DNA of 64,000 nucleotides from Lophium mytilinum (lineage: Eukaryota). Made by a program: the position numbers and the translations under genes. Below, piece by piece: positions 1 through 64,000 of this stretch. Under the pieces are notes generated by a model. The model saw only the letters and a list, made by a program, of their open reading frames with translations, searched no databases and was not told where the DNA came from. Every line of letters starts with the position of its first letter. Position 1 is the first letter of the stretch. Location: the NCBI GenBank assembly GCA_010093605.1, contig MU004181.1, forward strand, positions 3,472,001 through 3,536,000. Reading direction: 5' to 3'.

Positions 1-959
1 AGTAGTTACCTATATAAAAGGTAATATCTACTACGCATTTTAGTATAATAGAGGGCTTACTATTAGTAAGCTTAAAAATAATAGGTTATAAGAGGGGTTA
101 GGTAGATATTTTATAAAGGCGTGCAGTCTTTAAATAAAGAAACTAAAGCCTAATTCTATATTAGAAAGAATCTTAGTAGTAAATAAATTAGAATTAGATT
201 AGAGGATTCTACCTAAGAAGCTAAACTATTTGCTGTTAACTAGTTAAGGCGTAAGGATAGATATACGCATAATAACCGGCTTAGTTTCTTATTTTAAAAT
301 AGTAATCCTATCTATAACTACTCTTAATTTTTTATTATTAAAGGCTATTAGGGGTTCTTAGTAGTAACTATTACTAAAAACTAAGTATTTTCTATTATCT
401 TATTATAGGTAGAGCTAGTATTTATAGCGCTAATATTAATATTAATACTAGTAAGATTAATCTTATTTATAAGGCTACTAACCTTATAGATTAGAACTAG
501 CTATTAGCTAATATATAGGGCGTTACTATTAGCTATATATCTATACTTAAGATAGTTCTAGTAGTAACCTAGCTACTTAAGGCGGGTAATAGTGTAGTAA
601 TTATAACTAAAGGGGCCTAGAGAATTATTTATAGTAGTAGTAGTTAGAGTAGTATTACTAGTATTATTCTTAAATATACGCTTAGCATTAGTAAGTAGTA
701 GCCGGCGAGGCGCATTAAAGGCTAATCTAGTACCGGTGGCTTTATAGGTATTATATATAGACTTAGAGGCGTTCTTATTCTTATAGATATTCTTATTTAG
801 TTTAATAATATTAAGCTAGAATTCTAAAGTCTAGAGGAATATAATAAAAGTTATAATATTACTATTTTATCTATTAGTAGCCTTATACTTAAGGCTATTA
901 GTAAGATTTTACTATATATAGTAGATCTTTTTAGAGTTCTTAAGATAGAGGGAGGCTAC
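1..959 (-). mobile_element. Outer Gypsy-like element, downstream part (gag C-terminus, knuckle, protease); runs off the left window edge
   Basis: Minus-strand ggt tac tac tag aac tat ctt aag tat aga tat ... cta tat (569-~513) de-RIPs to a C-x2-C-x4-H-x7-C knuckle. A AAA AAT TAA lies at 333-324. att ctt tct aat ata gaa (171-154) de-RIPs to ILS-DTG in the -1 frame. Confidence 0.75.
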
Positions 960-1690
960 TATTATAAACCTAGAACGCGAGCTACTCTAGAATAAGTATT
1001 CTAGAAGGAGAACGGCTCTAGAATAGATATTCTAGAACTAATAGTGTGCTAGAATATAGGCTATTCTAGAATAAATATTCTAGAATAAGTATAGTCCTAG
1101 AATAGAGGTACTAGAACCTAAGGGAACCTAGTATAGTAAGATAGATATAGTTCTAGCTATATCTATATATAGAAGGGTATTTAAAGAATAGTAGAAAGGT
1201 AACTAGAAAAGGTAGTAGTTATAGAATATAAGGTTATATAACTAATCTCCCGGATCTTACTTAGTATAAACGCTAAGGGTAAAATTAAGAAGAGTAGAGG
1301 GTAATCTCTATAATCTTAGTAATCTTATATTAAGAATAGAGATTAAGAAGAGTAGAAAGAGCAGGACTAAATTATATAAAGGTTAAATAACTATAAAAGT
1401 CTAGAGAATTCCCTATTATCTTTTATTCTTTATACTTAACTTCTTATTATATCTAGTATATAGAACTTAATAGCAATTAATTATAACTTAAGTATCTTAA
1501 CTATCTTTATATACTTTTAATACTATTAAAGCTACCTTTCTTCTAATATTCTACTTATTTATACTTAAACCTTATATTATATATTAGCCTATAACGCAGT
1601 TAACTAGTAGATAAGTAGAAACCTAACTATCTAGACTCTTTCCCTAAAGTTTCTTAGTATAATCTTTAGGTAAATAAGTAGTTTATAATA
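960..1690 (+). repeat. 5' LTR (731 bp)
   Basis: Direct repeat of 7905-8635. Termini TATTAT...ATAATA fit RIP-mutated TG...CA ends. Confidence 0.95.
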
Positions 1691-1745
1691 CTTTAAGTAC
1701 CTATAAGTATTAGATACCTATATAATAAGTTAAACTATTCTAGTA

Positions 1746-3764
1746 ATATCTATAACTTTAGAAATAACTAGTTAGCCTACTATAGTATAGCGTATAGCTA
1801 AGTAGAATAGATAGCTTGCGGAGCTATATACTATAATATTATAGCTTTAGATAAAGGTAGAGTAGTAGGCTTAGGTCTAGTTAACTAAGGTACCTTTACT
1901 AAGAAAGTATAATAGTACCTAAGGAAAGCTTAATAGCTTTCTTATAGAAATATAACTTTACCTTTACTATAACTAGGCTATATACCCTAAGAAACCTAAT
2001 AAGGTTCTAGCAGTAGGTATATACCTAGAGGGTGATGCCCTTATATAGTTCTACCTAATAATAGAAAATTTTCTTAATAATTCTATAGATAAATAAGATA
2101 ATAATACTAGAAGAGTCTTTAGAAACTATACTATCTTTAAGAAATATATTAGGGACGTTTATAGAGACTTTAATATAACCTAAACTACTATATATAAACT
2201 CTAGTATCTTAAATAGACTAGAATAGTAGCGGAATATATAGCTAAGTTTTAATAGTATTTAGCGCAACTTAACTAGAATAAGAGCCCCCTAGTTAAATAG
2301 TATTACGCGGGTTTTATAGATAAGATTAAGAATAAGTTTATAAGTATTAACTAACTAACTAAACTTAGTAAGATAGTTAAACTCTATAACTAGATTAATA
2401 ACCGCTATATTAAGAGAATATTAGAAAAGAAAAGCTAGTAGAAACTAGTAGTAACTATAGAAAAGAGATAGAAGTACCCTTAGAATAATTACTACGGGAA
2501 CCTAATAGATTTAGACTATATTAGTAAATAGGCCCTAAGAAAGAAATAGATAAGAAAGAAGAACTCTAAGCCTAACTTTTAGAGGCTAAATAAGGACTAG
2601 CTTAAGAAATAGTATAATAATAATGCGTGCCTATAGTACGGTAAGACCGGCTACTACTAATAAGACTATCTAGCGGGAGAGTTTAAGGGTAGTCTAGAAA
2701 TAAGCACTAATACTAGGGTTACTATAATCTAGAACTAGCTACTAGAGAATATAGAAATTCTACTTAACTAAGTATAGATTAATACTTATATCTAGCGCAA
2801 GGTATACTAGATCTATAGAATACTAACCTACTAAAAACTAGAGTATAAGATAGAATATTAGAAGATCTATATAGACTATAATAGATATAATAAAGAGAAA
2901 CTATTTCTTAAGGGAATTAGGGCCTAGTATACGGACACCTATACTAAGGCATAAAGAATGCATGCAGAGTACTACGCTAGATAAAAGCTTAAAAAAGGAG
3001 AATAGATATATAATATATAAGAGAAACGGGCAGCTTATTATAAGAATAGATAATAGTATAATGTGCTACTATAGATAATATATAAACTAGAGGGATATAA
3101 TATCTATAGTTTATAATAAATAGACGCTAATAGGTAAAGAGTAGTAAAGAAACTAATACCTTATAGAAATATAAGTTTTATAGCGTACTATAATAATAAC
3201 TATTAAATATATTGCTAGGCTAAGAAAGAAAGTAATTACTTTCTTTAGAAGGTAGAATTATAGAAGATAAGGGCGGATACTTTAAGACCCCCTACTAAGG
3301 ATAAACCTATAATGCTAAAATAACCTACTAGTATCTTTATAGATAAAGAGTTAGCTAAAGTAATAAAGAACCTTAATATAGATAAAGATTTTATTATAAT
3401 TAATAATAAAGCCCTAGAAGACTAGGGCTTAAAAGAGTTAGATAATCCTAACGCCTAGAAAAATATTAGCGCTAGAAACTAGCTTAACTAGATAGAAGAG
3501 ACTACGGCGGAACTAATAGACGCCCCTATAGATAAGAAGTCTAGTAATAAGAATAACTATAGAAGTAATAAATACTAAGCACTCTATTAGATATAGTATA
3601 AGAATAGATATAGGCACTACTAAGAAGAAAAGAGAGTAATAGAATAAAATACTAAGAACTAGTACTATCTACTCTTATACTTAGTAGAATACTTTAAGGG
3701 TGCTAAATACTATATCTATAGTATAGACCTATAGCCTAGGGTTCTAATAGATCTAAAAAACTAG
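1746..3764 (+). pseudogene. gag of the inner Gypsy element (RIP-degraded, long C-terminal extension)
   Basis: The knuckle tgc cta tag tac ggt aag acc ggc tac tac taa taa gac tat reads C-x2-C-x4-H-x4-C after de-RIP. The same frame ends at AAA AAC TAG (3756-3764). The start codon (ATA, from ATG) is inferred. Confidence 0.75.
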
Positions 3765-6700
3765 TAGGCTACTAGACTAAGGGATTACTAGAAAATATAG
3801 TAATAATATCCCTAAGAAATATATATAGTATATAGCCCCGGTTATACTTATATATTAACTTTAAAATTAATAGGGGACTTAAAGGGAAAGTATTAGTAGA
3901 TAGTAGAGTATTCTAGAGCTTTATATTACTAAGATAGATAGAAAATAAAGGCCTTCCCTACTAAAAGAAATAGAAACCTAAGAAAGTCTAACTAGCGGAT
4001 AACTAACTACTAGAGTATAGAGGAGAAGTAATTAACCTTAAAATCTAACCTATAATATTATTAGTAGCTAGCTATATAGAGATGCTATATATAAATATTA
4101 TAGATATTAGAGGGCTAGATATAATCCTAGAATAGAATTAGCTCTACCGAAATAACCTAGTAATTAACTAGAAGAAGAGAGAAATAAAACCGGCAGCCTA
4201 GGTGGCTAGGATTAGATAATTAGTTTAGTAATAACTAGAAAACTAGAAGAAAGAACTCTTTATAGAATAAATCTCTTTATATAAAATTAAGAGGATCTAT
4301 AATAAATAACTAGCGGATATAGAAATTATCTAGCTATAATAAATAGCTACTATTAAAGAAATAGTTATAAAAACACTATAAAAGAACTACTTAGAGTTTA
4401 AGGAACTCTTTAAGAAGAATATTAAGAACGCGCTACCTTAGAACTAACTATAGGACTATATAATACTACTTAAGAAAGAAGTAAAGCTAACCCCGGGACC
4501 TATCTATTTATTATCTTAAGATTAGTATAAGGCGCTGCAAGAATATATTAAGATAAACCTAGCTAAGGGCTATATTAAGAAAAGTAAGAGCCTAATAGCC
4601 TTACTAATTCTCTTTATACCTAAGAAGAATAGAAAACTATAACTATATATAGACTATTAAAGACTAAATAATATAATAATTAAGAATTACTACCTATTAC
4701 TACTTATCTAGGAGTTATAAGACTACTTATAAGAAGCTAAGTAGTTTACTAAGTTTAATATCTAAGAGGGATATTACTATGTTAGAATAATGCCCGGCGA
4801 AGAGTAGAAGATAGCCTTTAGAATAAGGTTTAGACTCTATAAGTATAGAGTAATGCCTTTTAGCTTAACTAACGCCCTAGTAATATTCTAAGCGCTTATT
4901 AACTATGCGCTATAATAATATCTTAATATGTTTATAACTGCATATCTAGATAATATATTAGTATATACTAATAGAACCTTAGAAGAATATAAGGAATATA
5001 TATAAAAAGTACTTATAAAGCTATAAGAATTTAAACTTCTAGTATATCTAGATAAAAGTAAGTTTTATGTTATAATAATAGACTTCCTTAGCTTTATTAT
5101 CTCCTGCAACGGGATTAAGATAGACTCTAAGAAGACTGCAGCGGTCTTAGAATAGCTAACGCTATAAAACATAAAGAATATATAGTTATTTCTTAGTTTT
5201 ATAAACTTCTATAGAAAGTTTATTTAAGAATATTTAAAAACTACTGTACCTCTTATAGAGATAACTAAGAAAGATAAAGAATTTTAATAGATAGTAGAAA
5301 CATAGACCGTATTTAATAAACTTAAGAAGAAGTTTACTACTACCCTAATTCTAATAATATTTAACCCGGAACTAGAAATAATAGTTAAGGTAGACGCCTT
5401 AGACTATGCTATAGGCGCTTACTTAAGTTAAAAGTATCTAGATAGGAAACGCCAACTAGTAGTATTCTATTTAAGAAAACTTACTCTAGAAGAACTTAAC
5501 TATAATATCTATAATAAGGAGTTATTAGTAATTATAGTAGTATTTAAGTAATAGAGACCCTACCTTAAAGAACTAAAATACTAGGTAATAGTCTACTCTA
5601 ACTATAAGAACCTTACGGCCTTTACTACTATAAAGCAGTTAAATAGATAATAAGTAAGATAGGTAGAGATGCTAGCCTTATTTAACTTTAAAATCTATTA
5701 CTAGAAAGAATTAGAGAATAGAGCTATAAACGCGCTTAGCCGCTAATTAAACTATATACTTAGTACTAAACTAGTATATAATATAGTACTTGCAAGGGCT
5801 ATAGATAGCACCTTATAATATAATAATCTAAAACTAGCAGTAATACTTAAGATAAGTAACGCTTAGATAGATAAATTCTAGAAAGAAGATAAATATATAG
5901 AGGCCTTCTAATATAACGCTTCTATAATCTTAGATAAAGACGGCAACTAGATATACTTAATAAAAAGAATGTTATAGGTACTAGAAGCGTGCTATAAGAA
6001 ACTTACTAAGAAATACTATAGCGCGCTAATATATAGACACTAAGAATAAGAAAAAACCTTAGAGAGACTCTTAAGGAACTACTAGTTTCCCTAGATAAGG
6101 GTAATAGTAAAAGAAGTAATTAAGAACTATAAAGACTGCAGGAAAAATAGAATAGTAAAATATGTACTCTATAGATTACTTTAGATTCTAAGGGTTCCTA
6201 AATAACTATAGGATTTAGTAATAATAGACTTTATTATAAAGTTACTCCTATTAGTAGAACTAGGGACTAATATAAGCTATAACTTAATCTTAGTACTTAT
6301 TAATTAACTTACTAAATTCTTATACTTTATACTAGTATAAGAAATATATAGTATAGCTAAGCTAGCTTATATAGTACTATAAATCCTACTAAGCAGCTAC
6401 TAGCTACCTAAGGAATTTATTACTAATAGAGATAAACTCTTTATTTTATACTTCTAGAAGACCCTTATAGTAAGGTTAGAAGTAAACTATAAGCTCTTAA
6501 TAAGTTTCTACCTATAGATAGATAGATAGATGGAATAAATAAACTAGACTCTTAAATAGTACCTATAAAACTATATTAACTATTAGTAGAATAACTAGGT
6601 AGAACTACTACCTATAGTATAGTTTACCTATAATAGCGCTAAATTAGCTATAACTAGCAAGTCCCTATTCTATATAAACTACAGCTATAAGCTAGAGGTA

Positions 6701-7306
6701 TATTAAAAAGCTAGGAAAGATATAATAAACGCGTAAATAGTAATAGAAAAGGCGGCGTTACTAAGAAACTTATATATATACCTTAACTAAAGTATTTAAG
6801 CTAGAAATAAGATAACTTAGGCATATATAGATAAGAAGTAGTTAAATAGACTAACCTTTAAGAAGGGGGATAAGGTTTACCTATACTAAAAAAACCTTAA
6901 GACTAGAAGACCTAGTAAAAAACTTAATTATATTTAAATAGAACTATTTAAAATTAATAAAGTTATTAGTTCTATAAACTATAAACTAAAACTACTAAAG
7001 AATATAAAAATCTATCTAGTATTCTACGTGTTACTACTTAAACTAGTACTAGTAAATGCTAAACTCTAAACTACTATATAACTTAAGAAGGAGGATAAAT
7101 ATAAGATTAAAGAAATCTTAGAACTATAGAAGATTAATAATTAGTAGAAGTACTTAGTTAAGTAGAAAGAATAGAAAATAGACTAGAATACCTAGAAACC
7201 TATTAAAAACCTAAGAAACTACTAATAATTAGTAAACTAGTTTTACTAAAGAGATCTAGTAGCGCTGGATTCTAGGTAGAGGGAGACTCTAGGATAGCCT
7301 AATTAA
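3761..7306 (+). pseudogene. pol (PR-RT-RH-IN-chromodomain) of the inner Gypsy element, RIP-degraded
   Basis: The PR, RT, RH, IN and chromodomain motifs all fall in one frame, which is -1 relative to gag. Many RIP-derived TAA/TAG stops. End approximate. Confidence 0.85.
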
Positions 7307-7784
7307 TATTTACTAGTAGGTTAAAGAACCCGGGTAATAGCTATCTAGAGAATTAGGCGGCGGCTAACTTCTCTACCTCTTCTAAATTCTCTAACTTCTT
7401 AATAGAAGTAAGCTTCCGCTTAAATATCTTTTTATAGTAATACTTAAGAAGCTAGAGTTACTTCTAAATATAAATCTTACGCGTAAGTACTACTTACTCT
7501 ACCTCTTTATAAGTAAGTATAGCCGCCTCCGCAGTAACTAGCTAAGCCTAGAGCTTAGCCTCTACTTTCTTAACTTAAGTCTAGTATTTCTTAGTTACTA
7601 CTAGATTATAGAACTTTAGGTTGTAATTAAGGTACTTAGAGTACTAACTAGATATAGTATCTACTAGATAGCGCTAATAGAAGCGCTAATAGTTTCTATA
7701 GGGGGTTAGCATATTATAATTATAATTATAAATCTTAGAGGCTAGACGTTTATAATAGATAGTTAAGGTTTTAACCTTAGGCAT
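7203..7784 (-). pseudogene. Antisense accessory ORF of the Gypsy element: Zn2Cys6-like Cys cluster plus coiled coil (RIP-degraded)
   Basis: Intact ATG at 7784 (MPKVKT...). Six TAT/TAC codons are spaced x2-x6-x8-x2-x7 (7700-7608), followed by an Ala/Glu/Lys/Leu-rich helix. 3' end uncertain. Confidence 0.7.
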
Positions 7785-7904
7785 AGTAAGGAGAAGAAAG
7801 AGTAGAGAATACTACCTTAAGAGTATAGAGGTATCCCCGGCCTTATATAGAACTAAGATAGTATAAATTAACTTTTAGGCTAAAAGCCTTATAGAGGGAG
7901 TAAG

Positions 7905-8635
7905 TATTATAAATCTAGAATATAAGCTACTCTAGAATAAGTGTTCTAGAAGAAGGACGGCCCTAGAATAGATATTTTAGGACTAATAGTATACTAGAAT
8001 ATAGGCTATTCTAGGATAAACGTCCTAGAATAAGTATAGTTCTAGAATAGAGATACTAGAACCTAAGAGAACCTAGTATAGTAAGATAGATGCAGTTCTA
8101 GCTATATCTATATATAGAAGGGTATTTAAAGAATAGTAGAAAAGTAACTAGAAAAGGTAGTAGTTATAGAATATAAGGTTATATAACTAATCTTCTAGAT
8201 CTTACTTAGTATAAACGCTAAGGGTAAGATTAAAAAGAGTAGAGAGTAATTTCTATAATTTTAGTAATCTTATATTAAGAATAGAGATTAAGAAGAGTAG
8301 AGAGAGTAGAACTAAATTATATAAAAGTTAAATAACTATAAGAGTCTAGAGAATTCTCTATTATCTTTTATTTTTTATACTTAACTTCTTATTATATCTA
8401 GTATATAGAACTTAATAGTAATTAATTATAACTTAAGTATCTTAACTATCTTTATATACTTCTAATACTATTAAAGCTACCTTTCTTCTAATATTCTACT
8501 TATTTATACTTAAACCTTATATTACGTATTAGCCCGTAATATAGTTAACTAGTAGGTAAGTAGAAACCTAACTATCTAGACTCTCCCCCTAAAGTCTCTT
8601 AGTATAATCTTTAGGTAAATAGGTAGTTTATAATA
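7905..8635 (+). repeat. 3' LTR (731 bp)
   Basis: Direct repeat of 960-1690 at offset 6945, preceded by a polypurine tract and followed by the TSD GCTAC. Confidence 0.95.
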
Positions 8636-10671
8636 GCTACGCTAGTATTAAAGCGGCCTACCTAAGTTATAATATACTTATCTTTCTTTTATATAAATTT
8701 ACTATTATATAGGTTAGTATATATATTAGCTACTTTATTAAAGGGTCTATAAATCTTATCTAGGTTATTAATTAACTTCTCTATAGAGAGGTATAGCTTA
8801 TTACTATTAGATTTAGCGCGGTAGAAGATTATATTAAATACTTTACTCTTAAGCTAGTTATAAATATATACTATATAATAATATATAGTAGTATATAATA
8901 GTATATAAATATTAAGCTTACTAAGTATCTATATATACTACTATTAGTAGAATAGCTTATTCTTATTACTACTACTAAACTTATCTAGATTAGGGTAGTA
9001 ATATATTATAGTGTATACGCTAGAGTCCTAAATAGGTATAAATAGAGTAGTAGACTTACTCTTAATAGGTTTAAACTATAGAGGCTAGCTAATAGAATAA
9101 TAGTAAAGTAGTACTATAGATATAGAAGAATAAGTACTATTATTATTATTTAAATTATAGTCTAGGTCTAAGAGCTATAGATAAGTCTATTAATAAAGCT
9201 ATTAGTTAAGCTTCTTAATATAAGTAGTAAGCTTCTTATATATCTTCTTAAGATTCTAGTACTTACTATACTAGTAATTATAGTATAGGCGTATCTAGTT
9301 AAGTTTAAGGTTAGCCTAGTAACTACTTATAGCTTACTATAGTTATTTAGTATAATAGGCCTCTAACTCTTATTCTACTATAGCAGTATTATTAGCTATA
9401 TTCTATTTATATTTCTAGTACTTATTCTAGAGGTTATTATAGTACTTATCTTTATTATTAGCTTCTTTAAAGCTAACTTTATATTCTATATAAAGCTTTT
9501 AGAAGAACTTCTACTATATAAGCTTATTCTTATTTACTATAGTAGTAAACTTAGTCTTATTAGTAACTATAAGGTTAATAGTTATAGTACTATTAATATA
9601 ATAGTTAAGAAGCTAGATTAGTAGCTAAATATAGCTCTAGAGGTTACTTTCTTATAGGTTCTCTAGAATATCTATATACTTAGGTTTAGTATTTATAGCC
9701 TATTTAGTTTTATAGTATATAACTAGAATAGACGCTTATTAATCTACTATAGAGACGCGGTAATAAGTAGGGTATAGCTTACTACCTTTAGCTTATATAT
9801 TATTTATATTATTCTTAGTAATAAACTATATAGCGCGCTTATCTAAAATATTTACGCTAGGCGTAATAAAGCTGCCTTTATTATTAGAGTTATAGTCTAG
9901 ATTAAGTTTATTAGTAATAGTCTAGTTCTAGTTAGAGAGTCTAGTAGTATTAACTTACTTATCCGCTAGGCGTTTAAAGCGCTAGGTATTAGCGCGCTAG
10001 GTATTATCTATTACCTATAAAGTAGCTAGTAGAGTTATAGAGTTCTAGGTCTATTTTTAGGTATTTAGAATTAGTTCTCTAGTTTTATAGTAGAAGCTAG
10101 AAATAATAGCTAGAGTAGAAAAGCCTTTAGCTACACCTTAAAAGCGCGTAAGGCGCGTAGTATAGTAGGCTTCTTTATTACTAGTAGTTAGTAGAGTTAT
10201 AGAAGTATATTTTAAAGTATTTAAATTAGCGCTATTTATAGCGCCTAGAGTCTTTAAATCTTCTTAAAGTTTAGCTATTAAATTAATTAGCTTATTTAAA
10301 GAAGGCGGTACTAGATTATAGTCTACTAGATTAGATTTAGGTGCCGCACGTAGCTATATAGCTAGGCTGGTAGAAGAGTATTTAATTAGTTTTAGTAAAA
10401 ACGCCTAGATCTTATAATAGAGTTCTAGAAAAAATTAATAAAATTTTAAGTATAGAAGAGAGAGCTTAGATTATATAGGGGGCTAATATAATATAAGTAA
10501 TAAGGTATATTAACTATTATAAAAATCTAAGCTAAGAAGAAAAGAGAGAGCTAGAAGCTTTTAAGAGGTTGTAGTTTAATACTAGCGTATAGGCTATAGC
10601 CTAGCGCTAGGCTAGCATTTTACTTAGGTTATATAAGGGGCGGTATATAACCTTAGTATATAATTATTATA
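8636..10671 (-). mobile_element. Outer Gypsy-like element, upstream part (gag N-terminal region and possible LTR)
   Basis: RIP-mutated sequence. The minus-strand frame continues across the TSD (GRFNTSVA|SLYL) and contains a P(D)(P)DKF gag-like motif near 8975-8997. A candidate LTR at 10413-10671 (TATAATA...TATTATA) is tentative because its partner would lie outside the window. Confidence 0.6.
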
Positions 10672-12518
10672 ATTCTAGATTTATACTATAATAAAAAATA
10701 TAGATAGATAGATTCTTAGTATAGCTATAGTAAAAGTTAGTCTATAGCTCTTTTAACTAGATAAGGTCTATAAAGCCTTTAAATCTACTTCTCTATAGCT
10801 TTCTATAGTATAGTAGCTTAGCTATATTCTCTATAGCTTAATATATATATCTATTACTATTTTAGGTAATTTAGTACTTATTAAGCGCCTCTAGAAGAGC
10901 CTTAAAGGTAGCTATCTATTAAAAATAAACCTATTAAGCCTAGTTTAATTTATAAGCTTATATAGAGGCCTAAAAGCTATTATAATAATAATAGTAGTAT
11001 ATAGTATATAAAGTATATAAGAAATTATACCTTAATACTATAGCTAAGGCCTATATAGAGTTATATAGTAGCTAAAAATACCTCTATAATATAAAATAAT
11101 AGAGCTAATACTTAAATGGGCCTAGGAACTAGTTACCAGGCCTTAATTGGCATAGGCGTGTTAATCTGGCGTCCCGGAGGCGTTTGTAGGCATTGTAAAA
11201 CGTTTGCCGCCAAGATACAGGCAATCCAAACTGTAGCCCCCCTGCGTCAAGCTTATCTGTACGCACCTCACCCTCTCTGACGACGACCTGAGCCCTGCCC
11301 GCCTAATCTTCGATACTCATGCTCTCGAAGCACCACTCAGCTCTGTGAAACGTTGCACAGCATCCAGACGACCGATCGCTTTACCTACATAGTCGACTTG
11401 CAGATTTTGCGACATATCTCTCTTGCCCCCCCTTCTGTTCATGTCATGTAATGCAATGCGAAGCGCGCAAATCGGAACGTGCACCGTCAATGCACGATGC
11501 GCCGAAAGTGGCGGGCGCTCCTGCGGTGGGGGATCTTAATATAGGCGTGATAGTGGTGATCATCGCGCCATGTGCGATGGGAAAGGTGGAGCCTTACATA
11601 CCTTCGTGGCTGTCTGGGCAAGGCGCAGCGCAGCCAGCACGCACGCATGCACCCACTGTAAGCCTGTGGTGGAGCGGAGCGTGCGGAGCTGGGGTCTGAG
11701 ATAAGAGATAGCTCATCCAAGGTGAGTGCGATGCTGATGATCGTTTGCACGATATGGAGGGGTGAGGCGACGCTGTATGCTATGGCTGCTTTTCATGTGA
11801 TGGTCAGATTTCGTTGTGGTTTGCGGTTCTGTGATGGATTGAATAGAGACGCAATGATAATGACGGTGAGACTCGCAAATAAACCTAATTCTATATTGAA
11901 CTAGATAGTGTAGCCGTGATCGATCATCGCCTGTCCAGCTCGACGCCAACGCAGGCGGAGCGCTCGGTAAGCCAGCTACGGAACGGAGTGATCGAATTCA
12001 ACGGATGAAACAGCGAAAAGGGAGCCAAGGAGATTTGAGATGCAAAGCACCAGCAAAGATTGGTCGACGCCATCACGTCTAGCACTTGGGTATCCTAGCA
12101 ACAAAAAGGAAACAAAGTGATTGAAATGACTCCTCCCCAAATGACCATCCAGTGCTGTAGTCCCGCTACTATCGAGTTCGTGCTAAGTCGTGAGGAGATG
12201 GGGAAGATGACAATATAGAGACCACCGCCGCCAGTTATGCAATTTTGCCTTTCTGGAAGGCCCTCGGCAAGCGAGGTGAAGGGGAACAAACTTGTTGAGA
12301 TAAGTAGATGCCACTTTTGGATGACGCTCTCGGGAGCAAAGGTCGTGATGTGATATATGACGCCGATAATGCCGTGAACTGAGATAAAGAAACTTCGTTT
12401 CGGTGTGCCCCCATGGTCAATTTCATTTCGATGACTTCAAAGGTTGCCGGACGACAGACGAGGTAGCAGATGGACGTTGGAGTGCTGGTCGTTGTCCGGT
12501 ATGGGGTCCGTCGGCTAG

Positions 12519-13094
12519 TCATCTCCCGCCTACTGACGTCGGGCGTGATGGTGATATATCGCCTCGACGCTGGGCTTCTTCGCGGATGAGCTTGTCGACG
12601 TGAGCGGCAGCATCATCAGTGTGGACGCCTGCCATCAGGTAGCCGTCATGGCCTTCGAGCTCCAGAGGCGTAACCGGTCCAGGGCTGCCCAAGGGGAGGA
12701 GGCGGGGGCTGATCGGCTTGGGACCCGGAGCCGTTCGAGAGCCTCGTGAAGCAGTGGCGAGGAGCTCCCGCTGGTACAAGTAGAGCTGTCTCTGTGCATC
12801 CGAGTACTGCTTCTGCTGGGCACGCGGTGAGGGAGGCGGCTGAGGGCTGTTACCACCGCCTACCTCGGGCGTGTTGGCTAAGCTGGAGTGCTGCGAAGGG
12901 AAGTTGGCCGGGTGGAAACGTGGCAACGACGGCAGCCTCAGCGACGACGAGCCGCTGCTCGTCTGTCTGGCGTGCGGCGGCGGTTGACGGCGAGCTTGCG
13001 AGGGGATGGCGAGAGATTCCATCCTGGGGGAGAGTGGTGACGAGCCTGGTGGTGGCGGCATTTGCAAGCTGCGTGCGGCGAGTCTAGAGGGCAT
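12519..13094 (-). CDS. Conserved fungal Pro/Ser-rich hypothetical protein
   Basis: Single ORF with the motifs LRLPSLPRFHPANF and SPRLLPLGSPGPVTPLELE, which I recognise from uncharacterised Pezizomycotina proteins. ATG at 13094 follows a TATATA element; the upstream part of the tracked ORF is probably UTR. Confidence 0.7.
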   Translation of the reverse strand: MPSRLAARSLQMPPPPGSSPLSPRMESLAIPSQARRQPPPHARQTSSGSSSLRLPSLPRFHPANFPSQHSSLANTPEVGGGNSPQPPPSPRAQQKQYSDAQRQLYLYQRELLATASRGSRTAPGPKPISPRLLPLGSPGPVTPLELEGHDGYLMAGVHTDDAAAHVDKLIREEAQRRGDISPSRPTSVGGR

Positions 13095-15412
13095 TGACGA
13101 CGCTGAGCGGTGGGCGCGGGGCAGCCTATATAGATGACGTGCGTCCCGTGAGTGTTGTGAGTGCGAAGAAGGAGGTTCCCTAGTTGAAGGCAATGATTCG
13201 AAACAATACTTGATGCTGTGGCCGCGTTGGGGAGAGGCAGCTGCAAGGCGGGAGGAATCCGGAAGGGGCCCAGTATATCTCGCAGCGGGACGGCTTGAGA
13301 TAAGTCGGCGCGCTGGAATTGCGGGGATGCAGTAGAGGAGGGCGCTGCTGGAAATTTGGGTGCCGATCAACCGCGATAAACACTCGCTGTGCCTTGTATG
13401 GCTCCCAAGCGCCGGCAGGGCCCCTGACAAGCCTCTGTGCCGGGTTTGAGAGGGAGGCGACCGATTTGCTGCAGTATCCTGTACAGTAGACCCTGAGAAT
13501 GGTGCAACGTGGCGCGGGAAGCGTGGGGAAAAAGAGGAAGATCAGACGTGGTGGTGTGCAGAAGATGAGTGAAGGAGAATTGCCGGTGGCCTGTGGTGCG
13601 TTGGGGAGCAGCGGCGCGAGGCCGTAGTTAACCTTGGAAATGTGCAATTAGGGCCCGGCAGGTAACTCGCAGGTTATTTCCAGACGGCACCGCAGCACAG
13701 GGAGTCAAACGCGGCGGTCGTTATGGGTACTCTTACTCGGAGGGCGCAGTGGGAGTGGTCGAGGGACACGGGGGGGCTACGGGAGTGGGTACGAAGGGCG
13801 CCTTCAGACGGCGGGCGTGGCTGCATTTTGAACAACGGGAGGGACGGCTCCAGAACGGCGGCGCGTCCAGCATCGTCGTCGACTCTTCGCGCTCGCTCTC
13901 GTGGGTTACGTGGGCCGAGCGTACAGTAGTGACGACAAAGCCAGGGCAGTCTGCGGCCGTGTCCATCCCGAACGAACCGAGCAGCATCGTTCCGTTGTCG
14001 GTGCGCACCTGGGCACGTGCAGCACAGAGAGCTAAGCCCTGCATCACCACCAACCTTGGAACCTTTTCGAAATGGCGACCCGCTGCTGTTGCCATCGCGA
14101 TAGGCCACACGAACAATCCCCTGTTGGCCATGATGTCTGCTGCACCTCATCTCGGTGCCGGCCTAATTCGCCGCCTGTGCCATGTCATGAGACGCCTCTC
14201 CGCTATGCTACATCCATCCGGGGGCCTTCTGGAATTACCAATTCGCCTATCAACCCTGTCTCGCCGGAATTGACAGAATGGCGTCTTTCTTGAGGCAATC
14301 CAGATGAGTGGTCCACCAGCCGCTGCACCATTGAACTGCATGAATGCAGCCGTGGCTTGCACAACTCAGACTCCAGCGCCGCATAGACGGCTGGGCATAG
14401 GCGGCTAGACTTCCATCTCCTTTTGTAACATCATGCCATTCAATTCGAGCTCCGTGATGCGATTACCATAAAACTTCACCTTTCCGGCCATCTACAGCAG
14501 TGAGTAGCACAAAGGACCGCGCCGTTCGCCATGTCCTTTATTAAGCAATCGCTGCATTTGACGTGCCACACAAACGCTCAAACACTCAATGCCAACAACT
14601 CGTGCCGGAGGCGATACTGCACCTTTGAGGCCACTGCTTCGACGCGGGGTTTGTGTATGCAGCTGCTGCCGGTGAAAGACCATACAAGCGATTTCCAGGC
14701 CCGGAACGATCATCACTGCATTTGCTTCTGGGCATCAGGCGATGTGAGCACGGTCAGCCCTGCCTTTGTTATACAGCTTCAAAATGGCGAGATCGGGGTG
14801 TCGTTCCTTTGAACCCCCCGTTTGTGCTACATAGATAAGATGGCTTACTGTATTGGACCATGCCGATCATGACAGCCCTGCATCATGCAACTCCGCTTGT
14901 GTCAATTAAACATGGGAAGAAACAGCCCTTCGCGGTGTCTACCTTTGGCGATTAGGGCTAGCAAAGAGCAACACAAGTCAGTTTCCGCATATTTGATGCT
15001 GGGAATGCCGCGATAACCGTGCCTCGCTATAGGTAGCCACGACCTCTTTTACCCCTCCTAGTAGTGCTTCCAAGGGTCCCTAAATTTTTAGAGCCTATAT
15101 CTGGTTTGTACACTTCCGTCTGAAGCAACCCAATAAGTGTATGAATGGTTCAGAACGGTAGACTTTCTTCTTCCTCATATTTTAGAGACACGTCTCAATA
15201 CTCACATGAGGTGCCAAGACGTTGTACATAGGTTTTCGGGAACGCAGTAGAAAAGACGGTGAGCGAATTCACAAGATGCCTGAAGGAGCCATCGCCGGAC
15301 GGATGGTTGCGTTGAGGTTGTGTAAGTTTCTATTGTTTGACTTATGCACAGTGCCGTCGGGACCCTGCATGAGAGAACGCCGCACTTTTCTCCACCACCA
15401 CTCCATGCTCGT

Positions 15413-16886
15413 CTACCTGGCACCAAGTTTCTCCAAAGCCCGAGATCCTTGTTCTTCCCACTCCTGCTTCGAGATCCACATGTTGTCCTTATCCGCCATC
15501 TTTGCATCATTAGCAGATGACAGAGGATGAAAAGTGTGGGGTTTAGCTTACAATGTTGGCGAGAACTGCGCCGCCAAGGAACACCATGTGTCTCCGTCGG
15601 GGTGGATCCTCAATCCGTACTTTGAATTTCTACATCATCCTGTCAATATGCTGCCTCGAAAGGGGTAAAATCCCGCCGCTTACATTCAGTCTCTCCGGGT
15701 TGCCTTGCAAGACTCTGGTCAGCCATAGTTGCTTCAACTCCTTTTCAAGCCGGCTCGGAAGACCTGGGTACATGCTGCTTCCACCACTTAGCACAATGGC
15801 CTTGTACAGGCTGCTTCTGACGTCGACATCCGCGGCTTGAATGGTGTTGAATAGGAACTCGGCAATGCCAGGTTGCTCGACGTCGACGAGATGCGGTTGA
15901 AACAGGCATTCCGGCGCCTCGAAGCGCTCACTACCTACCCTAATGACGCGGCCATCTGGGAGGGTGTAGGACTCGACGAGAACGGTGGTGTCTTCGCTCA
16001 GCCGCTGGTCAAGTTCTAGGTCGTACGACACATAGCATAGTTTTTCCTTAATTTGGCGAACCGTCTCGAAATCGGCTGTACGGTTCAGTGCATATCCTCG
16101 CCGTAACAGCAGTGCAATCAGGTTTCGCGTCACATCTCTGCCCGCAACGTCCAATCTCCTCGTTAGATGATTGAGGACTGTGCTCTCGTAGACCGGCACA
16201 ATATGCGTGACACCATCGCCGGAGTCGACTACCACACCAGACGAAAGACCCTGCGCATAGAGTGCCAGCACTGCTTGTATAGCAACATATACGCCGCCGA
16301 AATTGTAGCGCTCGAACATGACTTCGCACATCTGTTCGCGGTTTCGGAGAGGGTTCATGGGCGGCTCGGTGAGGAGGATCTTGCGGCCGGTGGGGTCGAT
16401 CTTCATCTTCTCGAAGAAAGTGTAGTCCCAAAGATGTTGCATGTCATCCCATCTCTTCACAATGCCATTCTCCATCTGCAATTGGTGAAAGCGTCAGCTC
16501 ATGTCGGGTTCGAATTCATTGGAACCTCGGCCTCCATCGCGAATGGGAAGTCTCGTACAGGATATGTGATTTGCAGCATAGACCGCGCCGCTGCTGCCTC
16601 GTCGCCGCACATGATATCCTTGACGACAATATCGCCATCTCTCTCCTCCGAACGTAGGATGGGGCGGCCGACTATCGAGGGATACTGGTGGTCTGGGAAG
16701 TTCTGTATATTGCAGAGGCAGGGTTACTACTATATTATTTTGCGCGCGTGGGAGGAGGCCTGCGAACCTGTCCTGCATACCCAGCCTTGAGGAACCCGGT
16801 CCCGCCGTCGAGGACTGTGGGGCGTCGTCAGCTTGCGTTCGATATAGCAGGGCAGACAAATGCTCACCTATGGGAACCTCGGCCAT
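15413..16886 (-). CDS. ARP2: Actin-related protein 2 (Arp2/3 complex)
   Basis: Spliced [56 protein letters not shown], ending [21 protein letters not shown]. Several canonical introns. Confidence 0.97.
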
Positions 16887-18596
16887 GATTGCTGTATTGT
16901 GGGAGCTTCAGAGGCCGAGGGCGCGACGTTGTGGAGATCAATGTGTTGTCGTTGGCGTTTGGTGAGGGGTGTCATAAGCATGGTGGAGGTGAGCCAGATT
17001 CGCTGTGGCCCGTGCACGGATTTTGATGAGGCTCGAAGTTCACCAAACACTTGGGCTCGTTCAATATGACTTTGAGGCAAGCTGTTTTACCAGATACAGC
17101 TCTTTAAACGCTATATGGCCTTCACACGCGTATAAACTTTCTATCGAATTGGTGGTCATGGGGTGAGATGGCCTCTCAGTACACCTACCATATACGGTCA
17201 GATTGACGAGTGTGTAAAGCTACCTACCATTTCTTATAATGCCGTTCTAGCTTCTTTCTCTGTTCCTTTCGGGCCAGCGCAAGCGTATAAGCAATGAAGA
17301 TACACGTCCCAGTCTCCTTTGTGTCGGAAGATATCTACCATAATTGTACGTACCTACCCAGGCACATGAATATTCCAACGAAAAATAGCGGATGAAAGAC
17401 CTGTCTGAGTGTAGAGTAAAAAGCACTTTTTCGAGACTCCTGCTCCCATGTGCATTGAGACGTGATTCAGAACTTGATTGACTTGTTGTCTTGCTTTCAA
17501 AGCTGCACTTACGCGAGTCTAGCTGTATTCATGGATTAAACATCACGATTGTAGAATCCACTGCGGACATGGCCGTCTCAAACAGCTGTTCCAATAATGC
17601 CATACAAGACTCAACCCATCGAATATGCGATTTGCGGCACGCTTTGATGAACCCCTGAGTAAGCAATCTTGGTGAGACTAGCTGCATCTTGCACGGGAAG
17701 CGATTGATATGTGCTCGGAGTCTGCGGTTGCTCTTCGAAGCCTTATACTCAGCCGCTGCAACGCCTATGGCCAAAACGTCATGGTTCTCAAGCGGCCGGT
17801 GACGAGAAAGATAGGGTCACACGGAAGCACCTCTGTATCTTCACACTTTTACACATTTTTGCACGGTGCCGGGTTGCTGCGGGTCCGGTTCCGAAGAAGA
17901 GAAATTCCGGCATGTTTTCACCGTGGCGCCACGCGCTGAACGCATCTCTTAGCGGAGGGGAGCCGGTTTGGTAAGCGTGCCCAGCTGACGATGCTTCAAT
18001 ATGGCGATTCAGGTCAGACTAATCCTGAGCGCGCCTTGGAAATCAGCCCTTGAGGAGGCTGAGAAGGCTCGACAAAGAGATATTCGGGGCACAAACGGGC
18101 CTTGTGGTTGCGCAGCAGCTGAGCGGCCGTGAGAGTGTTATGCTAGCATTCGAGGCCTTTCCACGCTTCACTCACCTGTCAAAGACTGATAGGCCTGGTC
18201 CGCGGCAGAACCGTGGGAGCGCGAGGAAAGGTGCGGCAACCATTGTCCGCTTCACATCGACATCATAGCGTTTGGCATCCCGACAGCGGATCACGAATGG
18301 GAGCTGCCATAAATTGTCGCGGTCAGCTGTTGCGACTCTGTGTCCCCCGTCTCCCCAGTGCCCTAGGTGCCCTGCAAATACCTGCCCTCGCCCCGCGACT
18401 TTCTTAGGACCCATCTAGATTCAACGACTAAACCGCCAGCCCTCCCAACCCTCAACCCCACCACCACCTGACCTTTGCCTTTGGTCCTGGACACCGCTGA
18501 CCAACAGCCTCACTCACCGGCTTATTGCTGCGACTTCTCAAACTTATGGCGCATCTCTTATAGCACTTGCCATCTAAGTACGCGCTGTCCAGCAGC

Positions 18597-21500
18597 ATGG
18601 AGGACCACAGCGGAGTTGACGTGAGCTGGCTGCACCACTCAAATAGAGGTGAGCGTTTCGCGAAGGCTATACACTGCTCTTCGAACTATCTTGGGACAAC
18701 GACCGCGTTTTCGCTTTCGCAGGACTTCTTGTACTAACATGCGATCCAGATCACCACCATCGACTGGCAGCACCGTCCTCGCCGGGGCTTGCGAGAGACG
18801 CTCCCCCTCGAACCTCAACCCATGGCGGCCTTCCCGAGCACCAACCTCTCCACACTCCAAGCGTACCCATTACAGAGAAGCCGCCGTCTCCTCCTCCCTC
18901 GTCTGCGACTTCAGCTGCGAAGCCAATTCCGAAGCGACCCAACATAATTGGACGGCAAAGTTCGGAAAAGACTCAAACCCTTACTCCAACTCCACCAGAT
19001 TCTAAGTCGCCTTCCAGGCGCAACTCGTGGATAAATAGCATAAGCTCCAAGTTCTCGTCGGCCCAGAATACGCTACAGCAGCCTCAACTTGCGCCGACAT
19101 CTACTCCTCCGTCGAAGATCAATGGCGCTCAAGGCCCTACGTCATTGCCAGTGACCTCGGCTACCGGCGCAAATGTGAACTCTGGGCCTGCAAACGAAAC
19201 GAATGCAGGCCCTCCCGACTCTCAGATACCCCAAACTCCGAAAGCTGGGTCATCCTTCTTTTCCAATGCGTTGCGCCGCCTCTCGTCGGGGTCGCAAGCC
19301 TCTCCCCTCGGCAAGGTGTCCCCGCATGGAGCAATATGTCCCCGGAAGGTCATGAATGTCGACTTGAATCGTGATCGATGTCTTGTGCCGGAACTAGAGC
19401 AGTCAAAGCTTCGTCGGGTCGCGTTTTGCGTCGACGTAGAAATTGCCGGTGGGCCTCGGTACAAGGACGAGGGGGATTGTGAGGACAAGAAGAAGAAGCG
19501 CAAAGACAAGAAGCTCAAAGAGCGAGGCGAAGGAGAGGCTCTCAAACACCCTGAAGCTGTAGTCGAAGAGAAGGAAAAGGCCGGGTTGGTAAACGTTACG
19601 AACGAGGCTATTGGAACCGAAGAGGCGCCGGATCCTGAAGGCCCATCAAACGAAAACGATAAGGATTGCAAGAGGAGAGAAAAGAAGAAGCGATCCGAAG
19701 CTGAACGCAAGGAAAGGAAAGAAAAGAAACGTAGGAAGGCCGAAGAGAACGGTAGCGTACCCCTCGAATTGAGCCGAGACGATGACGAAGCGAGCCCCAA
19801 TGCCACTCCCGCGGTATCCGGAACGTCAACTCCAAAAGCCCAGGATCGGCCGACCACTGATCCTCTGCGGATATATCGGCGATGCTGTCAACTCAGAGAG
19901 ACGCCTATTCTGAAGCGGGTAAGCGACCAGCTCTCGCACCCTCATAGCTGTGCCGCTGCTCTCCCTGGAGTAGTCACATGCTTGGACCTTACTGGTTCCA
20001 GACTACAGCTTGCAGATATTGTTACTCTTGGAGACTGGCTGGCTATAGTACCTGTGATGAAGCTCGTTATGGATGACTCCGATCTCACGGACGAAAAGAC
20101 CCGCGTCGTTCTCGCTGGACTACTGTCAGCCAAGGTTCCAGAAAGCCTAAAACGTCGTTCCGGGACATATGACAGAGGTCAGAATGGTCAAATTGGGAAA
20201 TCTGAAAAGCGCACCGGAGTGATAGAGAAGCTGTCCCTGAAGAACAACCCCAAAATCACTAGAGAAGGTTGGAAGCATATTAGCTTGTTCATCTACATGT
20301 GCAAACCGCTGAAGGCGATTGACGTTTCCATGGTTCCTTTCCCTCGAGCACAAAACACGCCTTCGACGAACGGAACAGCCTCAACGAAAGAACATTTGAC
20401 AGAACTCTCTGACACTCTGTGCAAAGCAATATCGGAGCGCCTTGGTGGCTCGAGGTTGGAGGAGCTCATACTAGCAGAGTGCTCCCTTTCTACTCAGGCT
20501 ATTAGGAGAATCATTGACGCGGTAACCGTCAGTGGTATTCAACGTCTAGGTCTTGCTGGCAATGATATTGATGACGAGGGGCTTGACCATGTCATCCGAT
20601 ATGTCCGCTCAGGCGTCTGCCAGGGCTTAGATCTCGGTGGAAACGATCTGAGGAATGGTATCGGCCGTCTTTGTGCGAGTTTCCCACCAGACTGCGGACT
20701 CTGTCTTCTCAGTCTCGCGGACTGCAACCTTGAACCTGATTCCTTGAAACCACTCCTTCCCGCACTCGCCGCTCTACCAAACTTCCGATTTCTCGATCTC
20801 TCCCATAACCGCGATCTATTCTCTACGCCGCTTCCGAGGGCGTCCCTCTACGTCCTCAGGAAGTACCTTCCGCTCATGAAGAACCTAAAGCGAATACATC
20901 TCATGGACGTATCAATGTCACCAGTTGAAGCCATTGGGTTAGCTGAAGTGCTTCCGGAATGTCCTCACCTTGCACACCTGAACATTCTGGAGAACCCGCA
21001 ACTTTCAATCGTGTCAAGTGCTTCTGATGAAGAAAGTCAAGAGGATGCGTGCGCTCTGTACGCATCTTTGATGGCAGCAGTAAGAGTTTCTAACACGATC
21101 ATCTGCATAGATGTCGAGGTTCCCGGTCCAGAGACGGGCGAAGTCGTCAAGGCTCTCGCCAAACAAGTAGTAGCCTATTGTCTTCGGAACATGGAACGCT
21201 TAACAGAGGTATCGGAGTTCAGTGGCATTGGAGACGAGAAAGATGTAATCGTGCCGGAAGTGCTCCAACATCTCGTTGGCCGAGGCGAGGGATCAGATGA
21301 CGACGATGAGCCTGCTCCGGATGATGACTACATCGTCGGAGGGACAGGAGTTGTTAAAGCCCTCAGCTACTGTTTGTTGCAGAAAGCATCTGAGTTACGG
21401 AGACCATCCCACCCTACCAGCGGAGCTACAACGCCCAGCCATGTTGGTGTCACGGGGAATCCAGGCAAAGCCCTTAACATGTCGAAAAATCTCCTGGAAA

Positions 21501-22360
21501 GTGCCCGAAATATTCGGGCTCGACTACAACCAGCGATAGTGAGGGAATCCAGGCTGGACAACGATATGGGTTATCGTAAGTTCTCCAATATTTTTTTCTC
21601 ACCGTTCTGTGATTTCCGTTCAACGTTTTCCGTTCAACAAAACCCGATGCTTACTACAATAGGTCGCCTCTTGTTCCTCGATCAAACTTTGCAGGGCATG
21701 ATCCAAAGATTCGAGGAAGAGTATCCTGAGTGTCGTCTTGATGCAGCTAGTAACATCTATTCCGACGCTGCATCAACGCACTCCTCCGCCCAAAGCTCAT
21801 CGTCGCCTCCTACATCCACAGCCGCAACTTTCTCGACGAGTCCTTCCGATACGCACGCCATAGAATCTGATGACGAGGAACGCAAGTCTTCGATCCGCTC
21901 CCGCCACAACTCTGACGTATCGCTCGCTTCACGTGCTCTTTCGATGGAGGAAGGCAGAATCCATCGTCTGGGTCAGCGCGTTCGTGCTGAGATCTATAAT
22001 AATTCTCGCCCCTCCTCTTCTTCTGGGCCTGGTGACCCTCTATCCCGAATTGAGGCAGACTCACAAGTGAAGGACGGCCGTCCCACTCCTACACTTGACG
22101 AGCTCCGCAGCAAGCTGGAGTCGTTGACCGGAGAAGAGCTGCGACTAGCGGCAGAAGGAGACAACTGGGAGGAAAATCTTCACCGGATCGGCCAGAACGC
22201 CGAAGAGATCAGACGGTTGAAGCATGAGTCGCCAGAGGAATTCAAGGCGTTCAGCGATGCGCAGAGGGCGGCACGATTCAATGCTGGGAAAGAACACAAA
22301 TTCCATGCCCATGGCTCTGCCGCCACACGCGACCAAATCGACTCTGCTATTGAAGATTAG
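18597..22360 (+). CDS. RNI-like LRR protein with PP1-docking RVxF motif (Mhp1/Gip3/Her1-like)
   Basis: Exon 1 MEDHSGVDVSWLHHS; introns 18649-18749 and 21576-21662; LRRVAFCVDVEIA motif and LRR repeats (LDLSHN, LDLGGN). Confidence 0.8.
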
Positions 22361-23167
22361 CGTCTGCTCTAGTTGGCATACATAAGCAGCTGTACTATTC
22401 TCCTTCGTTTGGTAGTCATCGTGCTTAACGATTTTCCTACATCAACAACTCATCTGGCAAGCGTATTGGGATATTCCGCCTGATCTTTATTTTTTGCGAT
22501 TTTCACCCCTTTTTCCACGTCTCCAAAGGTTTGCGCGCATGGATATTCATGGACGGTTGGGGCATTGGGACGGTCTTTACCGGACTTGGCTGAGTCTTTC
22601 TTCATTTACTTGCGTGATTTGACATTGCCGCGGTTCAGCGTTGTTTTACATACTGTACCAAAAGTAGGAGTTTGGATTGGGGAGTCAAACTCTGAATTTG
22701 GCACGTTTTGGAGGATGTTCATGATGTTGTATATACCAAGCCATCTAGTCGTTCATGTTCTGTAGTTGATGATTCTGCAATCATATGACTTCAACAATCT
22801 ACAATCCTTGCTGTCAGCTGTGCCCGCCCGATACTAAAAATCGTCTCCGGACTGTCTTAGTGTACTACGGGACGAGCGAAGCTTCCAAAGGTATGTTCTA
22901 GGCTTACTTCTTCTCGTCCATGGCTCCAAAGCGACTAGATGCACGTTGGAGTAATGAAAGTAACCGAGTATAACTCCGATCACGTCTTTGGCCCGGCAGT
23001 TGTCACCACCTAAGGATTACAAATCTGCTCTCCAGCACAAAGGTCCAATGGAGTTGAGGAACGCATGATACTTTAATGCGTGTTCGGAATAATAGTACCA
23101 CAGGATGTTCATATGCCACGCCGGAACGCCAATCAATGGATATATACAGCTCCCACCCTCCACCTCG

Positions 23168-24192
23168 TCAGTCCCCTCTCAGCTCAGCGGCTGCGAAATA
23201 CCCCTTACTCTCCACCACCCCCCGATCCTTCACCACAGCAGTATACTTGATCACCCACTGCGGTTCCACATCCCCCCTCAACCCCGCCTCCTCCGCCGCC
23301 CCTAGCGCCGCCAACACCCCCGCGCCATGCTCTCCGGAGCCCAGAAGCTCGCGCACCGTGCCCCTCGGCAGCACATTCGTGCAATCATTATGCGTCAACA
23401 GCTCAATACCCTCCTGCTTCGCATATAGAATCAACGGCTTCGGCACCACGCAGCAGTCGCGGACATTGATCTGATCGACCGTTGGACGCACCTTCGTCTG
23501 CGGCAGGAAGCGCGCGAGCCGCTGGGTGCCGAACTCGGCGACGCCTAGCTTCGCGATGATGCCGTCGTCGTGCAGCTTCTCCAGCGTGCGCCAGGTCTGC
23601 ACGATGGTGTCGATGTCTTCCGGCGCGGTTTCGGCGTCTGGGCAGCCCGCGTTGGTCGAGGTGGAGCGCGAGTCCGAGGGCGCGGGGGATTCGTAGTCCG
23701 AGTCCTCGTCGTCGGCGTCGAAGCTGATGCCGGGGAAGGAGACGATGAGGAGGTCGATGGAGGACACGCCGAGCTCGCGCAGGACGAGGTCGATGGCTTC
23801 GCGGTTTTGGAGGCTGCGCCGTGTAGAGGGGATGTTGGGGAGGTAGAAGAGTTTGACTGTGATGTCGTATTGGGACCGCTCTTCCGCGAGGCCGGCCGGG
23901 GTGGGTTCTGAGGCGGGGATGAAGAGGGTGTTGGACGTTTGGGAGGTCCAGGATTGGTAGGTTGTTGGTTTTGGAGGAGAGGATGCGCCGGCGTGCGTGG
24001 AGGGTTCGGAGGCTTGCTTGGCCGCGGCGAAGTTTGAGCGGAGGGCGGAGGTGAGTTCGGTGTTGGACTTTTCGTAGCCTGGACGGCGAACTACGGAGGG
24101 GGGGCCGCCCATGATGTTCCTGGGATTGGTTAGTGAATTGATATGGATATTGATCTGGAGGTGACCTACGAGGTAGAGAGGATGAGCTTCAT
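23168..24192 (-). CDS. GCLM: Glutamate-cysteine ligase modifier (regulatory) subunit, aldo-keto reductase fold
   Basis: MKLILST/intron/NIMGGP; YDITVKLFYLP, LGVAEFG, VDQINVRDCCVVP, WVIKYTAVVKDRGVVE. Confidence 0.9.
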
Positions 24193-24631
24193 GGCGACTG
24201 GACTTGGATCGATGTTACAGCTAGGTGATATAGAGAATGAGGTCTTCAGAGTTATGGCAGAGGAAGGATCGTAGAGGTGTAGGATTTAGTGTATTGGTAA
24301 TAAGGTGAGGGTTTCTTGCCGGTTTATCAGACGGATAGGCCTTTGTTGGTATATCGAGACTGGCGCCAGGACGTCGGATAGTATGTACAAGTCTCTGAGT
24401 AATTAAGGTTGCCAAAACTTGTCACACCAGGATCAGGAGAGAATTGATGTTCTTATAGAGGGATCATCATCGTTGCTTCTTTAAGGTGAGGGGCACACGG
24501 GCATTCACTAGGTAGTGGGGTCTTGTGCAATGTAAGCGGCCCCACTGCCTCATCTCCAGGCGAACGATGCCGTCTTGCCCTGGTCTTTTTCCATCGTCCT
24601 CCCCACAAGCAAGGCGCCCTCCACCTCCGCC

Positions 24632-25364
24632 ATGACCATCAAGTAAGTCTGCTGCAAGCCGCATGCGTGAGGGAAATCGTGTCTGACAGTCTGAAGGTAC
24701 TTGATTCTGCTCTCACGGCAGGGCAAAGTCGTCAGTCTCCAACACTTGCACCGCGCTGCCTGCCACTAACAGCACTCAGCGCCTGGCCAAGTGGTTCACC
24801 ACCCTCTCCCCCAAGGACAAGGCCAAGATCATCAAAGATGTATCGCAGCTCGTGCTTGCCCGCAGGACGCGGATGTGCAACTTCTTGGAGTACAAAGGTT
24901 GGCGGACGCTTCTGCTCTTGCTGTGACATCTCATGACTGATGCCTCATCCCAGATACCAAGATCGTCTACCGCCGCTATGCCTCCCTCTTCTTCATTGCC
25001 GGATGCGACTCCACCGACAACGAACTCATCACACTGGAGATCGTGCACAGATATGTAGAGCAAATGGACAAGTATTACGGCAACGTCTGTGAGCTGGACA
25101 TCATCTTCAACTTCCAGAAGGCCTACTTCATTCTCGATGAGCTTCTGCTCGCTGGCGAAATGCAAGAGAGCAGCAAGAAGAACGTCCTGCGGTGTATAGG
25201 CCAGCAAGACAGCCTCGAAGACATGGAGGTAAGTTGATGCTGCTGCTTGATCCTCACCACTGCCTTCCTATCACTGTCACCGACAACATACACCTCCCGG
25301 TCTTCGCTGACATGTTTACCACTGTCATCAGGCCGAAGATGACATTGTCACCAAGATAATGTAA
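24632..25364 (+). CDS. APS1: AP-1 clathrin adaptor sigma subunit
   Basis: Spliced [17 protein letters not shown]...[12 protein letters not shown]...YRRYASLFF...[18 protein letters not shown]; four introns. Confidence 0.93.
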
Positions 25365-26466
25365 CCGCGGAAGAAGCGGACCTACATACCTGCCACCCCA
25401 TCCGTTACCTTGACTCCTACGATGCCACCTCCGCGGTTGGCGCGACCCTGAGCGTCCCTTTAAAGATATGTGGCTAACTACATATGCTTGTTGTCGAATC
25501 GTAGGCGCATAATGACTTCGAGGGAAGGCTGCGCGACAGCGGCATGCTGTGAACTGTCGACGCGATCGGTACACAAGGCGCACAACGGATTGGTATACCA
25601 TGGGACGGAATTTGGTGTCTGGAGTTTCGACAATGGTCAACACGTTCGTCCACCGAACGATCATGTCCAACTGCGGCGTTATACGCTGAGCAATACTCGA
25701 GAGAGAGTTACTAGAGGACTAGAACCTGAGATGAATGAAGCTATTTTGAAGCCCGTTTTTTTGAAAGCTTCCTTCTAGCCGTCATGACATGAGAACAAGA
25801 CTGAACATCAATCCATCACTGGAACTAGCTATGCGCCGTTGCTGACCCTTTAGCTATACTAATGATATAGTCCGGATCTCCGCATTCGGAAACGTCATGG
25901 ACTTCTTCGTCCTAATCCAACAAAAGCAACAAGTAGGCCCACTGTGAGAAACTCCCTTCTTCTGGCAACGGACGAATCACGATACTGCTCTCAACCTCAT
26001 CGTCGACACTACCGTAGGCATTGGTGGATTGGCGTCGTTGTTCAAGTTGCTCTAGTTGCGTTCCCTGGACACTCGCTGGGCACGCTTTGCTCCAATCATT
26101 GACGCACGTCGAGCACGTCACCTGACGGACTTGGTCAGCTCACGTTCACCTCCGCGTTACCTAGTAGCCGGACGACCGTCTCAACAACCACCACCTTCAC
26201 CCAACGCCATGCATTCTTCTACTACTTCCGCTTCCTGCTAGACGCTCGTCTGGCTTGAACAACACGAGATCTCGGTCTTTGCACCCAGCCTGGAACGATT
26301 CCTGAGTGTTGTCTCAGCTACAGCAGGTCACTTCCGACACATCAAGGACAAAGAACGCCCGAAGCCGCCACAGCTCCGAACCTCGCGCGACTCTTTCGCC
26401 AGTTGGTTCGCGTATCTACAACATCCTTTCTGCTGATTGCGCGTTGGAAGCGTAACTATCAGCACC

Positions 26467-27711
26467 ATGAAGGTCCGTCCCCGCCCCGATCCTGACAGCG
26501 AGACCCCCCTACTTACGCCGATTGCCGTGCCGTAGTACCTTCCCGTCCGCGACCTCGAGCTCGTCGCGAGCGCACTGAATTTCGAGACTCCGGATTGCCA
26601 TATTGTCGGCGGATGCGATCTTTACACCACAAAGGCGGCGGGCAGCGATAAGAAGCTTTACAAGACGATCGAGAACTCGCTTGAGTCGCAATATGAGTCA
26701 CTCCTGCGCCTGTCGGCCTCGCTATCCCCCCCAGAGGCTGCATCGCTCGCCGAGTCCATGAATCTCGCTCGGGCAAGTCCGTTCGGCCCGTTGAGCCAGG
26801 TATCGAGCCGCCGCACCTTTGCCTATCTTATCGCGACGCTCAACGCCAGCCACCCGGACTACGACTTCTCCCACACCCTGCGCCCGACCGATTTCCGCAA
26901 GGAGCGCAGCGTGCGCTCGGCCATGAATACCATCGACACGACCCTCTACAACCTGCGCCCACGGCCGTCTGCCGCCCTGCTCGCCGTGCCCTACCAGTGG
27001 GGCAGCGGGGCCATTGCGCCGGGCGCGCAAACCCCCAACGGCAGCCAGACGTGGGGCCCGCGCATGTGGCAGCTGATCGACAACGAGATGGCGCTGAAGG
27101 ACTGCGAGATCTACTGCTATACGCCCGACGAGGACCCGTTCTATGGCGACGACGGCTCCATCTGGAGCCTCAACTACTTCGTCTTCAACAAGGCCAAGAA
27201 GCGCGTGCTCTACCTCTACCTCCGCGGCCTCAGCGCCATCTCGCAGTCCCCGACCGCCCTCGTCGCCAAGCGCAAGCACTCCCCTTACAGCAGCGGCGGG
27301 GCCTCGAGCGTGGGAGCGGGGGCCCGTAAGCGCGCGCGGTATTGGCTCGGCGACCGCGCGGACGAGGAGGAGTTTGAGGATGGCGGGTGGGGTGAGGACG
27401 ACGATGAGTATCTTGTTGTGGAGGAGGAGTCGAGCGAGGACGAGGAGGATCTGGATGTCGGTTTCCGCGCGCTGGTCAGCATGCCGCGGCCGGACGTGCA
27501 GGACACCGCCGCCGCTACCCGCGACGATGCTGCCGAGAAGAAGGTGGACGCGGACGCGGACGCGGACGCGGACTCGTCGGCCACTGCTAGCGAGGGCGAC
27601 TCCGAGGATGAGGAGGAGGAGGAGCCGAGCGATGTGGAGATGTCGCGCGAGCGGTCGAGGAGCGCCGTGCGGGCTGTCAGCGAGCAGGTCGCCGAGGCCA
27701 TGGAGGTTTAA
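26467..27711 (+). CDS. MAF1: RNA polymerase III repressor Maf1
   Basis: MK/intron/YL...GGCDLYTTKAAGSDKKLYK, FAYLIATLNASHPDYDFS, WSLNYFVFNKAKKRV, acidic tail. Confidence 0.95.
27547..27573 (+). repeat. (GACGCG)4.5 coding microsatellite (Asp-Ala repeat in the Maf1 tail)
   Basis: Directly visible hexamer repeat. Confidence 0.9.
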
Positions 27712-28813
27712 GCCCCCCGTCAGCGCGTCAACGACGACCAACGGAAACGTTTACGACTCGGCGTTTTCTGTTTCTCAGAATAAACGATACCCCGTCGAAG
27801 AGGTTTGTCCTTCCCCTTTTCTTTTCTCTTCTAAGCACACATCCCCTTCCCCAATTTCCCCCTTTTATCCTTGGTTGTCAAGGCGTTGGAAGCATACCCC
27901 GGCGGCGTCGGAGTTCCGGTCGGTGGGAGCGGCTGGGAATCCTTCTTAGGGGCGTTGGGACGGTTTATTGGCGGGGCACATACATGACAGGGCACACATG
28001 AACGGTTTACGAGGATGTCGTCTTGGATGGATGGCTGGCAATGCTGTCTTGGATAGACGACATGGATGATAGTGTCGAAAATCCGTCCTTTAGGCGGACC
28101 TGAGAGGAGTGGGTAGGTAATGTAGAGATAAGGGCGGGCTTCCTTCATTATAGGGAGGCCGTCTCTATCACAAGCTACACTATCAACCTATCATGATTCT
28201 CGGGATTCGGCGTAGCATGTAATTAAAGGTTCATGCATGCATCATGTTCTTATGATTCATTTTGAGCGGTTGAAGTCTGGCCAGAAATGACTCTTGTTTA
28301 CCGCTGCCTGGGGTTCCCCGATGGGCCACGAACATCGAAAACAGGTGTGAATGACGGCACAATGTGATACGAGGTGGTCAGAAAAAGCACTTTTGTCAGC
28401 CGCCGCAGTGTTTATTTGCGTACTGCGCTACCTAGTGCTTTCTATATGATGTTGCTCATCGAGCGACACCGTGCAAGGCCCCTTCCATCAGCAGCCCTGA
28501 ATTCTTATATAGACCTATCGTCTATCATGCAATCTGATGCATAAATTCCCTGCCTTACCTGGCATAGTCCATGTAAATGCCCCACGCCGATGCCATGCCC
28601 CCCATAAGAAACTCCGAAAGTCCCATCGGTCCCTAACTTTTTACAAGAAGAATCATCATATATCGGCCCATATGCCAGACATAACGCTATATGTCACGGC
28701 CAGGAATGCATCGCCTCTCGCATGATTTTAGGGTATCATGCAATGCTGTCGTGAAGTGTGTACAAGAGTGAGGGGGGTAGTGGAGAGTGTGAAAGGAGTG
28801 CGCAGCAGAGTGC

Positions 28814-30880
28814 TCATGAAGGTGCCTCCATGAATGGAGGAGTGAAAAACGGCTCTTGGCCAGCCTGGCTAGCAATCCCGTTGGTGTTGGCCATGAAGGC
28901 ATCGAAGTCCGGCGACTCTAGATCGCCGGGAGCTTCGAGGGGAATGCCGTCGTGGCCACCATGCGTGAGGCAACCGACGCAATCGCAGCCGTCGCCACAC
29001 TGACATGTGCCGGTGACATCGTTGCAGCCTGGGAGCACGAGAGTCTGTAGGAAGAAGGAAGACGGTGAAAGTGTGGGCTCGCTGTCTTGGTCTCCGGGGC
29101 TGTCCTGGTATGCTGGACTGTTGTTGACGTCTTCTCCTTTGGCAGTATTGGGTCTTGGGGTTTGGCTTTGGTCGTCTCTTGAGCTGTTGATGTTGAATTG
29201 CTCGAACTTGATTGGTGGTGTTGAGTGAGCCGACATTTGTGAACCTCCCTGGGCCCAAGTATGATTTGGTCCTAGAGGGTACATACCCGATATTTGATTC
29301 GGGCTGTACTGGACGGCCATCGTCTGAGGTGGTCTAGACATGTTCATGCCTTGAGGATGGGCATAGTATGCGAGCGCATAGTGTTGCTGTGGTATTTGTG
29401 ATGCCTGGTGTGGGTAGGCGGGAAGTGCGTATGAAGATGCGGAGCCTCCCATTCTCATGAAGTTATCCATGTCGAGAAGATAAGCGGTGGTTGCTGCGTT
29501 CTGTGGATGCGCAGCACAGCCAAAGCAGTTACAGCTGTCACCACAATGGCAGTTATGCTCCATATCAACTTGGTTAGTGTCGTTCGGAGTACGGTGTCCA
29601 TTTTGTGTAGGTGTTGGCGTTGGAGGCTGATAGACTGCAGGACTTCCATACATGGGCCCGATGAAACCGTATCCGGGTGGCATTCCAAAATTCCCAGGAG
29701 CATTTCCAGGCTGCGTTTGCATGACCATATGTGGTGACGGGCCCGGGCCCATCGGTCCATATCCGGCCATCTGTAAAGGCATTCCTGATGGAAAGTGACC
29801 GTTCATAGGAAACTGAAACTGGTGATAGGATGGTGCGCTCGGCTGCGATGGTTCCCGGTTATCCAGCATTGATGGTCGCTCTGTTTGAGCATCAGACTTC
29901 GGTCCGGAGCAGCATGACTTCTTCACAGCCATCTCAATATTCGGCTCCTCGCTTTTGTTGCTACAGCATGATCCCTTCAGCGGCTCGGCAGGAGACTCTG
30001 CTTCTTTGACAGTTGGTTTCGGTTGGCAGCATGAAGAAACGTTGGCCGGTTTTACTGCCACCGCTCGGTATTCGGTGGGCAAGAACTTTGTATCACTTTG
30101 GTTTGGGTGGCGAGGTGACGTAGCCCCGAAGCGTGGAGTTGAGCTGGTGCTAGATGTCGGCGAACCACCGGTGCTCGAGGTTGGCTCTGAATCCTGGAAA
30201 GGGGCATTCACTGGAGGTTCAGCTGCTTCGGAAGAAGCTATGACATCCCCTTGACCACTCGCATTCAGGGCCTTCTCGAGCGTCGATGGGGAGATGACGC
30301 TGGTAGACTTCCGGCTTCGAGCCTTTTGGATACGATTGCCATTGCTTAAAGGTGCTGAAGTGGAATTGGGGGTGATCGCAGCGGGGCTATCGGACGGACA
30401 GAGACACGAAGATGCTGAAAGGCCGTTAGTGGCAAGTAAGGTCCATGTAGGGATATACTAACTTTTTGGAAGGGTATAGGTGATGGAGATTGGACCGCAA
30501 CTACATGTCCCGGCAGGGTGCGGACAGCTACTCAGAGGCCGACCGGGTTTGCGGACCTCCTGTAGCACGCGGTCCTTGTGATCACATTTCGAAGATCTGT
30601 GGCCACGGATGCATGGGCCGCTAGAAAATGAGTCAGCAACGAGGGTATGGGGAATTTGCTTTTTTCGGTGCGTGTTGTGTAGTGAAGGGATATGTAGAGG
30701 AAGTAAGACAGGTCGACATGCCGATATGCCAACTTAGCCTAGGAAGTGTATTGATGACAGAAGAAACCCTACTGGGCTTAAAGAGCAGAGCAGCTCAATT
30801 GGAGCGGCGTGAAAGGACTGCATCGCAACATTGACTCACCAGGCGACCTTCTTCCTAATACCTTCAACGTCTACCCACAT
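28814..30880 (-). CDS. Copper-fist DNA-binding transcription factor (Ace1/AceA/Mac1 family)
   Basis: Spliced MWVDVEGIRKKVAC/GPCIRGHRSSKCDHKDRVLQEVRKPGRPLSSCPH; C-terminal Cu-binding CHCGDSCNCFGCAAH and CQCGDGCDCVGCLTH, plus CC pairs. Confidence 0.92.
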
Positions 30881-32201
30881 AGCTACGGGCTATCAAGGGT
30901 CCAGGGAGGTGCTCGTTGAGCCTGGGTTGATCATTCGGGGACCTGGATGCGCCTGTGAGCGTGTGGCTCCCGATCGTGGGTGGAGGGCTCGCATCCGCCA
31001 AAGGCCCAGCGGGTGCATCTCGACCCAGACAGCGCCGTTTAAGAAGCGCGGCGGCAAGACTGGCAGCTGGGAACGATGGACTGGAGGGTAAACTTACAGT
31101 GCTCAAGGTGCCGGCACGTCTGGGGCCGGGGGGGCTGAAGCTGTCACACCTGTTCGGGTGCTGGCAGAACCTGGGGAGCAAATTGGGGTGCAGAGGAACA
31201 GGAGCAGCCCCGCGATTCGGTGGCTCGAGCGAGAGGGGCCGGCGGGGAGAGAGAGGAATTGAGGCAGTTTCAGCGGATTGAGATGGACAATTTTAGACGC
31301 TGAGACGACGAGGAGAGCGGTTCCTAGACGAAGGGTCCAGGTTAGAACGACGGGCCTACTATAGATAGATATTGGCCAGAACGCCCGGTTTCGGCCACAA
31401 GTGCTCTTCGTTCAGTTGTGTTTTGCGATGCGCCGCGTGAAGTCGCCTGGCCTCCGTTGTCAGCGGGCGATGTCGAAGGTCGTGCGGCCGGGCATTCAGG
31501 TCATTGTCGGCACTGGGGGCCTGCGAGTGAGCAAGTTTAATTCCCTCTTTAGGCGATAGCGGCGCTTGATGCCACAGGAAAAACGAGCCCCGCAAAACAC
31601 CCCCTCGGTGAAGAAAGCAACAAGGGAGGACCAGCGTGAGGATGGTGAGATCAAGGCTGTCAGACGCCTGAACGAGTCTTGATGGCGGGCCTGAAGGCAG
31701 TGCTCGGGCGGCTCTTTGTCCACGTTGAGGCTGCGAAGCTTTACAATAAGCCGCACTCGTATTGACCAGTCCTTGTGAGCCGTCCCTGCAGACGTCGGCC
31801 CTTTGAAAGCCCTCCCAGTTGCTGGAGACGAAACGCCCCTGCCGGAGTGCATCCCGAAGCCGACCCAGCACCCAACCTTGAAACACTCGACTCCGCCAAT
31901 CTGTCACAGATCTTGGGACTGAAGCACCACCGCATGCCGCTATATTAACCGCATCTACTCCTTGCCATTTCTATCTATTTCGACCCGGCTGTAGGTAGTT
32001 GCAGTAGTCCCGAATCCTTGCCATCACGTGGCCAAACTGAAGCATCGCTTAGACTGATGGAGCTAGTCTCCCATTTTTACCACCAACATCTTCACATATT
32101 CAGACGCTGTCTAGATGAACATCAATATCTCATTCGCCGGCGTCCATATCTTAGCGTATGTAACTTCGTATTTGCTGTAAGCTACCTTGGTCAAGCCCAT
32201 C

Positions 32202-33259
32202 ATGACCTCTGATTCCGAGGATGGAGACTTGAATCTCTTCGCAGAGCCCGAAGGCTTCTATCAACCCGAAAAGAGCGCCACATATGCCCCTTATACCATG
32301 CTTTCCGGAAACGAGCTGGAAGTGCGCTTAGTGGGCCACAACCCTCTCTGGGTAAGACTCCTAGCCTAGATTTCTGAGCGCATCATATACCTTCATGGTC
32401 TCATCTCTTTCTGTTCTAGTCCAAACCTCTTTCATTCATCATCTCATATTATCATCGCTTAAACTTTTGAGTTATGATTTCCGACCTTGGCTTCCAAGTG
32501 CATACTCTAACAGTGCTAGGGCCATCTTCTCTGGAATGGCGGCCGCACTCTCTCAAAATACCTCGAGGACAACATCCCAACGATTAAAGGGAAGACAGTT
32601 CTTGAACTCGGCGCCGGCGGTGGGCTTCCAAGCCTTGTATGCGCCATCTCTGGGGCTACACAGGTCGTGGTGACTGACTACCCCGATGCCGACCTTGTCG
32701 ACAACCTCCGTCACAACATTACGAATTGCAGCTTATTGCCCGACACGTCTAACATTCATGCTGAGGTAATCACGTGCCCCAATAGCTACTTATCGACTAG
32801 ATTAAATGCTGATGCTGATGCTGATGTTATATACAGGGCTATCTTTGGGGAGCAGACGTTGATAAGCTGACCGCTCACTTGCCTCCATCTAGCGAAACCA
32901 AACGCTTTGACGTCCTGATTCTCGCTGACCTCCTCTTCAACCACTCCGAGCATGCCAAGCTTGTCAAAAGCATTCAAGATACCCTAGATCACTCTCCTTC
33001 AGCCACGGCTTTTGTGGTGTTCACGCCATACAGACCCTGGCTGCTCCAGAAAGACCTGGCCTTCTTCGATCTCGCTCAGCAACGCGGCTTCACTGTTCGT
33101 AAGATCTTTGAAAATATCATGGATAAGGTTATGTTTGAGGAAGATCGTGGTGTGAGTAGCTTCAAGTCTTTGTGGTTTCCAAGAACTTACATGAGTTAGG
33201 ATGAGCTTCTCAGGCGTACGGTTTATGGCTACGAGATTAAATGGGCTGATGTTGTGTGA
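32202..33259 (+). CDS. NNT1: Protein N-terminal/lysine N-methyltransferase Efm7 (Nnt1-like)
   Basis: LVGHNPLW/GHLLWNG, VLELGAGGGLPSL, VVTDYPD, LILADLLFNHSEH, FTPYRPWL; three introns. Confidence 0.9.
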
Positions 33260-33992
33260 AGTCCTTCCGATGGACAAGCTATGGGCAGGATAACATTGAT
33301 GTTCAGGCTCAAGCTGATCAGCTTGAGGAGAAAAAGAAAAAAAATGGAAGGCTATCCGGTTGATTGGCTGAAGTGCCAACTGCTAACACCCAACTTGACC
33401 AGAGTCCTACTGATAGTCCGGTGGTGGTTGTGCCCGAAAAGACGTACGAGTAGGGTTTCGCAGCACTAGACCGCCTTGAATGAGTAGGGAGTAACGGAAT
33501 CTGCTGCGAACGACCTAGCTGTGGTGTTCAGCTTCAATGAGGAGACAATGCTCGCCATGTTCATGAGATCCAGCGATACCAGAACGAAAAAGATATAGAG
33601 TGTTTATTGAGATGCATTCGTGCAATATTTGATACCTTGGTATCATCACCGCGATAACAGCCCGTTCTTCAAAATCAGACGTGATACTAAGATTCCATTT
33701 TCCTCCGTTCTGAAATATAAGCAATTTGATTGGTCTGGGGATGGCCTATCAACCTCAACCCATCTCTCACTTTAGAATATCCAACATGCAACCTCCCTAT
33801 ATCCTCCTTACTTTCTCATTCCTCCAATTAATACTCCAAATGCTCAAAGCCTGACCTAATGTAACGCCTCCAGACTCCGCAATGACGTGATTCCCGTCCA
33901 CCAACTCCACAAACCGCAATCCCCATCCCCATCCCATTCCATACCTCTCTCTACCACATATTCAAAACAGCCACCTTCCCAACCCCCCAAAA

Positions 33993-34472
33993 ATGCCACC
34001 ACTATCCCCTTACAGCCCCCCACCAACCTCCCTCTCCATCGCCCAAATCCTCGCCTCAGCCCGCACCCACCTAACCCGCCTCACCCCCGCCGCCGCCGCC
34101 GCCGAACTCGCCCAATACCACTCCCACCTCCAATCGCAACCTCCATCGCAAACCCCCCCGCCTCCCCCCGTCCTCCTCATCGACATCCGCCCCGCCGCCC
34201 AACGCGCAACCGAAGGCTACATCGCCGGCGCGACTGTCATCGAGCGCAACGTGCTAGAATGGCGGCTGGACCCGCGCAGCGACGCAAGACTCGAGGCCGC
34301 GGGGGGCAGGTACGATGCGCGCGCGATTGTCATCTGCCAGGAGGGGTATACGAGCAGTCTGGCGGCGCGGGAGCTGCAGCGGCTGGGGCTAGCGCGGGCG
34401 ACGGATGTCGAGGGCGGGGTGAGGGCGTGGAGGGAGGGGGGTGTGGAGGGGTTTGTGGAGGGGACGGAATGA
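33993..34472 (+). CDS. Single-domain rhodanese-like protein
   Basis: LLIDIRP, IERNVLEWRLDP, active-loop ICQEGYTSSLAA, DVEGGVRAW. Confidence 0.88.
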   Translation: MPPLSPYSPPPTSLSIAQILASARTHLTRLTPAAAAAELAQYHSHLQSQPPSQTPPPPPVLLIDIRPAAQRATEGYIAGATVIERNVLEWRLDPRSDARLEAAGGRYDARAIVICQEGYTSSLAARELQRLGLARATDVEGGVRAWREGGVEGFVEGTE

Positions 34473-35452
34473 TGGAGGCAGGTAGGTAGGCAGGAAATAA
34501 ATGGCACACTAGGTACAGCAGTTCAGCACTGTCTGAGGTCGCTCAAAGAGCTGTTAGGCTTGCCAAAGCTAGTGTTTTCTGGATAGCAATAGAATAGTAG
34601 CGGACCTCAAGCGGTGCTAAACAAGCGTATACAGTTCATAAATAGTGTGTACATGCCTTTTAGATGTAAACACTGCCACTCTCTATTAACCCTAATTACC
34701 ACGCTGCCGTTTAGGTGCACCTGTTTACCACCGCTTGGGGTGCCTCAACAAGTTCCCATAGACCCCAGAAGGAAGAACTTCTATAGTATTTGAATTTCCG
34801 ACAATGCATTAAAGCACTCCAAGCGGTAGCATACACACCTATGTAGACTAGAATAATACCTTTTTCATGCCCCGCGTGGGGGGGGTGGGTTGAAGAGGGG
34901 ATGGTTTGGGGAGTAGGGAGGAGCTGCAATATGAGGTTTTCAAGAATAAGCATGTTAGTGGTATGACAAATTGATATATAGGCACGCTAGGCATGAAGAG
35001 AATGGCACACTCAGCAAGCACTCTGTCGTGTGCGGTCGTGTGTACACCTGTCTGCCACTGGTTAGAGTGCTTCAGCAGAATCTCACATAGCCCAAAGGTA
35101 AGTAGATTCTATTTTTCCTACAGTCTGAAAATGTATCGGAGCACCACAAGCAGCGGCAGTCAGGTGTAGAAGTAAATAAGGCACAATGTCTATTATGTGT
35201 GCCACCTTTTTGAGGACCAGCGTGATAGGCTAGCCGAGCGGTCGTGAAGTAGACTAGGGAAAGGTAACCACGCTATGCTGTGAAGAATTACCCTCCCAAA
35301 GCCTTCTGTATCCCTAGTTATGCCATTTTCCTTCATACTCCGTGAACATCATAGCTTCGTCAACCGGTACCCATATTACAATCGTTCTTATCGTTAACAA
35401 ATGTACCTCCCATAATGTGAACATGACGCGACTCCATGGAACATGTTGATCC

Positions 35453-37508
35453 TCAACTTTTGCGTGGTCTGCCCCTCTTCAACTTCTTCGGTGCACCGGC
35501 GCTGTGCTGGTTGTCCGGCTTGATAACAAACTCATCGCTTTCAAGATCGAGCGAGCCGCGAAGAATGCTGTGAGCTAGAAGGTCGCGCGTGTAGCAGGTT
35601 ATTCCCCTACCCTGCAGAGCGGTTGCGTCTGGGTCTTTCCCGTCGCCCATCGCAAGGACGATGGTGTTCTTGTCGTCTTTAAATCCCGTTGCCATCCTGA
35701 CCATGACTTTCACCGCTCCGGCTTGGAGAGCAACACCCTTTATGTCTTTCAATGGTTGATACACCTTGCTCAGGGCCGGTGTGAAACAAACCGTCTTGCC
35801 AGAAAAAAGAGTACGCTGCGGCTGTCTGAGCACATCGCGCATCGAAAAGCCCCACGCTTCTTCGCTCTTATGATCTCGCGGAGCGAACCCATCTGGCTTC
35901 AGCAACCGACCCATGGCGTGACTATTCACAAGCCAATCATCTGTAACAATAGGAATGCCAAGCACGACGGCAAGCAGGAGTTTGACGGTCTTCTTGAGCT
36001 CTGAACGTCCAACACTACGGTGACGGAGTTAGTATGTCTTGACGAGGATCAAATATCTAGCACCACTTACCAGAGGATGTTTGCTTCCGTCATTTCGTCA
36101 ACCAGTTTACCGCCATGTTTGTCTAGAAACTTTACAATCTTCTCTTCCTCCATGATAGTGCTGTTACTGAATGCGATCCTCGGAAGTTGACTTTCGTATA
36201 GTTGTGACTCCGATACGGTATTTTGAGATGATCGCAAGTAATTCACGACTGGCGATGGCGACCTCTTTCCAGTTTTCGAAGCCTTGCTGGGCAGATTGGT
36301 ACGTTTCGACGGACGTGCAGTTGTGTCCACCACGATCTCCTCGATGCGACTGTCCTGCGATTCGGTTTTGGACGTTCGACGCCTTTTACTTGGGGGTCCC
36401 CTGACAGTGGCAGCCTCGAAACTTTCGCCGTCTAGATCGACGGGACTCGATCGCTTGCTATGTGTCTTTCGAATGATCACAGAGACACCCTTTTGCCTCG
36501 GCGGTGGCTCCCTGGTAGGCTTCAAGTCCTCTTCGTTGTGTCCAGAGGCATCTTCAGCATCTCCTGCATTGCCAGGTGCTGTACAAAATGGTCCCTGGGT
36601 ACTGGCAGTCTCCAACCCAGCGGGGTTCGTTCCACGCAGCTCCAACTCCTGAGGGAGGACGTACTCCCCAGTCAATCTCCAAGGAAACTCCCGAGTGGGG
36701 CCGTACTCTCCAGTCAATCTCAACTCCTGAGGGTGGACGTACTCTCCTGTCAATGTCGCAGAAGATCTCTTCCCGGATTGGGTTTGTTGCAGTCTTCGTG
36801 AAGTGGGTGTCTCCTCAACCAGCTCATCAGCTCGTGCCAAGGTAGGATTTGGAGTTGCTTCGTCAAGAAGTGAGTTCGGAACCTCTGCCTCTTCATCCTC
36901 CGTTTGGTCTGTATCAGCATCCTCGTTTTGTAGGTCCACGACATCGGCAGCGGACGCCGACGAGCGGACTTGGACATGGTCAACAGCGTGGACAAGATTG
37001 GGCGCAACGTCGACTGGAGCGTCCAGAGCTTCCACCTGATCATTCGTAACGCTCACTTGACCGTTCACACCGTCCATTTGATCATTCCCCACCTCCACTC
37101 GACCTAGCCTAACTTCGACATGGAACTTCGTAGCATGCGGTCTGAAGAAGAAGCTATCGCCATCCCTTAGAAATATGATCTCAATATTGCCCAACGAAGA
37201 TGCGTTGATGGTATATTCCTCGTCTTGCTTTGCTTCTTTGGGCATTACCCGGATGGGCTCTGCTTTTGCCTGGAGCTTAACGCCACAGCGTTCCACGGCT
37301 TGATACAGTCAGCAGCTAGCCATCAATAGTGAGGAGCTGTTGATGCGAGCTTACTGATAGAACCGACGGCTTCGTCAGAGCCTGTGCTGCGGAGGTCATA
37401 GCTACCGTCGCTGCATTCGACAATGTCCCGGCCTTGCCCTTCTGGGAGATTCCACTCGATAGAAGTCCCGGAGAAGTTGCGCTGCGTCACGGTAACGCTA
37501 CGTTCCAT
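35453..37508 (-). CDS. C-terminal tandem-BRCT protein (MDC1/Mdb1-like architecture)
   Basis: Three exons; low-complexity acidic middle, then LKKTVKLLLAVVLGIPIVTDDWL and LFSGKTVCFTPAL BRCT-like motifs, ending in an AT-hook-like KRGRPRK. Confidence 0.75.
36643..36757 (-). repeat. Three imperfect 36-42-bp coding tandem repeats (LTGEY...) in the BRCT gene
   Basis: The core CGTACTC(C/T)C(C)(A/T)GTCAAT occurs three times. Confidence 0.85.
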
Positions 37509-38718
37509 GTTGCCGTTGTTTCATGCAGGAGGTTGATGCCGTGATACGTCGTGGAGTTGTGGGTGGGGGAATTGACGTGCCGGGACGCGACGTTAGCGCA
37601 GATCGTAACGGGCTGTCACGTGAGGCGCTAGGCCGACACGGAACACCCGCGCGGGGCATAAAAAAGGTAGCACCCTCAACCGCATTCTGCACTTGTCTGC
37701 CGTTGTTTGGGGTGCTCCAATACATTTTTGGAAATGTAAAAGAGGTAGAAACTCTTAGCCTTGGGCTATCTGGAAACTTGTTGAAGCACTCCAAGCAGTG
37801 CCAGAACGGTGTATGTACACACGACCGCAAAAGACAGATCTTGATGAGTCTGCCACTTTTTCCATGCCCGACGTGACACCCCCGAACAACGCAGCCTTCT
37901 CCAGCCCCTACACATATCCAGGAGAGCTTCGCGCTATCAGACAGCAGCCAGCCACTCGAGAAATCTATGCCGATGCTCGTCGCTTCCGTCGCTTGCTGTC
38001 AGACCAGCTCATTAGACTTGCCTGAGGGAGCGTGCGCTGTAGTGAAATCTCAGACATGGCCTGGAGAACAATACTAAGGGCTTTCGCCGGATATGACCAG
38101 CTCGCCAGCGGCTGCTTAAACACTCTCGAGAGGTGAGACGCCGCGAATAAGCATGTGTGATGAGCATGGTGAGTTCAGGAGTATCTTCTAGCGGCATTGG
38201 CGAATCTAGACAGCAGCGAGCGGTTGGCCTGAGGTAGTCGACTAGTTCAAAAGCAGGAATCATTCAAGAGCCATGGCTTTTGCATCCATGGTTAATTCAT
38301 CAGGTTTGGACTTTTTGTGCTCGTGCAGGTGAGGTTTGAGGATGGATGCACGGTGGGGTGGTTGAGCGCTCCTTCTTAGTATTGTTCTGCTTCGGGGCCG
38401 ACCACAATCGAGCTTCAACAAAATCCCCCCCACCAAAACGTGGCCACGGTCACGGCCCGGCCTCTGCATTGTCTCGCTTTCTATTGTTCCATACTTCATG
38501 GACCTTTTCTTCGCTGCTCCGCGCAACTAAAGCTGCAGCTTTTTCTTCAACATCCACAGATCTGCTACTCGCCATCTCCCTACTCGTTCTCGCGTCACGT
38601 CAAGACTCCCGGAAAGGTAGCCGTCTACTCCTCCGCTGACGGCGGCGAGGACACGACCGAGAAACTCAGTCTGTACTCCACACGTCGGTCGTCCTCAAAC
38701 CCAGAGCTTGTCAGCATC

Positions 38719-39970
38719 ATGACGGCCTCCAACGGAACCGGCGCCCTTCCGCCCGACTTCAATCCATGGAATCAAACCTTCAAGCTCTACATGGCGGATG
38801 GCAGCGAGTTCTCAGTCGGCATGAAGGACCTGGATTACTACAGAAATTACGCCGTCAGGGTCTGCATCAACTTCGCTACTCAGATCGGAGCTTCCATCAT
38901 GCTCTTGATCGTGCTATCCGTGCTTACCAGACGCGACAAGCGCAACGCCCCCGTCTTCATCCTCAACGCCTCCAGCCTGCTGGTCAATTTCATCCGGTCC
39001 ATCCTGCAATGCCTGTACTTCACCGGATCGTACTACAGCCCTTATGCCTACTTCGCTGGCGATTACTCGCGGGTTCCGAAGGTCGAATATGGAGTCTCTA
39101 TCACGGCAAACACTCTAACCCTGGTCTTGGTCATGCTCGTTATGTCGTCCTTGGTCCTCCAGGTCCGAGTGATGCTCATCACAGCTCCCAAAATCCAACG
39201 CTTCTGGATCATGGTCGTCACGTCCTCAATAGCCATCCTCACTGTCGCCTTCCGCTTCGGCTTGGTCGTTCTCAACAACGAGGCCATCATGAACATTGAT
39301 AGCTTCTACAATTTGCAGTGGTTCTTGACCGCAACCTACATCACGCAGGCCGTTTCCATCTGGTTCTTCTGTACGGTCTTCCTCGTCAAACTCTTCTTCG
39401 CCCTCAAACAACGCAAGAAGCTCGGAATCGCGCAACTAGGGCCTATGCAAATCATCTTCATCATGTGCTGCCAGACGATGGTCATACCAGGTAAGCCCAT
39501 CCTTAGGTTTCCAAATCCTATTCGAGGCCAGCGCTAACATTGACGTAGCCGTCTTCACCGTCCTGAACTACGTCCACCCCGCGGTCGAGTTCGCTTCGCA
39601 GACCCTCACTATCGTGTGCCTCTTCCTCCCTCTCTCTGCGATCTGGGCCGGCACCGCCATCGAGGACCGAAGATTTGCTGTTCGCGGACCAGGCGCGCAC
39701 CGTCAGCTTCTAGGGCTTGGCAAGACCATAACACCAGGCAGTACAACCACAGCCAGTCCAACCAAGCCTTTGATGTCCACTCGCTCTCACACCTTCTCTC
39801 AAAATACAGGCAGCCCAACCAAATCCTACATCTCCACCGGCTCTCACTCTTACACTCAGACTTCCTTGGAAAGCCCGTCTCCGATCTACAAGTCGTCTGA
39901 GAAGCAACAAGACGGGATTCGCGTCGAGAGGACATTCGAAATCTCACGGGACGACAAAGACATGGTTTGA
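38719..39970 (+). CDS. STE2: Alpha-factor pheromone receptor (Ste2/PreB, class D GPCR)
   Basis: FNPWNQTF, INFATQIGAS, SLVLQV, LGPMQIIFIMCCQTMVIP, FLPLSAIWA; 7 TM segments; intron 39491-39548. Confidence 0.95.
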
Positions 39971-41310
39971 GAGCTTCAGAAGATCAACGTTTACCAACGA
40001 AGCTCAGCGTTGCAAAATGGAGCTCAGGGCTTCGGTGTTCCATATTGGCGTCTGGAAACTGATGACTTCGAGGAAGCATCACTCATGCATGTGGGAGTAG
40101 GTACGGCGTATGCATTCTGGCACTCAGTGGGCGCTCAATTTTGGGCTACTTACAATCTTTGACGGACTTTTTCTTCTCTCTCACGAGGCCTTTTCTTCTC
40201 TCTCTCTTACGAGACCTTTCCTTTTTTTAATACCCAGCTGCTCATGCACTCAGCATAGTACTTCGTGCGGGAGCTACTTCGCCCGTTTCGACTGGTCAAC
40301 CTTTTCAATGCTGCGGTGATGGGCACGCGTTGTATGTATGTAGCAGTAGCTTCGGACAAGCAACTGATTCGATGCACGTGGATGTTCATTCCCACGTGCT
40401 TAAGTAATTAAATCCATCGGCTTCTTCAAGCCTTTCCTGTGGGATACTCGATCACACTCCGCGTTGTCAGTCAAGGAACAAGTCATCAGTGTCCAGTACA
40501 ACCTCCAGGGTGGTATGAGCTCGATATCAGAAGCGGGAATGACTACGATGTCCACCGAAAGTCCCACGTCTACTAAGTTTGCTTGCATTTGTCTCGCTCG
40601 TTGCACCACAATCCCGCGGCAGCCGCCCTCAGGCCCATCCTAAGTTGTAGACTACCTTCGCCATGCTCGCGGACTGTGTCTCGATGCAGAAAGATCCAAC
40701 TACCCATCTACTAGCAGCCTGTTTAAGAGGCTTTTGGAGGGAGGGGAAGGGTGGGCTAATAGCATGCCAAAACCAACTCCAAAATGCACTGACTGGCCCC
40801 ACTTCATGCTTCCCACAACACTAAGTTCTGACCTAGAAATCAAGGTCCGACTTAGGGCGTACGGCAATAATAGGCCATAACCGACTCCAAATCGCACGGA
40901 CTGGCTCCACTTTATACATCTCGCACCTGCAATCCTCCACGTCAGCCTAAATCCCAAAGGCCCGAGTTAGTGTCTGCGTCAAATACGATGGCAGAGTCGA
41001 TATCATTTCACACATCACCGCAATCAACGACAAGAAAATCTGCTCCATGGGCTGGGAACCTCAGTCCCGATAGAAAGCCTAGCATATGTAATTTCTAGCG
41101 AGTGTAGGGTATGGTATATAAGTCTGCATATACGCAATATACCAGACGAGTCATAGAAAAAGCAACACCGGCACTAGAAACTACCCACCACTATCATCGA
41201 ATTCCAAGTTTGTCAATTTGTGTGTTGCCGCAAAACGCCTATTCGAAGAGGTCCGAGATCCGTCGTTGTGTGGCTCACCCCCACTCAGACGCGAAAGAAG
41301 CGAGGATCGG

Positions 41311-43876
41311 TTACGAGCAGACGCCCTCCTGCCCGCCGATGGGGCTGGCGTCGCAGCCGTCAGGGTAGAAGAAGGATGCGACACTGTTCAGTTCATTAGC
41401 ATTGTTTATTGAAATCAAAAGGGGGATGAGAAAGGGGTGAAGCTTACGCAATGATAACATAAGCCGCAATCAGCAAGCTGCCTTCGAGGTAATTGCTCCG
41501 CCCGTCCAGGACGAGGAAGTTGACGACGAAGGCTGTGACGAAAAGCGAAACGGTCTCGAAGATGTTGAAGTACAGACTCATGGGCTTGTCCATGCACCAA
41601 CCGAGGATTACGATGACCGGAGTGATGAAGATTGCTGCAGTGTAATGTTAGCTTATTCGCTGTAGGGTGGTTTGGAAGATGGAGGAACCTACCAATTTGA
41701 ATACTGCTACCAACGGCAACACCAATAGCCAGATCCATCTTGTTCTTTGCTGCGACTGTGACAGCAGTGACGTGCTCTGCAGCGTTACCAACGATAGGCA
41801 AGATGATCAGTCCGATGAAGGCTTGACTAATTCCAGTGCTCTCGACCATAGGCTCGATGGCGTCGCTCATGAAGTCGGCGCAGATGGCGACCAAGCCCGT
41901 GCTGATTATCAGCATCATGATGGCCGTAGTGCGTGACATAATCTCCTCTTCTTCGACCTCTTCGTGTAGGCCAGAGGTGACCTGGACTGGATGAGGGGGT
42001 ATAGGGGCGCGACTATTCGACGGGATCTGCGTCAACGGTCTGTTGATGCGGTCAGGGAGGGATGCTGTCCGCCGGAGACTCCTAGGTCTTCCGGCAGGGA
42101 TCGCGCCTAATGCGGGGGATCCCGACAACGCTGGGGGTTGCGGAGGGTTCGAGAAGACGTTATTAGACAGAAGAGACGGAAGGGCTGGACGGAGTGCGAA
42201 AGGTCGTTTAGGTTGAGGAAGTTCCACGGCCAAGTCTTCTGCGAATGCGACTTTAGGGGCAGCAACGTCATCCGCAACGGTCTTGGTCTTGCCTTTGGTG
42301 TCGTTCTTCTCGTCGAACTTCTCAGACCCGTGACTATGTCTCTTGTGCTTTTGCTTCCGGGTTTTCTTCTGACGCTTCTCGCGTTTGCCGTTGGGAGGAG
42401 AAGTAGAGGAACCGGCCTCGAAGTCGCGCACACGAGGCGCATTATCAAAGCGAGCAATTTCATCGGTATCAGCCTCGTCGCCACTCATGATAGCACCGAG
42501 AACTGATTCACGTCGAGATACAGGGTGCTGCTGGTCCTCAAATGTGTTTTCCTGGCCGGCTCTCTGGCTCTCGAAGAAATTCTTGTGGTTCTCGACAGAC
42601 GGGGAGCTCATGACCGAGGGGATGGAATGTGTATCCTTTGAGCTAGAACTAGACTTACGGCGCTTGCGATTTCTGAAGGCGCGCTTGAACCTCTTGGCAG
42701 TGGTGTGTGAGCCGGAAGATCCGTCCGAGTCCGTGCTGCTAGAGTCTGAAGAACTATCCGATGAGCTTGACGAGTTGAGCATATCTGCGAGGAGGCCGGG
42801 ATGGGATTCCTCGTCGATGATGTGCTGAGGAGTACTGGCATACATATATGCATGGGACTTGAGCTGGAACAAAAGGTAAAGGATGTAGACAAGGAGGAGG
42901 ATCACACTCGTGCCGCGGCTGACTTTGAGAGTCTGCAAGTCGGCCTTGGAGTAACTAGCAAATGCGGAGTGGAATGCTGTTGGGAGAAGAAGACTCATAA
43001 CAGCTAGACTGAGCATACAAGCGCTCATCTGGGTGATGGTACTATTGTAAACCTATCATGATTGTTAGTAGTGGGACTAAAGTGACGAGGCAGATGACTG
43101 ACCTGTTCCTGGTAGCGCAGGCCACCGAGTAGGAAGGCCATGCCCAGAATGAGTAGCAGGTTTGCCAAGATGGATCCCAAAAGCGCGGCCTGGACGACGC
43201 GGATCTGGTTCCCGGCGAGTAAGATGATGAATAAAATCAGTTCAACAGCATTGCCGAAAGATACATTCAATAGAGCTCCCAGCGTATCGCCCAGCCTTGC
43301 GGCCACGCTTTCGGTCGCGTGGGCGAGCATTCCGGCGAGGGGAATAATGGCGATAGCGTTCATGGAGAAGATGATGACGGGGTTCAACCCGGCGGGCTTC
43401 GTGGCGATGCCTATGGGCACGAAGACCAGCAGGACATTGAGCCAGGTGTAGCACACGGCCTCTTTCAGATGGGTGCCAAATCGGATGGAGCCCTTTTTCA
43501 TGCGCGTAGTTAACGGGGGTTTGGCGTCCTTCTCTAGGGCGGCAGGTGTCTCGCCCGCAGCTGCAGCCAGGTTATGCGGAGGGGGGGCCGGCGGCGGCGG
43601 CGAAGTCGATGTATTGTCGGCAACATTGTTGCTGGTGGGGTCGCTATCGAGCGTGCCGCTGCCATAGTCGGGCTTCTCGGATGTGTGGTCGACTGCGCGC
43701 GTCGAGGGAGTGCTGCCAGAGCTGCTATTGAGGCCATTGACTCCAGCGGAATGGGCAGAATGAGTTGTGGGGAGAATGGAGGTCGGAGTGTCTTTCTTGT
43801 GACGTCTCAAGCCATGAGTGTTGACCCAAGACTTGATACTGCCTATTTTACTAGAATCGTCAGAAGGTTGTCCCAT
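41311..43876 (-). CDS. VCX1: Vacuolar Ca2+/H+ exchanger (CAX/Vcx1 family) with long Ser-rich loop
   Basis: LLNVSFGNAVEL, GSILANLLLILG, FQLKSH, LPIVGNAAEH, KMDLAIGVAVGSSIQIA; three introns. Confidence 0.9.
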
Positions 43877-45396
43877 CGAGGTGGTGCCGTTTGAGTGGTG
43901 TACAGGGCGTTAAGCGTGGGTTGGAGGGGACGCGAGGTAGCAACGTTCCGCGCCAAGCTTTCCTTTCGGGGTGGGCCAAGTAATCTGGGCCACGCTTGAC
44001 GCGTAGAAGCAGGGAATGGGGTGGAAATGCAAGGAGTCAAGTGTGCCAGCATACATAGTAAGCAGACAGCCTTAGCACATCCGCGTGTTAGCAGCTCGCC
44101 CAGCGTTTGCACTGCTGTTTGATTTGCGCGCGGCTGCGTGCCGTCATTTGTCTCCGTGCCCGCATGACTCGCCCGATCTGATTGCCCTATCCAGCCTTTG
44201 CCACAGCACCGCCACACCGCGAACCGCGATAGCCACGCACTTTGACCTCGCGTCATGCGGGGAGTCGAGATTGTGCATTCTGGCCAGTGGGCGCATATCA
44301 GATTCGTCACGAATGCGAAGAGATGACCCCTCTAAGCCATATATAGCATCACCATGAGCACCGAGCCAGAAGCGAAACGAAGTTGCGGATAGCGCAGCGG
44401 TAGCGTTCAACCATGGCACTGACCACCACGCTTCACTATTCCATTGACCTCCTTGCGTTGCTATTACAGCAGTCAACACCAGGCTTACTCTCCTTTTCTC
44501 GAGTCGCCTCGTTTTCTGCTCGTGGTTCCAAACAGCGCCCCTCTTAGACATATACGCCTGTATTCGACAAGCCGATTTAGAGACGAAGTAGACGTAGCGC
44601 GACTTGTCACTGTATAGATGTGCCTACCGTATCACATAGTAACTGAGTATGCAAACGCCACCTTGGCACGCTAAGCAGATTCCCTAAACCCATCATTGTA
44701 CAACTTGTCCGGATCCCGAGCTGCCAGGTCCGAATCCGAGCTGTCAGGCTCCACACATATGGTTGATAGGGAGTGGCCTGATACGCTGGAACATGCAAGG
44801 TTGAAATAGCGCGCCAACGTGGGTGTTTGTATAATCTCAGTCAATACGGTAAGTCGTTGAGCGGCAGTAAGATAAATCAAGACAAGAAGTGGGGCTTAAA
44901 GCTGCTGTATTGATGATGGTGAGGAAGCTAGCTATTGCACGGAAGGAGGATATATACAGGACACAGCTGAGTCAGCCATTAGCCCGGGAAAGGGCCAACA
45001 TCGTGGTTTGACCCACCTGTATAAGAATAGGGCCGAGGTGCAGTTAACTAGCAGCATGAAGGTAGCAAGCCTGGCAAACCCAATCACGACGACGAACTCG
45101 AATAACATTCTGAACTTCACATCAAATACTTCTCGAACCTCGAAACGGAGAGGCCTTTCGACCCAGATGATATATTCTGATTAAGTCTTCTGCCATTATT
45201 ACCCGACCGCCAGCTAAAAAGCGCGTAGTTCCCCCATTACTCCAAACAAGAACTCTATACTCCGGTGGTATCTTCACTGTGGAGCTCTCTCGCTACTAAT
45301 ACAACCATGTCTAAAATACCCAAGCTTATCCATGTCCCAACCCAGCCAAGCCGACCACGCAATGCATGAATGTAAACAACTGTCCTGTGTCGAACT

Positions 45397-47515
45397 CTAA
45401 AGTCTCACACGTCCCTCTGAGGCGCCACCGCCAAACCACCTCGCCAGCCCCTCTCTCCTCTGAGTCCCAGTGGCCGCCGCACCACTGTTCTCCGCGCCTT
45501 CGTCGCCGTCGCTCCCGCCCATCCATTTCGGTCTCCGGAATTCCGTGTCTTCGAACCAAGGGAACGTGTTTTTGACCCTGGCGCCGAAGTCGGAGAGGAA
45601 GTTGCCATCATCTTCATCTTCCACTACGGGCCTCCTCGCCTGCGGTCTTCTCGACGCCCCAGCCTCCCCATTGCTGGTTGGCGGGTTGTCTCTGTACCCT
45701 CCATTTGGAGGGCTTGATGTGGCGCCCCCTCGTTGGGCAAGCCCTAGGGTATTCCCACTCGCACCGTGGATCTCACGATCAATCAACGCGCGCCCTTCGC
45801 GCCAGCTCCCGGTGCCGTAGACGCCGGCTCCATCTCCGGTATCGTCCTCATCCTCTAGCAGATCGCCAAATCCGCAGATATTCTTAATCTTACCATACAG
45901 ATTGAAACTCGTCGCGAGTACGGGTACAAGTACGAAAATGGGGAAGAAGGACGAGAAGCCCGAGCCGAGCGGAGTAAGGTCGATGAGCCGACCTAGGAAA
46001 AGGTAGAACGAGCTAGCCTTGTAAATCTTGGGATCCACAAAAGTGGTAAAATTGAAGGACAGCGGCACCGTAAGCTTCGCAACCTGAAGGGCGTACCATG
46101 TTGCCGATTCAAGGTAGGTTCCGCGTCGCACCAGTGCCCGGTTGCCCCATATCTTGACTTCAGTTAATGAAAAGAAGGCGCAGGCACACATGTAACTGAG
46201 CCAGGCGCCAGCGATGAGTTGGCCTGCGAAGCCAATTTTACCCCTATTGGACTCTGGGTGGTGTACAACTGTAAGGCCGACTATGGAGAGCTTCGCCTCG
46301 TCGAGAGATTTTACAATCTCGGACCAGATGATGGAGACTGAGGCGAGGGCAAATACCGCGGATGTAACGTAGTAAAGTAGTGGAATAATGTGCGTATGTA
46401 GAAGGTAACGGGTATATGGAGTTAAGACTGTGACGCGAGAAAAATAGGTAGGGGCTGGTGCAGCAAAAGGAGAGTCTTGAAAATCCAGGCGCTTAGATGC
46501 CGCCGAGTCGAGGATAGCCTGTGTCTTGGTTGCGTTGCGGACTAAATGGTCCCAAGAATCCGAAAAGCGCATCTTAGCGTGGCGTGCACGCTTGAGTTTG
46601 CGTGTCAAATCAGCGAGATAGCGCTCTGTGATAACAGGAGGCACTGTAGAGGTCGATGCTCGACCTGTTGATAAGGTAGAAGAGCCCCTGGCTTCTGGCA
46701 GGGAGGACGATTCAACAAGCTCATCAATCCACTCCTGAAAGCCTCTCGTGATGCCATTTTTGCGCAGCTTGAGCTGCACGACTTGCGACTCGTACTGGTC
46801 AAGTTTGTCCAGGGCTTCCGTAAGCTTCTCATGGATATTCGGCGCCTGTGATTGTTGACGTCGAAGGCGATTACTTATGCTGGCATTCCGATATAAGGAT
46901 CGGGGCAGAGCGACAAGACCGTGGCCCATGAGATATATGGCTAGTACCAGCCCCCAGGAATATGCCAATGCCATAACCAATGCCTTGAATGTCTCGAAGT
47001 CAAATCCATTTTGGAAGATGAAGTATATGGCTCCGGTGATACCAGATCCAAGCGTTATCAGTTGATATCGACCGTTGGTACGTAGAGCATAAAGGAATCG
47101 ATCTTTTGGGTCGCGATAGCCGGCGTCGCAATACTCTCCTAGGAGCGGCAGGACTACCCTGAAAACCATGAGTATACATACAACGTTGTACTAAGCGCTT
47201 GGAACAGGCAACTTACCATGTCAACGCGAAAGTCAGCCAGTATGTTATCCGCCAACTAACCAACATAGCCCGTTGCGGAAGCCATATTCCCCTGTTTCCT
47301 CCCGTATCCGTCCCAGCAGTCGACGCAAGATCAATCGGGACCAGGAGTACTATGCTCGCAGGCAAGGCGATAGCGAGAAATACGGGTACTAGCACATACG
47401 CAGGCGTCGTCCGAAGCGGGAGGTAGTAGCGGAGAAGGAGAAGGACGAGGAGGCATATCGTGAGCAATGCGCCAGAAAAGAAGACATTGGAGCCTGCGGA
47501 AGAGCCCCCCATCAT
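45397..47515 (-). CDS. LMBR1-domain membrane protein (LMBRD2-like)
   Basis: LLVPIDLAS, WRITYWLTFALTW/VVLPLLGEYCDAGYR, LMGHGLVALPR; one intron. Confidence 0.85.
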
Positions 47516-48076
47516 CTCGGAGAGTTCGAGGGGGAAGGTTTTGGTGAGGCTGGCGGTGGAACAAGGGTGATTTAGGGCTGGACAAGCACCTCCATTTCTG
47601 TAGTGAGCTAGAGTTGATGTGAAATCCGATAGTGTCGTGAAGCTGGAGAGGACGATGGGGCTCCAGGGTCTCTCGGATGTACGAAATAAAGTCACCCGTC
47701 CGTCAACGGCGCGCGCGGAATGAGTGATGACGAGTCGCCGCATTGCCGCTATTACACCGGATTACCTTGCTTCCACGTGATCTGCCCGAAACTCCAGCGC
47801 TCTTTGTCACCGCTGTGCCGCCAAAAGGGGTTAATTGATTCCATCGCCTCGGCGATGGCATCATCGGGATAGTTCCCTTCTATGCGGGGCGCGCAGCACA
47901 TTGATATCTAATCACCACTCCATTCCAAATTTTGCGAGACCAGACCCCGTTCCTAGACCCTTTGCCCTATATAAACATTCCGCCAACCCATCCTCTCAAC
48001 CACTTCAACGCTGCACAACACCGCCACCATTTCCTTCCTACGCCACTTCTTCACTCGCGCCTCCAGCCCAACCACC

Positions 48077-48449
48077 ATGTCCGCCGCAAAGACCAAGGCC
48101 CAAGGCATCATCGACGACAACGCCGTCGCCGTCTTCAGCAAGAGCTACTGCCCTTACTGCAAAGCCACCAAGGCCACCCTCTCCGAGCTCGGCGCAAAGT
48201 TCTACACCATCGAGCTTGATCAAGTCTGTAAGTCGCGACAGCCAGGTTTCCAAACGATTCAGGGAAGAAAGCTAATCTGTACTGCGAATAGCTGACGGTG
48301 CCGCGATTCAAGATGCGCTCGAGGAAATCTCTTCTCAGCGCTCCGTCCCCAACATCTTCATCTCGCAAAAGCACATCGGCGGCAACTCGGATCTCCAGGC
48401 TCAGAAATCACAACTGCCAGCGCTACTGAAGGAGGCTGGCGCTGTTTAA
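48077..48449 (+). CDS. Dithiol glutaredoxin
   Basis: FSKSYCPYC active site, VPNIFI, HIGGNSDL; one intron; TATAAA at ~47970. Confidence 0.95.
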
Positions 48450-48997
48450 GACAGCGGGATGATATATCATGAGCGACTTTGATCAGATGGAGTTGAAGGG
48501 CTTCACTTAGGGAATTGGTGAATTACCGTTATGTACCCGAGGCAGTGGCCGCGTACCTCCATCAGATACAGAATCAAGCACGAAATACACGAACTATGCA
48601 GACAGACGCACGTGTCCAGAACTCCCAAAACCATGCATTTCGAAAAAGTATTGAGCTCGTGTCTAAAAGTGGGTACTCTTGAGTTTCCCGTCGTGCCTAT
48701 ACCCCACCCCCATACACAGAGGAGCCTAGGCAGAGAAGGGAGACGTAATAGCCGCAAACAGGATGAGACAGGTTGATTTCAGAAGGAAAGATCAGCCAGG
48801 GCAACTCCCTGCCTACGTATTTCCCTCTGCTCTCGCTCCGCTCGCTGCATGCTGCCATATATCTGATGCCCCCCCCTCAAGCTCCTCTAACCATCCCGAC
48901 ACAAGCCTCGACCGTTTCATTAGTGTCAAGTAATGCTTTCGTAGTGACTAGCAACTGTCCAAATTCCAACCGTTCGTCGTCAAAAGTCTATGACGCC

Positions 48998-51228
48998 CTA
49001 CGTTTGCATTGCCTCTGTAAAGCTCTGTGCAGCCGTGGTCGCGAAATACCTCACATCGACATCGTCGTCCTGCTGCAACTTCTCTAAATTGGGCAGAATC
49101 TGCTTGGCGATTAGATCCTGTCCCTTCGCGCAGCCAGTTCCTGGTGTTCCGGCTTTCTGGAGAGAAAGGACAGTTCCGTGCTCCGGAAGCTGCTTCAGGG
49201 TATCGATGAGTACAGCGTAGGATTTGGCGACATTGAAGCGAATATTGGGGATGTCGTCGTTGACCAGCTTGTCCATCATGGGTAGAATAGATGCCTCAAT
49301 CACTTCTAAACTAAGAGCCGGCGCAAGAGTCTGAAAATGATTGTTAGTGCCAAGGCAATGAGCATAGCGCAGCTGTAAACTTACAGAAACGGCAAAGCAG
49401 GTCGTCATTCGGTATAGATAGTTTGGATGTTGACCCATGGCTATGACTTTGGGGATGATGGCTTCGTTGGCCCACTCCACTCCGAACACTTCGGTAAGCT
49501 TCTTCAAGTTCTGTGTTGAGGCTTCTCGGATAGAGAACACGGTGTCTCCAAGCCAGCTCATGCACAAGCTGCTGAGCTTTTCGTCGAAGAACTTGACTCC
49601 CAATTGGGAAGCGAGGAGAGGAACGTATTCGATGATTGCAAGTCGGACGCGCCATTGCTTGTCCTCTGCCAGGGTCACTATTGCGGGAAGGAGAGATTGA
49701 GAGAGCAGCTCGATGCCGATTACTGGACCACATGTTAGATGTCGTGATGAATTGGTCGCGTGACATAACGTACCGTTGTTGACGAGCTCAAGCTTCGAGA
49801 TGATGTTCAACCGAACATCTGGGAACTCGTCCTTGAGCATCTGAAGGAACATAGGGAGGAGATGGGAGATAGTCCTGGGCCACATTATTAGCTAAAGTAC
49901 CATAGGGAAAATGTAAGAGAGTGACATACTCGTCCTTCCCGAGAATCGGGGCCAGCCCGCTGATCTGGGTGCCAAGAGCTGCGCGGACATGCTGAGATTG
50001 ATCTGAGACAAGCTCTTCTATGCTTGGCATAACGTCGTGGAGAAGGATATCTCCCTCGAGCAGGGCGCAGAAACCTATCGTGGTCAGAATCTGGGCCAAG
50101 CCTTTGGAGCACAAACTCAAAACAACTTACCGGGAATCTGCCCCGCAATTGCACTCCGCACCTCCGCCTCAGTGTCCTTGAGAAGCTTGACAAAAGATGG
50201 GACCAAATCCCGGCTGACTACTTCCTCGTCCACGGCTTTCGCAATCTGGAAGAAGACATTAGCCTTGGTAAGGAATAAAGCAGTTGGATATGCACTTATT
50301 ACCTTTTCGAATCGATCTGCCACCATGTACCGCACTCGCCAGCTCTTGTCCTCGAACAGACTCCGTAGGGCTGTAAGAAGAACACCATGGCTAGACTGCT
50401 GCTCCTTCGGTACAGCCTCCGCGATTGCAATCAGTATATCCACCGTCAAGAGCCTAACGCTATCCTGATCGTCGCTAGCAAGGTGCTGGAACAACGGAAT
50501 CATCTCATCGATGACGATAGCGGCGGGCATAGTTTTGATAAACTTTGCTAGGTTGCTGGCAGATTGTCTCCGCACCATGGGCGTATCATCGTGAACAAGT
50601 GCTCCGTATTGTTGCCTCAGCCCTTCCTGGGATGGAGGGGTAGCTCGGCTGTAGGGGACGTTGTAGAGGCCGGTCGCGGAAATCTTGGAGGTGAACCAAT
50701 CTGCTTTCGAAAGACGGACCACGAGTGGGATGAAGTATTCCTCAATCTGCGACTGGGACAGCTGCTCGCAGATTTTGTTCAAGGACTCCACGGCCTGCAT
50801 GTGACTGTTAGCACAAGCTCGATTACGAGCATTCTGGGGCGTTAATTACCTTCTCCCTAACCAACGGCTCCTCTATCGCTGCGAGATTCTCTAGCGGTGA
50901 GAGCAAGACATGACCGTACTCTGGGCCCCCCACATACTCAACAAAATTGCCCAACTCTTCGCTCAAGGCAGTCAGCACCTCGTCCTCGTCTTCCACCGAT
51001 TCTACACCAATTGTTAGCCAGGTAATTCCGATAGAAATCCAAGGGTGTTTATGCCATACCATCGAGGAAGGGTATCAGTTCATCTCTTGTCCTCTCCGCG
51101 CCGAGGGCCAGCGCGATGGTGGAGAGACGATGGATCGCGTTCAATCGCAACAAGACATCGTCATGCTTGAGCTCGTCGATCAGAACAGCGATTGGGTACA
51201 GCTCGTCGGTTTGATTCGCGCCCTCCAT
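48998..51228 (-). CDS. TPD3: PP2A scaffold (A/PR65) HEAT-repeat subunit
   Basis: [67 protein letters not shown]; multiple introns. Confidence 0.97.
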
Positions 51229-52377
51229 GGTTCCTGTTCTGGGTGTTGGGGATTATGCGGTCGGAGAGGCCGGTGGGAGCAGTCGTAGGAATACGGCGTG
51301 GGAGGCAATTCCCCGTCCAAGCTACGCAGAGTCAGAATCTCGAGTGAATAGAGGCACACGCAGAGCGCAAGATCGGGTTGGGCGTACGAAGTGACTGGGC
51401 GAGCTGGCAATGAGGCAGGAAGGCGGGAAATTCGAGGCGAGGGTGACGCGGCGGTAGGGTCGCGAGAGAGTGTAGTGGTAGGCGTCTACCCCAGCTTGAC
51501 GGGGTGTGGAAGGCGGGCAGGCGTTGGAGGGCGCGCTGGATGTTGGTTTTGCTGGCGATGATGCAAAGGGTTGGAGCGCTTCTTGAGGTCCAGCGTTGCG
51601 GGTTGTTGGTGTCGGGGCCAACAGCCACACAATGTGGCGGGGGCGTCTGGGCAGCCTTCCAGGTTCCAACTTCAGGTGCCAATCCATCACCATTCTTCTC
51701 TCGTCTCACATCACTTCAATCGTACTCAAAGCATCTAAACACCGACCTCGATCATTCGCGTCAAGCCCTTTTGCTCCTCGCTTCAAGTGACGCCTACATT
51801 GACCGACATCGGACAGGAAACAGCCTCCAGCGCTTTACGTTTTCGTCAGAGTCTAGTTCGAGACAGCTTCAAGTTTATCCAAAGATTATCCTGCTTTCAC
51901 ACATATCTGTGTACCTCTGTTGGGGGTTTTGCAGTGCTTCCGTACATCCTCGAAGATCTAAATAAAACATGTATCAAGCTGTCTCTAACTGACTAACCTC
52001 TTAGCTCTCTGAGCCACCCAAATACTCTCAAATATACTGATCGATCCTGCCCCTATGTACCAAGTCGTTCTTCAGCATCAGTCTCACGTGACTTTCTCAG
52101 CGATGGATATATCACATTGGCTATGTATTCGCTACTCCAGTCTCTTCCAACCTACCGGCTGCTTCTAGGCCACATTAGGATTATCGTCATCCATACCGAA
52201 CAGATCTGTCGTTAGAGCTAATACAGAGAATCCCGTCGTGTTCACGAATACTAGCCTGGTAGGTAAATTTCAATTGTGGCTATGATCTCCTCATATTCCC
52301 GTCTACAATCAATCTAATGGAGGGTTGAACCCCACAGTCCTGCACCTGGCACTTTACATCAGATATCAGTGCGTACC

Positions 52378-53278
52378 CTATTTCTCCTTCTCCACCGCCG
52401 CCTCATAAGCACTCACCCGACCATCCCTATTCGCCACAGCCCTCCAACCCTCAATATGCCCCGGCGTCTCCTCCACCAAAGTCGCCTTCGCAGGAATAGG
52501 TTCCCCCCACTGCGTCCAGCTCGGGACCACCCCCGTCCACACCCTCTTCCTCAACGCCTCATCCTTCGCATCATGCCTATCTTCGCTCGGGCCCCCATTC
52601 CGAATCTTCGCGCTCGCATGACTAATCTTCACCCGCAAGATAGTCGTGCTCGTCATCTCCGTCTTATTCGGCGGAACGCGGCAGTTAGCCCAGAGATTGG
52701 GGATCATGTTGTTCGTGATAAGCTCGAGGGCGTACAGCTTCTCAGCCTCGTCGGTCACGAGCGATGCGTAGCCGAAGACGACGGCGGAGCGGTAGTTGCA
52801 GCTATGGTGGTTGGGCGTGAGGGCGAGGACCAGGCCGTCCATGAAGGTGGCGGCGACGGTCACGGGGGTGCCTTGGTCGTCGCCGCCGGCGGACGGCTGC
52901 TTCATCAGACGTGAGCCGACGTAGCCGTGGATATAGAGGTCCTGCTCGCTGGCGGCTGGGTCGGCGTCTTGCGAGGCGAAGGAGCCGGTGACGCCTAGCA
53001 TGGGCAGCACGGCGGGGAATGGGTCGTCTGCTGCGATGGGATTGAAGGAGACGTGGACGACGGGGCAGGAATTGACGATGCTGTGGACATTCTTGTAGTC
53101 GTAGTTGCCTGAAAGGATGTCAATTGAATTCGAAAGAATAAAGCATTCAGTAACACGGGAACGAGTGAGAGTGTCAGATAAAATCGATGCTTCGTGCGAA
53201 AATAGCGGCATTACCTCTCTCTTTCCCCATTCGTTTCACGGTATTGACAGCGGTCTTTTCGTAGACTAGGGATGCCAT
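52378..53278 (-). CDS. Flavin-nucleotide-binding protein (pyridoxamine 5'-phosphate oxidase-like, NimA/Pyridox_ox_2)
   Basis: Exon 1 MASLVYEKTAVNTVKR...RG, intron, then HVSF, LYIHG, DGLVLALTPNHHSCNYRSAVVFG, SAKIRNGGP, VWTGVVP. Confidence 0.85.
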
Positions 53279-54015
53279 GTTGATGAGATGCTCGAACTAA
53301 GCTGCCTCAAACTTTACTTCTCTTCCCTAGAACAAAGGAGTATTTATATGCTCGTCAACTTGTCTGGTGGGGTTGGATTGTGACTCTTTCCTACAGTCCG
53401 ATCATGGACCTCTTTCTGATTACGGGCCGGCCTTTGAGAAAACGGCGATTGGAGGGAAGACTCGGGTGAACCTGCTAGTTGTGGCTTAGTCTATAGGAAT
53501 AGTATCGCACAGTATTGCCGTAGTCACTTCTAGGACTCTATTTAGTGCATCACCACCACTCTTGCAGGGAGGAGTCATGCACGTAAGCCAGGGCCTTATA
53601 CTCCTCTCCTGGGGTCTGCTCGAGGAGTACTATATACCTCCAATACACTTCAAGAGATTTTCCATTTTGCTTCTCCTAATAGAAGCTCCATGCGAAGGTT
53701 ACCTGTTTGGGAAGTACATACATACACTACCTTGTTATTAGGTTGTCTAGTATTGTATAGTTTCTGTTTGCAAGTTCTGCTAACCTTAGTATCTTGAAAG
53801 AGCTGTACAATGGTAGCATTTCGCCATTCTACCGTGAGATTTGCCATACTAGCTTGATATCTCCTCAAATTTACTCATAGTCTATCTCACTATCCAGCGT
53901 TTGAGTGAATTGACGGGCTCATCTCCGTCTTTACATCTGGGTCTACTATCTATGCTAAGAAGCACCGCTGTCTTTGCCCCCAGAGTTAACACAAGCCAGC
54001 TTCCGTAACCTCCAT

Positions 54016-55911
54016 CTACAAGAAAACCTCCAGGTTCAACTCTAGCGTACTAACCGGGTATCCGAGTTCGAACTTTTGCAGGACAGACGGATGCAAGATG
54101 CCAAAGGAGCCGATGACGCGCTCCTTGCCATCAAGCCGTAGAATCACCTTTGCAGCGTGGCCGGGCAGGTACGTAGCATCTGGCACAACATCATTAGCAT
54201 GGCTACTGGAACCCCAAAGAAAAGAGTAACGTTACCTTCGATCTCCTCAATCCAGTATCCTTCCAGCTTATCGTTCTTCAGTCCATCTTCTCTCGTGATG
54301 AACGCTGATTGCAGCATCATCATGATGCGATCCAACAAGCCATGCACAACCTCGAATCCAGACGACTTGCCCAAGTAAGCGGCCGCAAAATGCCTCTCAT
54401 TCCTGCTCTTCCTCTCTTGTTTCAGGTCCTTGAAGCCGACATCGCTAACCTCGAAGATCTTTAGAGGCACGCTACGATGCTTGTTCGAGTTGAGAGTCTT
54501 AAGTAGGCCGGGTAGAAGTGACGTCCGCACGATTTGGTATTCCGCCGTCTTGGGGTTCTGCAGCCTGATCGCGGTGGTTCCGTCGTCTTTGCGGTTCAAC
54601 CACGCGAAGTTTTCGTCGTGTGAGCAGAGAATCAGCGGCATGACTTCTGAAAAGCCGGCCATAGCTCCCTCAAGCCTCACAATGTCACTGAGCTTGTTGA
54701 TAGGAAGTGGAGCGGCCACAGATGCGGTCTTGTTAGGGTAGAAGCGGGGGAGCTTGTTGAAGCCGTATGCAATAGCCAGATCTTCCATAATGTCTGCTTG
54801 ATGCAGGACATCAGCTCGAGTGATTGGAACACTGATGCTGAGGAGTGAGTCATCTGTCGGGTTCGGTTTTGCGTCGTATCCCATGCGTTGAAGTAGATGT
54901 GATATTTCAGAAGGGCTAAGATCAAGTCCAGTAACCTGGTTGAGGTAGGGAACTTCGGCTTGCATTTCTCGTGGAGTCAAATCTGGCTCCTCCCGAGACT
55001 CCTGGTTATGCGGTGACACGATCTTCAAGGGTTCTACAGCTTCCGCGTACCCTGCGAACATGGCGACTAGCATGTGGCAGACGATTTCAACTTTCGTCTT
55101 GTCGGTTGCGGTGATTTCTATCAGGACATTTTTCGTGTCGAGGGTGATCTTGGAGTGGTCGCCATTGATGATGGGCGGGAGGGAAAGGACAGTTCGATTC
55201 GCGTCATATAACACGGGATAGACCGGACTGTCTCGTATTATGTGAAGGTAACGGCCGAGGTGCTTGTCTTTCTCATAGAAATCCATCATCTGCTTCGCGT
55301 TCATCTTTTTCGTCTGGTTTAGCGGGGTGAACTCAATCTCCTCTGGCGGCAACGCCTCGTAGCTGAAGGGTCCTTGAATGGTATCAAGATCATGTGTTCC
55401 GATGGAGACCAATGTCCGCTGTCGAGCTAGATTCTGATGTAGCTTGTCCTGGAGCGCAATGAAGCTATCATATCTCGCCTGTGTGAACTTGATGTTCCGT
55501 AGTATACATCCCGCAATTAGGGGCCGGATCTTCGAGGTCTAGTTTCACATCAGCACCTTGACCCGAAGACCAATCGTTCCCAGTTATGCCACTCACAGAC
55601 TCGTCCACATTCAACACTTGTAGCTCCCCACCAGACGGTGGGGTCAGCGAGAACTTCGGTAGTCTCTCCTTCTCTAGGTACACTCTCAAGTTCATCGCAA
55701 TGCCTTCGAAGCACAGCATGTCGTATCTGTTCGCAGGAATCTCGATCTTCAACTGCGGCGGCTGCGCCAGATCCTCCGCCTTCTTACTCGTGCTTGTGTC
55801 CTCATCTAGCTCAATCCCAAACTCGAAGCATAGCTCGTCGAATTCCTGGGTGGTATATTGTTTTCCCAAAGCCTCGTACAGCGCCGCCTTGTCAACGGCG
55901 ATCGTAGGCAT
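54016..55911 (-). CDS. FRS1: Cytoplasmic phenylalanyl-tRNA synthetase beta subunit
   Basis: [58 protein letters not shown]; two introns. Confidence 0.96.
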
Positions 55912-56529
55912 GGCTGCGGTGAGCCCTGAAAGAGGGCAAGCAGTCGGAGAGTATTGCGGGACGCGAAAGACTCAAGTTGTGCAGGTAGAGAGGCCCAATT
56001 GTAGAGTAGGAAACAATTCCTCGTCCTGGCGTTCGTAGTGGGGTAGTTCGATCGTGTGGAGGGTCGTTGGTGGTACTTTCGGGGTCGAAAAATCGATATT
56101 TTGGGACTAGAAGGTGAACGGAAGTTTCAGTAGGTCAATGCGATCAAATTTTGGGCGTGGCTCCCTCGAGAGGCAGCTTGGGGGTTGGAGCTGCGGTATG
56201 ACTGTCCCGTCTCGAAAATCCACGTCGGAGAATCGATCTCGCGGTCCGTGCAGCCGCATTAGAGCGGTTTGGCGACCGAGAGATGCTCAGGGTCGCACTT
56301 CTATCATTATCTATATAAATCAAAGCAATCTAGATGTATGCAATATCAGAGTAATATAGATCCTTTTTGTAAGGCGGATATGTTCTTCCTCTTCATATCG
56401 TGCAAACTGTACAGGCCTAAAAGTAATGCATTCATTGCTCGGCTTCGAAAGTATAATTATCTTGGTTTGCCTTCATACTTGACATCTAACATTCATACTG
56501 TAGATCTCAAAGAGGAGAACGCCGTCTAC

Positions 56530-58014
56530 CTAGGCAGGCATCAAACTAAACAGTCGACTCTCCCCTTCGTCCAGTATCGCACTCAAACCTCCACTAACGC
56601 TCCCCAGATCCTCCTTCTGCCAAACGTTCCTCACGTTGTATGTTCCAGTCAGGCCCAGATCCTCATAGGAGGCCGTCACATTTTGAGTCCCACTGTCACT
56701 CGTACCGAACCCGCCCTGGCCCTGATCAGGCCCGTAATTGACCAACACAACGACCGCTTCGCCAGTACTCGCATCAGGCCCACCAACCCAAGCCTGTAGC
56801 TGCTTTGCGTCCAAGCCACCAGTTCCAGGGTTCCTAGGCTGCATGGGGAACTTTGCTGCGAAAGCCGCTACTCCCAGCGCATCGGGGTCTGTGAGCAGCT
56901 TACGACCTAGATAATCTAAGTTCGTGAGGTCAGAGCCAACAATGAGGTTTGCAGCGGCACCGAACCAGTGCGTCGCAATTGTCTGCCTCTGTACATCAGA
57001 CACACCGCTGATGCTTGCAGCATTGCCGATCAGCAAGTTATCCATGTCCGGGTAGATGGTCAGTGTATCGCTGTCGCCTTTGACGACGCTAGCTATGAAA
57101 TCGCGGTAATTGTCAATGGCTCTTTGAACGGTGACCCACTTGACAAAGATCGACGATCCGCTTTCGTTAACGTCCTGATCTGTACGCATGCTGTCGGCGT
57201 TGCTTGCCCAGATCGGAAAATACTCGCTACTCCGATCCAATTTCCAGGATATGTCGAGGCGTATTTCGCGGCCAGAATTCTGGATCGCCTTGTGGAAAGC
57301 TATTACTGAGCCGCTGTTGTCAGCTGGGAGGTTTCCACCGTTGTCTGGAGATCCTGGAGTGATGTAGTCCAGCTTGATGAGATCGACGCCCCTGTTGCGT
57401 GTTAGTAGATGATATGAGAACGAAAGGCTAATTCTAACTAGGAAAACTTACCACTCAGCAAACAGTTTGACAACAGAATTGTGCCACTGCTGCACCCCAT
57501 CTTTCGCGAAATCAAAGTCGCACCGAGCGAATCCGTTATTGTTTCCACTCATAGTATCGTTGATCTTGATGCTCGTTCCCTCGATAGTCTTGTCCGCGTC
57601 GTTGCAAAACGCCCCTGGAAGCACGTAAACGCCAACTTTCAGTCCCTTACTGTGAAGGTGGTCCGCCAGCGCCGGTAAGTCGAACTTATCGGGGTCGTCA
57701 GTGATACGCCCATAGTCATCGCCGTGATCGCCGACGCTCCAGCCAGAGTCTAGGGAGCAGTATTCGTAACCTGCACCAAGAACGGCTAGTTCATCACATT
57801 GCGTAATGACCCCGGCTTGGTCGAAAGAAAAAGATGCAGTTATGGATGGATTCGCTTGGATAGGGAAGGAGTTCCATCCTCGTGGAGGAGAGGTGAACCC
57901 ATTTGGTGTCAACTCGGTTCTGATGACTTTAAGTGGAGTGGCGGCGTGGCTGAGGGATGGAAGGAGAGTTATTGGAATAGCAAGGAGCCTAAGGTTGTGA
58001 AGGGCATAGAACAT
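56530..58014 (-). CDS. Secreted GH27 alpha-galactosidase-like glycoside hydrolase
   Basis: Signal-peptide-like N-terminus, PPRGWNSF, SLDSGW, W/GVDLIKLDYI (nucleophile region), MRTDQD, YPDMDNL; one intron. Confidence 0.88.
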
Positions 58015-59004
58015 CTCTCAGAAACGGTGTATGGGAATCTAAGGAAGTAAGAAGTGGGGAAGAAAAGGCGTTGGTGATTCTTGAAGAGAACTAACAGGAT
58101 CAGTTACCTTCAAGTAGCAAGGTCGCTGTGAAGCCGCGGGTAGTGTCAGGATTTAGCAAGCACAGCTGGCGCCATCAAGGGTCGCACACGTCTAAATTAT
58201 GACTAGATACTACGAGGGATTATAATGTTATACAAGATTGTAAGCAAGAGTATACGGTTGAGGCTGACGAGATCGTCAGGTAGTACTTTGTTACTATCGG
58301 GAGAGGCTGAGCACGTTAGGCAGAATGTAATTGATTCTAATCAGACATTATACCGTGGCCCTCATGCTTGCGTCATGTCAGTGTGCTTAGTATTTTTAGT
58401 GGCTCGCGGCTCTTGCTGCTTCAAGAAGCTAGAGAATGGCACCACCTACCATGTCCGACATTGACTACTTACTGAGGTACGAGGCATTTCTAAGCGTTTC
58501 AGACTCAGAGCACAAAAGGTAGAGCTCTACGAAGCATGGCTGAGTTAAGCCTCGTCATACCCCGCACTCTCCGCCGTTCTCGTATAAGTGATCATGCTGA
58601 ATATACTTTAACCCGTTCGAGGAGCTCTGTCATGGGTATCATCGATCCCGTAAGCATTAAGATTTTACAGTGCCTCGCACTGGTCCGTATATGTACAATT
58701 GTCTGCCACTTCTCAAGGCTATACCCCAGTTGGGACGTTGCACTGCCTCTGAAGCTTCAGTGGAGTTATCGAGATCCTAAAGCAGGTCAGATCAATACGT
58801 ATGCGAACTCGTACTCATTTGCTCCGACCCACCTCTGGTCAATCGTCGACGTCGCGACTAGACCCATCTACCGTTAAGAGGGTACTATGATTCGCGTCAA
58901 CACAGCAAACCGCTTGCAAAGCTTCTATGTCAGCCTCGAGCAGTCTTCAGCCGCTTAGGATATCTGGCGAGCCCCACTTTCAAGACCGTTTCCAGCCTGC
59001 TCGA

Positions 59005-60969
59005 TCAATTCAGGGAATCAAGCCAAAACTCCGCATTCGACCACGTATCCAGGTAGGTATAGTCTCCTTCTAGAGACAACTGCTGGCCCATTGCGGGCAT
59101 ATCTGCCGAGATGGCTGTCCCAAGCGATTGCTGCGGCTGCTGATCCTGCATTGCCGACTTATCAATAGAAGTCCGAAACGACGCTTTGATAGTCTCCCAC
59201 TGGTCTAGCAGCCTCGCAAAATAGTGAGGTTCTCCCTGCGGCGTGTTCGTCCACTGCAGAATTGCTCGAGTACGAGAGCAGAGCTGATCTAACGAGCTCT
59301 CGTACTTGATCATTCGGGACACAGAGTCTTCGGTGAAGGTGTTCGAATAGAGAACGTGCGTGATGCGGCTCCCGAGCTTGACGATGTAGTCCAGCTGCCT
59401 CCACTTCAGCGCAGTCCATAGACTCATGTCACTGGTAGTGAGGGACATGATAGTAGTCATATATCTGCGCACGGCGGTTAAGCAGTCAAAGAGGATGGCG
59501 ACTCGAGTCATTGAGATAGGTTGACCTTGTAGGCTCCCGTAGAGCCCGACTTCGTGAGTGTAGGCATCTATGAGGTTGTGCCAGACGCCTAGTTCATCTG
59601 TTTTCTAGTCAGCTCTATAAAGTTCGTTTTCTTGAGGTTGAGATGTTGCTAACAATGATCCTTTAGTTCGGGGGGTAATTTAGACTTCCAGCCCTTAAGT
59701 TGCCGCTCGATAGCATCAACCAGGAGCTTTATCTTCTCGTCGTTCGTCGTATCTCCGGTACCCCAGTCCCCATGGTGGAGATTGTCATACACTTGCTCGT
59801 TGATATGCATTAGCCGAACGAAGTGGACCAGAACCTTATCAGAGGGATACGTTGATTCTTCCGCCAGTGAGACGGCGCATTGCTCTAACCACTCGGTATA
59901 TTGTAAGGGATTTGCTTTGCGAAAAAGGACAGCAGATCTGCAAGGGTTAGCCAGTTCTCGTACGTAGAAAATCCCTAGCTTAGTTACATACAGAGTGCAA
60001 GCAAGGTATGTTCCGATGAGTGCGCGTTGTGCCTCGCGCTTCCAGAACTCCGACAACCCGCCAGATATCGACGATTGGGTCACACCAACGATAGCATCAT
60101 GTTGACTCGAGCATTGAGGCTTTTTATGCAAACCGAGCTCAATCACAAGGTTTGCTGCCAATGACGCTAGCCTGAAACCCTGCTGGGAGGGCTGAGGTGT
60201 GAAGAAATGGTACCTTTGTTCATTCAGATGATGTCGATTGCAGTGTTTGGGCAAGCTTACCAGCTCAGGTACACCAAAAGACCTTGAATAAGGTCCATGG
60301 ACTTTTCGCCCTTAACAAAGAACCGCTCACCCATGTCCTTCAGAAATTCCTGTTCCAGCCTAGTTTGGTCCGTCCGGTGCCTCCAGCGCGTCACAACAAT
60401 AATGGCCAGCAGAAGGAACGGCCTCTCTTGACGAAAGCTTCGAACATCTACCGGATCTGCAATCTGTACACATGCAAAGCTTCCTCCTATAGAGCGGTAG
60501 TAGGCTAACGACTCGAGGAGCAGTTCCTGGGAAACGGAATGGATGGATTCACGTGACGTGTCATCGGAAGTTTCCGACGACTGTGATGCCGCAACAGAGA
60601 GACGTGCCGACGAGATTGGAGTCGGGTGCGATATGCCTGGAGTGTCCTGAGCAGCAACTCCTGGTGTTGCTGTTGCGAGAATTCCCATGATGCTGGTTAG
60701 GCTCTGCTCGAGCTGATCCATCCTATTGCGTATGTGCCGGGTTTGGCGCTTGGGACGGCGGGACTCTGGTATAAAACATTCGGTATTGTATTGATAGCAT
60801 CTAGCTCCCCGGTCAGTGGCCTAGTAGGCGAAAATCGATCAGTTCGTCCGCACCTTTGGCAAACATTGCTGCCCTCTCTCGGCAGACAGCGGATCTTCTT
60901 GGACTTGCATTCTGCGCATGCTTGGCCCCGACGTTCTCTAGTACGGGTTACGCTTCGCTCTTCCGACAT
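59005..60969 (-). CDS. Zn(II)2Cys6 fungal transcription factor
   Basis: Spliced ACAECKSKKIRCLPREGSNVCQR/CYQYNTEC; middle-homology region with ERPFLLLAI, KSMDLIQGLLVYLSW, LVIELGLHK. Confidence 0.9.
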
Positions 60970-61533
60970 GTTGGCTGCAGAGCATGTTCGAGTTGGTAAT
61001 GTGTATGGTTTAAACATGCCGTGGAATATCGCATCATTTCTTGGGACCCGGAAGACGGCCAAAAACCGGCGCCGGAAAGGCAGATCTAGCCGTCGACGCC
61101 ACCTTGACGATATAGAGGCTAGGGGCTGACCATTCACAGTGCAACACTGTTGGCTTCGCGCACGTGACGGGCGTATTTCAGGTTCCGATTTCCGAGATTT
61201 TCATAAAGCTTCATGCAACACTTGCTTAAAAATGAATAAACGCGGGGTCACACCCGCTCATTGGGGTTATGTCTGGCTGTGTGGCTGTGGCTAAGGTAGC
61301 CAGGTCGCTGGATCTGTCAATGATAGCTACCGTGGATATGGGCTCGCTCATAAAGCCTTCTTGTCTCCGCGGTTCGTTTCTTCGCGTCTGACCACCTTCA
61401 ACTTGTCCCAGGTCGTTTCGTGGCCAATCTGTCTCCTCTTCTCCTGCTTCGAGGTCTGGGGTCCCAATACTGTTTCCTATAGATACAACCCTTCATTTTC
61501 TCTTTAATACGTGTGATTCCCCGATCGACCCAC

Positions 61534-63522
61534 ATGTCTCCGTCTAAAGCCGAGAACGCCAGCCTTCGCATCCGCGAAGGTTCCTTTCAAGCCACCGAGA
61601 CGGGGTCGAACTCAGATGCCGACAGCATAAGGAATGAAGAACCTGGAAATGAATATGAGGTAGAAAAGAAAGACTACGCCGATGCAATTGAGGAAGCCGA
61701 TGACGGTGAACGCACGCCCTCAAAGCCGTTGTCGTCGTACACCTTGAAGACATACCCATGGCGACCGCACGCCACCGATTTCCAAGCCCTCGTGGACTAC
61801 AGCTACAAAGGAAGCGGTACTACAGAAGACCCGTACATTGTTACTTGGCTCAATGACGACCCGGAAAACCCCAAGCAGTGGAGCCCAGTTCGGCAGTGGA
61901 CAATCCTCATCCTGGTGGCCTTCCTCTCCCTCTGTGTTTCCCTGGCGTCGTCCACGTATACTGGAGCATTGGCTCAGGTGATGGAAGAGTTTCATTGCAG
62001 TGAAGAAGTTGCCCTTCTTGGCCTCTCGCTGATGATGATTGGCTACGCATTCGGACCACTTATCTGGGCGCCCCTGTCGGAAACCTGGGGACGCAGGGTC
62101 GTTCTCTTCCCGACTTTCGCCTTGTACGTATTCTGGAGTTCTGTGTGTGTAGCCTCACAGAACATCGAGACGCTACTGATCTTCCGGATGTTTGCTGGTC
62201 TCTTTGGCGCTAGCACCATGGTCATTCCTGGCGGGATTGTAGCAGACGTCTTCCCAGCGGAGACTCGTGGGGCTGCCCTCGTCTTGTTTACTGCTACTCC
62301 GTTCTTGGGCCCATCTTTGGGTCCAATCGTGGGTGGCTTTCTTGCTGAGAGCGGCGGGTGGAGATGGGTGCTGGCGCTCCTGGCTATTTTTGCAGCAGTC
62401 ATTACCGTCATCGGTTTCATCTTCATTCCGGAAACTTTTGCCCCGGTGTTGCTGAGGGCTCGAGCGAAGAGGTTGTCTGAGGTTTCTGGGAATGTCTATC
62501 TCACAGCCATGGATGCAGAGCGTGTCGTAAGCGTCGGACAGGTCCTTCGAACCGCGCTGGTGCGACCTTGGGTCCTGCTGTTCCGAGAACCCATCGTGAT
62601 GATTCTGACCGTGAGTCTGCACCTGAGCACTGTTCTGTCATGTCTGGCGAATACTAAACTCAAATGTGGTTTGAATAGATATATATGTCGGTCATTTACG
62701 GAACGCTTTATCTATTGTTCGCAGCCTACCCCATCGTGTTCCAACAAGGCCGCGGCTGGAGTGAAGGCATCGGCGGTCTCGCCTTCTTAGGAGTCTTTGG
62801 AGGAATGATGATAGGTGTCGCTATTGGTTATTGGGACAACGAACGATACAAGAAGTTGCATGCTCTCCATGGAGGATTCGCACCTCCAGAGACGCGTCTC
62901 CCACCAGTCATCTACGGTGGAATCGCGATTATAGTGGGTATTACTTGGTTCGCAGCCACCAATGCGCCAAATATCCACTGGGCGTCGAGTGTTTGCGCTG
63001 GAATCCCATTTGGACTAGGATTTGTCTTAGTCGTCGTGTGTAACACGAATTATCTGTAAGGAACCCCCGCACCAACCCCGAGGAAATGCTGATGTGAAGT
63101 AGGATCGACTCTTATGTAATATACGCTGCCTCAGTGTTAGCGGCAAATAGTGTGATAAGGTCTCTATTCGGCTGTGTCTTTCCATTGTTTGGAAAGACTA
63201 TGTTTGAGGTATGTCAGACCGAGTGACGTACAAAACACTGCTTCTAGGCTCTCACCTGCTGACTCGAGCGTAGAACCTTGGTATACACTGGGGGTCTGCC
63301 GTACCCGGCTTCATCGCTCTTGCTTGTTTCCCTTTCCCGATCCTCTTCTACCTCTACGGGGCCAAGATTCGAGCCAAATGCAAGTATGCAGCCGAGGCAG
63401 CAAGAGTGCTGGACCAGATGAAATCGAACCTCGAGCGCCAGCGTACAAGAGAGACAGCCGAGAGGAGGGTATCGGTTGCATTAAGCTTTTCTGGGGAGCC
63501 AGAGAACAAGAAAGGCCCTTGA
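61534..63522 (+). CDS. MFS drug:H+ antiporter (DHA1 family)
   Basis: [57 protein letters not shown]; three introns. Confidence 0.93.
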
Positions 63523-64000
63523 GCTTATTTGAAGTGGATACCTTAGAAGTTTGTATGAGGACTGATCGTATTAGAACTAGAATAGACAAAGTAGATGTTC
63601 CTGGTGCGGGATTGGTGCGAGAGTGTGATATATAGTCACCCATATCAATAGAACTTGGTTCTTGTGAGGGACGAGGCCGAAGAATTGAGAGTTACTTGTT
63701 GAAAAGACGTGACATGAGAAGAAGAAGCCTCGCGACGTAGACAACGCCCGGCCTAAAGAAATGCGACCCTCGACCGTGGTTTTGGATGATCTCTCAGCTA
63801 TTCCTGAGAAGAGCATGGCAGCTCTATTCCGCAAAGTTGAAGTAAGGAAAGCGGAGCTAGGAGGCATGAAAGTAGGAAGATCACACGCATGCGACAGTCT
63901 CTCGAAGTTGTTTGTTCGTTTAGTCTGGTTCTCTACAATGACTGGAGCACTTTGAGTAGGGACAGGTTAGCGGGTAATAGCCCGTGTTCCAGATATTGCG

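Follow-up and report, generated by a model that had tools for sequence, protein, structure and literature searches.

A probable antisense accessory gene, degraded by RIP in a Lophium mytilinum Gypsy element, and its intact relatives in ascomycete chromoviruses

Introduction

Here we describe an antisense gene that lies hidden in a retrotransposon of the fungus Lophium mytilinum. Within a 64-kb stretch of DNA (contig MU004181.1; hereafter the window, to which all positions refer), the minus strand of positions 7203–7784 very likely holds what RIP has left of a real accessory gene, one that belongs to a single clade of ascomycete Ty3/Gypsy chromoviruses. In the relatives of this element the gene, referred to below as the antisense ORF (aORF), exists in intact form, keeps its position and is under purifying selection. 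The copy in the window is dead, and no protein comes from it.

The Gypsy element in the window

The element is bounded by a 5′ LTR at 960–1690 and a 3′ LTR at 7905–8635, both on the plus strand; the former was recognized as a direct repeat with 7905–8204 (91% identical over 300 nt). A polypurine tract (PPT), read from the sequence at 7893–7904 of the plus strand, lies directly 5′ of the 3′ LTR, and the relatives share this layout of a GGGG-rich tract followed by TGTTAC. Pol, from protease to chromodomain, occupies 3800–7252 on the plus strand in the frame of positions congruent to 2 modulo 3 and is interrupted by many RIP-type stops. It was traced through homologues and through Pfam matches to RT_RNaseH_2 (2e-17), RT_RNaseH (4.2e-16), Integrase_H2C2 (1e-4) and SH3_Tf2-1 (7e-7, 29.7 bits against a cut-off of 30); gag was matched as well. 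The chromodomain at the end of pol (7091–7252, plus strand) was located by motif search and by homologues with PF00385. At E ≤ 0.001 there are 22 pol homologues (best E 7e-75), which carry PF00078 in addition to PF00385; the closest 13 are 33–37% identical to the window sequence, and the nearest named relatives are from Bipolaris and Alternaria. By its LTRs and the order of gag and pol, the element is a Ty3/Gypsy chromovirus, all parts of which are RIP-degraded.

The extent of this degradation is evident from the base composition. Positions 1–11000 have a GC content of 0.24–0.31, a TpA/ApT ratio of 1.66–2.22 and a (CpA+TpG)/(ApC+GpT) ratio of 0.02–0.20; in positions 11001–14000 the two ratios are 0.67–0.89 and 1.14–1.29, respectively. 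Searches of the window for the spacer that separates pol from the 3′ LTR found it nowhere else, and no second aORF remnant was found in 260–955 or 8640–11000. Runs X1 and X2 contain the same element family in about 233–248 contigs that differ almost wholly by transitions, and none of the differences falls in 7608–7700 among the 40 of 270 that were listed. One variant copy of the family has 7426–7687 swapped for 239 other letters.

A family of intact antisense proteins

Two intact homologues of the antisense frame, P0025 (235 aa) and P0026 (217 aa), are 36% identical to each other (E 9e-28). An exhaustive HMMER search extended the family to at least 77 protein clusters (at 50% identity) with E ≤ 1e-3, 19 of them with E ≤ 1e-10. 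The whole six-Cys pattern is present in 50 of the 79 sequences examined and in 38 of the 44 loci that were fetched, with a spacing of 2-6-8-2-6, -7 or -8; one locus, L022, has an additional Cys within the last gap of the cluster. In 31 of the 44 loci the aORF is intact from Met to stop, includes the cluster and spans 152–290 codons. Most of these intact ORFs encode 173–207 aa, in agreement with the roughly 190 aa that the initial annotation had supposed for the ancestral product; the proteins of the family measure 173–235 aa for the most part. None of the 44 loci (L021–L064) ends in poly(A) or starts with poly(T), and nothing marks the short contigs among them as transcripts.

Among 30 clusters that were looked up there is one named NCBI/UniRef record, a hypothetical protein of Sclerotinia nivalis, and one unnamed NCBI record. 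In a word-indexed protein set, all matches to the family profile were metagenome proteins that are either unnamed or called 'hypothetical', and the ESM Atlas gave only 'hypothetical protein' clusters, from Ascomycota.

The start of the protein, which often reads M-P-K, leads into a short basic N-terminal helix, followed by the six-Cys cluster, a helix of about 85 residues and a conserved acidic and aromatic C-terminal motif (L-S-P-x-T-W ... D-D-F-W). Between Cys3 and Cys4 the family has an invariant V-H-x-x-S-G, and this gap is fixed at 8 residues.

The six-Cys domain and the predicted dimer

The initial annotation had called the cluster Zn2Cys6-like, and the description holds for the arrangement of the cysteines, which in every full member lies within the Gal4 consensus (C-x2-C-x6-C-x5-12-C-x2-C-x6-8-C), but not for the Pfam score, as the gathering cut-off of Zn_clus (PF00172) is never reached. 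None of the 44 full-length members matches PF00172 at E ≤ 0.01, the best scores being 15.0, 12.1 and 8.8 bits against the cut-off of 21; when the search is confined to the domain, a match at E ≤ 10 is obtained for 15 of 27 (best E 0.001). A second Pfam entry, DUF5651 (PF18892), under whose name no literature was found, touches 24 of the 27 N-terminal domains over the first three Cys (best E 5.6e-5), again with no score that is significant, and the whole-protein scores inspected for it also stay below the cut-off (27 bits; highest 23.1, for P0099).

Structure prediction (AF2) gave a pLDDT of 82.9 over the full length and of 86.2 when the domain is taken by itself, with a short helix after each C-x2-C as in Gal4-type Zn2Cys6 domains, with which the family also shares basic residues between Cys2 and Cys3. 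Nearly all of the top Foldseek matches are to DNA-binding domains of the Zn2Cys6 type (Leu3, Hap1, Put3, Pho7, Gal4, LAC9 and Ppr1), with E-values that are all ≥ 0.5. Superposition on LAC9 (1cld) gave an rmsd of 2.1–2.2 Å over 33 columns, and LAC9 was also the best match of the domain profile in the PDB (E 0.04), where each of the six Cys has its counterpart in the alignment. A wide VIA-align comparison reached Z ≤ 2.8, with Hap1 and Ppr1 among unrelated helical rows. With a host Zn-cluster ORF of the window, itself a sub-threshold template cut by a probable intron, hhalign gave a probability of 25.5%. Taken together, the fold and profile matches point weakly to Gal4-type domains. A zinc-binding, binuclear fold like that of Gal4 is proposed for the cluster.

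The coiled coil that the initial annotation had placed after the cluster is recovered in the predicted structure of P0025 as a long helix (residues 86–172). Modeled as a homodimer, without alignment and with zinc included, the protein reached an ipSAE of 0.42 as compared with 0.00 for the best control. Among proteins of solved structure, 21 of 30 that are pairs of one chain attain this mark, as against 0 of 23 that are single chains; for eukaryotic proteins the numbers are 17 of 29 and 0 of 30. At least 87% of contacts agree between the runs, and the pLDDT of the partner is at least 77. The dimer pass may nonetheless reflect a generic likeness to coiled coils. The helices are predicted to pair in antiparallel fashion.

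These data leave room for a different reading of a real gene, in which the six-Cys module is some other zinc or disulphide knot that binds RNA or protein, as a particle chaperone or assembly factor might, or a protein that counters host silencing. We regard it as a possibility of some weight, though a doubtful one. All Zn_clus scores fall below the gathering cut-off, and DUF5651 is touched by more of the domains than Zn_clus; the V-H-x-x-S-G motif, the helix that precedes the cluster and the antiparallel dimer likewise favor such a knot. To our knowledge, no Gal4-type domain has V-H-x-x-S-G between Cys3 and Cys4 or a helix before the cluster. The coiled coils of Gal4-type proteins are, moreover, parallel. 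The aORF protein also differs from Gal4-type factors in being small, in lacking a large regulatory domain and in that its gene is part of a retrotransposon and not of the host. Against the alternative stand the spacing of the cysteines, the identity of the best PDB match and of nearly all Foldseek matches, and the order of cluster, short linker and coiled coil, which is the layout of Gal4, Put3 and Hap1.

Position, selection and clade distribution

Whichever fold the cluster adopts, the location of the gene is constant. The initial annotation had placed it in antisense orientation between the chromodomain and the PPT, with its 3′ end overlapping the tail of pol, and this arrangement is found in all 27 intact loci that could be tested, namely those with a chromodomain match, where pol lies on the opposite strand and converges with the aORF. 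The median overlap of the two genes is 50 nt, with values that run from −102 to +200. The ATG lies 84–113 nt inside the LTR boundary in L033 and L034; for L001 the distance is about 95 nt, and the window element has 120 nt. The aORF almost fills the roughly 0.6 kb that these elements have between pol and the LTR. One LTR element of 2.4 kb has lost pol and retains gag and an intact aORF alone.

The initial annotation had also expected conservation at the codon level on the antisense strand, and the relatives do show purifying selection there. In the aORF frame the median dN/dS is 0.12 (31 pairs), or 0.09 for the part upstream of the pol overlap (39 pairs), as opposed to 0.24–2.2 in the other five frames; it was in the aORF frame that the sequences were aligned, and the pairs are phylogenetically non-independent. 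The aORF is thus conserved across copies and families in the manner of a coding sequence.

Its distribution follows the phylogeny of pol. A quick IN–chromodomain tree unites 25 aORF-bearing elements and the window element in a clade of 41 rows (SH-aLRT 100), the window element being on a long branch (1.44) and in no starred set; 9 elements that lack the aORF belong to the other clade. Mapped on this tree, the aORF labels require 2 changes, against a mean of 9.1 after shuffling. Eleven loci of the other clade were searched: 3 have no chromodomain match, and in the remaining 8 no antisense ORF common to them was seen 3′ of the chromodomain. Among 20 Gypsy loci from IMG/VR, the aORF is found in L001 only.

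LTR elements are known to capture genes, and the cluster resembles Zn2Cys6 domains of the host. With this precedent, the aORF might be a mere passenger, derived from part of a Zn-cluster factor of the host that an ancestor of the clade captured once and that has no role for the element. We consider this improbable. The dN/dS of 0.09–0.12 holds across diverged elements, the frame is intact in 31 of the 44 loci with its position fixed in all 27 testable ones, it has spread over the whole clade, and the pol-less derivative has kept it together with gag.

Still less probable, indeed very much so, is that the pol strand is the true coding strand, with a long C-terminal extension of pol whose by-product is the openness of the antisense frame. 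Models from NCBI and JGI for Bipolaris and Alternaria do run about 250 aa beyond the chromodomain on the pol strand, and one pol-strand frame has the second-lowest dN/dS (0.24–0.28). This second-lowest frame, however, would be the one that shares wobble positions with the aORF, whose own dN/dS is the lowest by a factor of 2–3. Pol itself ends within −102 to +200 nt of the aORF end in aORF-bearing loci, and only the antisense frame shows the conserved motifs and the six Cys that do not vary. Beyond the chromodomain the tails of the Bipolaris and Alternaria models match no locus except for a low-complexity stretch in L062, which is also the only match when these tails are taken as a reverse reading of the aORF.

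The remnant in the window

With the antisense gene established in the relatives, the remnant itself can be read. Its frame of 194 codons begins at a minus-strand ATG at 7784–7782, and its translation agrees exactly with that of the initial annotation. The same is true of the six Tyr codons at 7700–7698 (TAT), 7691–7689 (TAT), 7670–7668 (TAT), 7643–7641 (TAC), 7634–7632 (TAC) and 7610–7608 (TAT), whose spacing of x2-x6-x8-x2-x7 was checked in the window. These codons, residues 29, 32, 39, 48, 51 and 59 of the frame, mark the former six-Cys cluster (7608–7700, minus strand); the former coiled-coil region (7350–7595, minus strand) aligns with the long helix of P0025, which there has a pLDDT above 90. 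Upstream of the ATG, the TATATAA at 7849–7843 and the CCGG at 7840–7837 are present as described; TATATAA occurs 48 times on either strand of 1–11000, as compared with 8 times in the remaining 53 kb.

Taken by itself, the frame reveals little. It contains 16 stops, all TAA or TAG and none TGA, and 11 of them are internal, ahead of the stop at codon 144. The cluster includes two extra Tyr (36 and 54) and three stops (33, 37 and 47). Over all six frames of 1–11000 there are two instances of the Gal4 spacing with Tyr in place of Cys; in 300 dinucleotide-preserving shuffles its mean count is 0.33, with at least one occurrence in 28% and at least two in 4%, so the Tyr pattern alone is not beyond chance. 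Stop density has no discriminating power here either, being 7.7% in the antisense frame (7356–7784), 9.2% in the pol frame and 9.1% in one frame antisense to pol. Pfam gave no match to the minus-strand frames. It is only because of the relatives that the observation becomes significant.

In a RIP-aware local alignment with intact relatives the remnant scores 249 with P0025, 311 with L050 and 295 with L025. Shuffled versions of P0025 score 124.8 ± 11.4 (maximum 163 of 200), and 108 other RIPed blocks score 133.7 ± 23.9 (maximum 191); a further 24 frame-blocks stay at or below 171 against L050 and at or below 165 against L025. All six Tyr codons of the window stand opposite Cys columns of the relatives in a gap-free register, which is held by a conserved Met-x3 before the cluster and by V-T-x3-(W/F) after it, and a conserved Trp after the cluster stands opposite a TAG. 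When the family profile was run against the six frames of the whole 64 kb with plain hmmsearch, the remnant was the best match and colinear (E 0.13). The initial annotation had reasoned that relatives untouched by RIP should have an open antisense frame with Cys at these six positions, and they do. In the window copy, RIP turned the six TGY Cys codons into TAY and converted Trp, Gln and Arg codons into TAA or TAG.

That the Tyr codons and the surrounding K/E-rich text arose by chance in AT-rich RIPed DNA and were never a gene is hardly tenable and already contradicted: the frequency of the Tyr pattern in shuffles, the E of 0.13 and a non-significant BLAST of the RIPed translation against L001 would agree with it, but the RIP-aware scores lie far above both nulls, the correspondence between Tyr codons and Cys columns is six out of six in a register fixed by the flanks, the position, orientation, length and LTR distance are those of all 27 testable intact loci, and the pol of the window falls in the aORF-bearing clade.

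Proposed role of the protein

For the accessory gene, we tentatively favor a product that acts as a dimeric nucleic-acid-binding factor, most likely binding DNA, in the service of the element, for example in the control of LTR transcription or chromatin; we hold this with less than even confidence. There is little room between the ATG and the LTR, and the antisense transcript therefore probably begins in or beside the U3 end of the 3′ LTR. The protein would then act on the LTRs or the chromatin of the element and in this way set its transcription, silencing or copy number. A fuller version, which is rather unlikely to hold in all its parts, would have a Gal4-like dimeric zinc-cluster DNA binder present throughout the clade, made from an antisense promoter, tuning its own LTRs or chromatin and kept together with gag in pol-less derivatives. 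In this version the gene would be invisible to annotation, being absent from reference annotations because repeats are masked or because pol models read through it.

Comparison with known antisense genes of LTR elements

The initial annotation had started from the premise that Gypsy elements encode only gag and pol, and sometimes env. This proved too strict, as antisense ORFs are reported for plant elements and, as brtn, for the Boty element in the relevant passages of PMC7264820.

An antisense gene named brtn is reportedly present in Boty-like Gypsy elements of Botrytis cinerea and Sclerotinia sclerotiorum, a description said to be that of Zhao et al. in 2011 (Virology 417:248). PMC7264820 gives brtn as antisense to gag-pol and classes it with those ORFs that follow pol and precede the 3′ LTR; passages of PMC8365987 and PMC4227169 mention the brtn of Boty elements too. 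A Monilinia transcript is described in a passage of PMC5987419 as matching a truncated Pol with chromodomain together with BRTN, from which it would follow that brtn adjoins the end of pol. As far as these passages go, brtn resembles the aORF as an extra antisense gene of a fungal chromodomain Gypsy element in a similar position; unlike what is seen for the aORF protein, they mention no cysteines, zinc or coiled coil. The hosts of the aORF appear to be other ascomycetes, and the two genes are likened here by position. A distant family member in Sclerotinia nivalis (P0095, E 3.5e-4) hints at possible homology with brtn.

In plants, the elements Grande1, RIRE2, Retand and PvRetro13 carry antisense ORFs of the type aORF-3R in the interval from pol to the 3′ LTR (PMC7264820). 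With the fungal aORF they share the place, the orientation and the conservation of the ORF among copies. Retand, at least, belongs to a non-chromovirus lineage (PMC11963269), and its internal region is long in comparison with the short space of the fungal family. By its layout, on the opposite strand from the end of pol to the 3′ LTR, the fungal aORF fits the aORF-3R class.

A literature search on Zn2Cys6 or antisense ORFs of fungal retrotransposons returned brtn and the plant aORFs, with no description of the present protein family. A term search of two surveys of fungal transposable elements (PMC3248453 and PMC4112212) gave no 'antisense' and no wording for an extra ORF.

Implications

The gene was first deduced by running the rule of RIP backwards on DNA that this process had scrambled completely, and its intact relatives then showed it to be real. 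What emerges is a large, uncharacterised family of small proteins with a cysteine cluster and a coiled coil, of at least 77 clusters, encoded antisense in fungal Gypsy elements. For annotation, this means that these elements have coding sequence from pol up to the 3′ LTR as well, on the opposite strand. The brtn of the Boty elements of Botrytis may thereby gain both a family and a domain that can be tested. If the protein does bind DNA, it would be a transcription-factor-like regulator borne by a retrotransposon, with a bearing on LTR control or the evasion of silencing in fungi whose genome compartments consist of such elements.

A RIP-degraded Gypsy element and its antisense frame

Bases 1-11000 of the window form an AT-rich block (GC 0.24-0.31) with an extreme RIP signature, TpA/ApT being 1.66-2.22 and (CpA+TpG)/(ApC+GpT) 0.02-0.20, against 0.67-0.89 and 1.14-1.29 in the adjoining DNA. 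Inside it lies a Ty3/Gypsy chromovirus on the + strand, with LTRs at 960-1690 and 7905-8635 (91% identity over 300 nt), a detectable trace of gag, and a pol that is free of frameshifts up to the chromodomain (about 7091-7252) ending its reading frame. Pfam recognizes RNase H (2e-17), an integrase zinc domain and SH3_Tf2-1 in this pol. The chromodomain is separated by ~640 nt from the purine tract at 7893-7904 (+). A second purine tract (ATAGAGGGAGG) stands ahead of the 5' LTR at 925-959, and the loose ends of contigs aligned to the window show that many genomic copies carry ...TTAAGATAGAGGGAG before an LTR start. Since the same tract also precedes, in other copies seen as contig loose ends, the DNA found beyond 8636, the element may be nested or arrayed with related elements.

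In the gap before the 3' LTR, the initial annotation proposed an antisense gene, here called aORF, in which RIP had turned six cysteine codons into tyrosine codons. Both the ATG at 7784 on the minus strand and its quoted translation match the window exactly, and the six Tyr codons are located as described, with spacing x2-x6-x8-x2-x7. From this ATG the remnant (7203-7784, minus strand) runs for 194 codons and holds 16 stops, every one TAA or TAG. Only two ATG triplets are left on the minus strand of 7203-7900, one of them the conserved aORF start; such a triplet is CAT on the + strand and contains the RIP target CpA. Within the remnant, 260 bases (7426-7687) are swapped for 239 other letters in one contig from X1 and one from X2, two runs of a single sample, and a variant form of the region therefore exists in this element family.

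Taken alone, without relatives, this evidence is weak. Two instances of the Tyr pattern are present across the six frames of the RIPed block, and 28% of 300 dinucleotide shuffles contain one or more. Stop density does not discriminate, with 9.2% in the true pol frame and 9.1% in one antisense frame of pol. The upstream TATATAA motif that had been pointed out is found 48 times in the block, and Pfam returned no match on the block's minus strand.

Intact relatives and the ancestry of the window frame

The turning point came with unRIPed relatives. The window's RIPed pol, used as query, returned 22 homologues, the named ones being from Bipolaris maydis and Alternaria panax, and their alignment was used to retrieve 20 Gypsy loci from IMG/VR. 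The closest of these, L001, is a 7.4 kb element with LTR stretches identical over the 300 nt compared. Between its pol stop (6057) and 3' LTR lie minus-strand ORFs which, with two frames combined, begin M-P-K-L-K... and continue through a cysteine cluster into a coiled coil. Two frames are needed because L001 lacks 1 nt between Cys2 and Cys3 (L001:6440-6470, minus strand), as is evident from P0025, a natural intact version of this protein of 235 aa. The pol of L001 is likewise broken into two ORFs (2555-5464 and 5560-6057). A further protein, P0026, is 36% identical to P0025 with the same cluster, and both proteins have the spacing C-x2-C-x6-C-x8-C-x2-C-x7-C, identical to that of the tyrosines in the window.

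Ordinary scores fail on the window frame: tblastn was not significant, and hmmsearch over the whole 64 kb placed the aORF locus as top match but at E 0.13. Therefore, a RIP-aware score was adopted in which each window codon counts as the best residue encodable before RIP, taking any T before A as a possible former C, and any A after T as a possible former G. The claimed frame scores 249 against P0025, compared with 124.8 +/- 11.4 (maximum 163) for 200 shuffles of P0025 and 133.7 +/- 23.9 (maximum 191) for 108 other 195-codon blocks of RIPed DNA in six frames. Against the relative loci L050 and L025 it reaches 311 and 295, where 24 further frame-blocks give at most 171 and 165. The alignment is colinear from start codon to C-terminus; with L050, 37 of 182 aligned pairs are identical and 78 are identical or reachable by reversing RIP, residues 1-4 (M-P-K-V) being the same in both. 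The register of the cluster is gap-free between a conserved Met four residues ahead of Cys1 and V-T-x3-(W/F) past Cys6, and under these anchors the six Tyr codons coincide with all six Cys columns. In addition, a TAG stands opposite a conserved Trp column. The copy in the window is dead, and the ancestral antisense gene is borne out by the intact unRIPed relatives together with RIP-aware scores of 249-311; its proposed size and lost cysteines agree with relatives whose intact ORFs place six Cys against the six Tyr codons.

A gene under selection

Searched exhaustively with HMMER, the family comprises 77 clusters at E <= 1e-3, of which 19 reach E <= 1e-10. The complete six-Cys pattern is present in 50 of 79 sequences examined, the remaining 29 being left unclassified, and all six Cys are invariant in a 44-sequence alignment, partly by construction since its members were picked for the pattern. 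One metagenome scan yielded 43 loci, or 44 with L001, and of these 38 have the cluster and 31 an intact Met-to-stop ORF containing it. Nei-Gojobori dN/dS among unRIPed relatives, the check that the initial annotation had suggested, is lowest in the aORF frame, with a median of 0.12 (31 pairs); the leading 60% of columns, which lie upstream of the pol overlap, give 0.09 (39 pairs). These values, against 0.24-2.2 in the other five frames, come from an alignment built in the aORF frame and from pairs that share ancestry. The second-lowest frame is presumably the antisense one whose wobble positions coincide with those of aORF. Three longer proteins of 324-400 aa, P0056, P0139 and P0140, also match the family and come from 25-84 kb contigs; the Cys cluster of P0056 is near residue 195. 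Pfam found nothing in these three proteins, which may be fused or host-resident forms.

Position in the element and distribution

The gene was expected beside the end of pol, antisense and overlapping its tail. This is the arrangement in 27/27 intact loci also holding the chromodomain region, pol being on the opposite strand and convergent on aORF with a median overlap of 50 nt (range -102 to +200). The aORF start comes directly after the purine tract. Measured inwards from the LTR boundary, the start codon is 120 nt away in the window, about 95 nt away in L001, and 84-113 nt away in L033 and L034. With so short a distance, any promoter would be confined to the spacer or to U3 read backwards.

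A quick-search IN-chromodomain tree, the careful search being unfinished, places 25 aORF-bearing elements and the window, on a long branch, in one clade of 41 rows (SH-aLRT 100), and the 9 elements shown to be without aORF in the other clade. The presence labels need 2 changes on this tree against a shuffled mean of 9.1. One further element (L049:6578-8991, the same as L048:4673-7086) is 2.4 kb on a long contig and has two 330-bp LTRs that are 95% identical. Its sole genes are gag (7798-8586, minus strand) and aORF (6992-7519; intact, 175 aa), pol being absent. The element resembles a non-autonomous derivative in which the accessory gene survived.

Predicted structure of the protein

AlphaFold2 models P0025 and the 80-residue domain confidently (pLDDT 82.9 and 86.2). 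The models show a helix, a compact cluster in which every C-x2-C is followed by a short helix, and then a single helix spanning residues 86-172, in line with the coiled coil that had been anticipated. Foldseek lists consist almost entirely of Zn2Cys6 DNA-binding domains, every E-value being at least 0.5. LAC9 (1cld) can be superposed over 33 columns with an rmsd of 2.1-2.2 A and is also the best PDB match of the domain profile (E 0.04). Pfam Zn_clus matches none of the 44 members at E <= 0.01, the top score being 15 bits where the cut-off is 21. When only the domains are searched, 15/27 match Zn_clus at E <= 10 and 24/27 touch DUF5651. A VIA-align structure comparison was uninformative. The proposed Zn2Cys6-like cluster stands in its spacing but not by the Zn_clus cut-off. 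These fold and profile likenesses, with scores below the cut-off, suggest that the module would work like a Gal4-type cluster and may descend from one; it is not filed as a member of PF00172. Elsewhere in the window, a host ORF (60697-61017, minus strand) has a Zn-cluster-like start with five Cys (Zn_clus 14.8 bits, cut-off 21), and a probable intron seems to cut it ahead of the sixth Cys.

A two-copy model of the aORF protein gave an ipSAE of 0.42 against 0.00 for the best control, a mark reached by 21/30 proteins whose solved structure is a pair of one chain and by 0/23 whose structure is a single chain. Runs agreed in at least 87% of contacts with partner pLDDT of at least 77, and the modeled pairing is antiparallel (contacts such as 124-124, 113-134 and 148-99).

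Relation to known antisense ORFs

Plant elements and Boty of Botrytis/Sclerotinia (brtn) are known to carry antisense ORFs between pol and the 3' LTR, to which no function has been assigned (PMC7264820, PMC8365987, PMC4227169, PMC5987419). No fungal retrotransposon was described as encoding a cysteine-cluster/coiled-coil protein in the literature searched. A link to brtn is plausible, since a distant family member and the only named one found, P0095, is a hypothetical protein of Sclerotinia nivalis. In P0095 a Tyr replaces the second Cys of the cluster, and it may itself be a mutated copy.

Among the relatives of the window's pol (P0002-P0013), gene models from Bipolaris, Alternaria and metagenomes extend about 250 aa beyond the chromodomain on the pol strand. 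Their two alternative C-terminal endings look like one DNA read in two frames, which suggests read-through into the spacer and LTR. The biochemical role of the aORF protein is hypothetical. What emerges is a genuine family that is widely distributed, evolves under selection and has gone essentially without annotation, and pol read-through in gene models could mask an antisense gene from annotation.
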